Positions 1-64,000 are shown, counted from the first letter of the stretch. The stretch: DNA of 64,000 nucleotides from an uncultured delta proteobacterium (GCA_963733195.1 CAVTCR010000055.1:1-64000); one strand, 5' to 3'. Numbers and translations are program-made. Notes: a model not told the origin generated them from the letters alone.

Positions 1-700
1 GGGCTATCGGACGCAGGCTCTGCCGGTTGCTCGTTAATGAGGGTTGGTCTGTGATTGGCACGACCCATTCTCTAGAAGGCACCCATGCTTCGCGACCTCG
101 GCGTTGAGCCAGCGATCATGGATGTATTCAATGGAGCACTACTACTCGAAATAGTTCGCAAAGCGGAACCTGAGGTCGTTGTTCATCAGCTAACCGACCT
201 TCCTCCTGCGCTGGACCCTGCGAAAATGGCCGAAGCGTTAGTCCGCACTGCGCGCCTCCGAGAGATCGGCACACGCAAATTGGTCGCCGCTACTGTCGCC
301 GCAAGCGTGAAACGGATGGGGGGTCGAACCCTCGCATTCGTTTACGCGCCCGGTCCGATGCCCTACCGTGAGGACGCGCCGCTGAATCTGGATGATCCTG
401 TGTTCGGTGAGAACGCACGAGCTGTCGCCAAGTCTTGAACAACAAGTATTGGCCGCTCCGTTAACCGGGATCGTTCTGCGATACGGAAAACTGTATGGGC
501 CAGGGACGGGTTTTGATCTACCAGCAAGCGATGGGCCGCTGCACGTCGATGACGCTGCGGATGCGGCGCGACGAGCGCTTACTCGCGGAGAAACTGGTGT
601 TTACAACATTGCGGAGGACGATGGCACTGTCTCCATCAATAAGGCGGCTGACGCGCTGGGCTGGGTGCCCGGGTTCCGTTTAGACGAACACAAACGCTAA
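1..700 (+). CDS. NAD-dependent epimerase/dehydratase (SDR) family, 5'-truncated by window edge, frameshifted; cassette 1
   Basis: Window starts in the Rossmann Gly-rich region (AIGRRL). Later motifs are VVHQLTDLP, LRYGKLYGPG, HVDDAA and GVYNI. Split over ORFs 85-438 and 392-700; the stop overlaps the attC R'' box. Confidence 0.8.
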
Positions 701-821
701 CAAGTCGGTGGAGACGAACCGCCGCCCCGCCTCTCCGCTCAAAGTCGGGCGGCAATTTCATGAGCGCCTCGTGCGCTCCACCGTCCCGGTCGGCGGCGGT
801 CGCTCACCTCTGTCGTTAGGT
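695..821 (+). mobile_element. attC: Integron attC site 1
   Basis: CGCTAAC...GTTAGGT core ends. Inner arms ggtg(g)ag(a)cga(a)ccgccgcc / ggcggcggtcgctcacc pair with extrahelical bases. Confidence 0.88.
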
Positions 822-899
822 ATCAGAACGCTGTCTGACGCTCTGAAAAGATAGTGCAACATTGAGACAACGAGACAGGAACAAGAAAGAGGGCCTGAG

Positions 900-2077
900 A
901 TGAAACAGCAGTTTCCCACCGAACGCGAAGCAAAACGGCGAGCACTTCTTCAGGCCGTTGACAACGTGCGACCCATCCTGGCCGCAAACGCTGAGGAAGC
1001 CGAGACTATGCGGACGCTCCCGCGGGGCACGGTAGCGGCGCTCCGTGAGTCCGGTCTCTTTGCGCTCAAGACGCCTGCCGTGCTGGGGGGAGCTGAAGCC
1101 GACCCGATGACCCAATTCGACATTCTCGAAGCCGTGGCCTATATCGACTCCTCCGCTGGCTGGTGTCTCAGTATCAGTGCGGCCTCGCTCGGCTTGGCTG
1201 CCGCGCTGCTGCCCAACGTCGCGGTGGCGCAGATCTTTGCTGGCGACCAGGTGCCCACGATGGCTGGAGCGCTGATGCCCGGCAAAGCTGTGGCGGTTGA
1301 TGGAGGGTACCGCGTGAGCGGACGCTGGTCGTGGGCCAGTGGTATTCGCCATGCGGACTGGGTGACGGCAACTGTCCTGATAGACCACGCTGAGGCACGC
1401 CCACCCGAGCTGCGGATGCTAATCGTTCCGGCTGCGCAGGTGGAGATTCTCGATAACTGGCATGTCGCCGGGATGAAGGGAACGGGCAGCTTCGACTTTG
1501 CGCTCTCCGATCTCTTTGTCCCGACGGCCTTCTCGTATGATCTCGTCGCGCTGCAGCCGCAGCGCGGAGGGCCGCTCTACAGGCTGGGCGTTCCAGGGTT
1601 TGTGATCCATGAGCATGCGGCATTTGCTTTGGGGGTGGCGCGCCGAGCGTTAGATGCCATCATAAGCTCGCGCAAGACGAAAGGACGCGGTTATGGCAAG
1701 GCAGATGCCGCTGGCTTACTCGGGCGGTGTTCCAGCGGGCGGTCGCCGAAGGAGATCTTAAACTGCGCGCCGCACGGGCGCTCATCTTTGAAGTAATGGA
1801 GAACGCGTGGGCGACCGTGTGCGCGGGGCGCCCGTTTGACCCACGCCGACAAGCTGAACTCCGCAGCGCGACGGTGTGGGTCAACGATGTCGCCTTGGAA
1901 GTGACCGCTACCGCCTTTCGCTACGGTGCCGGTAGTGCAATCCGGTTAGACAACATCCTGCAACGCTGCCTGCGAGACCTCCAGGCTGAGTCGTCGCATC
2001 TGCTGATGAATGACTCGGCGTATGAGAACTACGGGCAGTTCCTCCTTGGTCTGCCTGAAGCTGACCCGATGAGGTGA
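900..2077 (+). CDS. Acyl-CoA dehydrogenase-fold flavin-dependent hydroxylase (HsaA/NcnH-like), frameshift near 1720; cassette 2
   Basis: GYRVSGRWSWASG, WHVAGMKGTGS and LQRCLRD motifs; ORFs 900-1796 and 1727-2077. Confidence 0.85.
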
Positions 2078-2133
2078 GACAAGTGAAGGACAGTTCAACA
2101 AAGAGAGGGTAAGAGACGGGTGCGACAAACGAT

Positions 2134-2231
2134 TCCTCACAAGTCGTTCCACCGCATCGCCGCCCTGTTGTGGTTCTGCTAAATCTGAAAGGGTGCGTTT
2201 GAGCAGCTCGCGGTGACCGGGAGCGTTAGCC
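2134..2231 (+). mobile_element. attC: Integron attC site 2 (degenerate R'' TCCTCAC)
   Basis: Ends in GTTAGCC; caccgc/gcggtg inner arms; same ~100-bp layout as neighbouring attC sites. Confidence 0.75.
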
Positions 2232-2262
2232 CCTTGACCGGTATGTGATTGTCCTGTCTTAA

Positions 2263-2833
<571 letters not shown>

Positions 2834-2871
2834 TCGGCGACGTTAGCCTGCTCGGATAAGAAGGGAATCTG

Positions 2872-3288
2872 ATGTCAGCAGAAAACAAAGCTGTTGTCCG
2901 CCGTCTCATCGACGAGGTGTGGAATCAAAGAACCTTCGACGTGCTGGATGACCTCTTCGCTGCCGATGCCCTCGTTCACGACAGCGGCGCACCCTTGCCC
3001 ACGCGTGGGCCGACGTGCGCCCGGGAGGGTATCGGCGCGGCTTGCGCGGCGTTTCCCGATATTCGGATCAACATCGACGACCTCTTTGCCTCAGACGACA
3101 AGGTCGTGCTGCGCTGGTCCTCCCACGGTACACATCGCGGTGAGCTGCAGGGCATCCCACCCACCAACCGTCCAATGACGATGACGGGCATTGCGATTTA
3201 CCGATTCGCTGACGGCAAGATTGTTGAGGAGTGGATGAACAACGATACCTTGGGCATGTTGAGACAGCTCGGAGTAGTACCCGGATAG
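2872..3288 (+). CDS. SnoaL-like ester cyclase; cassette 4
   Basis: ENKAVVRR...AFPD...GTHRGEL.GIPPT...GKIVEEW...LRQLG. Confidence 0.9.
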   Translation: MSAENKAVVRRLIDEVWNQRTFDVLDDLFAADALVHDSGAPLPTRGPTCAREGIGAACAAFPDIRINIDDLFASDDKVVLRWSSHGTHRGELQGIPPTNRPMTMTGIAIYRFADGKIVEEWMNNDTLGMLRQLGVVPG

Positions 3289-3327
3289 CACTGGCCGTTG
3301 TTCGAGCTCGCATGAGCGAGGCTCGCA

Positions 3328-3426
3328 GACTAACATTCCACTGCGCTGTATTGCCGTCCGGTTGCAGATTGGGGAAAATTCGAACGGTCTCGTTTGGGCG
3401 ACAAACAGTGACTGGCGGCGTTAGCC
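3328..3426 (+). mobile_element. attC: Integron attC site 4
   Basis: GACTAAC...GTTAGCC; cactg/cagtg inner arms; 99 bp. Confidence 0.85.
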
Positions 3427-3494
3427 CGTTGAGGGAAGCTTCCAACTTGCTCTCATTGGTTGTAGCTTGCTGTATACTATGAAAATATACACCC

Positions 3495-3809
3495 ATGATC
3501 GACTTCGAGAAAATCGAAGGGTTCGATTGGGATGCCGGTAATGATCGTAAAAGTGCAGACACACACCAGGTCAGCCAAGCTGAAGTCGAGCAGGTCTTTT
3601 TCAACGTGCCGCTCGTGCTCGCCCCTGACGTAAAACACAGCCAGACTGAGCCTCGCTTTCACGCCCTGGGGAAGACCACGGCGGGACGGTTGTTGCACCT
3701 TACGTTCACCCTGAGATTTGATGGGAGAAAGATCCGCCCCATCTCTGCCCGCGATATGCATCGCAAGGAAAGGCACGTGTATGAAGAGCAAGCTCAAACC
3801 ACTCCCTAG
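3495..3809 (+). CDS. brnT: BrnT family toxin; cassette 5
   Basis: GFDWDAGN..K...H.VSQAEVEQVF...IRPISARDM. Confidence 0.9.
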   Translation: MIDFEKIEGFDWDAGNDRKSADTHQVSQAEVEQVFFNVPLVLAPDVKHSQTEPRFHALGKTTAGRLLHLTFTLRFDGRKIRPISARDMHRKERHVYEEQAQTTP

Positions 3810-4116
3810 ATTCAAAACCGAAGCGGAAGAACGCGCATTCTGGGAGACGCACGACTCAACGGAGTACGTGGACTGGTCCACGGCGCGACGAGTGCGATTC
3901 CCGAATCTAAAGCCCTCGACGCAAGCCATCTCGTTGCGTCTGCCGGTCTCGCTGCTTGAACAGATTAAGGTAGAGGCCAATCGACGCGATGTCCCCTACC
4001 AGTCGCTGATCAAAGTGTGGTTAGCGGAGAAAGCTGAGCAGGGGCAGGGGACAGCTTACGGGCTAACAAGTCATTTCACCCGACCGCGGCCTGCGAGCGG
4101 CTCTGAGCGAACCTGA
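3781..4116 (+). CDS. BrnA/CopG-type antitoxin; ORF reads into attC5
   Basis: F.TEAEERAFWETHDS...ISLRLP...PYQSLIK.WL. Confidence 0.88.
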   Translation: MKSKLKPLPRFKTEAEERAFWETHDSTEYVDWSTARRVRFPNLKPSTQAISLRLPVSLLEQIKVEANRRDVPYQSLIKVWLAEKAEQGQGTAYGLTSHFTRPRPASGSERT

Positions 4117-4159
4117 AAGGACCCATTTAGGCCGCGACGAGTGACCGTCGACGTTAGGC
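4061..4159 (+). mobile_element. attC: Integron attC site 5
   Basis: GGCTAAC...GTTAGGC; cgcggcct / aggccgcg arms; 99 bp. Confidence 0.9.
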
Positions 4160-4199
4160 GTTATGACATCAACTTTTGCCAAGTGAGAGAGGAAACACG

Positions 4200-5153
4200 A
4201 TGATTGACCGTAACTTTGAGATGCTGAAGACCAATGGGGTCACGTTACGCACCGTAGTCGAAGGTGAGGGGCCTCTCGTCATTTTGCTGCATGGGTGGCC
4301 GCAATGCTGGTATCTCTGGCGGCACCAAATCGACCCCCTCGTGGAAGCGGGGTTTCAAGTGGCGGTGCCCGATCAGCGCGGTTTCGGCGGCAGTGATCGG
4401 CCACCTGCCGTCGCCGACTACAACATTCGTACACTCGCGGCTGACATCGCTGGCATCGCTCCTGCCCTTGGTCACGACAAGTTCAGGCTGATTGGTCACG
4501 ACTGGGGCTGTGTCGTGGCCTGGAACACGGCGCTGTTACACGAAAAGACCTGCCAAGCCGTCATGGGGTTGTCCGTGCCCTTTTGGCGGGTGACAGCTGA
4601 TGTGATCAACCCGCCGGGCATGGATGATCGTTTCTGGTACATCCGTTATTTTCAGCAGCCGGGAGTCGCCGAGGCCGAGCTTGAGCGCGACCTGGAGCAG
4701 AGCCTGCTCTCGATCTATTACACCCTCTCCGCAGACGCGCCGCCGACAAGCTTTATGAAACAGTTGGAGCACCCAAAAACGAGCAGCCTCCTCGATACCA
4801 TGGTGACGCCGAAGCAGCTCCCCTCCTGGCTCACCCAAGAAGATCTTACGTATTATGTCGAGCAGTACCGGTCGAGTGGCTTCCGGGGTCCGATCAATTG
4901 GTATCGCAACATTCCAACCAACACCGACATCACTCCGGAATTGGAGTCGAAACGGTTCACACAGCCCGCCGCCTTCGTCGCCGGTGCAGCAGATGACGTG
5001 CTCCTCTACGACCCCAACTGGCGCACCACGTTCCCCAAGGCGTTCGATGATCTGCGGTTTATTGAAATTGTGGAAGGCGCGGGGCATTGGGTGCAGATGG
5101 AAAAGCCCAAGGAAACGACGGCGCTGATCCTGCGCTTTCTCCGGGGACTCTGA
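4200..5153 (+). CDS. Epoxide hydrolase-like alpha/beta hydrolase; cassette 6
   Basis: HGWP, DQRGFG, GHDWG nucleophile motif and GHWVQME. Confidence 0.9.
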   Translation: MIDRNFEMLKTNGVTLRTVVEGEGPLVILLHGWPQCWYLWRHQIDPLVEAGFQVAVPDQRGFGGSDRPPAVADYNIRTLAADIAGIAPALGHDKFRLIGHDWGCVVAWNTALLHEKTCQAVMGLSVPFWRVTADVINPPGMDDRFWYIRYFQQPGVAEAELERDLEQSLLSIYYTLSADAPPTSFMKQLEHPKTSSLLDTMVTPKQLPSWLTQEDLTYYVEQYRSSGFRGPINWYRNIPTNTDITPELESKRFTQPAAFVAGAADDVLLYDPNWRTTFPKAFDDLRFIEIVEGAGHWVQMEKPKETTALILRFLRGL

Positions 5154-5185
5154 ACAGCCGAGCGACCCACCGAGAGGGCCAGGAC

Positions 5186-5901
5186 GCCTAATCGGGTAAG
5201 GACGGTCATCGCTGACCGCCCTCCCCACACCACCTAGCATGCGGGTCCGCACTAGGCGGTTCAGGCAGGATGGGAAGTGAGACAAGTCTCCCCCAAGGCT
5301 GGGTCGATGACCCTCCGCCGTGAAGTCACTACCTGGTTCAGGTCTGGCTCGTCGAGGTGGTCACCCCTCCGCCTTGTCCTCCCTGTTCGGTCCTTCACTC
5401 GGCCTCGAAGGGTGGTGAGCTATATGACCGCGGCTGACTTCTGCTCCGGGCTCAGCGCGGCTTACGCCTACGCTGCAGTCGTTTCCGTGGCACGCCACTT
5501 CCCAGGACACGGAGCAGATCTCCCCGGATAAGAACGTGAGTGGTTACGGCACAAGCGCGCCATTTACCCCATCCCCCGATTCACCGGACTTCGTTGTGTG
5601 GTGCCAACTCGTCCCAGGGAAACGAGCCTTCTATGGCGTTCGTGTTCCTCGCCTCGCCGTACCGTCGCCGGCTTCCTTCAGACCTCACCTCGCGGTGACG
5701 CCCTTGCCTTGGACTCGTAGTTATCCTCATGGTATCTTGCGATTCATGAAGGTGAACCTCCTACAGGGGACTTACACCCCCACACTCACGCCCATGCCGG
5801 GCGTACACATGATGCGCCCACCGCATCGCCGCCCGCGTGCGGTTCTGACCGAAGCCGAAGGGCCTCGGCTGGGCGGCTCGCGGTGAGCTTCAGCGTTCGG
5901 C
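5186..5901 (+). mobile_element. attC: Integron attC site 6, interrupted by a group II intron
   Basis: Removing 5191-5806 restores GCCTA|AC...GTTCGGC, 100 bp. GCCTAAC is complementary to the cassette's 5' GTTAGGC. Confidence 0.88.
5191..5806 (-). ncRNA. Group II intron, class IIC (attC-targeting), lacking an RT ORF
   Basis: Minus strand begins GTACGCCCGGCATGGG and ends with domain V (GAACCGCCTAGTGCGGACCCGCATGCTAGGTGGTGT, CGC triad) and domain VI ...CCTTACCCGAT. Only 616 nt long. Confidence 0.88.
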
Positions 5902-5925
5902 GGACACCGGATGTGTGAGATTAGA

Positions 5926-6162
5926 ATGAATCAACCAGAGTTTGAATCATTTCCGGCAGAGGTAGCACTCAGGCTTAAGACCTACGTTTACCGACTCATT
6001 GACCCGCGAAACGGGGAGACCTTCTATGTCGGGAAGGGACAGGGCAATCGCGTGTTTTCGCATATTCGCCTTGAGCAGAAGCTGGAAGGTGACGAGCTCG
6101 ACAACGACGTGAGCGCCCGCGCTAAGACAGCACCTTCGTTCACGCAAAGGAGGATTGTATGA
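5926..6162 (+). pseudogene. Truncated GIY-YIG (LEM-3-like) nuclease N-terminus; cassette 7 remnant
   Basis: YVYRLIDPRNGETFYVGKGQGNRVFSH motif; recognisable similarity stops near 6110. Confidence 0.7.
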
Positions 6163-6286
6163 GCCAACACACTTCTGAAGTGATTCGTAAACCGCAGACC
6201 GACACGCGACTGCTGGACGATATTCTTTCCGAATACAGCTGCAAAAGCTTGGCGCGAGATTGGCAGCCCAGTACATATTCGAAACG

Positions 6287-6694
6287 CTAGGGAAGGAGCC
6301 AATCTTCTAGTTGGAGGTCGGCAACCCGAGATAAATGAGCGGTGTTATGCGTGACCAGAACCACATCATTCACCAGAGCAATGGCTGCCATGAGCAGATC
6401 AGCATCTTCTATGAGCTGACCAACCGCTCGCAGATCAGCATAGATCTTTGCCGCCCTATCCAGAGCGGCCTGGTCGAACATGACAATGCCTTGTGCTTGC
6501 CACAGTCGCTCGAAAACCGCCAACTGGGTCTGCGCGCCGGCAAAGAGCAATCCTCTCTTCGTCTCGTAGTAACTGACCGCATTGAGCATCACAGGATGAC
6601 CTGCGACTTCTGCCTGCCGGATGCGTTGCATCACCAACGGGTTTCTTTTGAGGTGCGCTGTGACAATGTTCGTATCAAGGGTGTAGCCCGTCAT
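6287..6694 (-). CDS. vapC: VapC/PIN domain toxin
   Basis: LDTNI...E...DLLMAAIAL....LVTHN..H..RV..L.LEDW. Confidence 0.92.
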   Translation of the reverse strand: MTGYTLDTNIVTAHLKRNPLVMQRIRQAEVAGHPVMLNAVSYYETKRGLLFAGAQTQLAVFERLWQAQGIVMFDQAALDRAAKIYADLRAVGQLIEDADLLMAAIALVNDVVLVTHNTAHLSRVADLQLEDWLLP

Positions 6695-6936
6695 AGGTCC
6701 AGTTCTCGACCGCCGAACCAGGGACGTCGCTGCGTTGCCTCATCGAATCGTTGCCACTGCTCTTCCGTGAGATTTTCCAGAGCCGCTTCAAAGGCATCCA
6801 GCGCAGCCAAGCGTCGCCGGATTTCCTCTGTCACTTCCGGCACGGTGACCTGGACGTGTTCGCCTTCCGGTAGCGTCACCGTCTCAAGCGGGCGGAACAC
6901 CCCGTTTTCATACACTGCTTCAATCGTTCTACTCAT
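6691..6936 (-). CDS. DUF104/AF2212-like antitoxin
   Basis: IEAVYENGVFRPL...LPEGE.V; overlaps the vapC start. Confidence 0.88.
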   Translation of the reverse strand: MSRTIEAVYENGVFRPLETVTLPEGEHVQVTVPEVTEEIRRRLAALDAFEAALENLTEEQWQRFDEATQRRPWFGGRELDL

Positions 6937-7184
6937 CAGGCTGCTCCTCGTTCGTACCTACAACGATAGCAGGGAGAGGAAATACAACAAGCAGGAGTTC
7001 GTAAAAGAGCATCGCAGGGCAAAAGCTGAAACCCAGCACATCGCCATTGCGCCACATCAGTATGAATCCGTACGTGAACGGACGCGGTGGAGCGGAGGCC
7101 CGTAACGGCAGACGTTACGGGTCCCAGAGCATTACTTGACACTGTACAAAGCAACTCACGCAAAGGAATGCTGAAAGGAAACGT

Positions 7185-7516
7185 ATGGAAGAAGGACAAC
7201 GAAGTTTGACAGCTATCGGGTCAGCGATGATGCGAGCCGCACACCTGCTCATAGATGATGACCCCAAGATCTTGCGGGATGAGCTGGCTGTAGGACTCAG
7301 CGGGTTCGAAAGCGAGACGGCCCTACGTGCCGCTTTGGAAGCGTAGCGCGCAGAGGTGGCACAACGATTCACCCCAGATTTTGCACGGTTCGAACTCAGC
7401 AGCCTCCGTGCCATTATGGCCGTGCGCAACCGCTATGCAGAAGACGAACTGAAAACCGCGCTCCAACATGGCGTCACCCAGTACGTGCTGTTAGGGGCGG
7501 GGCTCGACTCCTTCGC
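7185..7516 (+). pseudogene. SAM-dependent methyltransferase (LCM/YktD-like) fragment with internal TAG, 3' part deleted
   Basis: SLTAIGSAMMRAAH...RNRYAED...QYVLLGAGLDSFA, then runs directly into a half attC. Confidence 0.75.
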
Positions 7517-7582
7517 TTGCAGTTCGGGATGAACCTGAACGGCTGCGGTAGGGCGGCGGCAGGTTGACTGACGACGTTGGGC
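7517..7582 (+). mobile_element. attC: Right half of an attC site
   Basis: ttgcagttcgg..gaacctgaacgg...gggcggcggcaggt..gacGTTGGGC closely resembles the right half of attC3. Confidence 0.75.
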
Positions 7583-7712
7583 GTCTGCCTGACACGGAAC
7601 GAGCAAATTAATAATCCTGCTGCCAGCGCGACATCCCCCGTGCGCCGTCGGCGGAGCTAGAATGCAAGGCAGGACCGAAATGATCCGGCTTCAGTCCGGA
7701 TGGGAGGAACTG

Positions 7713-8659
7713 ATGTCAAGACTTGAAACGTCCATTCTGCTGGGCGCTGTGGTGATGTTGGCAGCGGTCGTTCCGGCATCAGCCGCGGACAGATATAAAG
7801 GATTCGAGCGGGCCGAGGCACTTATCACGGTCCAGGAGCTGAAACAGCTGAGCGAGGCCAAAGACCCCAAACTTGTGCTGCTTGGCGTAGTCGAGCCGAT
7901 ATCTTCGGGGCCGGTCATATTCCTGGGTCTGTTAATATCTGGCGGCCGGACTATGAGCAGCCGGTGAGTCCGTCGCAGCCGATTGAAGGCTTGTTGCTGG
8001 GGCGCCAAGCATTCCAGGATTTTGCGCGCGGCCTTGGCATCGACAACGACTCACGCGTTGTCGTTTACGACGAGAAATATGACGCGACAGCCATATGGTG
8101 GGCTTTCTTCCTGTACGGCAAGACCGACGTGCGGGTGCTGGATGGCGGGTATCCGGCGTGGAAGGCCGCTGGTTACCCGACAGAGTTCTCTCTCAGCGGT
8201 GCCCGGCCTGCGCGGGTGGGGGATTTCGTGGCCCGGCAACACGGCGCCGCCTGGCTCGCGAGCATGGAAGACGTCCGGCGCGCCCAGGCCGCCAGCGACG
8301 TGCGGGTCTGGGACGCGCGAGAACCCGCCGAATGGACCGGCGAGGAGAAAAAGGGCAACGCACGGCGCGCCGGCCGCATTCCCTGGGCGACGTTCCAGAG
8401 TTGGCAGGAGTACCGGACCGAGATTGACGGCAAAGCCACGGCCTTTAAGACTGCCGCGGAGATTCAGCAGGTCATCGACAAGTTCGGCATGGATCGTCAA
8501 CAGACTCACATCTTCTACTGCCAGTCTGGCGTCCGCAGTACAACCGCGATCTTCGCGCTCTATCTGATGGGCTGGAGTCCAGAGCGGCTCTTCAATTACG
8601 AGGGGTCATGGCTCGAGTGGAGCTACTACGATCAGAATCCCGTCTTGACTGGCCACTAA
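7713..8659 (+). CDS. Double-domain rhodanese/sulfurtransferase with N-terminal signal peptide, frameshifted
   Basis: VLDGG..AW, GRIPWA, YCQSGVRS active site, YEGSWLEW; hydrophobic leader ending ASA-A. Confidence 0.85.
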
Positions 8660-8800
8660 CCTCACGCACGGCCGCCTTACCATGGCGGCCTGCATATCTG
8701 CCACGACGGCAGTGCCCGGCGCATAAAGTCGGCGCCGCAACTCGGGACTCGCTTCCCAATGCAGGAAGTCCGTACCCGAAATAAGAAAGAGCAGTCTTCC

Positions 8801-10054
8801 ATGTGGATCAAGGACACAAGCAACGAGGAACGCAAGACGCTGACCGCAGCGTTTGCCGGCTACGCGACCGATGCCTTCGACTATATGATCTACCCCATGC
8901 TCATCCCGACGCTGATCGTGGTATGGGGCATGACGAAAGCACAGGCGGGCTACATCGCTACCGGTGCGCTGATCACCTCGGCCATCGGCGGCTGGGCGGC
9001 TGGCGTGCTGGCGGACAAGTATGGGCGCGTCAGGATGCTGCAGCTCACCGTGCTGTGGTTCTCCTTCTTTACCTTCCTGAGTGGATTCACCAACTCCTAT
9101 GAGCAGCTCTTCGTCACCCGCGCGCTGCAGGGGCTGGGCTTCGGGGGCGAATGGTCGGTGGGCTCCGTGCTGGTCGCCGAGATGATTCAGGCGCGCCATC
9201 GCGGTAAGGCCGTGGGCCTCGTGCAGAGTAGCTGGGCAGTCGGCTGGGGGGGAGCGGCGATCGCGTTCTGGGCGGTGTCTGCCCTGGTAACGCCAGAACT
9301 TGCGTGGCGGATCTTGTTCTGGCTCGGTGTGCTTCCGGCTTTCTTGATCTTCTACCTCCGGCGCAACCTCAAGGATCCGGAGGTCTATCACGCCAACCGG
9401 GCCAAGATGAAGCAGGACGGGGACGAAGGCAGCTTCCTGGAGATTTTCTCCCCGACGCTGCTCAGCACGACCCTGCGGGCGAGCCTGCTCGCGACTGGCA
9501 TGCAGGGCGCGTACTATGCGGTCACTACCTGGCTACCAACCTACCTCAACACAGAGCGCCAGCTGTCGGTACTGAACACCAGCGGCTATCTCCTCGTGCT
9601 GATCCTCGGGTCCTTCCTCGGATGCCTCACCAGCGCCTACCTCTCTGACCGCATTGGCCGCCGCCACTGCTTCATGCTGTTTGCCTTCAGTGCCGGCGTG
9701 CTGATCATCACCTACACGCAGATCCCCATCACCGACTCGCTGATGCTGCTGCTTGGCTTCCCGCTCGGCTTCTTCCTCAACGGCATCTTCGCGGGGATGG
9801 GGGCATATCTGAGCGAACTGTTCCCCAGTCGGGTGCGGGGTTCCGGCCAGGGCTTCTGCTACAACGTCGGTCGCGCCGTCGGCTCGATCTGCCCGGCACT
9901 GGTCGGGTACCTGAGCGACACGATGCCTCTCGGGATCGCGATCGGCTACATGGCGGCAGGCGCCTACTTGTTGGTCATCCTGAGCGTCCTCACGCTCCCC
10001 GAGACCCAGGGGTGCGAGCTGACGCCCGCGATTGACCCCGTTCCGACCATGTGA
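8801..10054 (+). CDS. MFS transporter (aromatic acid/sialate-like)
   Basis: DAFD, G.LADKYGR, GLGFGGEW and ELFP.RVRG motifs; multiple TM segments. Confidence 0.92.
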   Translation: MWIKDTSNEERKTLTAAFAGYATDAFDYMIYPMLIPTLIVVWGMTKAQAGYIATGALITSAIGGWAAGVLADKYGRVRMLQLTVLWFSFFTFLSGFTNSYEQLFVTRALQGLGFGGEWSVGSVLVAEMIQARHRGKAVGLVQSSWAVGWGGAAIAFWAVSALVTPELAWRILFWLGVLPAFLIFYLRRNLKDPEVYHANRAKMKQDGDEGSFLEIFSPTLLSTTLRASLLATGMQGAYYAVTTWLPTYLNTERQLSVLNTSGYLLVLILGSFLGCLTSAYLSDRIGRRHCFMLFAFSAGVLIITYTQIPITDSLMLLLGFPLGFFLNGIFAGMGAYLSELFPSRVRGSGQGFCYNVGRAVGSICPALVGYLSDTMPLGIAIGYMAAGAYLLVILSVLTLPETQGCELTPAIDPVPTM

Positions 10055-10105
10055 GCCTTGTGCGGAGGGCTACACCAGCCGTTTGATAAAGAAGGAGCGA
10101 GCACG

Positions 10106-13100
10106 ATGAAGTTCTCCGAGATGGTAGATCAAGCCGTTGAGTTTCTGCGCCGGAGAGAACGCGTCTCGTATCGGGCATTGAAACGCGAGTTCGACCTGGA
10201 TGACGAGTCGCTCGAAGATCTGAAAGTGGAACTGATTGATGCCCAACGCATCGCCGTCGATGAAGACGGGAAAGTGCTTGGTATGGGTCGGCGCTAGCGC
10301 CCGTTCCAAGTTCAACGAGTTCCAGAGTTCACAGGTTCATCCCCAACCCCTAACACCTAACACCCAGCCCCCAATTTCCTACACCCCCGCGCATCTGGCC
10401 GAGCGCATCCGCGCAGAGCAAGCGGCGCTGGAAGCCCGCGGCGCTAGTGATGGGGAGCGCAAGACGATCACCGCGCTGTTTGCTGATCTCAAAGGCTCGA
10501 CAGCGTTGATTGAAGGACTCGATCCCGAAGAAGCCCGGGCGATTATTGATCCCGCCCTGCAACTCATGATGGACGCCGTGCATCGCTATGAGGGGTATGT
10601 GGCGCAAGCCTTGGGGGATGGCATCTTTGCCCTGTTCGGTGCGCCGCATTGCTCACGAGGATCATCCCCAGCGGGCGCTCTACGCCGCTTTGCGCATGCA
10701 AGAGGAGATGCGCCGCTATGCGGATCACGCTGCGCGTCAAAAGGGCGTCGCCGCTGCTGATGCGGGTGGGGGTGAATACGGGCGAAGTGGTGCTGCGCTC
10801 GATTCGCAAAGATGACCTGCATGCCGACTACGTGCCGGTCGGTCACTCCACCAACCTGGCGGCGCGCATGGAGCAGATGGCGACGCCCGGCTCGATTCTC
10901 GTGACGGAGTACACCCAGAAACTCACGAAGGTTATTTTGAGTTCAAGGATTTAGGCGCAGACGCAGATCAAAGGGGTGGAAGAGCCGCTCACAGTTTATG
11001 AAGTGCTTGGGCGCAGGGCCACTCCGCACGCGCCTGCAAGTGGCCGCTCGGCGTGGCCTCACGCGCTTTGTCGGGCGTCACAGTGAACTGGAGCAGATGC
11101 AGCGCGCCTTAGAGCACGCCAAAGCCGGCCATGGCCAGATCGTGGGCGTGATGGGCGAGCCAGGGTTAGGGAAGTCGCGGCTGTTCTACGAATTCAAGCT
11201 GCTCTCCCAGAGTGGCTGCCTGATCTTGGAAGCCTACTCCGTCTCGTACGGGAAAGCCTCGCCGTATCTGCCGCTGATCGAATTGCTCAAGAGTTACTTT
11301 CGACATGCAGCCGCAGGATGATGAACGCAAGCGGCGGGAGAAAGTCACCGGCAAAGTCTTGACGCTTCGACCGCAGCCTAGAAGACACCTTGCCCTATCT
11401 GTTTGCCCTGCTCGGCATTGAGGAACAGCCCTCCCCGTTACAGCAGATGGACCCGCAGATTCGGCGGCGGCGGACATTTGACGCCCTCAAGAAGCTGTTC
11501 CTGCGCGAGAGTCTCAACAACCGCTGATCCTGATCTTTGAAGACTTGCACTGGATCGACAGTGAGACGCAAGGGTTTCTCGACATGCTGAGTGAGAGCGT
11601 GGCCAGCGCCGAACTGCTGCTCGTGACAACTATCGCCCTGAGTATCGCCACGAGTGGGGACAGAAGACCTATTACACGCAGTTACGCTTGGCGCCGTTTG
11701 GCAAAGCCGAAGCGGAGGAGTTTCTCGACGCGTTGTTGGGTGACTACCGTGTAGGGGCGACCGGCCGGTCGCCCCTACACGACCTCAAACAGCTGATTCT
11801 GGAGAAGACCGAAGGGACGCCATTTTTCATGGAAGAAGTGGTGCAGACGTTAGCGGAGGAGGGGGTGCTGGTCGGACGACAGGGGCAACTACCGCGCTGG
11901 AGAAAGTCCCGACCGGAGCTGCATATCTCCCCCACCGTGCAAGGGGTCCTAGCGGCCCGCATTGATCGGTTGGCGGCGGAAGAGAAAGCCTTGCTTGCAG
12001 CAGCTCGCCGTGATCGGTCGCGAGTTCCCTGTGAGCTTGGTCCGCCAAGTCATCACCCAACCCGAAGAGGAATTGTATCGCCTCCTCGCCTCCCTCCAGC
12101 GCAAAGAGTTTCTCTACGAGCAGCCCGCCTTTCCGGAGGTCGAGTATATCTTCAAACATGCCCTGACCCAGGAGGTCGCCTACGGCTCGGTGCTGCAAGA
12201 GCGACGCAAAGCCTTACATGAGCGCACGGCGCAGGCAATGGAAGCACTCTACCGCGCCAACCTGGACGACCATTACAGCGAGCTGGCGCATCACTACACG
12301 CGCAGTGGCAATACGGAGAAAGCCATAGAGTACCTGCACCTGGCTGGACAACAGGCGGTGCAACGCTCGGCCAATGTGGAAGCGATCACGTCATCTGACG
12401 ACCGCCTTAGAGCTCCTCAAAACGTTGCCCGACACCCGCGAGCGCGCCCAACAAGAACTCATGCTGCACCTCACTCTGGGCGTGCCGTTACAGGCCACCA
12501 GAAGTTTTTCCTCGCCGGAAGTGAAAGCTACCTATACCCGCGCCCGGGAGCTGTGCCAACAGGTCGGGGAGACCCGCCAGCTCTTCCCGGTCCTCTTTGG
12601 GCTGCGGACGTTTCATCAGGTGCGGGGCGAGTTTCTCACGGCGCGCGAGCTGGGGGAGCAACTCCTGGGCCTGGCCCAGCAGGAGCAAGACCCGGCCTTG
12701 CTCATGGAGGCATATCGGGCGCTGGGCAGCACCTTATTCCATCTTGGTGAGTTCGGCGCTGCCCAGGCGCACCTGGAGCAGGGCCTGACCCTGTATGACG
12801 CTCAGCGCCACCACTCCCATGTGTTCCTCTACGGCGGCATAGAGCCGGGGGTATTTGGCCTCTCCTATGCAGCCTTGGTCCTGTGGCATCTGGGCTATCC
12901 GGACCAGGCGCTACAGAAGAGCGAGGCCGCGCGTACCCTGGCCCAAGAGCTGTCTCATCCATTCAGCTTGGCCGCCGCCCGGGTTTTTGCTGCCATGTTG
13001 CACCAGCTCCGCCGGGAAAGACCCCTGACCCAAGAGTGGGCAGAGGCAGGAATCACCCTCGCGCGCGAGCAAGGATTTCCAGAGTGGTTAGGGCAAGGGA

Positions 13101-13704
13101 CTGTCCTGCAGGGCTGGGCACTGGCCGAACAGGGACAGAGTGAAGAGGGGATTACCCAGATCCGCCAAGGACTGGCCACCCACCAAGCCGTAGGGGCAGG
13201 GATATTTCAATCCTATTATCTTGCCCTGCTGGCCGAGGCCTATGGGAAAGCGGGGCAGGCAGAGGAAGGGCTGGCCGCACTCGCCGAGGCGCTGACGGTG
13301 GTGGACAAAAGCGGCGAGCGTTTTTACGAGGCGGAGCTGTATCGGCTAAGGGCGAGCTGACGCTGCAAAAGGCCAAGTCAAGGTTCAAGGTTCAAAGTCG
13401 AAGACAGTCCGGAGTCCAAAGTCCAAGATCAAAAGTCTGGAAAATACCAATTCCCGAATCCTCAATCCCCAACTCCCACACCGAAGCCGAGGCGTGTTTT
13501 CTCAAAGCCATTGATATTGCGCGAAAGCAACAGGCCAAGTCGCTGGAACTGCGCGCGGTGATGAGCGTGAGCCGCTTGTGGCAGCAGCAGGGCAAGCAGA
13601 AAGAAGCTCACCAGATGTTATCTGAAATCTACGGTTGGTTTACGGAAGGATTTGATACGAAAGATTTGCAAGAGGCCAAGGCGTTGTTAGAAGAGCTGGG
13701 GTAA
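10106..13704 (+). CDS. wHTH-class III adenylate/guanylate cyclase-AAA(STAND)-TPR protein, copy 1 (multiple frameshifts)
   Basis: [26 protein letters not shown], Walker [24 protein letters not shown]-terminal KSLELRA...WFTEGFDT. Confidence 0.9.
11748..11781. repeat. Perfect 34-bp GTAG-type REP-like palindrome inside coding sequence
   Basis: cgtGTAGGGGCGACCGGCCGGTCGCCCCTACacg; variants at 16331-16361 and 26919-26946. Confidence 0.85.
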
Positions 13705-13794
13705 CAGTAATCTCGTTTTGCCGAGATTCCGTATCTGCCGCTCGCGGGCCGCCTGTGCTACTTCTGTCGATACCTGAAGTAAGGAGCAAACCGA

Positions 13795-14124
13795 ATGACG
13801 ACTACGACGGAAAGCGAAACTGTCCATACGATCCTCTCGCTCGCCCGCCAACTTTCCGCAGCACGCCGCCAGTGGGTGGGAGAACTCTTGAGCCGTGAGA
13901 GTGATACTCCCCTTCCAGAGCACGCCACGCTTGATGAGGCTATCGCTCTGTATTTGCTGGATGCCTGTAGCCTGGGTCGGGCGGCGGAGTTGGCTGGCGT
14001 CACACGCTGGGACCTGCAAGACCGGCTGAAAGAGTTGAGAATTCCCCTCTCTGTTGCTGGGGATCAGTCGGCACAAGAAATAGATGACCTTGCGGAGCAA
14101 TTGGAACGCGAAGGCGTTTTGTGA
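13795..14124 (+). CDS. UPF0175 family putative antitoxin
   Basis: AIALY....SLGRAAELAGV HTH-like motif; overlaps the PIN gene. Confidence 0.8.
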   Translation: MTTTTESETVHTILSLARQLSAARRQWVGELLSRESDTPLPEHATLDEAIALYLLDACSLGRAAELAGVTRWDLQDRLKELRIPLSVAGDQSAQEIDDLAEQLEREGVL

Positions 14125-14630
14125 TCGTTGTCAGCGATACGAACATTCTTAGTTCACTAGCGGCTGGCGACGCGCTGCCCGCGTTGTTGCACCTATTCAG
14201 GCGGGTCACATTCTGTATTCCGCCAAGCGTGCGAGACGAACTGCAGGTAGGGTTGGCCAAGGGCAGAACCTACCTTGAGCCCATTTTCCGGGCGATTACG
14301 ACGCAGCAGATCGTCGTGGTTGCGTTATCGTCTGACGAAGAGCACGCGTTGCAGGGATACCCACAGCGGCTGAACCTCGGCGAGCGTCAAGCGATTGCGT
14401 TAGCGCAAACACGGAATGCTGTGGTGTTGAGCAACGATCGGCGTGCGCTTCGTTATTGTCAACAGCAGAATATTCGTGTGGTAAACCTGATTGGTATTCT
14501 TCGTCTACTGTGGCGGCGACAAGTGATGTCACAAAACGAAGTGCTGGCTTTGCTGACAAAAATGGAACAGGGGGAAAACTTAGTGCTCACGCCAGCCCAG
14601 CGGACAGAAATCTTTGCGTCACCGCGTTGA
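14121..14630 (+). CDS. PIN domain protein (DUF3368-like)
   Basis: VVSDTNIL...L..GE..AIALA...SND..A. Confidence 0.85.
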   Translation: MIVVSDTNILSSLAAGDALPALLHLFRRVTFCIPPSVRDELQVGLAKGRTYLEPIFRAITTQQIVVVALSSDEEHALQGYPQRLNLGERQAIALAQTRNAVVLSNDRRALRYCQQQNIRVVNLIGILRLLWRRQVMSQNEVLALLTKMEQGENLVLTPAQRTEIFASPR

Positions 14631-14672
14631 GGCTAGCCAGAGTTCCCATCAACAGTTGTAGGAGGGGAGTCG

Positions 14673-17600
14673 ATGACCTTTGAGGAAGTGCTGACGCAGG
14701 TGCGGGAGCTACTCCAGCGCAAGAGCCGAGTCTCATATCGTGCACTGAAACTACAATTCACCCTTGATGACGACTACCTTGAAGGACTCAAGGATGAGCT
14801 GATCGAGGCTGAGCGTGTAGCGGCAGATGAAGACGGCAAGGTGTTGGTGTGGATCGGCACTACCCAAGAGGACAAGGGGAAAAGGATAACGGATAAAGGG
14901 GGAAACGGCGGAAGAGAAGTTGCCAGCTCTCAGTTCTCAGTTGTTAGTTCCCAACCCCCTACCCCCCAGCTCCCAATCAGCTACACCCCTCCGCATCTCG
15001 CTGAGCGGATTCGCGCAGCAGTAGTCACAGACGGCGAGCGCAAGACCATCACGGCCTTGTTTGCCGATCTCAAAGGCTCCACGGCATTGATTGAAGGACT
15101 CGATCCCGAAGAGGCGCGGGCGATTATTGATCCGGCCTTGCAACTGATGATGGACGCCGTGCATCGCTATGAGGGCTATGTCGCCCAAGCGTTGGGCGAT
15201 GGCATCTTTGCCCTGTTCGGCGCGCCGATTGCCCATGAGGATCATCCCCAACGAGCGCTCTATGCCGCGCTACGCATGCAAGAGGAGATGCGCCGCTATG
15301 CGGATACGCTCAGCGCAAAGGGCTATCCGCCGCTGTTGATGCGGGTCGGGGGTGAACACCGGGGAAGTGGTGCTGCGCTCGATTCGCAAAGACGACTTGC
15401 ATGCGGACTATGTGCCCGTCGGTCACTCCACCAATCTTGCGGCGCGGATGGAGCAACTGGCCGCTCCTGGTTCGATTCTGGTGACTGACTACACCCACAA
15501 GCTCACGGATGGTTATTTTGAGTTCAAGGACTTGGGCAAGACACAAATCAAAGGGGTGGAAGAGCCCCTCAATGTCTACGAAGTCACTCGGCGCTGGGCC
15601 ACTACGCACGCGGTTGCAAGTCTCAGCACGTCGTGGCCTCACGCGCTTTGTCGGACGGCAGAGTGAGCTGGAGCAGATGCAACGGGCGTTAGCGCACGCA
15701 AAAGCCGGGCATGGCCAGATCGTCGGCGTGATGGGTGAGCCAGGGTTAGGCAAGTCGCGCCTGTTCTACGAGTTCAAGCTGACTCTCGCAAAGTGGTTGT
15801 CTGGTGCTGGAAGCCTATTCGGTGTCGCACGGCAAAGCGACGGCCTATCTGCCGGTGATTGAACTGCTCAAGAGCTACTTCGACATTCAGGCCGGGGACG
15901 ATGAACGCAAGCGGCGCGAGAAGGTCAGCGGGAAAGTCTTGACCTTGGACCGCAGCTTGGAAGACACGTTGCCCTATCTGTTTGCCTTGCTGGGCATTGA
16001 AGAGCAGCCCTCGCCGCTGCAGCAGATGGACCCGCAGATTCGGCGGCGACGGACGTTTGAGGCGCTCAAGAAGCTCTTCCTCCGCGAGAGTCTCAATCAG
16101 CCGCTGATCTTGATCTTTGAAGACTTGCACTGGATCGACAGCGAGACGCAAGGGTTTCTCGACATGCTGAGTGAGAGTGTGGCCATCGCGCCAAGGTTCT
16201 GCTGTTGGTGAACTACCGCCCAGAGTATCGCCAGGAGTGGGGACAGAAGACCTATTACACCCAATTGCGCTTGGCACCGTTTGGCAAAGCCGAGGCGGAA
16301 GAATTTCTCGACGCGTTGCTGGGTGACTCCGTAGGGAGACGACCGGCCAGGTCGCCCCTACACGACCTCAAACAGCTCATCTTGGAGAAGACCGAAGGCA
16401 CGCCGTTCTTCATGGAAGAAATGGTCCAGACGCTTGGTGGAAGAAGGGAGTGCTGCACCGGAGACACGCGGGCAACTACCGGCTGGCGAACACGCTCCCG
16501 ACGGCGCTGCATATCCCGCCCACCGTCCAAGGCATACTCGCGGCGCGTATCGACCGGCTCGCCCCGGACGAGAAAGCCTTACTGCAACAGCTCGCGGTCA
16601 TCGGGCGCGAGTTCCCTGTGAGTCTGATCCGCCAGGTCATCACCCAGCCCGAAGACGAACTGTATCGCCTCCTCGCCTCCCTCCAGCGCAAAGAGTTTCT
16701 CTACGAACAGCCGGCTTTCCCGAAGTGGAATACATCTTCAAGCATGCGCTGACCCAGGAAGTGGCCTACAACACGGTGCTGCAGGAGCGGCGCAAAGCGT
16801 TGCACGAGCGGACGGCGCAGGCGATTGGAAACTCTGTACACCACCAAGCTCCAAGATCACTACAGTGACTTAGCCCATCACTACAGCCGCAGTGGTAACA
16901 CCCAGAAGGCGATGGAGTACCTCCGGCCTGGCAGGACAACAAGCCGTGCAGCGCTCGGCCAATGCGGAAGCGATCAGTCATCTCACCACTGCTCTAGAGC
17001 TGCTCAAAACCCTGCCGGATACGCCCGAGCGCGTCCAACAAGAACTCGCACTGCAACTCACCCTGGGAGTACCATTCCAGATCCTCAAGGGGCATGCCGC
17101 CCCCGAGGTGGGCAAAACTTACAACCGGGTCCTAGAGTTGTGCGGGCAGGTGGGGGAAACTGCTCACCTCTTCCCCGCGCTGTTCGGCCTGTGGAGGTTT
17201 TACTTCCTGCGCCCAGACGTGCAAAAAGCGCGTGAACTGGCCGAGCAGATGATGCGTCTGGCCCAGAGCAGCCAAGACCCTTCACTCCTGCTCGAAGCGC
17301 ATCAGGCGTTGGGAACAAGCTTGTTTTGGCTGGGAGAATTGCGGCAAGGCCGAAGGCATCTTGAGCAAGGGATTGCGCTCTACGACATCCAGCAAACACC
17401 GCTCGCATGCCTTTCGCTATGGGATTGATCCTGGGGTGTATTGCCTGTGCTTTGCCGGCTGGAATCTCTGGTGTCTGGGCTATCCGGATCAGGCACTGAA
17501 GAGCACGCAGGATGCATTGCACTTGGCCCACGAGTTAGCTCATCCTCATACTTTGGCTTTTGCCCTCACATTACTTTATGTTCCATCAGTTTCGTCAAGA

Positions 17601-18260
17601 AGAGACAGCCGTGCGAGAACAGGCAGAAGCACTACTCACGCTTTCGACCGAGCATGGGTTTGCCTATCGAGCGGCGTGGGCAACTCATCTTGCAGGGCTG
17701 GGTGCTGGCTGCACAAGGCCAGCAGGGAAGAAGGTCTAGTCCGGATGCAGGAGGGGTTAGCTGCCCAACGGGCTACGGGTGCGGAAGCAGTACATCCGTA
17801 TTTTCTGGCTCTACAGGCCGAAATATATGGAAAAATGGGACAGCTAGAGGAAGGGCTTGCTGCTCTCGCTGAAGCGTCGGCTATGAGGCAAAGGACTGGA
17901 GAGCAGTGGTACGAGGCCGAGCTGTATCGGCTCAAGGGAACGCTTACGCTGCGAGGCAAGTCACAAAGTCAAGGTCAAAGTCAAAAATCAAAAGTCACAG
18001 ACCGATCCCCGACCCCTGACCCCCGACCCCCAGGCGGAGAGCCGAAGACGTGTTTTTCTCAAAGCCATCGAAATCGCCCAAAAGCAGCAAGCCAAATCGC
18101 TGGAACTGCGCGCGGTGATGAGTCTGGCGCGGCTGTGGCAGAGTCAAGGCAAGAGACCGAAGCTCACCAGATGTTATCGGAGATTTACGGCTGGTTCACC
18201 GAAGGGTTTGACACGGAAGACCTCCGAGAAGCGAAGATATTGTTAGCCAAGCTTGCCTAA
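14673..18260 (+). CDS. wHTH-cyclase-AAA-TPR protein, copy 2 (frameshifted)
   Basis: Same motif series as copy 1; cyclase/ATPase core highly similar, TPR region diverged. Confidence 0.9.
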
Positions 18261-18378
18261 TCCAAGGTTGCCAACATTATGTTCGAAAGACATAATGTTG
18301 CTCAATCACACATAGTCATTCGCACTCTCTCTTAATGAAACCCAGAGTGAGAGGGATGAAGAACGACGACTCTGTAAA

Positions 18379-18416
18379 TTCCCTCTCCCGGCTGGGAGAG
18401 GGCTAGGGTGAGGGGG
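18379..18416. repeat. CCCTCTCCC...GGGAGAGGG palindromic intergenic repeat
   Basis: ccctctccc ggct gggagaggg ctagggtgaggg between convergent genes. Confidence 0.6.
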
Positions 18417-18435
18417 ATGAAGAAAGTCGGTTCCG

Positions 18436-19298
18436 TTACTTCGCCGCAGGTTTCATAAACTTGAGTGTCATGCGATCACTCTCGCCGATGGCGACATATT
18501 TCTTCTTTATCGACCTCTTTCAGGCGTAAGGCTGGCGGCAGGGTCCACACGCCTTCTGGGTAGTCTTTGGTATCTTTCGGGTTGGCATTGATTTCAGAAC
18601 GATCCACGAGTTTGAAGCCCGCTTGTTCGGCCATTTTGATGACTTCATCTTCTCGGACATAGCCAGAGGCTGCTTTCGGGTCTTGCGGGACATCGGTCTT
18701 AGCGCGATGTTCAACAACACCAAGGATGACCTCCCGGCTTCAACGCTTTATACATCGCTTGGAAGACCGTTGCGGCTTGGTCTCTCGCCATCCAGTTATG
18801 GACATTGCGGAAGGTCAACACCATGTCGGCGGAGCCCTCTGGAGCGATCTCCGATTTTGGTCGGCGGAGCCAAAACGGTCGGTTTGATTTTGCCGAACAG
18901 GTCAGGGTGCGCGGCGAGTTTCTCGGTATATTTCTGGACAGTGGCGCGGGCAACTTCGGATACGGCTTCCGGGTCGATCCCTACCGCATAATAGGTGCCG
19001 CGCTGCTTGAGGAACGGCGCCAGAATATCGGTATACCATCCAGTGCCAGGCCAAATTTCCACGACGGTCATGTTATCTTTAATCCCGAAAAAGCTCAGGG
19101 TTTCTAGCCGGGTGGCGATATTGGTCACGGGCTTTATCCGCTTCGCTGCGGTGACTTCCGGCAATGAGCGTTTGCAAGGCAGCCGAAGGGCTCCCTTTTT
19201 GCTCGTGATGATCCGCCTGAATTGACTGAACGGTTGTCAGCGCCACACCAACAGTGACAATTCCCATCCAATCTCCACCAGTGCACTGCTTGCATCAT
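18436..19298 (-). CDS. Exported class I SAM-dependent methyltransferase (COG4798-like), frameshifted
   Basis: RDQYRHP.ETL.FFG, VVEIWPG.GWYT, TFRNVHNW, IGESDRMTLKF.KP. Confidence 0.85.
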
Positions 19299-19672
19299 AC
19301 AGAAAGGTCTCCTTCTTGTTTTTCGAGAGCGACGGCCTTTGCTTTCGCCTCTTGGTAGAAGCGGCGGAGCGTCGGTGTCTCTCCGGAGCGAAACGGGCAC
19401 TGGAAGCATTGCATCGTTCCCTTGGCAAAAGTTTGACAACACACTCCCGTTGCCCGTGTCATCGCCCCTTCGACATAGCCTGTGCCGTTCGTTTTCATCA
19501 GTGCGTACAAACAGAGATCGAGAAACCGCCAGACCGACGCTCCCGGTTTGACCACAAACATACTTGGCGGTTGTAATCCTAGAGCTGCGGCTTGCTGGTT
19601 CACAAACTCTTGGGGGGTGAGTCCACCTTCGGCGACCAAAAACATCTCCACCGTCACCATCGTCCGCACCAT
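19295..19672 (-). CDS. Hypothetical protein
   Basis: ORF abutting the methyltransferase start; no motif recognised. Confidence 0.4.
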   Translation of the reverse strand: MVRTMVTVEMFLVAEGGLTPQEFVNQQAAALGLQPPSMFVVKPGASVWRFLDLCLYALMKTNGTGYVEGAMTRATGVCCQTFAKGTMQCFQCPFRSGETPTLRRFYQEAKAKAVALEKQEGDLSV

Positions 19673-19716
19673 TCAGTTGAGAGTGTTACGTTCCGTCGCA
19701 GTAATCTTGAAGGGGT

Positions 19717-19794
19717 TGTCATTCTGAGGAGCAGGGCGACGAAGATGTTTGCTGGTGGGAGATTGCTTCGTTTCTGGTGCCTCTCGCAATGACA
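19717..19794. repeat. GTCATT...GAGATTGCTTCG...GCAATGAC palindromic repeat element
   Basis: Terminal inverted repeat tgtcatt/aatgaca; second family member at 45577-45653. Confidence 0.7.
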
Positions 19795-19890
19795 GATTCT
19801 CTCCTCACTTGGAGATCAGGGAGTGCAATTGGAGATCAGGGAGTCAATGGTTGCTCACGTACCACGTATCGCACGTATCACGCATCAAAC

Positions 19891-20184
19891 TTAGATATCC
19901 ACCCGATCGTAATACCGAATCTTCGGTGGACCGGCTAAGTAGGTGCCGAGTTTCTCCATCGCTCCGGTCTCCGTGCGCCAGGCGAGATATTTCTTATAAT
20001 GCGCGGGCGAGTCCCACCGTTCGTAAAAGACCATATTCCCCTTGTCGTCGAGGTTGTCATAGACATCGATCCCCTGGCATCCAGCATAGGAGCGCGTATC
20101 TGGCAGGTTTGCCTTGAGCATGGCTTTTACGTCGTTCACTGCCTCCGGTTTGACCTGGATTTCGAGTAACACAACACAACTCAT
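19891..20184 (-). CDS. Antibiotic biosynthesis monooxygenase (ABM) family protein
   Basis: TR...GC......E.W.S..H...Y..WR pattern. Confidence 0.85.
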   Translation of the reverse strand: MSCVVLLEIQVKPEAVNDVKAMLKANLPDTRSYAGCQGIDVYDNLDDKGNMVFYERWDSPAHYKKYLAWRTETGAMEKLGTYLAGPPKIRYYDRVDI

Positions 20185-20408
20185 GATCTTTCCCTCCGCT
20201 CTGAATTTATGTGGATAAAAAGCTTCCACATAGGTGAGCGACTGCGACTCTATGCGAGTTGTGGGTAGTCTGTCAAACCGCCGGGTGGAGGTATACCCTC
20301 ACCGAAAATTCACGCAGAGACGTAGAGACACGGAGGGGGAGCAGCGTATATTCTGCCGATGAGGTATCCCCTCACAGAAAATCCACGGAAAAAGGGAGCA
20401 CGTTAGCT

Positions 20409-21641
20409 ATGGCACATGCAGAACCCCAACACCTTCTGAGTGGCTACAAGGTCTTGGATTTTACTCAGGTCCTTGCTGGACCGACGGTCACTCGCTTAAT
20501 GGCAGAGATGGGGGCAGAAATTATCAAGGTCGAGATGATGCCTAACGGTGAAATTTCCCGCTCGTTACCTTTTATGAAAGAGGGCCGCAGTGCTTACTTC
20601 ATCCAGCAGAATCGCGGGAAAAAAAGTCTCTGCATTGATCCCCGGCACCCGAAGGGGCAGGAGATCCTCAAAGAGTTGATTAAGAAGGTCGATGTGCGTG
20701 GTCGAGAATTTCTCACCCGGCACGATTGCCCGCTTGGGGTTTGGTTATGATGTGGTGAAAGAGTTGAACCCGCGCATCATCATGTGTTCGATTTCCGCGC
20801 TTGGGCAGACGGGACCGCTGTCCAGCTGTGCCTGGGTACGACTACATCGGGCAAGCCTACGCTGGCGTCACCTATATGATTGGCGACCCCGATGGGGCTC
20901 CTTCCTTTCCGATGTTAGGAATTGGTGATGTCAGCACCGGAGTGCATGCGTATGCCGCCATCGCCAGTGCGTTACTCTACCGCGAGCGCACCGGCAAAGG
21001 ACAATACTTGGACATTGCGCTACTGGATGCTTACTTCCATTGTCACGAACTGAATGTGCAATTGTACAGTGGCACAGGCGGCGCGGTGCAACCAAAACGG
21101 TCCGGCTCTCACCATTACGCCATCAGTCCCGCTGGATTGTTTAAGGGAAAAGACACGTATCTCTTTATTCTGTGCCTGGAACATCAGTGGGCGGTGTTGT
21201 GTCGTGCGATGGGGAAACCGGAACTCATTGAGGACCCGCGTTTCGCTACCAACGCTAAACGCGTGGAACACCAAGCTAGAAATGATATCGGATCATTGAA
21301 GGCTGGATCACCGCGCAGACGAGCGATGACGAGGCAGTTCGTATTCTGCAAGAGGGCCATGTGCCGGTCGCGCCGGTGTTGTCGATTGCTGAAGCCGTCA
21401 ATCATCCCCATTTCCGCGAGCGAGGCACGATCCGCCGAGATTACCGACCGCACGTTTGGCAGAGCTCGACATTCCTGGCATGCCGCTCCGGTTCTCAGAA
21501 TTTCCGGATGATCTGCCCCTCCAGGCGCCTTTTCTCGGCGAACACAATGAAGAGATTCTCACGACACATTTGTCCTACACCGCTGAGCAGGTGCGTGAGT
21601 TGCAGAACGAAGGGGTACTGAAGCAGGACTTGACGAAATGA
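20409..21641 (+). CDS. Class III CoA-transferase (CaiB/BaiF), frameshifted
   Basis: [32 protein letters not shown]. Confidence 0.9.
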
Positions 21642-21649
21642 GGAAAGTA

Positions 21650-21790
21650 TGCAGATGGGAACGACTCGTGACGTTCTACCAGTTTCCCCGTGAGTATTGG
21701 CCGCACCTCAGGACCTCGAACGTAGTCGAGTCACCCTTCGCCACGGTGCTCATCTTGAAGATTTTGCAGGTCATTCAATCTACCTTGAGA
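21650..21790 (+). mobile_element. IS256-family transposase remnant
   Basis: LVTFYQFPREYWPHLRTSNVVESPFATV matches the IS256 C-terminal catalytic-Glu region. Confidence 0.75.
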
Positions 21791-21819
21791 ACAGACCGTC
21801 CACGCAGTGAGAGCACCTT

Positions 21820-24800
21820 ATGAAGTTTTCCGAAGTGGTCGACCACGCGAGCGCCTTACTCCAACGCAAGGGGCGGATCACGTATCGTGCGTTGCGCCGC
21901 GAGTTCGACCTGGATGAGGAAGCGCTCGAAGATCTCAAGGCAGAACTCATCGACGCCCAACGGGTCGCCACCGACGAAGACGGCAAGGTGCTGGTGTGGA
22001 CGGGGACGTCTAGAGTCTAGGGTCCAGCGTCCAGAGTCAGAGGAGAGAGGGTGCTCTCCCACCGTTCAGACCCTAAACCCTAGACGCCAGACGCCTAGAC
22101 ATTGCCGCCGAGAGGCGGCAGTTGACCGTGCTGTTCTGCGACATGGTGGGCTTCACCGAACTGGCCAACCGGGTCGATCCAGAAGTCTTAGACGGGATCA
22201 TCCGCAGCTACGAGGATGCCTGCGCGGTGTGCATCACCCGCTATGAGGGCTATGTGTACCAACGCTTAGGCGATGGCATCGTCGCCTTCTTTGGCTACCC
22301 ACTGGCCCACGAGGGCGAAGCCGAACGGGCTATCCATGCGGGGCTGGCGATCATTGAGTCCTTGTCCACACTCACGGTGCCGGAGGTCGATCGACTGCAC
22401 GTGCGCATCGGCATTGCGACGGGTGTAGTGGTGGTCGCGGGCGCGGAGAAGGGAGCGGTGGGTGAGACCATGAATCTCGCCTCGCGCCTGCAAGGCATTG
22501 CCCCGGTCGACAGCATCGTGGTGAGCGAGCGGGTGCGGCACTTGGCCGGTGGTGTCTTTGACTACGTGGACCTGGGGGAGCAGAGCTTAAAGGGCATCGC
22601 CCAGCCGACCCGTGCCTATCGCATCGCGGGCGTGAGCCACGCGGCCAGTCGCTTCGAGGCGGCGACGCAGACAGGACTGACGCCATTCGTCGGACGCGAA
22701 CATGAGATTGCGATGCTGCTGGAGCGCTGGCAATTGGCACAGGACGGCGAAGGCCAGGTGGTGCTGTTGTCGGGCGAGCCGGGCATCGGCAAGAGTCGCA
22801 TCTTGAGTGCGCTGCTGGGAGCGGCTGGAAGGACAGGGGGTGCAGGCGCTACGCTTCCAGTGTTCGCCCTACCACGTCAACAGTGCCTTCTACCCAATCA
22901 TCGACAATTTTGAACGCGCACTGAAGTTCGGTCGCGACGAGACGCCTGAGTCCAAGCTCGATAAGCTCGAAGCGTTGGTGGTCGAACAGTATGGCCGCCC
23001 GCTTGCAGACGTACGTTTCATCGCGGCGATGCTGTCCATACCGTGTGACGACCGCTACGGGACGCTCACGATGACGCCACAGAAACACAAGGACGAGACA
23101 CTGCGAGCGCTGGTCGATCTCACCGAGGCGGCGGCCAGGAAACAGCCCACGGTGATGCTGTTCGAGGATGCGCACTGGGCCGATCCCACCAGCCTGGAAG
23201 TGCTCGACTTGTTGATCGACCGAGTGAGAACCATTCCGTTGCTGATCGTGCTGACCCATCGGCCTGAGTTTCCGGCGCGCTGGTCGCGGCACGGGCATGT
23301 GACGGCGCTGAACCTCTCGAAGCTCACGCGTGCGCAAAGCAGCGCCATCGTCTCCAAGCTTGCCGGGGGCAAAGTACTTCCCGCCGAGCTGCTCGGGCAG
23401 ATCCTGGCCAAGACTGACGGCGTGCCGCTGTTCGTGGAGGAACTGACGAAAACAGTTGTGGAGTCTATTGAGTCTAGGCGAGTCTAAGGAGTCTAGCGAG
23501 TCCCACCGCATGCCCCTCCAATTAGCAATTCCTGCGACATTGCAGGATACCTTGATGGCGCGCTTGGATCGGCTTGGGGCCGCTAAAGAGATTGCGCAGA
23601 TGGGCGCGGCGATCGGGCGGGAGTTCAGCTACGAACTCTTGGCTGCGGTGGCTGCCCACACCCAAGACCGACCTCGACCGCGCACTCGAGCAGTTGACCG
23701 ACTCCGGACTCGCGTTCCGCCGTGGCACCCCGCCCGAGGCCACCTACACCTTCAAGCACGCGTTGGTGCAGGATGCGGCCTACGATTCGCTGCTGAAGAG
23801 CCGCAGACAAGAGCTGCACGCCACGATCGCACGGGTGCTCGCAGCCGACTTCCCGCAGACCATCGCCACCGAACCGGAGCTGCTGGCGCATCACCTGACG
23901 GCGGCGGGGCAGGCTGCAGCGGCGATTCGTTACTGGCAGCAGGCGGGCACGCTGGCCCTCAAACGCCTGGCGCTCAAGGAAGCGATTGCGCACCTGAACC
24001 AGGGCATGGAGCTCCTCGGCACGCTGCCGCCGTCCCCGGAGCGCGACGGGAAAGAACTGGACCTGCGCACTCCGCTTGGTACGGCCTGGATGGCGCTCAA
24101 AGGCTGGGCAGCGCCTGAGGTGTGGACCAGCCTCCACCCGGCGCTGGGGTTGGCCAAGTCCCTCGGCCGCCGCGAGGCGTTACTGCCGATCTACTACGGA
24201 CTGTGGAACAGCGTGCTGGTCCAGGGCCGCATCGCTGAATCCCTCGACTGGGTCAATGAAATGTTGGCGACTGCGGAAGCCAGCGGTGATCCGGATCTGT
24301 TGATCGTGGCGCACACAGGCGGCATGCACGACCCACTTTTGGCGGGGAGACTTCAACCAATCACGAGAGCATGGAGAGAGGGTGTTCGCGCTGTATGACG
24401 AGGAGCAGCACCGCCACCTCGCAGACCTCATGAACAGCGACCCGAAGACGACTGTCGGCATCTTCGTCTCCTCTGGGACCTGGATGCTGGGCTATCCGGA
24501 TCGTGCCGTGCAGGTGAGCGAGGCAAGCGATGCCCACGCACGCCGGCGCGGCCATCCTTTTGACCTCGGCTTTGCGCTCACTGTGGGCACCATGGTTTGG
24601 GATTTCCGTTGCGAACCCGAGCAAATGCTGGCGCGGGTCGAGGAGGCCGAGCGGCTGGGCCGCGCGCACAGTCTGCCTTTTATCTCGGAAGTGTTGGCGC
24701 AGATCTGGAAGGGCCTCGCCTGGCTGCGGGCCGGGCGCCTCGCCGAGGGCATCCCACAGCTGCGGGGTGCACTGGAAACGTATAACGCGCATGGCAACGA

Positions 24801-25215
24801 GCTTGTATGCCGTACTATCGAGCGGTCCTGGCCGAAGGCCTGGCGTTGAGCGGTGATAGCGCGGGCGGATTGCGGTTGATCGAGGAGAGTCTCACGCAGA
24901 TTGCGCGGCCGGGCTGGGAAGAGCGCTCGCACCTGGCGGAGGTGCTGCGGCTCAAGGGCTGGATGCTGTGCGCTCCAAGGCGACCTGGACGGCGCGGAGC
25001 AGAACTATCTGGCCTCGCTCGACTGGGCACGCCAGCAACAGGCGAAGTCCTGGGAATTACGCACCGCGACCAGCCTCGCGCGCCTGTGGCAACAGCCAAG
25101 GCAAGAGCCAGGAAGCGCATAAACTGCTCGCGCCGTCTACAACTGGTTCACCGAAGGGTTTGACACCAAAGACTTGCAAGAGGCGAAGGGACTGATTGAA
25201 GCATTGAGCCATTGA
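21820..25215 (+). CDS. wHTH-cyclase-AAA-TPR protein, copy 3 (divergent subtype, frameshifted)
   Basis: [66 protein letters not shown]. Confidence 0.9.
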
Positions 25216-25269
25216 GTCATCGGGCCATTGAAGAATTGTCGTCTGCTTCAACAAAGAATGAGTACGAGC

Positions 25270-28200
25270 ATGAAATTCTCGGAAATGGTCGCGCAAGCCA
25301 ACGCGCACTGCTCCAACGCACGCGGGAAGACTCACCTATCGTGACGCTCAAGCGCGAGTTTGCCTTAGACGATGAGGCACTTGGCGGATCTCAAGGAAGA
25401 ACTGCTGTACACGCATCCGCAGCGTGGCGGACGACGAGGACGGCAGGGCTTGTGTGGATCAGGTGCTCCGTCGGTTCTGAGCACTGAGTTCCAAGTGCCG
25501 AGTGCTCCCCGGCACCCAGCACCGACCATCCCAACCCCCAATTTCTTATACGCCTGCGCATCTGGCCGAGCGCATCCGCGCAGAGCAAGCGGCGCTGGAA
25601 GCGCGTGGGAGCACGGACGGTGAGCGCAAGACGATCACCGCGCTGTTTGCTGATCTCAAAGGCTCGACGGCGTTGATCGAAGGACTCGATCCCGAAGAAG
25701 CCCGGGCCATTATTGATCCCGCCTTGCAGCTGATGATGGACGCCGTGCATCGCTATGAGGGCTATGTGGCGCAAGCGTTGGGCGATGGCATCTTTGCCTT
25801 GTTCGGCGCGCCGCTTGCCCATGAAGATCATCCCCAACGGGCACTCTATGCCGCCCTGCGCATGCAAGAGGAGATGCGCCGCTATGCGCGATACGCTGCG
25901 CGCGAAAGGGCTATCCGCCGCTGCTGATGCGGGTGGGCGTGAACACGGGCGAAGTGGTGGTGCGCTCGATTCGCAAAGATGATCTGCATGCCGACTATGT
26001 GCCGGTGGGTCACTCCACCAATCTGGCGGCCCGGATGGAGCAACTGGCCGCGCCCGGCTCGATTCTCGTGACCGCCTACACCCACAAGCTCACGGACGGG
26101 CTATTTTGAGTTCAAGGATTTAGGCCAGACCCAGATCAAAGGGGTGGAAGAGCCGCTCAACGTCTACGAAGTGCTCGGCGCGGGCCCGCTGCGCACGCGC
26201 CTGCAAGTCGCGGCCCGGCGCGGGCTGACGCGCTTTGTCGGGCGTCAGAGTGAACTGGAGCAGATGCAGCGGGCCTTAGAGCAAGCCAAGGCTGGCCATG
26301 GGCAAATCGTGGGCGTGATGGGCGAGCCGGGGTTGGGCAAGTCGCGGCTGTTCTACGAGTTCAAGCTGACCTCGCAGAGTGGGTGTCTGGTGCTCGAAGC
26401 CTACTCGGTCTCGCATGGCAAAGCCTCGCCGTATCTGCCGGTGATTGAACTGCTCAAGAGTTACTTTCAGATTCAGCCCCAGGATGACGAGCGGACGCGG
26501 CGGGAGAAGATCACGGGCAAGGTGCTCACGCTGGACCGCAGCCTCGAAGACACGTTGCCCTATCTGTTTGCGCTTGCTGGGCATTGAAGAGCGCCCTCGC
26601 CACTTGCAGCAGATGGACCCGCAGATTCGGCGGCGGCGGACGTTTGAGGCGCTCAAGAAGCTGTTCTTGCGCGAGAGTCTCAATCAACCGCTGATTCTCA
26701 TCTTTGAAGACCTGCACTGGATCGACAGTGAGACGCAAGGCTTTCTCGACGTGCTGAGTGAGAGTGTGGCCTCGCGCCAAGATCCTGCTGCTGGTGAACT
26801 ATCGCCCCGAGTATCGCCAGGAGTGGGGGCAGAAGACGTATTACACCCAACTGCGCTTGGCTCCGTTTGGCAAAGCCGAGGCCGAAGAATTCCTCACTGT
26901 CTTGTTGGGCGACTGACGGTAGGGGCGACGGCACGGTCGCCCCTACAAGATCTCAAACAGCTCATTCTGGAGAAGACCGAAGGCACGCCGTTCTTCATGG
27001 AAGAGGTGGTGCAGACGTTGGCGGAAGAGGGCGTGCTCAGCGGCGACCGCGGCCAGCTACCGGCTGGACGCACACGCCGACGCGACGCTGCATATCTCCC
27101 CCACCGTGCAAGGCGTGCTGGCGGCCCGCATTGACCGACTGGCCGCCGAAGAGAAAGCCCTCTTGCAACAACTAGCCGTCATTGGGCGGGAGTTCCCCCT
27201 GAGCCTGGTGCGCCAGGTCGTCACCCAACCCGAAGAGGAACTCTATCGCCTCCTCTCCTCGCTCCAGCGCAAAGAGTTTCTCTACGAGCAGCCCGCGTTT
27301 CCCGAAGTCGAGTACATCTTCAAGCATGCCCTGACGCAGGAAGTCGCCTACAGCTCGGTGCTGCAGGAGCGACGCAAAGCCTTACATGAGCGCACGGCGC
27401 AGGCGATCGAAGCACTCTACCGCGCCAACCTGGACGACCACTACAGCGAGCTGGCGCATCACTACACGCCGCAGTGGCAACACGGAGAAAGCCGTCGAGT
27501 ACCTCCACCTGGCCGGGCAACAGGCGGTGCAGCGGTCGGCCAATGCGGAAGCGATCACTCATCTGACCACCGCCTTAGAGTTGCTCAAGACCCTGCCGGA
27601 CACCCCCGAGCGCACCCAGCAAGAACTCACGCTGCAAATCACCCTGGGCGTGCCGTTACAGGCCACCAAGGGCTATGCGGCTCCCGGAAGTGGAAGCACC
27701 TATACCCGCGCCCGGGAGCTGTGCCAGCAGATCGGGGAGACTCCTCAGCTCTTCCCGGTCCTGTTTGGGCTGCGGACGTTTTATCATGTGCGGGGCGAGT
27801 TCAGACGGCGCGCGAGCTGGGGGAGCAACTCCTCAGCCTGGCCCAGCAGCGTACAAGACCCGGCTCTCTCCTGGAGGCCCATCGGGCGTTGGGAGAGACC
27901 TTGTTCCATCTTGGGAGAGTTTGCCCCGGCCCGAGCGCACCTGGAGCAGGGCATTGCCCTCTACGACCCTCAGCACCACCGCTCCCATGCCTTCCTCTAT
28001 GGGCAGGACCCCGGGGTGATTTGCCTCTCCTATGCGGCCTTGGTCCTGTGGTATCTTGGCTATCCGGACCAGGCCCTCAAGAGGAGCCACGAGGCGCTCA
28101 CCCTGGCCCAGGAGCTGTCTCATCCCTTTAGCTTGGCTTTTGCCCTGATCTTTGCTGCCTGTGCTCCATCAGTTCCGCCGGGAGGGGCAGACTGACCCAA

Positions 28201-28849
28201 GAGCGGGCAGAGGCAGTGATCACGCTCTCGACGCGAGCAGGATTTCCGATCTGGTTGGCGTAGGGGACTATCCTGCGGGGCTGGGCGCTGGCCGAGCAGG
28301 GACAGGGAGAAGAAGGGATTGCCCAGATCCGCCAGGGACTGGCCACCTACCGGGCCACAGGGGCAGAGCTATGCACGGCCATATTTTCTTGCCCTGCTGG
28401 CCGAGGCGTATGGGAAAGTGGGGCAGGCAGAGGAGGGGCTGAGCGTGCTCGCCGAGGCGCTGGCTGTGGTGGACAAAACTGGGGAGCGTTTCTACGAGGC
28501 GGAGCTGTATCGGCTCAAGGCGAGCTGACGCTGCAACAGACAAGTGTCCAGAGTCTAAGGTCTGGAGTCCAAAGTCAAAAGTCGAAAGTCCAAGCCCCAA
28601 TCCCTGACCCCCGACCCCCAAGCGAGGCCGAAGCGTGTTTTCTCAAAGCCATCGAGATTGCGCGAACAGCAGCAGGCCAAGTCGCTAGAGCTGCGGGCGG
28701 TGATGAGCCTGAGCCGCCTGTGGCAGCAGCAGGGCAAGCAGAAAGAAGCTCACGAGCTGTTAGCCGAGATCTACGGCTGGTTCACCGAAGGGTTTGACAC
28801 CAAGGATTTGCAAGAGGCGAAGGCGCTGTTAGAAGAATTGAATCACTGA
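25270..28849 (+). CDS. wHTH-cyclase-AAA-TPR protein, copy 4 (frameshifted)
   Basis: Same motifs; most similar to copy 1. Confidence 0.9.
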
Positions 28850-28870
28850 GTCATTTGAGAAAGAGTGACG

Positions 28871-29278
28871 ATGACCAAAGACGAGTTACAGACGGTGTTG
28901 AACAATGGACCGTTTCACCACTTCATGCGGATGGAGATCGTGTCGGTGGACTTGGAGGAGAAACGCATGGTGCTGCGACTGCCGTATCGACCTGAGTACC
29001 AACGTCAGGCAGAGACGGGGCAAGTGCATGGGGGGATCATCTCGGCATTCATCGACGTTGCCGGGACATTCGCGGTTGCCGCCGTCGTGGGGCATGGCGT
29101 GCCGACGATTAACCTGCACGTGGACTACTTGCGAGGAGCAATCAATACCACCCTGATCGCTACTGCGACTGTCCTGCGCGCCGGTCGTACAGTCGCAGTA
29201 GTGGACATCGATCTGCGCGACGAGCAAAACCGGCAGATTGCGGTTGGTCGTGGGACCTACGGCACGCAGGAAAGGTAG
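28871..29278 (+). CDS. PaaI family thioesterase
   Basis: VHGGIISAFID and TINLHVDYLR hotdog-fold motifs. Confidence 0.9.
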   Translation: MTKDELQTVLNNGPFHHFMRMEIVSVDLEEKRMVLRLPYRPEYQRQAETGQVHGGIISAFIDVAGTFAVAAVVGHGVPTINLHVDYLRGAINTTLIATATVLRAGRTVAVVDIDLRDEQNRQIAVGRGTYGTQER

Positions 29279-29362
29279 AAGCGTAAGACGTAAAACGTAG
29301 TGTGTGGTCTTGGACTCATGCAGACGAAAACTGCTGCCGGAACCTTGCACCTTCCATCCGCC

Positions 29363-30982
29363 TCACTCTTCAGGGATCGACCACGGAACATCTGCCCATG
29401 TAGGATGTGTCCAGCCGTTAAGGTCATAGTGACTCATGCACTCATCGGCCATTGCCTTGAAGTTAGCGTTGAGCCCCATATGCTCAGCCGCTAGGTAGGT
29501 CTCGACCCGATTCGCCTCGTAGCCACCAGCAAAGTTTCGTTCGTGGGCTTCGGTTCTGCCTGCAAACTCTGAGAGGAACAGATCCCAAATCAAGCGGATC
29601 AGTTTAATGCGTTCTTCTGCTGTGGCGTTGGCCGCCTTCCAATAGCGATCAATCCACTCACGAGAGTCTGGGTTCTTGAGATCTTTTGCTGAGGAGGGAA
29701 TCTGGATCAGATTGCCAGAGAGAACATTTTGGAACATGGTGCGTGCTTTGGTGAAGGTGTCTCCATACACATTACGCCACTGCAGTGCGTAGTTCAGGTT
29801 CGGTAGCAGATACCCTCCTGGTCCTGGCTGCGCATCCGCAGCCATCGCAGTGGATAGCGCCCAGATGTTATGGCGCATGCCAAGCAGTTCGCCGATCACA
29901 GCTTGCACCTCACGCGCACCGCTGCGCTGTTGCATCTCCGTAGCTCGCAGTAACAATCCACAGATGAAGTCAAGCTTGACTGCCGTGCGTGTTGCAGCAT
30001 GAAAAGAAAACCGTTGCGCAAAGCCGCGAGGGAAAAGACCATTGACGACGGTCGGATTACGGTACGCAATCACGTCTTCCCAGGGAATGAAAACATCGTC
30101 GAGCACGATACTGAGATCAGACTCATCGAAGCGGCTAGAAAGTGGGTAATCAAAAGGCGAACCGATTTTCTTGGCCAGGTATTCATACGAGTAGCGACCG
30201 ATAAACTTAATGCCCGGCGCGTTGAACGGAACAAAGAACGCCAGCGCAAGATCATCTTCGTTTTCAGCAAGCCCAGTGACTGGAATGTACTGGCTCATGT
30301 AGGTGACATGGCTAAACGCCGCACCCGTAGATACCAGGCGAGCACCGCGCACGATAATACCGTCGTCGCGCTCCTTCACCACATGTAGATAGACATCACG
30401 TTGCTCACCCGGCGGTTTCGAGCGATCACCAGCTGGATTAGCGAGACTCAGATTGACGAACATGACTTCGTCAGCGATCTTCTCATACCACCGCCGCACG
30501 TTGGGAGCGAACTTGCCGTAGAACTCAGCATCTCCAGCCAGTGTTCCTACAAGTGCAGCCTTATAGTCAGGACCACGCGACAATGTACCCCAACTGAGGC
30601 GTGCCCATTCGGCAATCGCCTCGCGGGCATCGAAAAGATCCTGTGTCGTGCGGGGCAGCTTGTAGAACTTATGCGAGCGGGCACCACGCTCAGTGATAAA
30701 AGTCAGCACATCGTGTTTGGCTGGATCATGCAGCGTGTCGTACATGCGGGCATACGACCGGGCGCTGGTGGCAAAGGCAGGATGGGTCGTGACATCCTTC
30801 ACTAACTTGCCATCAAAGTAGATGACACGTCCGTCGCGCAGCTTTTCAAGAAACTCCTTGCCGGTTGGTGGCTCGTGCAGGACTTTCAGTTGCGTGTCGT
30901 TGAGCTGGGGCGAGACCTGGCCGTTTTCCTGTTGGGTTCCCACTGGCGCCGTGGTGGACGCAGGCTGTGTTGATTGCGGCAT
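29363..30982 (-). CDS. 4-hydroxyphenylacetate 3-hydroxylase family monooxygenase oxygenase subunit
   Basis: LRDGR.IY..G..V.DVTTHPAF, SRGPDY, DYPLSSRFDE.D, VFIPWE. Confidence 0.88.
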   Translation of the reverse strand: MPQSTQPASTTAPVGTQQENGQVSPQLNDTQLKVLHEPPTGKEFLEKLRDGRVIYFDGKLVKDVTTHPAFATSARSYARMYDTLHDPAKHDVLTFITERGARSHKFYKLPRTTQDLFDAREAIAEWARLSWGTLSRGPDYKAALVGTLAGDAEFYGKFAPNVRRWYEKIADEVMFVNLSLANPAGDRSKPPGEQRDVYLHVVKERDDGIIVRGARLVSTGAAFSHVTYMSQYIPVTGLAENEDDLALAFFVPFNAPGIKFIGRYSYEYLAKKIGSPFDYPLSSRFDESDLSIVLDDVFIPWEDVIAYRNPTVVNGLFPRGFAQRFSFHAATRTAVKLDFICGLLLRATEMQQRSGAREVQAVIGELLGMRHNIWALSTAMAADAQPGPGGYLLPNLNYALQWRNVYGDTFTKARTMFQNVLSGNLIQIPSSAKDLKNPDSREWIDRYWKAANATAEERIKLIRLIWDLFLSEFAGRTEAHERNFAGGYEANRVETYLAAEHMGLNANFKAMADECMSHYDLNGWTHPTWADVPWSIPEE

Positions 30983-31187
30983 CGCTGTCCCTCCTTGCCT
31001 GCCGCATAGCACTACCGCACAGCGATTGGAAGGGAAGGCAAAATTTAGCGATCGAACAAGTCAAAGGGAATCTTTCCGCTGCAGCCAAGCTTGTCGAACT
31101 TACGATCAGCTCGCGTACTCGGCTCAAAGCCGTGGCGTTCGGGAGAAAGAGTACCTGTAACACGACGACTTTACGGAATCGATCTAT

Positions 31188-31421
31188 TTATGACTCAAGG
31201 TTGGGTGGCAGGGCTGCAATGACTGAACGTAACAACGCATTGACCGACTCTGCCGATTTGAAGACGGTGGCGACGTCCGGCTCAAGCACGATGGCAATCG
31301 TTCCACTTCCCATCTGCTTCGCAAACCGGTTCGGTTTGGCCTTTTTATAGTCGAAGCGGTATTCCTGACGAATCTCTTCGGTCACAATTTGGGATCTCTT
31401 ACGAGTTGACGTTTTCTTCAT
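31188..31421 (-). CDS. Orphan BrnA-like antitoxin (only a toxin C-terminal stub upstream)
   Basis: EY.FDY.KAKPNRFA...VLEPDVA.VF...ESVNALLR; upstream overlapping stub PGERSDYE. Confidence 0.8.
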   Translation of the reverse strand: MKKTSTRKRSQIVTEEIRQEYRFDYKKAKPNRFAKQMGSGTIAIVLEPDVATVFKSAESVNALLRSVIAALPPNLES

Positions 31422-31633
31422 AGTCTGACCGTTCTCCGGGCACTGTCCTGTCGTCTAAAATTAACCGCTTAAGCGGATCAATAAGGAGACCAAATTCAAT
31501 TAAGAGATTAGCCAGTTGTTCAACACGACTCTTTTGACTCACAACCTATCCTCCATCCAGTATTGTAGGCCAATGATGCCACAGGGTTTCTTTAATTTCC
31601 TCAGGGTCCTCTGTGCTCTTCATACCTGCAGCT

Positions 31634-31855
31634 TCACGCAACCTCTTGCATCGGACGGACTCTCGGAGAAGGAAGCGGACGGCCTTCAGATTCGAAATGC
31701 TGAATAACGTCTTCCACCACCTCGCACAAATCGCCATAGACCTGCAGGGGATCACCGCCGTGAATGCCGGTGATGAGGTCTGGACATTTTCCAAGATAGG
31801 CTTGATCTTCTTCGCTCCATTCAACCCATTTGTGATATTTATCACTCGGCTTCAT
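31634..31855 (-). CDS. HicB-like antitoxin
   Basis: VEWSEEDQAYLG.CPDL..G.HG...G.PLP.P. Confidence 0.82.
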   Translation of the reverse strand: MKPSDKYHKWVEWSEEDQAYLGKCPDLITGIHGGDPLQVYGDLCEVVEDVIQHFESEGRPLPSPRVRPMQEVA

Positions 31856-31969
31856 TTTAGAACCTCTTCTACGGCTCGTTGGACTTGCCGTTCTTGATAT
31901 GGCTTGGCATCATCGCTTGGCTTGCCGCTGAGCGTTACAGCACCCGGATATCGTACATGAGTGAACTTG
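31852..31969 (-). pseudogene. HicA toxin C-terminal remnant
   Basis: KFTHVRYPGAVTLSGKPSDDAKPYQERQV...* overlaps the hicB start; N-terminus missing. Confidence 0.7.
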
Positions 31970-31989
31970 ATGGGAAATGCCTCGAGCGG

Positions 31990-32313
31990 TTAGCTCTTCC
32001 GTGTCTGTCGGTCTCTTTTACTAAGCTGACTCGCCCGTAAGCGCATCTCCCCGCGCATAACATGCAGAACAAAGACTCGCTCGCCATCGTAACGATAGAA
32101 TACTCGACACGGTGGTTCGACGATCTGCCGGTACCGTGAACCGCGCAACTCTCGGGGCCGCGAACCACTCTCCGGATACTCGGCTAGTTGCTCAACATGC
32201 TGAAACACCCGCTGTACCAACCCACGGGCGGCTTCCGGATTCTCCAAGGCAATGTAATCAGCAATCGCGTCCAAATCGCTCAGCGCAGGTTCGGTCCAAA
32301 TCAGCTCAGCCAT
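31990..32313 (-). CDS. RelE/ParE family toxin
   Basis: LIWTEPALSDLDAIADYIA...P.SG...YR....PCRVFYR. Confidence 0.92.
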   Translation of the reverse strand: MAELIWTEPALSDLDAIADYIALENPEAARGLVQRVFQHVEQLAEYPESGSRPRELRGSRYRQIVEPPCRVFYRYDGERVFVLHVMRGEMRLRASQLSKRDRQTRKS

Positions 32314-32558
32314 CGTGCGAGCCGTTTCTTCGCTGCAGCATGGGATACGACACGTCCTTGCTCAATGGCTCGCTCACCGCGCGCAATGCCTTCGAGTATG
32401 GTCAAGCGTTGGTTGAGCTTCTCATAGGTTTCGACATCCACGAGGTAGGCTGCGGGGCGTCCATGCTGAGTAATCAGCACCGGCACCCTCTCGCGATCGA
32501 CCTCTGAGATGATTTCTGTTGCCTTTCGCTTCAACGTAGTAACAAGTTCAGTACGCAT
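32301..32558 (-). CDS. Phd/YefM family antitoxin
   Basis: TTLKR.A.EI...PVLITQHGRPAAYL. Confidence 0.92.
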   Translation of the reverse strand: MRTELVTTLKRKATEIISEVDRERVPVLITQHGRPAAYLVDVETYEKLNQRLTILEGIARGERAIEQGRVVSHAAAKKRLARWLS

Positions 32559-32562
32559 AAGA

Positions 32563-32580
32563 GTGATACTAAAGTAGCAC
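32563..32580. promoter_or_regulatory. Probable autoregulatory operator of the phd-relE operon
   Basis: GTGATACT-AA-AGTAGCAC inverted repeat (1 mismatch) immediately before the start codon. Confidence 0.6.
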
Positions 32581-32609
32581 TCGCTAAAGAGCAAGCAAGG
32601 AAAGCCTGC

Positions 32610-33323
32610 TTACAACGCCGCCAAATGCGCCGCTAGTTCGTCAGGAGCCGAGAAAAAAGGGGAATGACTCGTGTCCATCGAAATCACCTGCTGAAAGGGG
32701 AAGGTCGTGTACACACTCCTCTGGAAGGACAGTGAATGGGCACGGTCGCGAAGGCACTCAATGGCTACCCGAGGAATTCGCCCGAAGCGTTCGGCACTGG
32801 TCTGCAGCTTCGCTCGCAAAGGAGCCGTTGCTTGCGGCGTCAACAATAGCTTAGCTAATGCCACATCTTCAGCCGAACAATCGCCATAAAATCCCTCGAC
32901 GAGGACTTCCTCCCGTACCATTGAGGCGCTTTGGTCTGCATTTGAAACAAAGTTGGACGCTAAGATGGTCTCAGTATTACGTCGCAAGACTTTCCCCATA
33001 GACTCCCCATTGGCTGGCAGCAGTGCGGTTAAGTACACTAGGGTCTTAATCTTATCCGGTCGGTATTCAGCCGCCTGCGTAATAATCCCACCACCCATGC
33101 TGTGCCCCACCAACACAACAGGTTCACGCTGAGCGTCGAGAATATCACAAACTGTATCAACGTAAGCTTGAAAGGTCACAGCAGACACTGGGGTCTTGTC
33201 CCTGCCATGACTAGGTAAGTCTGGAGCAATGACAGTGTGGCCTTTCTTTTCCAGTGCAGGTATGACTTTGTACCAACACCACGCCCCATGACAGCCGCCG
33301 TGAATCAACACAAATGTACTCAT
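32610..33323 (-). CDS. Alpha/beta hydrolase (methylesterase/SABP2-like)
   Basis: FVLIHGGCHGAWCW, GHSMGG, HSPFFS. Confidence 0.9.
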   Translation of the reverse strand: MSTFVLIHGGCHGAWCWYKVIPALEKKGHTVIAPDLPSHGRDKTPVSAVTFQAYVDTVCDILDAQREPVVLVGHSMGGGIITQAAEYRPDKIKTLVYLTALLPANGESMGKVLRRNTETILASNFVSNADQSASMVREEVLVEGFYGDCSAEDVALAKLLLTPQATAPLRAKLQTSAERFGRIPRVAIECLRDRAHSLSFQRSVYTTFPFQQVISMDTSHSPFFSAPDELAAHLAAL

Positions 33324-33504
33324 GTCATCGCTCCTTTTTCTTCGGTAGGGAAACGAATCGATGAGCATTATCCTTGGGGCTTGGCTACTGTCAAGTTTCC
33401 AAGAATGATTTCAAGAATCGCTGCGTTTCCAGCAATCTGTACTGTTTTTCTTGACCACTAAAGGCAACATGCGCTAGCGTCCGTGGTTAAAGGAGGAACA
33501 ATCT

Positions 33505-34437
33505 ATGCAATTAATCGATCGTGACATCCCAGGTCCCCGACGCGATTTCGTCGGTTACGGGAGGCGTCTTCCCAAAGTCTTTTGGCCAAACAACGCCCAC
33601 GTCGCCGTAAACTTGGTGGTCAATTACGAAGAGGGTTCTGAGTATTCAAAACCAGCTGGGGATGACCGGAATGACGGACTGGCAGAGATTAACTATGCAA
33701 TGGGTCCGCAATATCGCGATCTCTGCACGGAGTCGGTGTATGAGTACGGCAGCCGCTCAGGAATCTGGCGGCTCATGCGTCTCTTCGATGAGTATCAAGT
33801 AAAGGTAACCTTCTTTGCCTGTGCGGTTGCATTGGAGCGTAATCCTGAGGTGGGGCAGTGGATTCGCGAGAGTGGACACGAGCCCTGTTCGCACGGCTGG
33901 CGGTGGAGTGAGCAGTGGCGTTTTAGTCGTGAGGAAGAAAAGCAGCATATGCAGTGGGCAATTGAGTCAATTCAAAAAACGTGTGGAGAGCGACCGCTGG
34001 GATGGTATTGTCGCTATGGCGCTAGCGTGAATACGCGAGAGCTCATTGTAGAAGAGGGCGGATTCGAATACGACTCCGACGCCTACAATGATGACCTACC
34101 CTACTTCACGCAAGTGAATGGAACTCGTCATCTCATCGTTCCTTACTCGATGACCTATAACGATGGCCGCTATGTTCTCCCGCAGGGGTATGGTAGTCCT
34201 TCAGATTTTTTTGATACCTGTAAGCGTGGGTTAGATGAGCTCTGGCAGGAAGGCAAAGAGGGGTATCCCAAGATGATGTCGATCGGCCTTCATCCGCGTA
34301 TAGCAGGCCAAGCTGGGCGGACGTCTGGGCTGCGCGAGTTTATCGAGTATGGGTTGAAGAAAGGAAACGTCTGGTTCACCCGACGGCTCGATATCGCTCG
34401 CTGGTGGCGGGAGCATCAGGAGCAATTCATTCGCTGA
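33505..34437 (+). CDS. Polysaccharide deacetylase family protein, PuuE allantoinase-like
   Basis: NYEEG.E, ES.YEYGSR.G.WR, HGWRW, DDLPY, MMSIGLHPR. Confidence 0.85.
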   Translation: MQLIDRDIPGPRRDFVGYGRRLPKVFWPNNAHVAVNLVVNYEEGSEYSKPAGDDRNDGLAEINYAMGPQYRDLCTESVYEYGSRSGIWRLMRLFDEYQVKVTFFACAVALERNPEVGQWIRESGHEPCSHGWRWSEQWRFSREEEKQHMQWAIESIQKTCGERPLGWYCRYGASVNTRELIVEEGGFEYDSDAYNDDLPYFTQVNGTRHLIVPYSMTYNDGRYVLPQGYGSPSDFFDTCKRGLDELWQEGKEGYPKMMSIGLHPRIAGQAGRTSGLREFIEYGLKKGNVWFTRRLDIARWWREHQEQFIR

Positions 34438-34501
34438 GTTGGTAGAGAAACGCCGCACCTTCTGGGCTGCGTGAATCTAATCGCAGCCCAGCCGTACCAG
34501 T

Positions 34502-35738
34502 TCACCTGGTGGCGGCCTTTGATGCAAGACCAGCGACAATGCCTTGGTCATGAAGGCGCGCGATCTCGTGAGAACTCAGCCCCAATACGTGAGCCAGTAC
34601 TTCATCAGTGTGTTCGCCTAGTAATGGTGCTCGTCGAACGGGTACACGCGACATCGCGGAAAAGTCCAAGGGCGAGCCAGGCATTACATACTTGCCGACA
34701 CCTGGGTGTTCGACTTCGGCAAACATTGGATTTGCTGTCGAACAACGTGGATCCTCGGCAATAAGTTGGCGGAAGGTTTGATACGGCCCCCAGGACACGT
34801 TCGTGCCAGCAGAACGTGTCGCGTATCTCTGCGAGGTTACGCGAGGCAAACCACGGCCGTAACAGAGCCGCGATTAGATCGCGGGCCTCGAAACGGCCAC
34901 TCTCGGTACTGAGATCGTGGCCGGTCGCCTGCTCTATGCTGCGGCATGCGTCAGCGATACCGGTCACGTCGACCAGCGCGTTCCATTGACGAGCCGTGAG
35001 CGCGACTACCATTACCCGTCGTCCGTCGCGCGTTTCAAAGTCGTGTCCAAAGGCACCGTACAGATAATTGCCATCCTTGTGCTGATCCCGACCGCCGAGA
35101 CGAGCTTCCGCGATACGCCCGAGGTTACCGACCATGGCAAAGGCAACGTCAGAAAGTGAGAGGCGAACGAGTTGGCCCTTGCCATTCATCCGCCGATGAC
35201 GTTCAGCGGCGAGCAGACCAACCGTGGCAAGTGTCCCGAGCGCAATATCCCACGCTGGTAGGACACTGTTGAGCGGCTCAGCAAGATTGCGCGGCCCTGT
35301 CGCCCACGGGAACCCCGTGGCTGGGTTCACCGTGTAGTCAACCTCACTGGTTCCGTCGGGATTGCCAGTCAGCGCCACCATGATGAGATCACTACGGCGC
35401 CGAGCTAATGCCTCGTATTCGAGCCAGTCCCGCGCAGGGAAATTGGTGAGGAAAAGGCCGCCCGTATCGCCAGGCGCCGTAATTAGTGCAGTCGCTAGCT
35501 CGCGTCCACGTGGAGAACGTAAATCAATCTGAATAGAGCGTTTGCCTTTGTTCAATCCTGCCCAGAAGAGACTCTGGCCATCATCGGCTAAAGGCCAACG
35601 TTGATAGTCGAGACCACCACCGATTTGATCAAAACGGATCACATCGGCACCGAGTTGGGCGAGGGTCATGCCACCCAGCGGCGCTGCTACGAACGCGGAC
35701 CCCTCGATAACCCGCAGACCAGAAAGAATTCCATTCAT
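34502..35738 (-). CDS. Class III CoA-transferase, mesaconyl-CoA C1-C4 isomerase (Mct)-like, frameshifted
   Basis: EGSAFVAAPLGGMTLAQLGADVIRFD..GGGLDY.RWP and VDYTVN. Confidence 0.8.
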
Positions 35739-35801
35739 GCCATCACCCCCAATAAAGTGTCAGTCAGGAACGCCAGATATCACATTTAGTAGCCGACTTG
35801 C

Positions 35802-36878
35802 TCACATTCCCATCTGGCGGAGGAGAGGAAGGATTTCACGCTCGAAACGAAGTGTGTCTTGGTAATAATCCAACAGCATCATCAGGAAGCCGTCCATGCC
35901 GCCGTCGTACAGTTTCTTGAGCATCTCTGCTACTTGTTCCTTGGTCCCTACCAGCGGCAGCCCACCCCCGCCAAAGGCGTACATTTCAGCGGTAAAATTA
36001 TCGAACGAGCCGCTTTGCAGTTGCAGACCATGGGCCCAGTTTTCGACTGCTACTCGATCCATATTTTCGACAATCCGACGCCGTTCCTCCTGCGCCTCTT
36101 TTTCCGTGTCTCGCCAGAGGACATACGGATAACATGCACACTGCACGGTACGACCATGGCGTTGCGCCCGAGCCTTGATATCGGCAACCACTTCTGGTGC
36201 CTGCTCGACAGAGAAGGGGCTGATAAACGCCCAATCGCACAGCCGGGATACCGTGTTTTTGGCATCTTCAGAAACTCCGGCATTCGCGATCGGAGGATGG
36301 GGCCTTTGCACTGGTTGTGGACGTACGTAACCATTGGTGATCTTGTACCAAGAACATTCATAGTTAAAAGTGCCAGGTTCCTGTGTCCAAAGCCCCTTGA
36401 GAATCTCGATGTACGCTTCAGTGCGGCGATAGCGCTCGGCATGCGGCATGACCTCAATGCCCATCATACCGAACTCCAATTCACTCCAGCCGCTGACGAT
36501 ATTCAGTCCCCAGCGTCCCTTACCGATGTGGTCCAGGGTGGCACCCATCTTTGCCGTTGCTACTGGATGGAACACTGGTACATGCACAGTGGAAAAGACC
36601 TTGATACGCGTAGTATTGGCAAGGATCGCTGAAGCCCATGTCATAGTTTCGAGCGAGTTCCCTAGATAGTCCGTCTGGCCTCCATACCCCTTCCATTTGG
36701 CGACTGGGAACAGAAAATCGAAACCAGCTGCCTCTGCGGCGCGGGCGATCCGCAGATTAGAATCATAGGTCCAGTCAGTAGGGTCAGGCTTGTATGTACT
36801 AATCGAGTATGCGTGACTACAGTTCGGCATGAACAGACCTAACTGCATCCGATTCCTCTCTGTTGCATGTTGAGTCAT
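35802..36878 (-). CDS. Luciferase-like (LLM) flavin monooxygenase, SfnG/RutA-like
   Basis: AKWKGYGG, STVH, AKMGAT.DHI..GR.GLNIVSGW. Confidence 0.88.
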   Translation of the reverse strand: MTQHATERNRMQLGLFMPNCSHAYSISTYKPDPTDWTYDSNLRIARAAEAAGFDFLFPVAKWKGYGGQTDYLGNSLETMTWASAILANTTRIKVFSTVHVPVFHPVATAKMGATLDHIGKGRWGLNIVSGWSELEFGMMGIEVMPHAERYRRTEAYIEILKGLWTQEPGTFNYECSWYKITNGYVRPQPVQRPHPPIANAGVSEDAKNTVSRLCDWAFISPFSVEQAPEVVADIKARAQRHGRTVQCACYPYVLWRDTEKEAQEERRRIVENMDRVAVENWAHGLQLQSGSFDNFTAEMYAFGGGGLPLVGTKEQVAEMLKKLYDGGMDGFLMMLLDYYQDTLRFEREILPLLRQMGM

Positions 36879-37170
36879 AGTATTCCTTCTGTTGTAACCT
36901 TCAGCACTCAGCGGCTAGCTCCTAGTCTTAAGAACGGGGTTTCGATGAGTGAGAGAGAGAATTATCTCCATTCCGCTCCGCTCTCGCGATGGAGTATGTA
37001 TGCCGGCTGGTGGAAGACAACCCTCATACTAAGTACGTAGCCGTTTGTCCTATTGTGACCGCAAGAGCAGAAAGAAAACAAGCCTGTTTCTGAGATCTGC
37101 TCCACGGCAGCCATCAGTTGCTGCCACCAGCACCGCATGCTATGGCGGCAACATAAGAAGGAGAAAGCCT

Positions 37171-38046
37171 ATGCAATTTGGCGTACACTTCTCACTCGGA
37201 GTTGGGTTCAATCCTACCGCTGACGACTACGCGCGTGTCGTACAGAAAATCGAAGAGCTAGGATATCACTCAGCGTGGATCGCCGATCACATTGTCATTC
37301 CAGAAAAGATTGAGGCCCCTTATCCGTGGACCGATGATGGTTCTCCCGGTTTTCCTCTTCGGGCTCCCTTTCCCGACGTTTTTGCTTTATTAGGCTTCCT
37401 CGCAGCCAAGACCCAGAAGATTCTCTTAGGCACGAGCGTGTTGGTTGTTCCTCAACGTAATCCCCTCGAAGTGGCCAAAGCTGTTGCTACGGTCGATATG
37501 CTGAGTGGAGGGCGGTTTCTTTTTGGTGTTGGCGTCGGCTGGCTCAAGGAAGAATTTGATGTCCTCGGAGAGAATTTCTCTGAGCGCGGCCAGCGTACTC
37601 GCGAATACATCAAGATCATGAAAGCATTATGGCAAGGCGGGCCAATCGGGTTTGAGGGGCAGTTTTTCCAGTTTCCAGCAGTGCATGCTGTTCCTACTCC
37701 AGTGCGAAAGCCTCATCCACCAATTATCTTTGGTGGAGAAAGTCTCGCCGCGATGAAACGTGTCGCAGATTTAGGAGATGGTTGGCAGCCGGGAGCAATG
37801 CCGTTGGAGACACTGCGAGGAAAACTGCAGCAACTGAAGGAACTAATGTAAGAACGAGGTCGAGACTTTTCCCGTCTATCACTTGCAACGTTTGGCTCGC
37901 CCGACACCGTGAAGCAACAGCCGGAGTCGGTTGCCCAACTCAGTGCACTCGGTGTAACACAAATGGTTCTCGGCTTTATGGGGAAGAGTGCGCAGGATAC
38001 GATTACTCAGCTTGAAGACTTCGCACGCGTTGTCATGAAGGCGTAG
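37171..38046 (+). CDS. LLM class F420-dependent oxidoreductase (in-frame TAA at 37849, probably an error)
   Basis: W.ADH...P, LGTSVLV.PQRNP, GVG.GW..EEF; the frame continues to 38046. Confidence 0.85.
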
Positions 38047-38111
38047 GGGTGCAACGTACTGCACCTCTTGTCATTATCGTACACGCGTCTGCTGGCCGGA
38101 AAGCTATAGTC

Positions 38112-38144
38112 CTAACCGCAGGTTCTATAGTTCCCTGCGGTTAG
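38112..38144. terminator. Hairpin between convergent genes
   Basis: ctaaccgcagg...cctgcggttag 11-bp stem. Confidence 0.5.
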
Positions 38145-38163
38145 ACACTACCCAAGGATACGA

Positions 38164-39219
38164 TTAGAGGTTTCGCACATGCGGGAGGACGTATTTACCA
38201 AACCGTTCAAGCGACTTCATGACCTTGTCATGTGCCATGCCACCAAAGTTGATCTCGGACAGGACGTAGGTTAATCCCAAGCCCTGCTTGATGTTCTTGA
38301 GCCGTTGCACGATTCGCTCTGGACTACCGAAAAGGAGGGCATCGCCTTTGTCCATCGTATCGTAGTTCATGTTTGCGAAGAACGTCCCCAGTCCCTTACC
38401 ATAGGCCTCATAATCCTTTGACTGCCACGGCTTATCCAGGGCGACAAAGAAATCAAGATACTGCTGGAGTTCAGTAGCTGCTTCTTTGCGTGCCTGCGCG
38501 TCGTCTTCACCAACGTAGAGATGGTAGGTCCCCTGCACTTCCCGGTGGGTTGCGTTATGACCATTCTCATTCAGGGCTTTCCAATACAGATCTACTCGCT
38601 CACGCAGTGGTGCATGCGTCGGATAGGCAAAAGGAACCAACATGATGTTATATCCATGCTGCCCCGTCCAGATAAACGACTCCGGTGAGGCCACCGCTGC
38701 CGCCCAAATCGGCGGATGGGGTTGCTGCACCGGCCGGGGCAAAGCCTTGACGCGGTCAATCTTAAAGTGTTTCCCTGTATGGTTCACTTCATCTTGGGTC
38801 CAGGCTTTGAGGATGACGTCTAGTGCTTCATGATAACGCCCTTGGCTTTCGTCCCCATTGATCCCAAACAGGTCATACTCGTCGCGGAGAATCCCGCGTC
38901 CAACACCGAAGTCGAATCGCCCATTGCTCAACACATCGAGCATGGCGTACTCCTCAGCCGTCTTGATCGGATTGGTCAACGGCAACAAGGTCACGCCAGT
39001 GCCGAAGCGAATGCGCTTCGTTTTCTGTGCGACCGCCGTGGCAAAGATTGGCGGTGAAGGAAAGGCGTATCCACCGACGTAGTGCTCGGCGAACCAGATG
39101 CCATCGAGTCCGATCTCTTCGCAGAAAAGAATCTGTTCGATCATCTCGCCGTAATAGTGGCTCGATGATTTATGCCGCTCGGGGTAATAGTCCGGAATGT
39201 AGAGAACGCCAAATTTCAT
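38164..39219 (-). CDS. LLM class flavin-dependent oxidoreductase
   Basis: WFAEH, GTGVTLLP, AEEYAMLD.LS.GR.DFGVGRG. Confidence 0.9.
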   Translation of the reverse strand: MKFGVLYIPDYYPERHKSSSHYYGEMIEQILFCEEIGLDGIWFAEHYVGGYAFPSPPIFATAVAQKTKRIRFGTGVTLLPLTNPIKTAEEYAMLDVLSNGRFDFGVGRGILRDEYDLFGINGDESQGRYHEALDVILKAWTQDEVNHTGKHFKIDRVKALPRPVQQPHPPIWAAAVASPESFIWTGQHGYNIMLVPFAYPTHAPLRERVDLYWKALNENGHNATHREVQGTYHLYVGEDDAQARKEAATELQQYLDFFVALDKPWQSKDYEAYGKGLGTFFANMNYDTMDKGDALLFGSPERIVQRLKNIKQGLGLTYVLSEINFGGMAHDKVMKSLERFGKYVLPHVRNL

Positions 39220-39295
39220 AGCTCTCTCCTTTCTGCTGCACTGTGGTTTTGCTCCCTCTGACTGGCCCAATCAGTTGTAGTGTCACTCCTTGGTG

Positions 39296-40425
39296 TTAGA
39301 TAAAAATATCGAGCGGTAAGAACGCCGAGACAACAAAATTCGGGACATCTACCAGCTCGCTCACTTTCAAATCCACAGCCACGCTAGTGATGGCATACGC
39401 TTGCTGTCGTGTGAAGCCACGTTCATTGACCAAGTAGTCGATCATGTTGAGTAGGGCATTACGCGCGGCCAACGTTGCATCTTCAGAATGAGCGACTCCC
39501 TCACGCGTGCAGGATTGTCCGGTCGTGGCAAAGAATCGACGTGGTACCGCCATCTCTGGCGAAGTGAAGTAGTCGTTGCGATAGAATTGCACGTCTTGGA
39601 TGTTGTACTTCTTTGCCGCACCTTTGATGAGATTGAATGAGCCATAGAACGTTGCGCTCATCTCAACCGCAGTCCCGCAACTCTCGCCATCTCCTTGTGC
39701 GAAATGCGCGTCACCAACAGAAAACAGTGCACCAGGCACATAGACAGGAATGCGCAACGTTGTGCCTTTGGTGAGTTGCTTGATGTCAACATTGCCACCG
39801 GTTTCATGCGGCGCGATCGTCCGCATCGCATTCTGGGCAATCTTTGGGTCAGGCAGGGATCGCACCGAGTAGCATCAGGTAACAGCACCACGCCACCACG
39901 TTTCGACAGGTCGGTCTCTCGTCGATTGGTCCTCTCTAATAGCTCGTGCGAGGGCGCAACACCAATGACGCCCATAAATGGTGCGCCGGGAATGCGTACA
40001 CCAGGAAGGTCTGGCGACGTGGCAAAACCCTTAGCAATCGTCCAGCGGATGATATGTGGTTCAGTAAACACATCGCGTAAGAAAACCAAAACCTGGGACT
40101 TGCACGGTGAAGCCGAACGGCTGCGGTTCAACTTCAACAATCGCCACTTCGAGCAGGTCGCCAGGTTCTGCACCGTTTATGTAGACTGGACCAGTCAGCG
40201 GATGAACCACGCCAAGAGTGGTTTTCAGTAGGTCGGCAGCAGAAGAGTTCGGATTGACCTGGCCATCGAACGCGTCGCGAGTTTCCATGCCCGACCACTT
40301 GTCCGGGATCAACTTTCACTACCGGTGGGATGTCAGGATGCCAGCGGTTGTGGCCCTTGGCTGATTCCTCAGTCAGACGTTTTAGAGCGAGTAATTCCAA
40401 TATAAGCGGCAGTAGCAATGCTCAT
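39296..40425 (-). CDS. Acetamidase/formamidase family protein, frameshifted
   Basis: HNRWHPDIP, HPLTGP..I.GAEPGD, GGNVD, GDAHFAQGDGE, VDVPN. Confidence 0.9.
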
Positions 40426-40582
40426 GACTCATTCCCCCGTATGCGCTGCCTACTACAGGAGTTCGACATTTTGGGCAAGCGGATGTAGCAAGGAAGGCAA
40501 CAGCGGTTGACTTGCCGAACCGGGACTGCAAAAACGTCGCAGAGCAGTATCACTCACCATATCTAAATAGAGGAGGCGTAGC

Positions 40583-41302
40583 ATGAAGACAGAAACCCTT
40601 GAGTACCGTGATGGCAGTGTGACGCTCAAAGGATATTTGGCCTATGACGATCAGACCGCGCAAAAGATGCCAGGGATTTTGGTAATGCCTGAAGCCTTCG
40701 GGCTTGGGGTCAACGCTAAGAACCGCGCTGAGCGGTTAGCCGCGCTGGGCTATGTCGCATTAGCTGGTGATCCGTATGGCAACGGCTTCGAGACCTCAGA
40801 TCTGCAAGAGGCGATCAAATTAGCCACACCGCTGATGACTGAACCAGCGAAGTTTCGTGCACGCGGACGTGCAGGGTTGGACAAACTTGCTTCACTGCCG
40901 CAAGTCGATACGAGTCGCTTGGCTGTCATTGGCTATTGCATGGGTGGAACTTTCTCGCTCGAATTGGCACGTGACGGCGCACCGGTGAAAGGCGTTGTCT
41001 CTTTCCATGGGAATCTCGCAACCCAGAGCCCAGCTGAGCCGGGCAAGACAAAAGGAAAGGTCTTGGTATGCCATGGCGCTGAAGATCCGTTTGTGCCACC
41101 AGATGTGGTCAATGCATTTGCCGAAGAGATGACCAAAGCCGGAGTAGACTGGCAACTCATCAGCTACGGCGGCACGGTGCATAGCTTCACCAACCCCACG
41201 GCTGCAACCGTCGGTAATCCAGGCATTGCCTACAACAAGTCAGCAGATGAGCGGTCGTGGCAGGCCATGCGTAATTTCTTTAGTGAAATTTTTGCGGCGT
41301 AA
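40583..41302 (+). CDS. Dienelactone hydrolase family protein
   Basis: GYCMGG, SFHG, HG.ED, HSFTNP. Confidence 0.92.
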   Translation: MKTETLEYRDGSVTLKGYLAYDDQTAQKMPGILVMPEAFGLGVNAKNRAERLAALGYVALAGDPYGNGFETSDLQEAIKLATPLMTEPAKFRARGRAGLDKLASLPQVDTSRLAVIGYCMGGTFSLELARDGAPVKGVVSFHGNLATQSPAEPGKTKGKVLVCHGAEDPFVPPDVVNAFAEEMTKAGVDWQLISYGGTVHSFTNPTAATVGNPGIAYNKSADERSWQAMRNFFSEIFAA

Positions 41303-41346
41303 CTAAGAGACCATCCATAGTAAAGATGAGGGGTAAACAGAGGTGC

Positions 41347-41464
41347 GTCATTCCGGGCGAGCAACGCGAGACCCGGAATCCAGGAGGCATAACCGAAGGC
41401 CAGTGCTCAATCTTCCTGGATTCCCGCTCCCGGTAGAACCTGGGACAAGCTCCGCGGGAATGAC
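41347..41464. repeat. GTCATTCC...GGAATGAC palindromic repeat (MITE/REP-like)
   Basis: Terminal IR plus inner ggaatccagg/cctggattcc; related composite copy at 56183-56351. Confidence 0.72.
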
Positions 41465-41492
41465 GCCACCATTTTCACCCCTCATAATCAAC

Positions 41493-41972
41493 ATGACTGA
41501 TTCCACGATGACCTGGCACTACGAAATCAAGGAATTCTACGACTACGCTGATGATATTGAAGGCGTGAACATTCATTACCTATGGACGCCACTTGGCGGC
41601 GTCCCGGATTGGGACAATCAGCGTGAGACGCGGTTTATGCCGCTGGTACAGCCACCCAGGTATCCAGGCAGTGGGACTTCCCTTGCGATGACTGATAGTG
41701 CGGCTTCGACGGCAGTCCGCTTACGCAGAAAGATTCTCAAGCTACCGCAAAAAATTCTTGATCCCCAGAGCGAGACGCAGACAGATCGCTATCTACTGCA
41801 CCATTATTTCGAGATATTCCAAGATGGTCACCGCCAGTATTCTCCCTTGTATACTGAGGAATTGCACACTGGAGCGGACACTCCCCCCCCAACAGCAGAG
41901 GTCACCAGCGAACAGCGATCCTCTCCTATCCCTTCTTTCACCCCTGCAGTTGTGAAAGAATCAAAGGGATGA
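41493..41972 (+). CDS. Uncharacterised protein, paralog of 57172-57922
   Basis: Shares NIHY.WTPLG..P.WD..RETR.MP, RRK.L.LP..ILDP and HHYFEIF..G.R..SPLYTEE with the second copy. Confidence 0.8.
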   Translation: MTDSTMTWHYEIKEFYDYADDIEGVNIHYLWTPLGGVPDWDNQRETRFMPLVQPPRYPGSGTSLAMTDSAASTAVRLRRKILKLPQKILDPQSETQTDRYLLHHYFEIFQDGHRQYSPLYTEELHTGADTPPPTAEVTSEQRSSPIPSFTPAVVKESKG

Positions 41973-42056
41973 AACACTTTTCGCTCCGTATTACATCCGA
42001 TGCAGAAATGCTCGAAGCCAACTGCAGAGATATATTGAGCGACGGACAGAACCCAC

Positions 42057-43097
42057 ATGCAATCGCCAATGATACAATGGGTAAAGAGTGGACAGAATGG
42101 TAGCACGCAACTGCGTGTCGCGTATCGCGGCCCGCTGGAGGGTAGCGACCTCCGACTCCACTACGGATTTGATGGCTGGCAAGAACCAGTCCACGAAACC
42201 AAACTTGAACCGGTCGAACCAGGACTGGCAATGACCGAACCCTTGTCGGTGGCTGGGCACATTTCCCTTGATTGTGTCGTAACAGACGGGAGCCGCTGGG
42301 ATAATAATCTGGATGCCGATTACCGTCTGTGGATTGATTTTGAACCACTTGATGCTCACCTGCACGTCAGCGGTCGCGGGTCAGGCGAACTGGGGATTTC
42401 CAGCCTGCGTACGGCGATGGCGTCCGCTGGCATTGGTTACGGAATTGTCTCGTGGTTCGAGAATCGTGCGCTTGATCGCTTGAAAGGGCTGGCGACCAAT
42501 CTGTTTCCACTGGTATGGGTACGACCAGGTGAGACGTCGGTAGAAGAAGTGCGAACTCGCCTTTCTGATGGTTTTATCGGTATCAAGCTACACCCGACTG
42601 TCGATGATTATCGTGCGGATGACCACGATCTCGATCCATACCTAGAAATTGCCACCGAAATTGGTTGTCCCGTGGCGTGCCATAGTGCACCAGGGGATGC
42701 CGATCCAGATCATATCCGTCGTCTTGCGGAACGTTTTCCGCTAGTACCTGTGATTTTGTACCACACCTACCTTGGACCGACAGAAGGACGCCGTCGAGCC
42801 GCACTCCATGTACGCGAACAACCAAACCTGTATCTCGAAAGCTCGTGGTGCGGTTGGCGTGAGGTGTTGCAGCTGGTGGAAGAAACGAACACCGAACGCA
42901 TGCTCTTCGGTTCCGACGCGTCGGTTGACGGTCCGCATCACTATTGCCGCCATCCTCCCAACGTCGAAGGAAAAGAAACCTACAATGAAGGCTTGGTGCC
43001 GCTCGTGCGAGAACTCGGTCCCGAGGTCGCCCGTAAGGTGTTAGGCGACAACGCGCGTCGCCTTTTTCACCTCAACGGCAATTCTCACAGTTCGTAA
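42057..43097 (+). CDS. Starch-binding (CBM53/CBM25-like) domain fused to amidohydrolase_2 domain
   Basis: N-terminal LHYGFDGW...WDNN...DY; then DAHLH, GIKLHP, CHS, YH and FGSD metal ligands. Confidence 0.8.
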   Translation: MQSPMIQWVKSGQNGSTQLRVAYRGPLEGSDLRLHYGFDGWQEPVHETKLEPVEPGLAMTEPLSVAGHISLDCVVTDGSRWDNNLDADYRLWIDFEPLDAHLHVSGRGSGELGISSLRTAMASAGIGYGIVSWFENRALDRLKGLATNLFPLVWVRPGETSVEEVRTRLSDGFIGIKLHPTVDDYRADDHDLDPYLEIATEIGCPVACHSAPGDADPDHIRRLAERFPLVPVILYHTYLGPTEGRRRAALHVREQPNLYLESSWCGWREVLQLVEETNTERMLFGSDASVDGPHHYCRHPPNVEGKETYNEGLVPLVRELGPEVARKVLGDNARRLFHLNGNSHSS

Positions 43098-43101
43098 TTA
43101 T

Positions 43102-43893
43102 TCACATAGAGTGACGACCTGGCGAAGCTGTGGAGAAAAACCTGCGGACCGAAGAGAGCAGGCTGCGTACGCGATCTCCGGTTGATAGTGGCTTGTTCTG
43201 CAAGAACGGTACGGCATATTTTTGCAGCACGGCTTTCCCGATGGGATGATGGCAACCTTCATTGTAGGCCATGATGACTTTGCTGCCTTTGACTCCCCTG
43301 GCAAAGTGCCGACACGTGGCCTCTGGCGCGACAGGGTCACCCTTATCGCCAAGAATCAGCAGATGTTGCAGGCGTGTCAACCGTTCCGAGCGAAAAGTGT
43401 TCACCCGTTCAAATTCCGCCTGGAAATCGGACTGTCCGGCAATGGCCTTATGAGCTTGAATGCGCAACCCGCCGTTGCCTGCCAGGTTAAATGCACCGGC
43501 GAGATAGCCTGCGCCTGGGATGAGGCTATTCAGGTTCATGATCGCGTGACAGATATCACCACTACACGCCAGCAAAATACAATGACTGATGCGCGGATCG
43601 CGTTGTGCTGCGACGACAGAAATAAATCCGCCGAGAGAGTCACCAATGACGGCGTACTCGTCAAGCGCCAATGTTCGTGCTCTTTCAACAATGCTATCAG
43701 CAGTGTTAGAGATGAGCGAACAAAAGTCACCAAATGTCATAGTGGCTAACTTCGTGGCTAATTCAACTATGTTGCTGTGATAAGGCACTTGAACGCGCAA
43801 GATGGTGTATCCCAACGGTTCAAATACCTCTTCTATTTCCGGCTGGGCTTGAAGAGAACCTCCCAGGCCATGCGTGTAGAAAATGTGGCGCAT
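43102..43893 (-). CDS. Alpha/beta hydrolase
   Basis: HGLGG, GDSLGG, D.V and a C-terminal His. Confidence 0.8.
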   Translation of the reverse strand: MRHIFYTHGLGGSLQAQPEIEEVFEPLGYTILRVQVPYHSNIVELATKLATMTFGDFCSLISNTADSIVERARTLALDEYAVIGDSLGGFISVVAAQRDPRISHCILLACSGDICHAIMNLNSLIPGAGYLAGAFNLAGNGGLRIQAHKAIAGQSDFQAEFERVNTFRSERLTRLQHLLILGDKGDPVAPEATCRHFARGVKGSKVIMAYNEGCHHPIGKAVLQKYAVPFLQNKPLSTGDRVRSLLSSVRRFFSTASPGRHSM

Positions 43894-43954
43894 CCTTATC
43901 AGGCTTTCCTCAGCGCATCTTTATTATCACGCCCCACCAGCGTATAGAAGCTCG

Positions 43955-44983
43955 ATGGCGCGAGACAATCCAGAAACTGGACGCTCACAACCCACCCCTG
44001 TAGAGGGCATCGCGAAAGTCAGAACGGTAGCGTTCCTGGGTGGCGTGAGTCTCGAGCGCGACGTTCCGAGCGAAGAGATCAGAGACTACATCCGGGAACC
44101 CAGCAACCTCGTTTGGATGGATGTGCAAGATCCTGGGCCAGCGGAACTGTCGATGCTATCGGAGGAGTTCGGCTTCCATCCCTTGGCACTGGAAGACGTA
44201 GCGACAGGTCAGCAGCGTCCGAAAATGGACGAGTACAAAAGCTATACGTTTGTCGTCACATACGGCGTGGTTCCCGGCGCTGACACCACAACGCCGCGAA
44301 CCTTTGAAGTGGACCTCTTCATCGGACGGAATTATGTGGTCTCCCTCCACCGTGGGCGCGTTCCTGCGCTTGAGAACGCTTTGGGGCGCTGGACCCGTGG
44401 CGGAGCGATGCTCCGTGAAGGAGTAGGCTTCCTGGTCTATACGGTGATGGATACGATCATTGATGCCTATTTCCCCATCATCGACGGCATTGAAGATGAG
44501 TTGGCGAAAATCGAGACAGAGATGTTCGCCCGGTTTCGTCAGGAAGACGTCCAACGCTTACTCGAATTGAAACGGACGCTGTTCGCACTGCGGCGCGTGC
44601 TGTATCCGCTGCGAGAGATCTTCAACTTGTTTCTGCGTCGTGACCAGCCCCTCTTCTCCGCCAACACCCTAGTCTACTTCCAGGACGTCTACGATCATAT
44701 CCTGAGAATCCTGGACGTGCTGGACATCGAGCGGGACATGGTGACCAGCACGCTGGACGCTCATCAAGCCGTCATCTCCAACCAGATCAATGTGACGATG
44801 AAGACGCTGACCGCTGTCACCGTGCTCGTGGCGTTGGCTGGTTCTGTGTTCGGAGCCTGGGGAATGAATTTCGAGGTGATTCCCCTGGCAACAGTGCCCT
44901 GGGGGTTCTGGGGGGTCATGGGCAGTACGATCACCTTGATCGTGATAGCTTTGCTAGGCAGCCGATGGCGGGGGTGGCTGTGA
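43955..44983 (+). CDS. corA: CorA Mg/Co transporter
   Basis: HPLALED, QRPK, YFQDVYDH, GMN signature and two C-terminal TMs. Confidence 0.92.
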   Translation: MARDNPETGRSQPTPVEGIAKVRTVAFLGGVSLERDVPSEEIRDYIREPSNLVWMDVQDPGPAELSMLSEEFGFHPLALEDVATGQQRPKMDEYKSYTFVVTYGVVPGADTTTPRTFEVDLFIGRNYVVSLHRGRVPALENALGRWTRGGAMLREGVGFLVYTVMDTIIDAYFPIIDGIEDELAKIETEMFARFRQEDVQRLLELKRTLFALRRVLYPLREIFNLFLRRDQPLFSANTLVYFQDVYDHILRILDVLDIERDMVTSTLDAHQAVISNQINVTMKTLTAVTVLVALAGSVFGAWGMNFEVIPLATVPWGFWGVMGSTITLIVIALLGSRWRGWL

Positions 44984-45168
44984 CGGGCATGTATCCTGTG
45001 GCCACCGACTTTGCCTGGAAAGGACTATTGACGATGAAAGTATTAAGCAAGAAAGTTGCTATGCACTTGGGGCAAAACCGTTGGCACCACAACTTGCCGT
45101 GACAAACAGGCTGTGGTAGGGGAACGAAGAGTCTCATGATCGCGCGGGCCGAGAATGGGGAGAGAGCT

Positions 45169-45495
45169 ATGGAGTCGGATCAAACGGAGCTCGGGACAGG
45201 CTCCCGTACTGTTTTAACGAACCGACGATTTGTCGCCTGCTCGAAGTGTGGTTGGGTGCACTATGTTATGACAGCCGAAGAGAAGGCAGCCAACGACCAA
45301 TTGCTCGAGCGATTGATAGACAGGTATCAGTTTAGCGAGACAGAACAACGGCTCTACACATCGACCTATCAGCAATGTTTGCGCTGTGAGTCTCCCGCGC
45401 GTGAGTTTCGTGCCGCGCAAGAGCCTGATCTCGATCGAGCCGAGGGGCACATCGTCACCCCAGTCTTCGTTGAGCCCGAAGTTGGGACTCAGTAA
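45169..45495 (+). CDS. Small hypothetical protein with two CxxC pairs (possible Zn ribbon)
   Basis: CSKCGWVH...CLRC; SD-like sequence upstream. Confidence 0.6.
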   Translation: MESDQTELGTGSRTVLTNRRFVACSKCGWVHYVMTAEEKAANDQLLERLIDRYQFSETEQRLYTSTYQQCLRCESPAREFRAAQEPDLDRAEGHIVTPVFVEPEVGTQ

Positions 45496-45508
45496 CGATG
45501 CAATAGAG

Positions 45509-45565
45509 TTACGGACGCCATAAGCAGGTGAGCAGATCCTTGAGATGGGTGCGCCAGCTCGTCCA
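45509..45565. repeat. 57-bp direct repeat; copy of the esterase 3' end at 52424-52480
   Basis: ttacggacgcca(t/c)aagcaggtgagcagatccttgagatgggtgcgccagctcgtcca; 1 mismatch. Confidence 0.92.
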
Positions 45566-45764
45566 AGGGATAGGTCTATCATTGCGAGGAGCTGAAGGCT
45601 TCGAGGCAATCTCTTTTTCAGACAAAGATTGCTTCGCTCCGCTTGCAATGACATGATCGTTCGAGTTCGGAAATCGGAAAGTTATTTAATACCCAATCCT
45701 TAACGAAAAACTGGTGGTAAACTACCGTGGGTACGACGCGATGCCATGAGGCTGGAGGTTTGTA

Positions 45765-48700
45765 ATGAAATCAGAAACAGCTTTCTCGCTCTGGCAGGCG
45801 GCTCGCCAAGCAGTTGCGCGGGCCTGGCGTGCCTGCGTCCAGCTGCTCTATGAGCGGACTATCCTCGTACTGACGATCTTGTTCTGCATCGGTGGGGCTG
45901 GCACCCTCTGGTATCTGTCTCGTCTATCATCGAATCTCATCCAATCCGCGGCGTTAGAAGGTACAGTGTGGTATTCCGAAGCGCTGACCGAGTTTATCAC
46001 GCTCTACACCTCTGAGGTCGTGGTTCCCGTCCAAACGCGCGGGATCGAAGTCACCCACGACTACCGGGCGAGACCAGGAGCCATCCCACTTCCGCCGACG
46101 TTGAGTATGGAAATCGGCAAGCGCATTGCCGAAAAGGGGTACGGAGTGCGGGTCCGTCTGTACAGTGACTACCCGTTTCCCCAGCGCAAGGACGGCGGCC
46201 CGAAAGATGAGTTTGAACGGGAAGCGCTCCAATACTTGAGGCAACACCCCGACCAGCCCTTTATTCGCTTTGAAGATTTTCGCGGCCTCCCTTCACTGCG
46301 ATATGCAACGGCGGATCGCATGCGGGCCAGTTGCGTCGGGTGTCACAACAGTCACCCTGATAGCCCCAAGACCGACTGGAAAGAGGGAGATGTGCGAGGA
46401 GTCCTCGAAGTCATCCGCCCCCTAGATGTCATCGTTGCACAGACTCAAGAGGGCCTGCAAGGAACATTTGCCTTGATGGGAGTAATGTCTGCGTTGGGTT
46501 TGTCAGGGCTGGCCCTCGTGGTCGGCAGGCTACGTCGCACCTCAGTGGATCTGGAGCAGCAGGTGGAAAACCGAACGGCCGCACTGCGTGAACGGACGAC
46601 CGACCTGGTGAAGACTAATACCGAATTAGAAAGAGAGATCACCGAGCGCCAGCAGGCGGAGGCGGCCCTGCGACAGAGCGAGGCGCGATTCCATCATATG
46701 GCGGCCAACATACCTGGAGGCATGATTTTCCAGTTTCTCCTGCGCCCAGAGGGCTCGGTGGCCCTTCCCTATATCAGTCCTAGTTGCCGCGAACTCTACG
46801 AGTTGGAGCCAGAAGAGATTCAACGTAATCCTGCTCTCATTATGGACATAGTTCATCCCGATGACCGTGCAGCCTTCCAGGAGTCCATAGCAGTCTCTGC
46901 CCAAACCCTCTCGCCTTGGAGATGGGAAGGACGACAACTCGTCAATGGAACTGTTAAGTGGTTCCAGGGTGCTTCTCGCCCTGAACGGCAAACCAACGGT
47001 GACATCCTCTGGGATGGTTTCCTGCTAGACGTCACCGCACGCAAGCAGGCGGAGGAAGAGCGCGATCGGTTTTTTACCCTCTCGATCGATATGTTGTGTA
47101 TCGCTGGATTCGACGGCTATTTTAAGCACCTAAACCCGGCATGGGAAAAAACGTTCGGCTTCACAAAAGAGGAACTTCTGGCAAAACCGTTTCTTGACTT
47201 TGTTCATCCCGATGACCGCACGGCGACGCTCGCTGCAACAACGCAACTGTCCACTAGCGGCGTCGAGATCGTATCCTTTGAGAACCGTTATCTTTGCAAA
47301 GACGGCTCGTACAAATGGCTCGCATGGGATGCAGCGCCCTTCGCCGAGCAACAGAGGATTTACGCTGTTGCGCGCGACATCACTGAGCGCAAGCGGACGG
47401 AGGAGGAGTTGCAAAAGGCCAAAAACGCTGCCGAAGCCGCTACCCGCGCTAAGAGTGAGTTCCTGGCCAACATGAGCCATGAGATTCGCACGCCGATGAA
47501 CGGGATCATCGGTATGACCGAACTGGCGCTCGATACCGAACTTACGCCCGAGCAGCGCGAGTACCTGACCATGGTCAAGGATTCGGCCGATTCCCTCCTG
47601 CGGCTGATTAACGACATCCTGGATTTCTCCAAGATCGAGGCGGGTAAACTCGACCTGGAGCCTATTGACTTCAGCCTCCGCGACAACCTCGAAAGCATGA
47701 TCAAGACGCTAGCTATGCGAGCCCACAAGAAGGGGCTGGAACTGGCCTGCCACATTCCTCCTGAGGTGCCGGATACGCTGGTGGGCGATCCGGGACGCCT
47801 ATGCCAGATCGTCCTCAACCTGGCAGGCAACGCCATCAAGTTCACCGAGCTAGGGAGAGGTGGTCGTCGAGGTCGTCAGAGTCTAGAGTCCAGAGTCCAG
47901 AGTCCAGAAGAGCACAGTCCGGATTCCAGTCTTCGGACGCTGAGACTCCTGTGTGCTGCATTTCTCCGTGCGTGACACCGGCATCGGCATTCCGCCCGAA
48001 AAGCAGCGTGTGATCTTCGAGGCATTCTCGCAAGCGGACAGCTCGACGACGCGCAAGTACGGCGGCACGGGGCTGGGTCTGGCAATCTCGACGCAGCTCG
48101 TCGAGCTGATGGGCGGCAGGATCTGGGTCGAGAGCGAAGTTGGTAAGGGCAGCACGTTTCACTTCACCGCGTGCTTCGGTCTGTCAAAAGAGAACGTATC
48201 AAAACGACTGTCCGAGCCAGTGGGCGTGAAGGACCTCCCCGTGTTGGTGGTAGATGACAACGCCACGAACCGGCGTATCCTCCAGGAGATGCTGACCAAC
48301 TGGCACATGAAGCCCACCGTGGTCGATGGAGCGCGAGCGGCGCTGGCAGCCATGGAGCGGGCGCGGGACGACGGAGGAGCCGTTCGCTTTGGTGCTGACC
48401 GACGGAATGATGCCGGAGATGGACGGCTTCGAGCTGGCCGAGCAGATCAGACAACATTCGGAACTGGCCGGGGCCACGATTATGATGCTGTCCTCCGCCG
48501 GACATCCCAGCGACCGTGCCCGCTGCCGCGAACTCGGGGTGTCTGCTTACCTGACGAAGCCGATCAAGCAATCGGATCTGCTAAACACTATTGTGAACGT
48601 CCTACACCCGTCGTCTGTCGAGGTGCCTGAATCTTCGCCCCACACTCACCCTGCCCCGCCCGCAAGCCACCGGCGTCTACATCTCCTCCTCACCGAGGAC

Positions 48701-49559
48701 AACACTATCAATCAACGGGTGGCGCTCGGGATGCTGAAACAGCGCGGGCACACAGTCGTGGTGGCAAGCAACGGCAAAGAGGCGCTCGCCGCTCTGGAGC
48801 GGGAGGCTTTCGATGTCGTTTTGATGGACGTGCAGATGCCGGAGATGGACGGCTTTGAGAGCTACCAAAGCTATCCGCGAGAGAGAAGAACGAACAAACG
48901 CTGGCAACGCGAGACCTCAGAATCCTCGGACCGTCAAAGCACAAGACTCCGGACTCTCGGATCCTCCATGACTCCATCACTGTCCTCACATCCCCATCAT
49001 CGCCATGACCGCTCATGCGATGAAAGGTGACCGTGAGCGGTGTCTCGCAGCCGGGATGGATGCCTATGTCTCCAAGCCGCTCGACGCCCAGCAACTCTTT
49101 GCAGTTATCGACAGTGTGATTCCGACTGCGACCAGGGCAGAATCAAGCGCATCGGAGCGTGCAATGCCGGCCGAAGCGGAGACAGACACGCTAGACCAAA
49201 CGGTGCCAGCCGAAGCGGTCTTTGACCGCGACGCGACTTTGGATCGAGTTGACGGCAATCGGGAACTATTGCAGGAACTCATCGGACTGTTCTTCGACGA
49301 GATTCCGGGATTGATGGCGGCGATTCAAGGAAATATCACTAATTATGATTATAAAGCGTTAGAGCGCGCGGCCCACACGCTAAAAGGTGCGGTAGGCAAC
49401 TTCAGCGCACAGGGCGCGTATGCGGCAGCCCTGCGAGTAGAAATGATGGGACGGAGCGGAGATTTGACTCATGCTGCAGCAGCGTACGCTGAGCTCGAAC
49501 ATGAAGTAGCCCGCCTAGGCGAGGCGCTAACCGCGCTCAGGGAGGAGAACCGACGATGA
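45765..49559 (+). CDS. Hybrid sensor histidine kinase: DUF3365 (CxxCH heme), 2 PAS, HisKA/HATPase, 2 REC, Hpt; frameshifted
   Basis: [49 protein letters not shown]. Confidence 0.92.
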
Positions 49560-50767
49560 AGGTATTGATCGCGGAAGACGAGGCCATGTCCCGCCGCCTG
49601 CTGCAGAGTTACCTGGAGCGGTGGGGCCATGAGGTGGTGGCGGCCCAAAATGGTGCGGAGGCGTGGAATCTGTTTGCAACGGGCGAATTTTCGATCGTCA
49701 TCAGCGATTGGATAATGCCGGAGATGGATGGAGTGGAATTGATCCGTCGCATTCGCGCGTGCCAACGTCCCGCCTACGTCTATGCCATTCTGGTGACCTC
49801 GAAATCCCAGAAGGAAGACCTCGTGGAAGGGATGGAGGCCGGGGCTGACGATTTTGTCACCAAGCCGTTTGATCGCGATGAACTGCGGGTCCGTCTGCGC
49901 GCAGGCCAGCGCGTCATTGAATTGGAGACTGCCCTCCGGACCTCTCTCGAGGAGTTGGCACAGGCGCGCCAACGGGAGGCCGAGACCGGCGCCAAGATTC
50001 AGCAGACGCTCCTGCTCGGCCAGCCGCCTCGTGACCTGCCAGAGGCACAGATTGCGGCTCTCACGATTCCGTCGCAACAGATCGACGGGGACTTTTATGA
50101 TTTCTTCCGACACTCCGACCATTGTCTCGACGTCGTCGTGGGAGACGTGATGGGTAAAGGGGTCCCCGCTGCCCTTCTCGGAGCCGCGATCAAGAGCCAT
50201 TTCCTGCGTGCGTTAAGCCAACTGATTGCCCGCTTGGATCAGGGGAAGCTCCCGGAACCAGAAGAGATTGTTACCATAGTCCATACCGACGTGACCAGGC
50301 AGTTCATCGGCCTTGAGAGTTTTGTAACCCTCTGCTACGTACGCTTCGACCTGGAGAGTCGTCAGGTCGCTTTGGTCGATTGCGGGCACACCAAGACAGT
50401 TCACTTTCAGTGTCGTCGAGGTATATGTGAGACGCTACGAGGCGGAAATATACCTCTGGGATTCAACGAGCGGGAAATCTACAAGCAAGTTACCGTTCCC
50501 TTCGAGGCGGGCGATATGTTTTTCTTCTACTCGGATGGCGTGACCGAGGCAGAGAACGAAACAGGCGAGTTCTTTGGCGAAGGCCGATTGCTTAAGTTGA
50601 TACAGGCGCACGGCGGACTTGAGCCGGAGGCGTTGATAGACAAAGTCCATAGCGCAGTGGTCGCTTTTGCGCAGGCGGAGACGTTCGCTGACGACGTGAC
50701 CTGTGTCGCTGTCAAGATCGCAGATACACAGAGACTCTCATCACAAGGCAAAGGCACAGGGAAATGA
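49556..50767 (+). CDS. Response regulator-PP2C phosphatase (RsbU/SpoIIE-like)
   Basis: REC domain (DWIMP), then GDFYD, GDVMGKG, SDGVTE, DDVT. Confidence 0.92.
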
Positions 50768-51621
50768 GCGAAGGAAGGAATACCGACATGCCAACCGCGG
50801 AACAATACAAGGCTCACATCCGGCGTTACTTTCAAGAAGTTGTGACCAAGGGCAATCTGGAGGCGATACCTGACTTTGTAGGGCCGGACGTCGTCTTCAG
50901 GGGGCCCTACACGCCCCAACCCATCCGGGGTATTGCGGGCTTTACGGAACTCATCGCGATGCTGCACGCCGCTTTCTCCGATATCCAGGTCACTGAAGAA
51001 GATATGGTCGTTGAAGGTGACACCGTTGCCACACGCTGGACCCTTTCTGGAACACACAAAGGCGAATTCATGGGCACGGGTCCATCCGGTGAACCATTCC
51101 GCTTTACCGGAACGGCTTTTTACCGAATTGCTAACGGCAAGATCGTGGAAACTTGGGCCGCGAATAACAGTTTGGAGACCTTGCGCGAGCTCGCCCGAAA
51201 TTCCCCGACCACCGAGAACATGGCTGTCAAGAGACGAACACAGCTGCGGGCCGTGGCCGAGGCGTACTTCGCGGCGTTGGCGAAGAAGGACTTTACGGCC
51301 ATTCCGTACGACGACCATGTCAGCTTGCGCGCGCCGCTCTGTCCGGGAGGGGTCCAGACCCCGCTCGTCGGAAAGGAATCCTTGCGCACCATTTGGTGGC
51401 CCCCGTTGGTTCCCGCTATAGGAGACGTGAAAGTCCTTGATCACTATCTCAACGACGACCTGACCGCTATCTGCACCGAAGCGTTAATCACCACGGTCAA
51501 CCCACCTGCCACCCTGCGTGTCGCAGACCGCTTCACAGTGAGTGCTGAAGGAAAAATCATTGAGCAAGAGAATCACTTCGATCCTCGTGATGTCACGAAC
51601 CCTGGCTGGCAGAAGAGTTGA
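50764..51621 (+). CDS. Tandem SnoaL/NTF2-like domain protein
   Basis: Ester-cyclase motif followed by a second NTF2-like domain (GKIIEQENHFDP). Confidence 0.8.
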   Translation: MSEGRNTDMPTAEQYKAHIRRYFQEVVTKGNLEAIPDFVGPDVVFRGPYTPQPIRGIAGFTELIAMLHAAFSDIQVTEEDMVVEGDTVATRWTLSGTHKGEFMGTGPSGEPFRFTGTAFYRIANGKIVETWAANNSLETLRELARNSPTTENMAVKRRTQLRAVAEAYFAALAKKDFTAIPYDDHVSLRAPLCPGGVQTPLVGKESLRTIWWPPLVPAIGDVKVLDHYLNDDLTAICTEALITTVNPPATLRVADRFTVSAEGKIIEQENHFDPRDVTNPGWQKS

Positions 51622-51822
51622 GGTTTGCTGCTCGTGTGATTATTGGTTGCCGCCATGGATACCACTACCCAACGACAATCCGACACGATATCTACCCCCG
51701 ACTGGGTGAGAGACGCAATTTTCTATCTTCAGTAGAGAGGAAACCTAAAAAGACCATAGAGGGAAAAGTTGCGTTTTGCAGCGCTACAGTTCCCCATACA
51801 CGGGACTGTGAGGAGACTCGTC

Positions 51823-52347
51823 ATGGCGACACAACAAGGTAAGATTCGTGTCCACCAGCACGATCAGACGGTCACGTTCCAACCAGAGGGCCACGCCACG
51901 ATGCACCGCAGCCCATCGGTTCGCCGGTTTGCGGAGCAGTGCCTCGCCGGTGGAATGATGGTGCTCTACGTGGATCTGCGCCATTGCACTCATATGGACA
52001 GCACCTTCCTGGGTACCCTGCTATTTCTCAAGCGCCTCGTCGAACGCCAGGAGGAGGGCAAGTTCGCGCTCATTTCTCCCTCTCCTCAGTGCCATCAACT
52101 GCTCCAGCAGATGGGGTTGGATAGAGTCTTTCCCAGCGTGAACATGGAAGATTCCGGTGCAGGAGCCTGGGCAGAATTGCCAAGCAAGCCGGAAGATGTC
52201 GCTGCGTTCAAACGCAACGTGGTACAGGCCCACCAGGAACTCGGTCGTCTGGAAGGACCAGCCGGCGAGACCTTTCGTGAGTTGGCTGATCAATTGGCCC
52301 AGGAATTAGCGGCGGAAAAACCAGCAAGACAGCAGGACAAAAAGTGA
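51823..52347 (+). CDS. STAS domain anti-sigma factor antagonist
   Basis: VDL..C.HMDSTFLG.L with the phospho-Ser motif; C-terminal AH..L extension. Confidence 0.88.
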   Translation: MATQQGKIRVHQHDQTVTFQPEGHATMHRSPSVRRFAEQCLAGGMMVLYVDLRHCTHMDSTFLGTLLFLKRLVERQEEGKFALISPSPQCHQLLQQMGLDRVFPSVNMEDSGAGAWAELPSKPEDVAAFKRNVVQAHQELGRLEGPAGETFRELADQLAQELAAEKPARQQDKK

Positions 52348-52423
52348 GGCCGGGCGACCTGCTTCCCGCATGAGCCCCCGGCCGAGCTACGACCACTTGC
52401 GGTTCTCGCACGGTACAATGTAC

Positions 52424-53552
52424 TTACGGACGCCACAAGCAGGTGAGCAGATCCTTGAGATGGGTGCGCCAGCTCGTCCAGTTGTGGCCTGCCCCCAGTT
52501 GCTGGAACAAACACGGGTAGCCCAAAGCATTGAGCATGGCTACGATCCGCTGATGCGTAGGCAGATAGCGCGGCTCGTATCTGCCCACATCCAAGTAGAA
52601 GGTGGTGCGTGCGCTGAGGCGGGTTAAAAGCGCCGCAATCTTTGCCTCTTCGAGATGTAAGGCGCTGGACTGGCCACCGACCCGGGAGAACAGATGCGGC
52701 CGCGACAGGGCCACATAGAAGGAAATCAAGCCGCCTAGCGACGCGCCCATCACGCCGCGGGCCTCACGCTGCGCCAGCGTGCGGTAGCGCCCTTCCACGT
52801 AGGGCAGCAGTTCTACCTCTAGGAAGGCGGCATACTCCTCACTCGCACGGTATTCGCGCCCCCGCATGACCGGATCCACCATGATCGCGATCAGCGGGCC
52901 CATCTCTCCGCTGAAGATCAGGTTGTCCAGCACCGTCGGCAAGCGCCCGCGGTGAAGGTACTCACCGCCGTCGTGCACATAGAGGGTGGGAAAACGCCGC
53001 GTGCGCTCTGCGTCGTAGCTCGGGGGCAGGTAAATATGAAGCCGGCGCCGATTCCCCAGCAGCCGACTCTCGAAGTCGAACTCCTCCACCCGGCCATGGG
53101 GGATGGTGGGCACCCAGCTCAGCTCCGGCGGCTCGTGGAAGTCTCCGACCACGAAGTAGGAGTTCTGCCCCCCTATGCCATTGTCAACGGTATGGGAACA
53201 GAGGGGATCTGAGATCACCCGCCCGTCGACGACCACCTTGTACTCCAGCCGTGCTGGCCCCTCGAGTTCGAGGGTGCGGTGAAAGATGCCGGTGTGCCGC
53301 AGTGGAGTCAGAGGCATCGTTACACCTGTCCGGCCCCAGTCGGTGAACTCGCCGGTGACGGCGACTTGGTGCGCCCGTGGATCGTAGTAGACAAAGTGGA
53401 CGGCGAGCCCGTCGATCAGCGGCGTGCCCACAGTGCCGAGCAGATGCAAGAACTTCTGCAGCTCATCCTGCAGCTGCGGCTCCGCGGCCTGCTCGAGGCG
53501 TTGCCTCCAGGCCGGAAAGCTCGCAAGCGGCCCGCTCGTGTTGCCTCTCCAT
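52424..53552 (-). CDS. Esterase (Fes-like) with N-terminal CBM48-like domain
   Basis: V.VTGEFTDW, EYK.VVDG, YLPP.Y, GASLGG, HNW.SW; frameshift near the start. Confidence 0.85.
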
Positions 53553-53620
53553 GATTTCGTTGCTCCTTCCCAGAGTGTATGCTCGCGGCCTGCACTTAGC
53601 CCAGATTCTACTGCACTAAC

Positions 53621-54832
53621 CTAATACATCACCTTCTCCTCCTGGAGGCGCGCGATCTCGTCCCACGAGAGACCCAGGAGGTTCCTGCAGACGTCCTCGT
53701 TATCTTGCCCCAAGCACGGGGCTGGTGTATAGCGTGGCTCGATGGCACTGTACTTGCCAGGAATACCCGCCACCGGATGGTTTCCAGTCACCGGATGACC
53801 AGGAGAAACGAGATATTCCCGATGCTGAAACTGGGGGTCGGCGATCAGACTCTCGGTATCGTACACCGGCGTGGCCGCCACGCCAGCATTTTGTAACTGA
53901 GACATGATCTCGGTTTGGGTCCGTTCCTGTGTCCATGCAGTCAGGAGTACATCCAGCTCCTGTTCGTGCGCCTTACGGCTGCGGCGGTCTCTGAAACGCT
54001 CATCGTCAAGCCATTGGGGATGACCTATAACCTGACAGAGGCTGTGCCACTCCTCGTCAGTCTCCACCGCGATGGCCACCCACTTATCCTCTCCTTGGCA
54101 GCGGTACACGTTGTGCGGCACCATCACCGCATCCTTATTCCCCTGCCGACCCTGATCCCGGCCGTTCATCACATAATCCATGATCGCCTCGGGCAGCATG
54201 GCGGTCACCACTTCCGCCATGGCTAGGTCGATGTACTGTCCCTTACCTGTGCGACGGCGGCAGTACAAAGCTGCGAGGGCGGCATAGGCGAGCACCACCC
54301 CGACCATGTAATCAGGCCAGCTGCCGCCAAGGCTGACAGGGGGACCGTCGACGTATCCGGTGAGATGGCAGATGCCGGCAGAGGCCTGGGTAATAGGTCC
54401 CCAGCCTACACAATGGCTATCCGGACCGTATTGTCCCACGGGCGAGCCAGAGATCATGATGAGGTCAGGTTTGACCTGACACAAATCTTCGTAGCTCAGC
54501 CCCCAGCGTTTCATCACGCCGCTGGTAAAATTCTCCACCACGATATCGCTGCGCCGCACGATCTCTCTGGCTAACGCTGCCCCCTGGGGATGGCCCAGAT
54601 TCAGCGTGATACTTTTCTTGCTGTAGTTCAAACCGCTAAAGAGTGGCGAGCCATCTGGCCCTTTGAGGTTTTGCGGATCTTGCCCCAGAAAGCGAATAAT
54701 ATCCAAGCGGTGATGGGATTCGATGCGGATGACCTCTGCCCCCATCACGCCCAGCCAGGCGGTGCACTGCGGGGCAGCCAGAATCCAGCCGAAATCCGCT
54801 ATACGGATGCCTGCGAGCGGAAGCGATGCCAT
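53621..54832 (-). CDS. Class III CoA-transferase (BbsF-like subunit)
   Basis: DFGWILAAP, N..KKS, ENF, AP.LGQDN. Confidence 0.88.
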   Translation of the reverse strand: MASLPLAGIRIADFGWILAAPQCTAWLGVMGAEVIRIESHHRLDIIRFLGQDPQNLKGPDGSPLFSGLNYSKKSITLNLGHPQGAALAREIVRRSDIVVENFTSGVMKRWGLSYEDLCQVKPDLIMISGSPVGQYGPDSHCVGWGPITQASAGICHLTGYVDGPPVSLGGSWPDYMVGVVLAYAALAALYCRRRTGKGQYIDLAMAEVVTAMLPEAIMDYVMNGRDQGRQGNKDAVMVPHNVYRCQGEDKWVAIAVETDEEWHSLCQVIGHPQWLDDERFRDRRSRKAHEQELDVLLTAWTQERTQTEIMSQLQNAGVAATPVYDTESLIADPQFQHREYLVSPGHPVTGNHPVAGIPGKYSAIEPRYTPAPCLGQDNEDVCRNLLGLSWDEIARLQEEKVMY

Positions 54833-54853
54833 AGTCTGGACCCTCCTTAGTGA

Positions 54854-56083
54854 TTAGATCACATCCTGTTCGTGCAACTGCTCGATCTGCTCGAGACTGA
54901 GACCGAGCCTCTCACTATAGATCTGCCCGTTGTGCTCTCCCAGTCGCGGAGCGGGCGAGCGGATCTGCCAGGGCGTTGCTGACAACTTAAACGGTGCACC
55001 TGGGTAGGTCAGTGGTCCGGTCGCCGGGTGATCGACGGTGACGAAGAAACCGCGTTGACGATATTGCTCGGAGGTGACCACCTCTTTTATATCCCGCACG
55101 GGAAAAACAGGGATATGCAGCTCCTGGCCTCTGCGGGCAAGCTCGTTACGGTCTTGATCGCTGACCCACGCTGCCACGCCGGCTTCGAGGGCATCAATAT
55201 GCTGGAAGCGCTGCATCATGGTGGTAAAGATCTCGCTCTCGGCCCACTCTGGCCGGCCCATCAGCTCTTTGAGGCTCGCCCAGTGCTGGTCGGTCAGAGC
55301 CAATAGCGCGACGTGGCCATCGCGACACGGAAATACATACGCTAACCCCCATTTGGTCCGCCGTAGGAAACGGCTGCGGTTCGGGCCATCGGGGGGTTCG
55401 TGCGAATAGAGCGCGAAGTTCGGCCGGACCATGTGTGCCACCGCCTCAACTTCGGCGATGTCTATGTGCTGGCCTTCACCGGTCAGGTCGCGGTGAAACA
55501 CCGCGCACATCGTCGCGGTCGCTGCCGTCCAGCCAGTGAGGAGATCCGCTTGTTCCCCGCTAGTCTTTACCGGCGGTTCATGATCAGGATCAGTGACATA
55601 ATTGAAGGGGGTTTCGTACCCTACCACCCCCATGTGGAAGCAATTCAGGTTGTACGCTTTGTAAGTTTTGTACGGGCCAGTCTGACCAAAAGGGGTGATG
55701 GAGGTCACGATGAGGCGAGGATACCACTCATGCAAGTTGTGGTACCCTATGCCCAGCTCGTCCAGGAAACCAGGGGGCTGCGTTTCCACCAAAACGTCAG
55801 CGTCTTTGACGAGCTGACGAAACAGCTCCCTGCCTGCTGGCGCCCTGAGGTTGAGAGTCACGCCGAGTTTGTTTGTGTTGAGGTAAAGGAAGCGCGCGCT
55901 CTTTTCCAGATGCGGAGTGTCGCCAGGGAAAGGGCCGTGACTGCGCGCCACATCGCCAGTCCCAGGCGTTTCAAGCTTGATCACCTCTGCACCAAGATCT
56001 GCCATGACCTTGGTACAGAACGGACCAGCCACACGCTCACTTAATTCAACAACCTTGAGATTATTGAGAGCACCTTCAAGCAT
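54854..56083 (-). CDS. Class III CoA-transferase (BbsE-like subunit)
   Basis: AGPFCTK.MADLGAEVIK.E, FLYLNTNK, APRLGEHN. Confidence 0.88.
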   Translation of the reverse strand: MLEGALNNLKVVELSERVAGPFCTKVMADLGAEVIKLETPGTGDVARSHGPFPGDTPHLEKSARFLYLNTNKLGVTLNLRAPAGRELFRQLVKDADVLVETQPPGFLDELGIGYHNLHEWYPRLIVTSITPFGQTGPYKTYKAYNLNCFHMGVVGYETPFNYVTDPDHEPPVKTSGEQADLLTGWTAATATMCAVFHRDLTGEGQHIDIAEVEAVAHMVRPNFALYSHEPPDGPNRSRFLRRTKWGLAYVFPCRDGHVALLALTDQHWASLKELMGRPEWAESEIFTTMMQRFQHIDALEAGVAAWVSDQDRNELARRGQELHIPVFPVRDIKEVVTSEQYRQRGFFVTVDHPATGPLTYPGAPFKLSATPWQIRSPAPRLGEHNGQIYSERLGLSLEQIEQLHEQDVI

Positions 56084-56182
56084 GATTCCCTCCTGTGTCA
56101 CGAAGAGTGCTGAGGTATGAGGGTCGAGGACTGACTTAGAGTTCCCCCGGTTGTGTGCTTGCCCTCGCTGAGGTCTTACAAG

Positions 56183-56351
56183 TCATCCCTAAACCCCTTT
56201 TTCTGGATGCCCGCTCCCAGCAGGAACCTGGGACAGGTCCCAGTAGGACTTGGGACAAGCTGCGCGGGCATGACGATTTGTGCCCGATTTTTCGTCATTC
56301 CCGCAACAGCGGGGAATCCAGGTTTTCTGGTTGGAGGAAGTTTAGGGATGA
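56183..56351. repeat. Composite MITE-like palindromic element
   Basis: TCATCCCTAAAC...GTTTAGGGATGA terminal IR enclosing GTCATTCCCGC/GGGCATGAC units shared with 41347-41464. Confidence 0.7.
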
Positions 56352-56433
56352 GGTCTAGTACTGGATGATGGTTACGACATAGACGCTCAGCTCGCGGACT
56401 CCCTCAGGACTCTCCGCCTTTTTCCCCTCGCAG

Positions 56434-56742
56434 CTAGCGGCGCCCCATCTGCTTGGGGCCCTTCAGTTTGTCGCGGAACTGCGTGGTGGGAATCGCCGGC
56501 AGGGTGGTGATATGCACGGTGCCACGCGAACTCAGATCAAGCGACAGATGCGCGATGGTCTCGGTGTCCGCAGCTTCGATGATGCTGACAAAATCGTAGG
56601 GGCCCAGCGTGGCATACTGCCCAACCACCTTGCAGCCAAAGTCTGTGATTTCTTTGTTGACCTCTTCTAAGCGGTCGGGGTTCTTGTGCAGGGTTTGGCT
56701 TCCTTCAGGAGTTAAAGTGCTCAATAAAATATACGTTGGCAT
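56434..56742 (-). CDS. GYD domain protein
   Basis: MPTYILL..LT..G, Y.TLGPYD.V.I.EA, TL.A. Confidence 0.88.
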   Translation of the reverse strand: MPTYILLSTLTPEGSQTLHKNPDRLEEVNKEITDFGCKVVGQYATLGPYDFVSIIEAADTETIAHLSLDLSSRGTVHITTLPAIPTTQFRDKLKGPKQMGRR

Positions 56743-57171
56743 AGCGCGGCCCTCCTCTTTCTTCTGGTGGTTACTCCCAGAGTCTCCGGCGCAGCAGCTC
56801 GGAGCCTCTTTGTTGTCTGGTGTTTGCCTGCCTTGCCAGCCTGTGTGGTGGAGGTGGACTTCTCGCTTCTTTTTTTGGCTCTCTCATCGGGCTATTCTCC
56901 CCTCGACAGAGTTCCCCGCTGATTCGTCTCACCTGGCATGCTCTATAGTACGGTTTGCACCAAAAGCAAAGGGCTAGGAATATGTCTCTGAGGCAAAACC
57001 GAAATCATGGGTTGCCCAGGAGCGAGACCACAGAGGATCTTTTTGAGAAGCCGAGGTAACTATTTTGTTGCGCGTGGGATCAAGCCGGCAGGCAAAAAAG
57101 ATTGCCTCTCACCTGCCTATATGTTAGGGAGGGGTCAAAGCAGCAGTCAAAGCAGTAAAGGGGGCACAGGT

Positions 57172-57922
57172 ATGGCACTGTCATTTTACATGAAGAAAAC
57201 ATATGCCGATAACGCACCGGACATCGAGCTGGTGAACATCCACTACACGTGGACCCCGCTGGGGCAGTCGCCGGAGTGGGACACTCACCGTGAGACCCGG
57301 GTGATGCCCCGCGGCGGCGTGCTGGTGCGCGGCATGGGCGGGACGACGCTGGATGAGGCAGGGGAGCTCATCCGCACGGCGAGTGAACAGATCGAGCTGC
57401 CAGACGACGGCATCCGCCGCAAGGTGCTGCGCCTGCCGAATTCTATCCTGGACCCGGCCACCGGGCAGTATACGGAGAACTAGCCTTCCATCATTACTTC
57501 GAGATCTTCCGGGCCGGCAAGCGCGAGCAGAGCCCGCTCTACACCGAAGAGATTGTCAGCAAGGAGGTGGAGTACATCGACTACACGGGCACGCTGGGCG
57601 GGATGTGCATCTTCTGGACCATCTATGACTGGGATGCGCCGCAGTATCAGCCGACCGAGGAGCCGCGCTTCATCGAGAAGTTCGGCGAGGACAGCTCGCA
57701 TCGGTCGTACAAGTTCTACGGGAGTGAGGATCAGGAGACGTTCAGCCGCATTCGCTCCGAGATGTTACAGACGATCCCGCCGCCGCGGCGGTTTGTGGGG
57801 AAGGTGCGGGGGCCAAAGGGGGCGGAGGTGCAGCACAGCTGGCACGTGGGGGGCATGTGGAACCCGAATCGAGAGCGGAGCGGTGGGAGAGCTATTGGGG
57901 CTTCGTGCACCAGACGCTCTAA
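57172..57922 (+). CDS. Uncharacterised two-domain protein, paralog of 41493-41972 (frameshifts near 57482 and 57870)
   Basis: Shared motif blocks with the 41.5-kb ORF, plus an extra domain EYIDY...IFWTIYDWDAPQY... Confidence 0.78.
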
Positions 57923-58054
57923 ATCAAACCACAGGCAATTGACACCGCAAGCCTATTACTCTCTGAGTGAGATAAAGGGTCTCACGAGGAGATTCCTCGC
58001 GGAGTTCATATCGGTCGCCACGGGTGAACAAGTCACCCGTGGATTCGCCTGGAC

Positions 58055-59881
58055 CTATTTGACGATGAGCCCTGCCATCTGCCCGGCTTCACGCCACTTT
58101 TCGAGCATCTGGTAGAACTTCACCGCGCCCTCAGGGTACTGCGCGAGGAAACCCTGTCCTTCATTCTTTCCTTCACTATTGTAGTACCCAGGCGTGCAAA
58201 CATCCTGGTACGCGGTCATGAAGGTTGGCGATGTGACCAGCTTTACCCACGCGTCCTCAGCTTCTGGAGTCGGCGCCGCACCTTTCGCCCCACGTTTGTT
58301 CATCTCGGTGACGATATGTGCGATGTGGTTCGCCTGTCCGTTCAGCATGTAAGTGAAGTTCGGTGCGAGACCGGTTTGGGTAAGCCCCATGTGGAAGAGG
58401 TTCGGGAAGCCATGACTCAGGAAGCCATGATAGGTCCGCATCCCCTTTGCCCAAGCGTCGGAGAGGATCACTCCGCCTTCGCCGTACACTTCGCACTCGG
58501 AGCGCCGTGTGTAGGCTGTTCCGACCTCGAAGCCGGTTGCGTAAATGATGCAATCGACTTCATACTCGACTCCATCCACGACCACTGCGTTCTCGGTGAC
58601 GCGATCAACGCCTTTGCCCTTAGTATCCACCAGCTTCACATTGGGCTGATTGAAGCAGGGGAGATACTCGTCGTTGAAGGTGGGCCGCTTGCACCACTGC
58701 CCATACCAGGCCTTGAGGGCCTCAGCTGTCTCTGGGTCTTTCACGATCGAAGACACACGCCCGCGAACCTCATTCATCTTCTGGAAATCCGCGACTTCCG
58801 ACAGGGCCGCCATCGCTTCGTTGGACAGCTCCGATTGCTCCTTGCCGGACAACAGATTGGCGAGAAGCTTAAACAGGCTTGTCCACTTGTCGTTGACCAA
58901 ATCTTCTTCGACTGGGAGGCCGGACAAGATAGAGTTGAAGTTATGATTGCGGTGGTCCTGCCAGCCAGGCTTCAGCGTCTTCACCCATTCCGGATCGGTG
59001 GGCAGGTTGCCGCGTTCATCGACCGAAGACGGCGTCCGTTGAAACACATAGAGCTGCTTGGCATATTGCGCAACCCGCGGCACGGACTGGATCGCTGTCG
59101 CTCCCGTGCCGATGAGGGCGACGCGCTTGTCACCCAGTTTGGTCATGCCCCCGGTCGTATCCCCCCCAGTGTAGTGGTAATCCCACCGACTGGTGTGGAA
59201 AGTGTGGCCTTTGAACTTCTCGATCCCAGGGATTGCGGGGAGCTTTGGCCGGTTCAGTGGTCCACTCGACATGATGACAAAGCGTGCCTTGAAGACATCG
59301 CCGCGATCCGTGGTGACCGTCCAACGCCCAGTTTCCTCGTTCCAACGAGCTTCTTTAATCTGCGTCTGGAAGCAGGCTTTTTCGTAGAGGTTGAAGTGCT
59401 TGCCGATCCGCTGGGCGTGTTCAAAGATCTCCGGCGCGAAGGAGTATTTTTCTTTCGGAATGTAGCCAGTCTCTTCCAGGAGTGGCAGATAGACGTACGA
59501 TTCAATATCACACTGCGCGCCGGGATAGCGGTTCCAGTACCAGGTGCCACCAAAATCTCCGGCCTTCTCGATAATGCGAATGTTGGTGATCCCGACCTTC
59601 TGCAATCGAGCCGCGGCCAGCAAGCCGCCAAAGCCCCCGCCGACGATCAACACGTCAAGCTCTTCCTGCAGCGCAGGGCGCGTGAAGCCTGGCTCGACAT
59701 AAGGGTCTTCATTGTAGTGGGAGAATTTCCCTGTGATTTCCTGGTATTGGTTATTTGCGTCCGCGCGCAGACGCTTGGTGCGTTCCTCAACATATTTTCT
59801 ACGCAGATCAGCTGGGTCAAAGCCCAGCTCTGCGGGGGTTGGAATTCCGGTTGGGTTGGCTTGCGCTACAGCTGCACACAT
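58055..59881 (-). CDS. Type I Baeyer-Villiger monooxygenase
   Basis: [28 protein letters not shown] fingerprint, IGTGATA, ATGF. Confidence 0.93.
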
Positions 59882-60033
59882 CGTGTTAGTCCTCCTTGGT
59901 TACTGGGTCTTGTCTATGACTGATAAACAAAAAGAAGGGAAGAGGGTAAATATGGAGGAAAAAGCAAAGACTTTAAAGGCCTCCTGTTCACCCTTTCCTC
60001 TTTTCGCCTTTTCCCGTCTACGCTTTCGTTTTC

Positions 60034-61784
60034 TTACACCAATCGTCCGCCACGCAAGAGCTTGCCTGGGGTTGCGCCGGTGCACTTGCCATCTTCAAAC
60101 GTCACGCCACCGTTGACCATGATCCAGCGATAGCCTTGCGCCTTTTGCACCCGTCGCCATTCGCCGGCAGGCAAGTCATAGGCGATCTCGATCGGGAGCG
60201 CTTTCAGGTTATCGAAATCATAGACCACGATGTCCGCCGCCAGTCCTTCACGCAGCGTGCCGCGATCCTTGAACTGCGCCGCATGCGCCGGCAGCGTGCT
60301 TAGGCGAAAGTGCGCTTCTTCGAGCGTGAGCGTGCCGGTGTCGCGCACTAACCAGCTCAGCATGTCGGTCGGATAGACACCAAGTGTGAGGAACTTGATG
60401 TGCGCGCCGCCGTCAGACACGCCAGGGATCGAGGCAGGTGAACTGAGCATCTCCCCGTGGACGCGCGGATCGCTGTTCACTACCGGCCCGAGCCACTCGG
60501 TTTCGAGATTGTCAGCTACGGAAATATCGAGGATGCGCGTCAATGACGTGTTTGTTCTCGCGTTTGGCGATCTCCTCTACCGACAAGCCCAGATACTTCT
60601 CGCGCAGGTCGGCGCGATCGATCGTGATCGCGACGTATTTATGCAATTCGCCGAAAATGAAATCACGGGTCGGCGTGCCAGCATCGTATTCGGCACGCAC
60701 GATTCTGCGGAACTCGGAGTTCGCCAGCTTCGCGCGCTTCTCTTCAACCGTCCCCAACGTCGCTTCACGCCACGCCGCATTATCATCAAAGAGGTTCCAG
60801 TCCTTGAAGTTGATGGTAAACGGCGCCCGCACCGAGGCGGCCTGCCCGTACACCGGAATCCCCTTGGCTACCATCTCGTTCAACCATTTGAGCTGCAACC
60901 GCATCGGTTCGATGATCTTTTCGTGCGCTACCAGCGCATTGTAGATGACCGAATGGCCGCTGTGCTCGGCAAGCTGGGTACTGAAGTTCATAGTCGCGCT
61001 GCATGCCAACACCTTGATCGTTCGAGGTTGCGCTCGACTGGGTGATCTGGATGAACCCGGCGTCATAGTCCTGCAACGCTCGCGCCATCGCCAGATAAAA
61101 GTCATCCGGCAGTACATCCGAGATCATCGGCGTGCCATCATAATCGCGCTGCACCGACGCGGTGCTCTCCGGGAACAAGCGCTGCGCGCCCCAGCCAATC
61201 GCGCCAGCTTGCATCGCTTCGTGGAACAGCCGAATCGACGTTTGCACTTCCTTCTCATTGGGCAGCCGCTTTTTTCGCTTCAGTAAACCCACCCATCGCA
61301 TAGGCCACGAGAGGTGTCACTGGCAACAAGTTGTGAGAGGTTGATCCCCAACGGCAAGCGGTCAAGATGCGCCATCCACTGCGGGAAGGTTTCCCACTCC
61401 GGGCGCCATCGACACTTTCATCGGCTCCAGCGGAATCGCTTCGTTGCGCGACAGCGACAGCAACGCACGGTCGAAATCTTTGGCATACACCGGGGCGAAG
61501 CCAAAGCCGCAGTTGCCGATCGTCACCGACGTCACGCCATGCCAGCCGCCGATCGAGCAGTACGGGTCCCAATGCAACTGGGCGTCGTAGTGGGTGTGCA
61601 GATCAATGAACCCCGGTGCGACAATGAGCCCTGTCGCGTCGAGCACTTTGGTGGCGTCACTGCTGTTCAGACGACCGATCTTGGCGATCTTGCCGTTTTT
61701 GATGCCGATGTCTGCCTTGTACCGCGGCACTCGCGTGCCATCGACGACCGTCCCGCCTTTAATAATGGTATCGAACTGTGCCAT
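60034..61784 (-). CDS. N-acyl-D-amino-acid deacylase-like amidohydrolase, frameshifted
   Basis: APGFIDLHTHYD, HGVTSV..GNCG, SDGGAH, ADIVVYD. Confidence 0.9.
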
Positions 61785-61826
61785 AAGACCCTCCTTTATA
61801 GAATTGTTGGTTTGACGGAAGTGCGA

Positions 61827-61873
61827 AGTAAACGAGCATTTACTGAACGCACAATAGTAAAAGGTCATTTACT
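61827..61873. promoter_or_regulatory. Two palindromic operators AGTAAA-N6-TTTACT
   Basis: AGTAAACGAGCATTTACT (61827-61844) and AGTAAAAGGTCATTTACT (61856-61873) in the divergent promoter region. Confidence 0.75.
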
Positions 61874-61904
61874 TGTCAAGTCTATGTGCGTATTCTATGC
61901 GTCT

Positions 61905-62671
61905 ATGATTTCTGATTCAGCTTTGGCACCTAGTGAACCAACGGAGGTAACGTCCAGCACGCTACGGCTCGTCCCACCGCGTAAGCGGGTGCGAAGCAAA
62001 GCTGTCGCTGTCGAGCCGACGCGCGAACGCATCTTGAGCGCGGCAGCACAGTTATTTGCCGAGTGCGGCTTTACCGGTGCGTCGATGCCAGCGATCGCCG
62101 CACAGAGCGGGATTACAGCCGGCGCGATCTACCGTCATTTCGCGAGTAAGGCGGAGCTGTTACTCGAAGTCGTGAAACGTGCACTGGAGGCATTGCCGTT
62201 CTCATTTGAGCGAAGCAGCGACGCGGACAACGCAACGCTGCTGCCCGAGTTCGCGGCGCGCCTGACCGACCCCGCCCTCACGCTCCTGCGTCAGCTCTCA
62301 GTGGAAGTGCACGCGGCCGCGCGGCGCGACCCGGAGGTGCGTAAGCTGCTTGCCGCTTATAACGAGCTGGCGCTGCGAAAAATCCGTGCGCTATTGGAGG
62401 TCGAGGAGCAGGCGGGCCCCGTGACGCGCTGTGGGCGCCGGAGTATACCGCACGCGCCTTGACGGTCTTCCTCATGGGCCTCAACCATATGGATACTCTG
62501 CATCCGCAGCTCGTAGGTGACCAGGCGTGGCGTAAGTTCGTTGCGTCTCACGTCGATATGCTCCTTCGGCTTAATTCACATAATGTGAGAAAAAACCTCC
62601 CGGCACGAGGACGTGCCTCGGTACGGAACGCCCGGCCAGTCGGCAAAAGGGAACGGAAGCAGGAGGGATGA
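61905..62671 (+). CDS. TetR/AcrR family regulator, frameshifted
   Basis: TRERILSAA..LF...GF...S...IA...G...GAIYRHFASK. Confidence 0.88.
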
Positions 62672-63005
62672 ACGACCAACCGAAGCTTCGCCCAGTCTGC
62701 TTCTGTAGTCTTGCGGTTATGCGCCGTGGATTCAGGAAAGTACCGAGCGTGCCCGGGGTGATGCATGTAACCGTCACAGTTATATGAAAAACGGCTTGTT
62801 CGAGAAAGCGTCAGATAAGGAATGTCGGAATTCAACGTAGCGGTCGGATAGCCAGTATGGAACACAGATTGTGAAAACGTACGAGAAAAAGCAGGCTACA
62901 CAAAAATCTTTGACAAGGCGAGAGAACACCGTGTGACCAACCCAGGGCTGAGAGCTGAGAACATAGCAAGAACGATCAGAAAAACAAGGAAAGGAGTAGA
63001 GCGCA

Positions 63006-64000
63006 ATGCGCGTTGGAGCAACCATCTTTAATCAGAACTACAACGACTGGGACCGCTACGAAGCAGAGGAGCAAGGCAGGGCCGTGCCCAAGCGCGCAGT
63101 CCGGTCGGATCGCGAGATCTTCAACGAAGAAATCAATATCGCCCGCGTCGCTGACGATACCGGATTCGATTCAGTGTGGACCATCGAGCATCATTTCACC
63201 CCTTACACGATGGTGACCAATCCGCTGCAGTACCTCACCTATATCGCCGGGATCACCAAGCGTGTCGACCTCGGAACGATGGTCGTAGTACTACCCTGGC
63301 ACAATCCGGTGCGGGTCGCCGAGGATGTTAACATGGTAGACTCATTTCTTGGACCCGGTCGCGAGATCATCTGCGGTGTTGGTCGCGGGCTAGGACGCCG
63401 TGAATACGACGGCATGGGCGTTGATCAGAACGAAGCCCGGGGGCGGTTTGACGAGTCGCTACAGGTCATCAGGCAATTGTTAGCCACGGGTCAGTGTGAT
63501 TTCGACGGTGAATTCTACAAAGTCCACGGCGTGCATTTGCGACCGCAACCGGAGCGAGACCTGAGCGCGAACTTGTGGTGCGCGGGCGGTACCCCGCAGA
63601 CCGTCGAGGTCATTGCCAAGCATGGCGTGCCACCACTGACGATTCCCACCACCAGTCTGGAGTTGGCGCTGTCGAACATGCGCCAGTACGCGGAGCTGCG
63701 CCATAAGGCTGGCTATGGACCGAGTCACACCAAGCTCGCACTGTGGACCTATGTGGCCGAGACAGAGAGCGAGGCTGAGGCTGGAGCGCAACAATATATG
63801 CAAGAGTATGCCGATTCGGCGCTGCGGCACTACGAGTTATTAGGCACGCACCTGCAGGACACCAAAGGCTACAAAGAGTATGGCCAGCTGCAGACTGCGC
63901 TGCGTCAGGATGCTTCTCCCTTCCGGCAAGCCTTCTACCGGAGCCATCCGTGGGGCACACCAGATCAGGTGATCAAGCGTGCAACCGAGCTCGCCAATGC
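63006..64000 (+). CDS. LLM class flavin-dependent oxidoreductase, frameshifted, runs off the window
   Basis: GFDSVWTIEHHFT, LGTMVVVLPWHNPVRVAE, GVGRG. Confidence 0.85.
   Translation, partial: MRVGATIFNQNYNDWDRYEAEEQGRAVPKRAVRSDREIFNEEINIARVADDTGFDSVWTIEHHFTPYTMVTNPLQYLTYIAGITKRVDLGTMVVVLPWHNPVRVAEDVNMVDSFLGPGREIICGVGRGLGRREYDGMGVDQNEARGRFDESLQVIRQLLATGQCDFDGEFYKVHGVHLRPQPERDLSANLWCAGGTPQTVEVIAKHGVPPLTIPTTSLELALSNMRQYAELRHKAGYGPSHTKLALWTYVAETESEAEAGAQQYMQEYADSALRHYELLGTHLQDTKGYKEYGQLQTALRQDASPFRQAFYRSHPWGTPDQVIKRATELAN

Follow-up and report, generated by a model that had tools for sequence, protein, structure and literature searches.

A split attC site in a cassette array

The window analysed here, a 64,000-nucleotide stretch of DNA from an uncultured delta proteobacterium, carries a run of small cassette genes and attC-like recombination sites, one of which is split by a minus-strand group II intron of 616 nt (Table 1). 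The small cassettes between the upstream sites include SnoaL-like and CopG antitoxin genes by Pfam, and a gene for an alpha/beta hydrolase precedes the split site. Iterated nhmmer searches place members of one attC family in the window at 2138, 2752, 3331, 4064, 5807 and 7514, which makes the split site the fifth, and not the sixth as the sequence-only reading had counted it. The genome to which the window belongs, here G000, is a draft of 6.95 Mb in 87 contigs that is 93% complete.

Table 1. Features at the split attC site and its surroundings (window coordinates)
Feature	Position	Strand	Basis
Four upstream attC-like sites: 2138-2228, 2752-2845, 3331-3423, 4064-4156	2138..4156	+	nhmmer, E 1.2e-19 to 1.5e-14
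Alpha/beta hydrolase cassette ORF, 325 aa, upstream of the split attC	4176..5153	+	Pfam Abhydrolase_1, E 2.1e-30
Left part of R'' box (GCCTA), parted from the rest by the intron	5186..5190	+	sequence, reconstruction
Whole ORF-less IIC-attC-type intron	5191..5806	-	sequence, Rfam, consensus fold and covariation over 10 ORF-less copies
Domain VI, bulged A 7 nt from 3' end	5193..5227	-	RF00029 alignment, consensus fold
Domain V, CGC catalytic triad	5229..5260	-	RF00029 alignment; helix 25 99.2% paired, 2 compensatory pairs
Domain IV remnant, intron positions 422-545, long hairpin	5262..5385	-	alignment with ORF-bearing cognate L023; helices 21-24 88.6-98% paired
Domain III, positions 378-418	5389..5429	-	helices 19-20; RF01998 below gathering score
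Domain II, positions 285-371	5436..5522	-	helices 15-18, 7 pairs changed on both sides
Domain I, positions 6-284	5523..5801	-	RNAalifold consensus, RF02001 alignment
Candidate EBS1 hairpin loop GCACCACA, in domain I	5597-5604	-	flanking stem with compensatory changes (helix 14)
Rest of attC: AC of R'', L'', loop, L', R'	5807..5901	+	nhmmer with the genome's attC-family profile, 5807-5897, E 1.8e-17
First ORF past attC, 83 aa, no Pfam match	5911..6162	+	ORF call, Pfam

An attC site is an imperfect palindrome of 60-140 bp with an R'' box (RYYYAAC) and an R' box (GTTRRRY), located after cassette ORFs in a genome that encodes the integrase IntI. Across G000, the iterated search recovered a family of imperfect palindromes of ~90 nt that follow cassette genes, with 67 matches in small clusters on 29 contigs; among the full-length members, 33 of 42 start with YAAC and 36 of 42 end with GTTR. 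The genome furthermore encodes a full integron integrase (C33:20009-20953; 477 bits with TIGR02249, cut-off 265), and three or more further intI genes are broken and contain stop codons. Their place after cassettes, their ends and the full integrase identify these palindromes as attC sites.

Removal of the intron joins GCCTA to ACATG... (5807 onward) and rebuilds a 100-bp attC with the R'' box GCCTAAC and the R' box GTTCGGC (5895-5901), predicted to fold into a hairpin of -65.4 kcal/mol. The rebuilt site thus has both boxes, lies in an array and has an IntI encoded in the same genome. The junction reads GCCTA/AC on the top strand and ...CATGT/TAGGC on the bottom strand; since excision restores the R'' box GCCTAAC, the intron lies in the attC bottom strand, flanked by GT and TAGGC of R'', and is antisense to the plus-strand cassettes. 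Both the insertion point and the 100-bp attC restored by excision had been read from the sequence alone, and the reconstruction and the match to the attC profile bear them out. The bottom strand, the R'' box, a TTGT/T-type junction and the antisense orientation are also how the seat of IIC-attC introns is described (PMC3001079, PMC7923331).

With most of R'' parted from the rest of the site, recognition by IntI should fail, given that IntI recombination needs an intact R box; the intron should thereby fuse the hydrolase cassette to the next one. DNA homologues of the hydrolase cassette, 72-84% identical, occur in 40 of 54 genomes of the family. Four of these homologues were inspected and proved to be ordinary genes that no attC follows, so the 55 family genomes offer no empty-site allele for comparison. 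Among contigs from public sequencing runs, one is 98% alike over 4300-5191 (X2, record 25) and another is alike over 5055-5191 (X1, record 4); both matches end at the 3' boundary of the intron, with 21 and 14 letters beyond it, respectively, which is only a hint of an allele without the intron. No joint spanning the intron position, as an empty allele would give, is listed among the public-run contigs. Two contigs from RNA runs (X15, X16) resemble the intron at 88-95% likeness and represent relatives of the window copy.

Ribozyme architecture and the deleted reverse transcriptase gene

The intron starts with GTACGCCC at 5806 (in a longer read, GTACGCCCGGCATGGGCG) and ends with ...TACCCGAT at 5191 (longer, GGTCAGCGATGACCGTCCTTACCCGAT), so that the RNA has the ends 5' GUACG ... 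GAU 3'. Rfam scoring, proposed in the sequence-only reading, places two models above gathering: RF02001 (group-II-D1D4-3), matched end to end at 106.7 bits against 32 (5533-5699, minus strand), and the domain V/VI model RF00029, which under permissive filters reaches 40.7 bits against 40 (5191-5261, minus strand). A third model, RF01998, scores 28.9 bits, under its gathering score of 35 (5390-5476, minus strand). The six domains, the conserved domain V and the bulged A of domain VI are those of a group II intron. Class C (IIC) introns are distinguished by a CGC instead of an AGC triad and by insertion after a hairpin, with short IBS1 and IBS3. Accordingly, the window intron has CGC at the triad position in the RF00029 alignment, the attC hairpin directly 5' of it, GT at positions -2/-1 and T at +1. 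The sequence and the Rfam alignments therefore agree with the earlier description of a 616-nt minus-strand element with a GTACG 5' end and a CGC triad. An ORF survey and a search for similarity to reverse transcriptases (RTs) found no RT-like ORF inside the 616 nt, again as first read, and domain IV holds no RT/maturase of the intron's own, the gene that marks the mobile retroelement form. It is close to certain that a ribozyme-only intron is seated in the R'' box of an attC site.

The secondary structure was derived with RNAalifold from 10 intact ORF-less copies with a mean column identity of 86%, and comprises six domains and 191 pairs. In this consensus, 95.0% of cells are paired, compared with 89.9% in shuffled alignments and 38-46% in slid registers, and 38 pairs are changed on both sides, compared with 25.1 +/- 2.6 after shuffling (0 of 500 shuffles reach 38) and 4-10 in slid registers, a control in which the observed value is favoured by the derivation of the structure from the same 10 sequences. 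Compensatory changes occur in every domain. For example, two D6 variants differ on both sides in 7 of the 15 pairs of helix 26 in domain VI, and the domain IV hairpin, which is no longer held by coding constraint, is 95% paired across its 26 pairs. The large gap to the controls and the compensatory changes in every domain show that the ribozyme fold is maintained under selection. Domains I-III, on whose folding the intron call depended, thus fold with compensatory changes, and the short domain IV, put at ~100 nt in the sequence-only reading, measures about 124 nt in the consensus fold.

The pairing of EBS1 with IBS1 was also inspected. The candidate loop, GCAC(A/C)ACA, offers an ACA that is able to pair with TGT of the exon, but the variable base of the loop and IBS1 position -3 do not vary together: of 13 copies scored by eye, 6 are concordant and 7 discordant (the count leaves out a 14th copy, G003_C354).

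Like known IIC-attC introns, such as S.ma.I2 of Serratia marcescens and the blaIMP-4 IncN-plasmid intron, the window intron is a class C ribozyme with a CGC triad and the same target. Unlike them, it is devoid of the ~420-450-aa RT/maturase that they carry in domain IV, and no Pout-like promoter was detected at it: a search for outward sigma-70-like promoters found 0 promoter-like and 0 terminator-like sites in window 5000-6300. On plasmid NZ_MZ643942.1, the intron adjoins blaIMP-4 in antisense orientation, starting GTACGCCCAGCATGGGC after ...GCTTTGT and ending ...GGCTACCCGAT before TAGAAAT. It has the 5' end GTACGCCC and the 3' end ...CTACCCGAT as in the lineage described here, on a TTGT/TAG target. 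The GUACG 5' end, common to this plasmid intron, is therefore typical of the lineage and not a mark of decay.

RT-bearing cognates were found in two related genomes (L023, L022), whose introns align to positions 1-513/519 and 525-584 of the short form and have a further ~1.24 kb between these two segments. The inserted sequence is an ORF for a protein of 445 aa, in which Pfam recognises RVT_1 and GIIM domains and, at E <= 0.001, nothing else. This protein is 53-54% identical by tblastn to ltrA products of Klebsiella, Enterobacter, Citrobacter, Serratia and Pseudomonas plasmids, and 53% identical to the RT of the NZ_MZ643942.1 intron. The intron-encoded proteins (IEPs) of IIC-attC introns form a monophyletic attC subset of class C RTs. 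One full-length cognate measures 1857 nt, with GTACGC...TACCCGAT ends and a TTGT/T target. Intact 445-aa RTs are present in G005 and G011, and fragments of cognate RTs in G002, G003, G008 and G013. Several of these fragments lie at contig ends, so draft assemblies may hide full-length copies. In one of the two cognates (L022, G011:C6 ~140-225), the RT is intact, the final nucleotides of domain VI are gone and TACCCGAT is absent before the TAGGC exon, so that this possible RT source would be unable to splice normally itself.

By comparison with these cognates, the short form keeps the ribosome-binding site, the start codon, ~28 codons, the last ~7 codons and the stop of the RT gene, and is without roughly codons 29-438. 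What remains on either side of the deletion pairs to form the domain IV stem, topped by a small variable loop. By this alignment, the short form is a clean internal deletion of the RT ORF with the domain IV stem kept, in keeping with one of the two origins envisaged in the sequence-only reading. In the window copy, domain IV still holds a GGAGG ribosome-binding site, the GTG at 5364 with which the RT gene once started, and remnants of ~28 N-terminal and ~7 C-terminal codons, the frame being broken after 8 codons. Across 26 complete copies, an in-frame remnant of 34-36 codons survives in 12 and the start codon is gone in 8; hence, the remnant is not consistently kept as coding sequence.

An alternative is that a full-length intron of 1.86 kb was collapsed to 616 nt during assembly. 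The genome is a draft of 87 contigs and the best public run contains only a 0.22 share of its sampled words, a share about as large as the intron, but assemblers do not collapse unique coding sequence, of which the missing 1.24 kb consists, and the short form recurs with unique flanks in independent assemblies (3 copies in G000, 10 in two other genomes and 16 in metagenomes). We therefore give an assembly artefact practically no credence.

Distribution of the ORF-less lineage

Within G000, three further copies of the intron were found, all in other attC sites. One is intact (C56; 621 nt, 89% identical to the window intron) and two are interrupted: a copy on C66 (92% identity) by a 1.2-kb insert after position 42, and a copy on C6 (91% over positions 1-384) by another element. 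The four copies follow different attC hairpins, with the junctions CATGT/, TTGGT/, GTTGT/ and CTTGT/, and the 3' exon begins with T in the three copies whose 3' exon is assembled (the C6 contig ends earlier). As the four are only 87-92% identical to each other, nothing shows recent movement in G000. The presence of same-length copies in other attC sites, for which the sequence-only reading had suggested a search, extends beyond this genome to related genomes and metagenomes, as set out below.

The two interruptions differ in kind. The insert in C66 (C66:40479-41700) interrupts domain I at a TA and has genes for a DDE_3 transposase and an HTH protein. The element in C6 (C6:101556-103946) is nested at about position 384-386, in domain III/IV, starts GTGTGCC and encodes an RT with GIIM. 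It is 98.6% identical to C39:31877-33893, and the inner RT frame on C6 looks frameshifted. The C6 contig ends inside the nested element, so that domain IV of the outer copy is outside the assembly. Twintrons, and homing into introns, were reportedly described in archaea by Dai and Zimmerly in 2003. The C6 copy resembles them in having an RT-bearing element nested in domain III/IV; unlike in established twintrons, no domain V was detected for the inner element, despite its GIIM RT and GUGUG 5' end. The arrangement is thus a probable twintron, a call that is provisional for this reason.

G000 contains other group II introns as well, with matches to the group II maturase domain in at least nine places. 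On C48, two ORF-less introns of a different type (~4772-5539 and ~7936-8738, plus strand; L009), ~770-800 nt long, score 97 and 93 bits with RF02005 and have an AGC triad and a GAAA loop. They start GTGCG inside the R' box of attC on the top strand (GCGTTA/GTGCGCC...), in sense orientation to the cassettes, and judging from this orientation could be spliced from cassette transcripts. Moreover, a locus on C3 (~89078-89707; L013) has the same D1D4-2 and domain V scores as one on C35 (L012); the gap between the RNA parts is 435 nt on C3, compared with ~1600 nt at the C35 locus, which has an RT. By this spacing, the C3 locus appears to be a second case in G000 of an ORF-less derivative, here from a different intron family.

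A search for a cognate RT-bearing intron had been proposed. Such introns are present in the two related genomes with 445-aa RTs; in G000, no close or intact cognate RT was found in an assembly that is 93% complete. The best RT match in G000 is a broken gene on C64 with 62/52/42% identity, in three pieces separated by 2.4 kb. In a wider collection of genome contigs, the cognate RT had only relatives at 62% identity or less among the matches listed.

Matches to the intron occur in 16 of 41 related genomes, a count that includes G000; in G003 alone, nine copies or more were found, with lengths of ~550-750 nt. At a threshold of E <= 1e-30, 10 of 55 genomes of the family have a match, and these represent 7 of 10 genera. 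In a class-wide sample of 401 genomes, with only two candidates scored per genome, strong matches were confined to the intron's own family (8 of 54 genomes, versus 0 of 346 in 19 other families). Metagenomes were searched with a pattern specific to the ORF-less D4/D5 junction, which requires domain IV to be short: CCCAGCCT.G of the domain IV arm, 20-45 nt from CCTGAACCGCC..GTGCGG of domain V. This pattern has matches in at least 120 stretches. Among the 80 metagenome loci listed, most of which are cut by contig ends, 16 hold complete copies, bringing the complete ORF-less introns from genomes and listed metagenome loci to 26, all 614-647 nt long. ORF-less introns of one lineage, ~615-630 nt long, thus occupy many attC sites, both within a single bacterial family and in metagenomes from soil, sediment and groundwater.

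The target consensus of the 26 complete copies is TTGT/TAGGC. Upstream of the insertion point, T occupies position -4 in 19 of 25 copies, T (17) or G (8) position -3, G position -2 in 25 of 25 and T position -1 in 24 of 25; downstream, T is found at +1 in 26 of 26, A at +2 in 21 of 26, G at +3 in 23 of 26, G (19) or C (5) at +4 and C at +5 in 22 of 26. The attC profile, which was built from G000 only, matches 12 of 23 reconstructed target sites and does not match the other 11; in all 12, the intron is on the bottom strand. The 3' flanks of 14 copies have a median likeness of 56.4%, compared with 54.5% after shuffling. Being no more alike than shuffled sequence, these flanks place the copies beside different cassettes. 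The deleted form is therefore present in multiple copies at independent targets.

Most copies are about 74-92% identical to one another (a difference of 8-25%). In contrast to this, three copies, G003_C582, L161 and L193, are 97.4-98.6% identical and have different flanks: G003_C582 differs from the other two on both sides, and L161 and L193 have 25 nt of 5' flank in common and differ in their 3' flanks. Near-identity at different flanks suggests that some of the spread is recent.

The copies could instead be immobile relics, that is, old ORF-less insertions spread passively by cassettes that IntI moves, by horizontal transfer or by recombination between copies. The 74-92% identity of most copies, the star-like tree (see below) and the lack of a detected cognate RT in G000 fit such relics, and the common 5' flank and different 3' flanks of L161 and L193 are what intron-internal recombination would give. 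However, relics would not account for compensatory changes in every domain, domain IV included, for 3' flanks, and with them the tied cassette, that are unrelated in 14 of 14 copies, or for the near-identical trio with different flanks, and we consider this account very unlikely.

Several metagenome loci depart from the simple form. In 12 of the 80, the match begins no earlier than intron position 282 and the contig extends at least 500 nt further upstream; in three of these (L163, L175, L192), Rfam detects domain V of another intron upstream, and the remainder may be 5'-truncated copies, nested elements or copies with divergent 5' parts. In L194 and in L214, two ORF-less copies are arranged head to head at a distance of ~50-150 nt, as would result if both strands of a single attC hairpin had been entered. 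L207 has two copies in tandem, repeating every 619 nt, perhaps as an effect of assembly, and a copy in G003 (L047, C86:401-1152) has a 127-nt insertion in domain II.

Probable mode of spread and possible consequences for integron arrays

How often the RT gene was lost bears on how the lineage multiplies. A tree of the 5' half of the ribozyme is near-star, with 3 of 19 inner branches well supported and, within G000, only the pairs C55/C66 and C56/C6 well supported. It does not separate the ORF-less copies as a clade from the two ORF-bearing ones, and is therefore compatible with one ORF loss as well as with several. The deletion junctions fall into at least two types: a short domain IV tip in 9 of 10 aligned copies, and a tip longer by ~5-6 nt in one aligned copy and one other, which matches the ORF-bearing sequence to the base. 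Two junction types and partial RT remnants leave room for more than one loss, and the ORF may have been lost repeatedly.

Taken further, each short copy could have been made anew from a full-length donor and never itself have served as template, either because the RT skips from one side of the domain IV stem base to the other while copying the RNA or because the ORF is deleted once the intron is in place. Junctions that vary by a few nucleotides in two length classes, RT remnants of intermediate size in G003, G013, G008 and G002, and a tree that does not part the two kinds of copy are all consistent with such recurrent loss. Yet short copies far outnumber the two complete ORF-bearing copies found in the samples examined, three short copies at different sites are near-identical, and at least 10 short copies have a domain IV variant, PGP.RATAL, that is absent from the 2 complete ORF-bearing copies (only 2 were compared). 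Repeated generation from full-length donors is thus an unlikely explanation.

We consider it probable that the lineage spreads, or has spread, as a non-autonomous IIC-attC intron using an RT supplied in trans, its mobility being suggested by the distribution of its copies. According to this model, an internal deletion in domain IV removed the RT/maturase gene from a ribozyme of the IIC-attC type that stayed complete from domain I to VI. A short RNA would be transcribed from the strand opposite the cassettes, fold into an active ribozyme and be bound by the 445-aa RT/maturase of a full-length relative, the likely binding site being the retained domain IV hairpin with its old ribosome-binding site and start codon. 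The complex would then reverse-splice into single-stranded hairpins of the attC bottom strand at TTGT/T, followed by DNA copying. Supplied with RT in this manner, the intron would behave as a non-autonomous retroelement. As no cognate RT was found in G000, the copies there may currently be stranded.

In most descriptions, bacterial group II introns are autonomous retroelements. ORF-less introns in bacteria are presented in PMC4424553 as rare and nearly always found alongside related IEP-bearing introns, and non-mobile derivatives as seemingly not persisting for long; its examples include cyanobacterial ORF-less introns spliced in trans by a related IEP, and C.te.I1 of Clostridium tetani. The present introns resemble those discussed there in having lost the IEP and kept the ribozyme, with related IEP-bearing introns that could act in trans. 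In contrast to that rarity, the short form occurs in 7 of 10 genera of one family and in at least 120 metagenome matches, and is tied to attC. Genome-wide counts of ORF-less introns, with increases in certain genomes, are given in PMC8919778, whose accessible sections note no link to attC. A full-text literature search found no published report of an ORF-less IIC-attC intron, although earlier lists of ORF-less introns could include members. What sets this multi-copy, multi-genus lineage apart from the known IIC-attC introns is its missing IEP, together with the number of its copies and their spread. In its mode of life, the lineage recalls MITEs and SINEs, with an internal coding deletion, retention of the parts that the enzyme needs and many copies at the target of the autonomous element; the likeness ends there, since the window element is a ribozyme-based retroelement with a presumed dependence on a partner RT.

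A broader reading, which we put forward tentatively as less likely than not, is that ORF-less IIC-attC introns form a long-lived, actively spreading class of non-autonomous retroelements that freezes or joins cassettes and is a main shaper of large sedentary arrays. If so, they would be the 'MITEs of the integron world', using RT in trans with the domain IV hairpin as its handle; splitting of R'' would freeze cassettes, or recombination between copies would join new genes to attC sites. The idea that attC introns may help to join genes to attC sites has been raised in PMC7923331. Hydrolase homologues that reside outside cassettes as ordinary genes, among the homologues in 40 of 54 related genomes, are compatible with such a gene-joining role.

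Should the prolific ORF-less lineage prove to be what it appears, it would mean that ribozyme-only introns persist and multiply in bacteria and that intron surveys based on RT genes miss such elements. The lineage also represents a natural minimal IIC ribozyme with a known target, suited to mechanistic work. For the bacteria that carry them, integron arrays would hide a layer of elements able to disable recombination sites.
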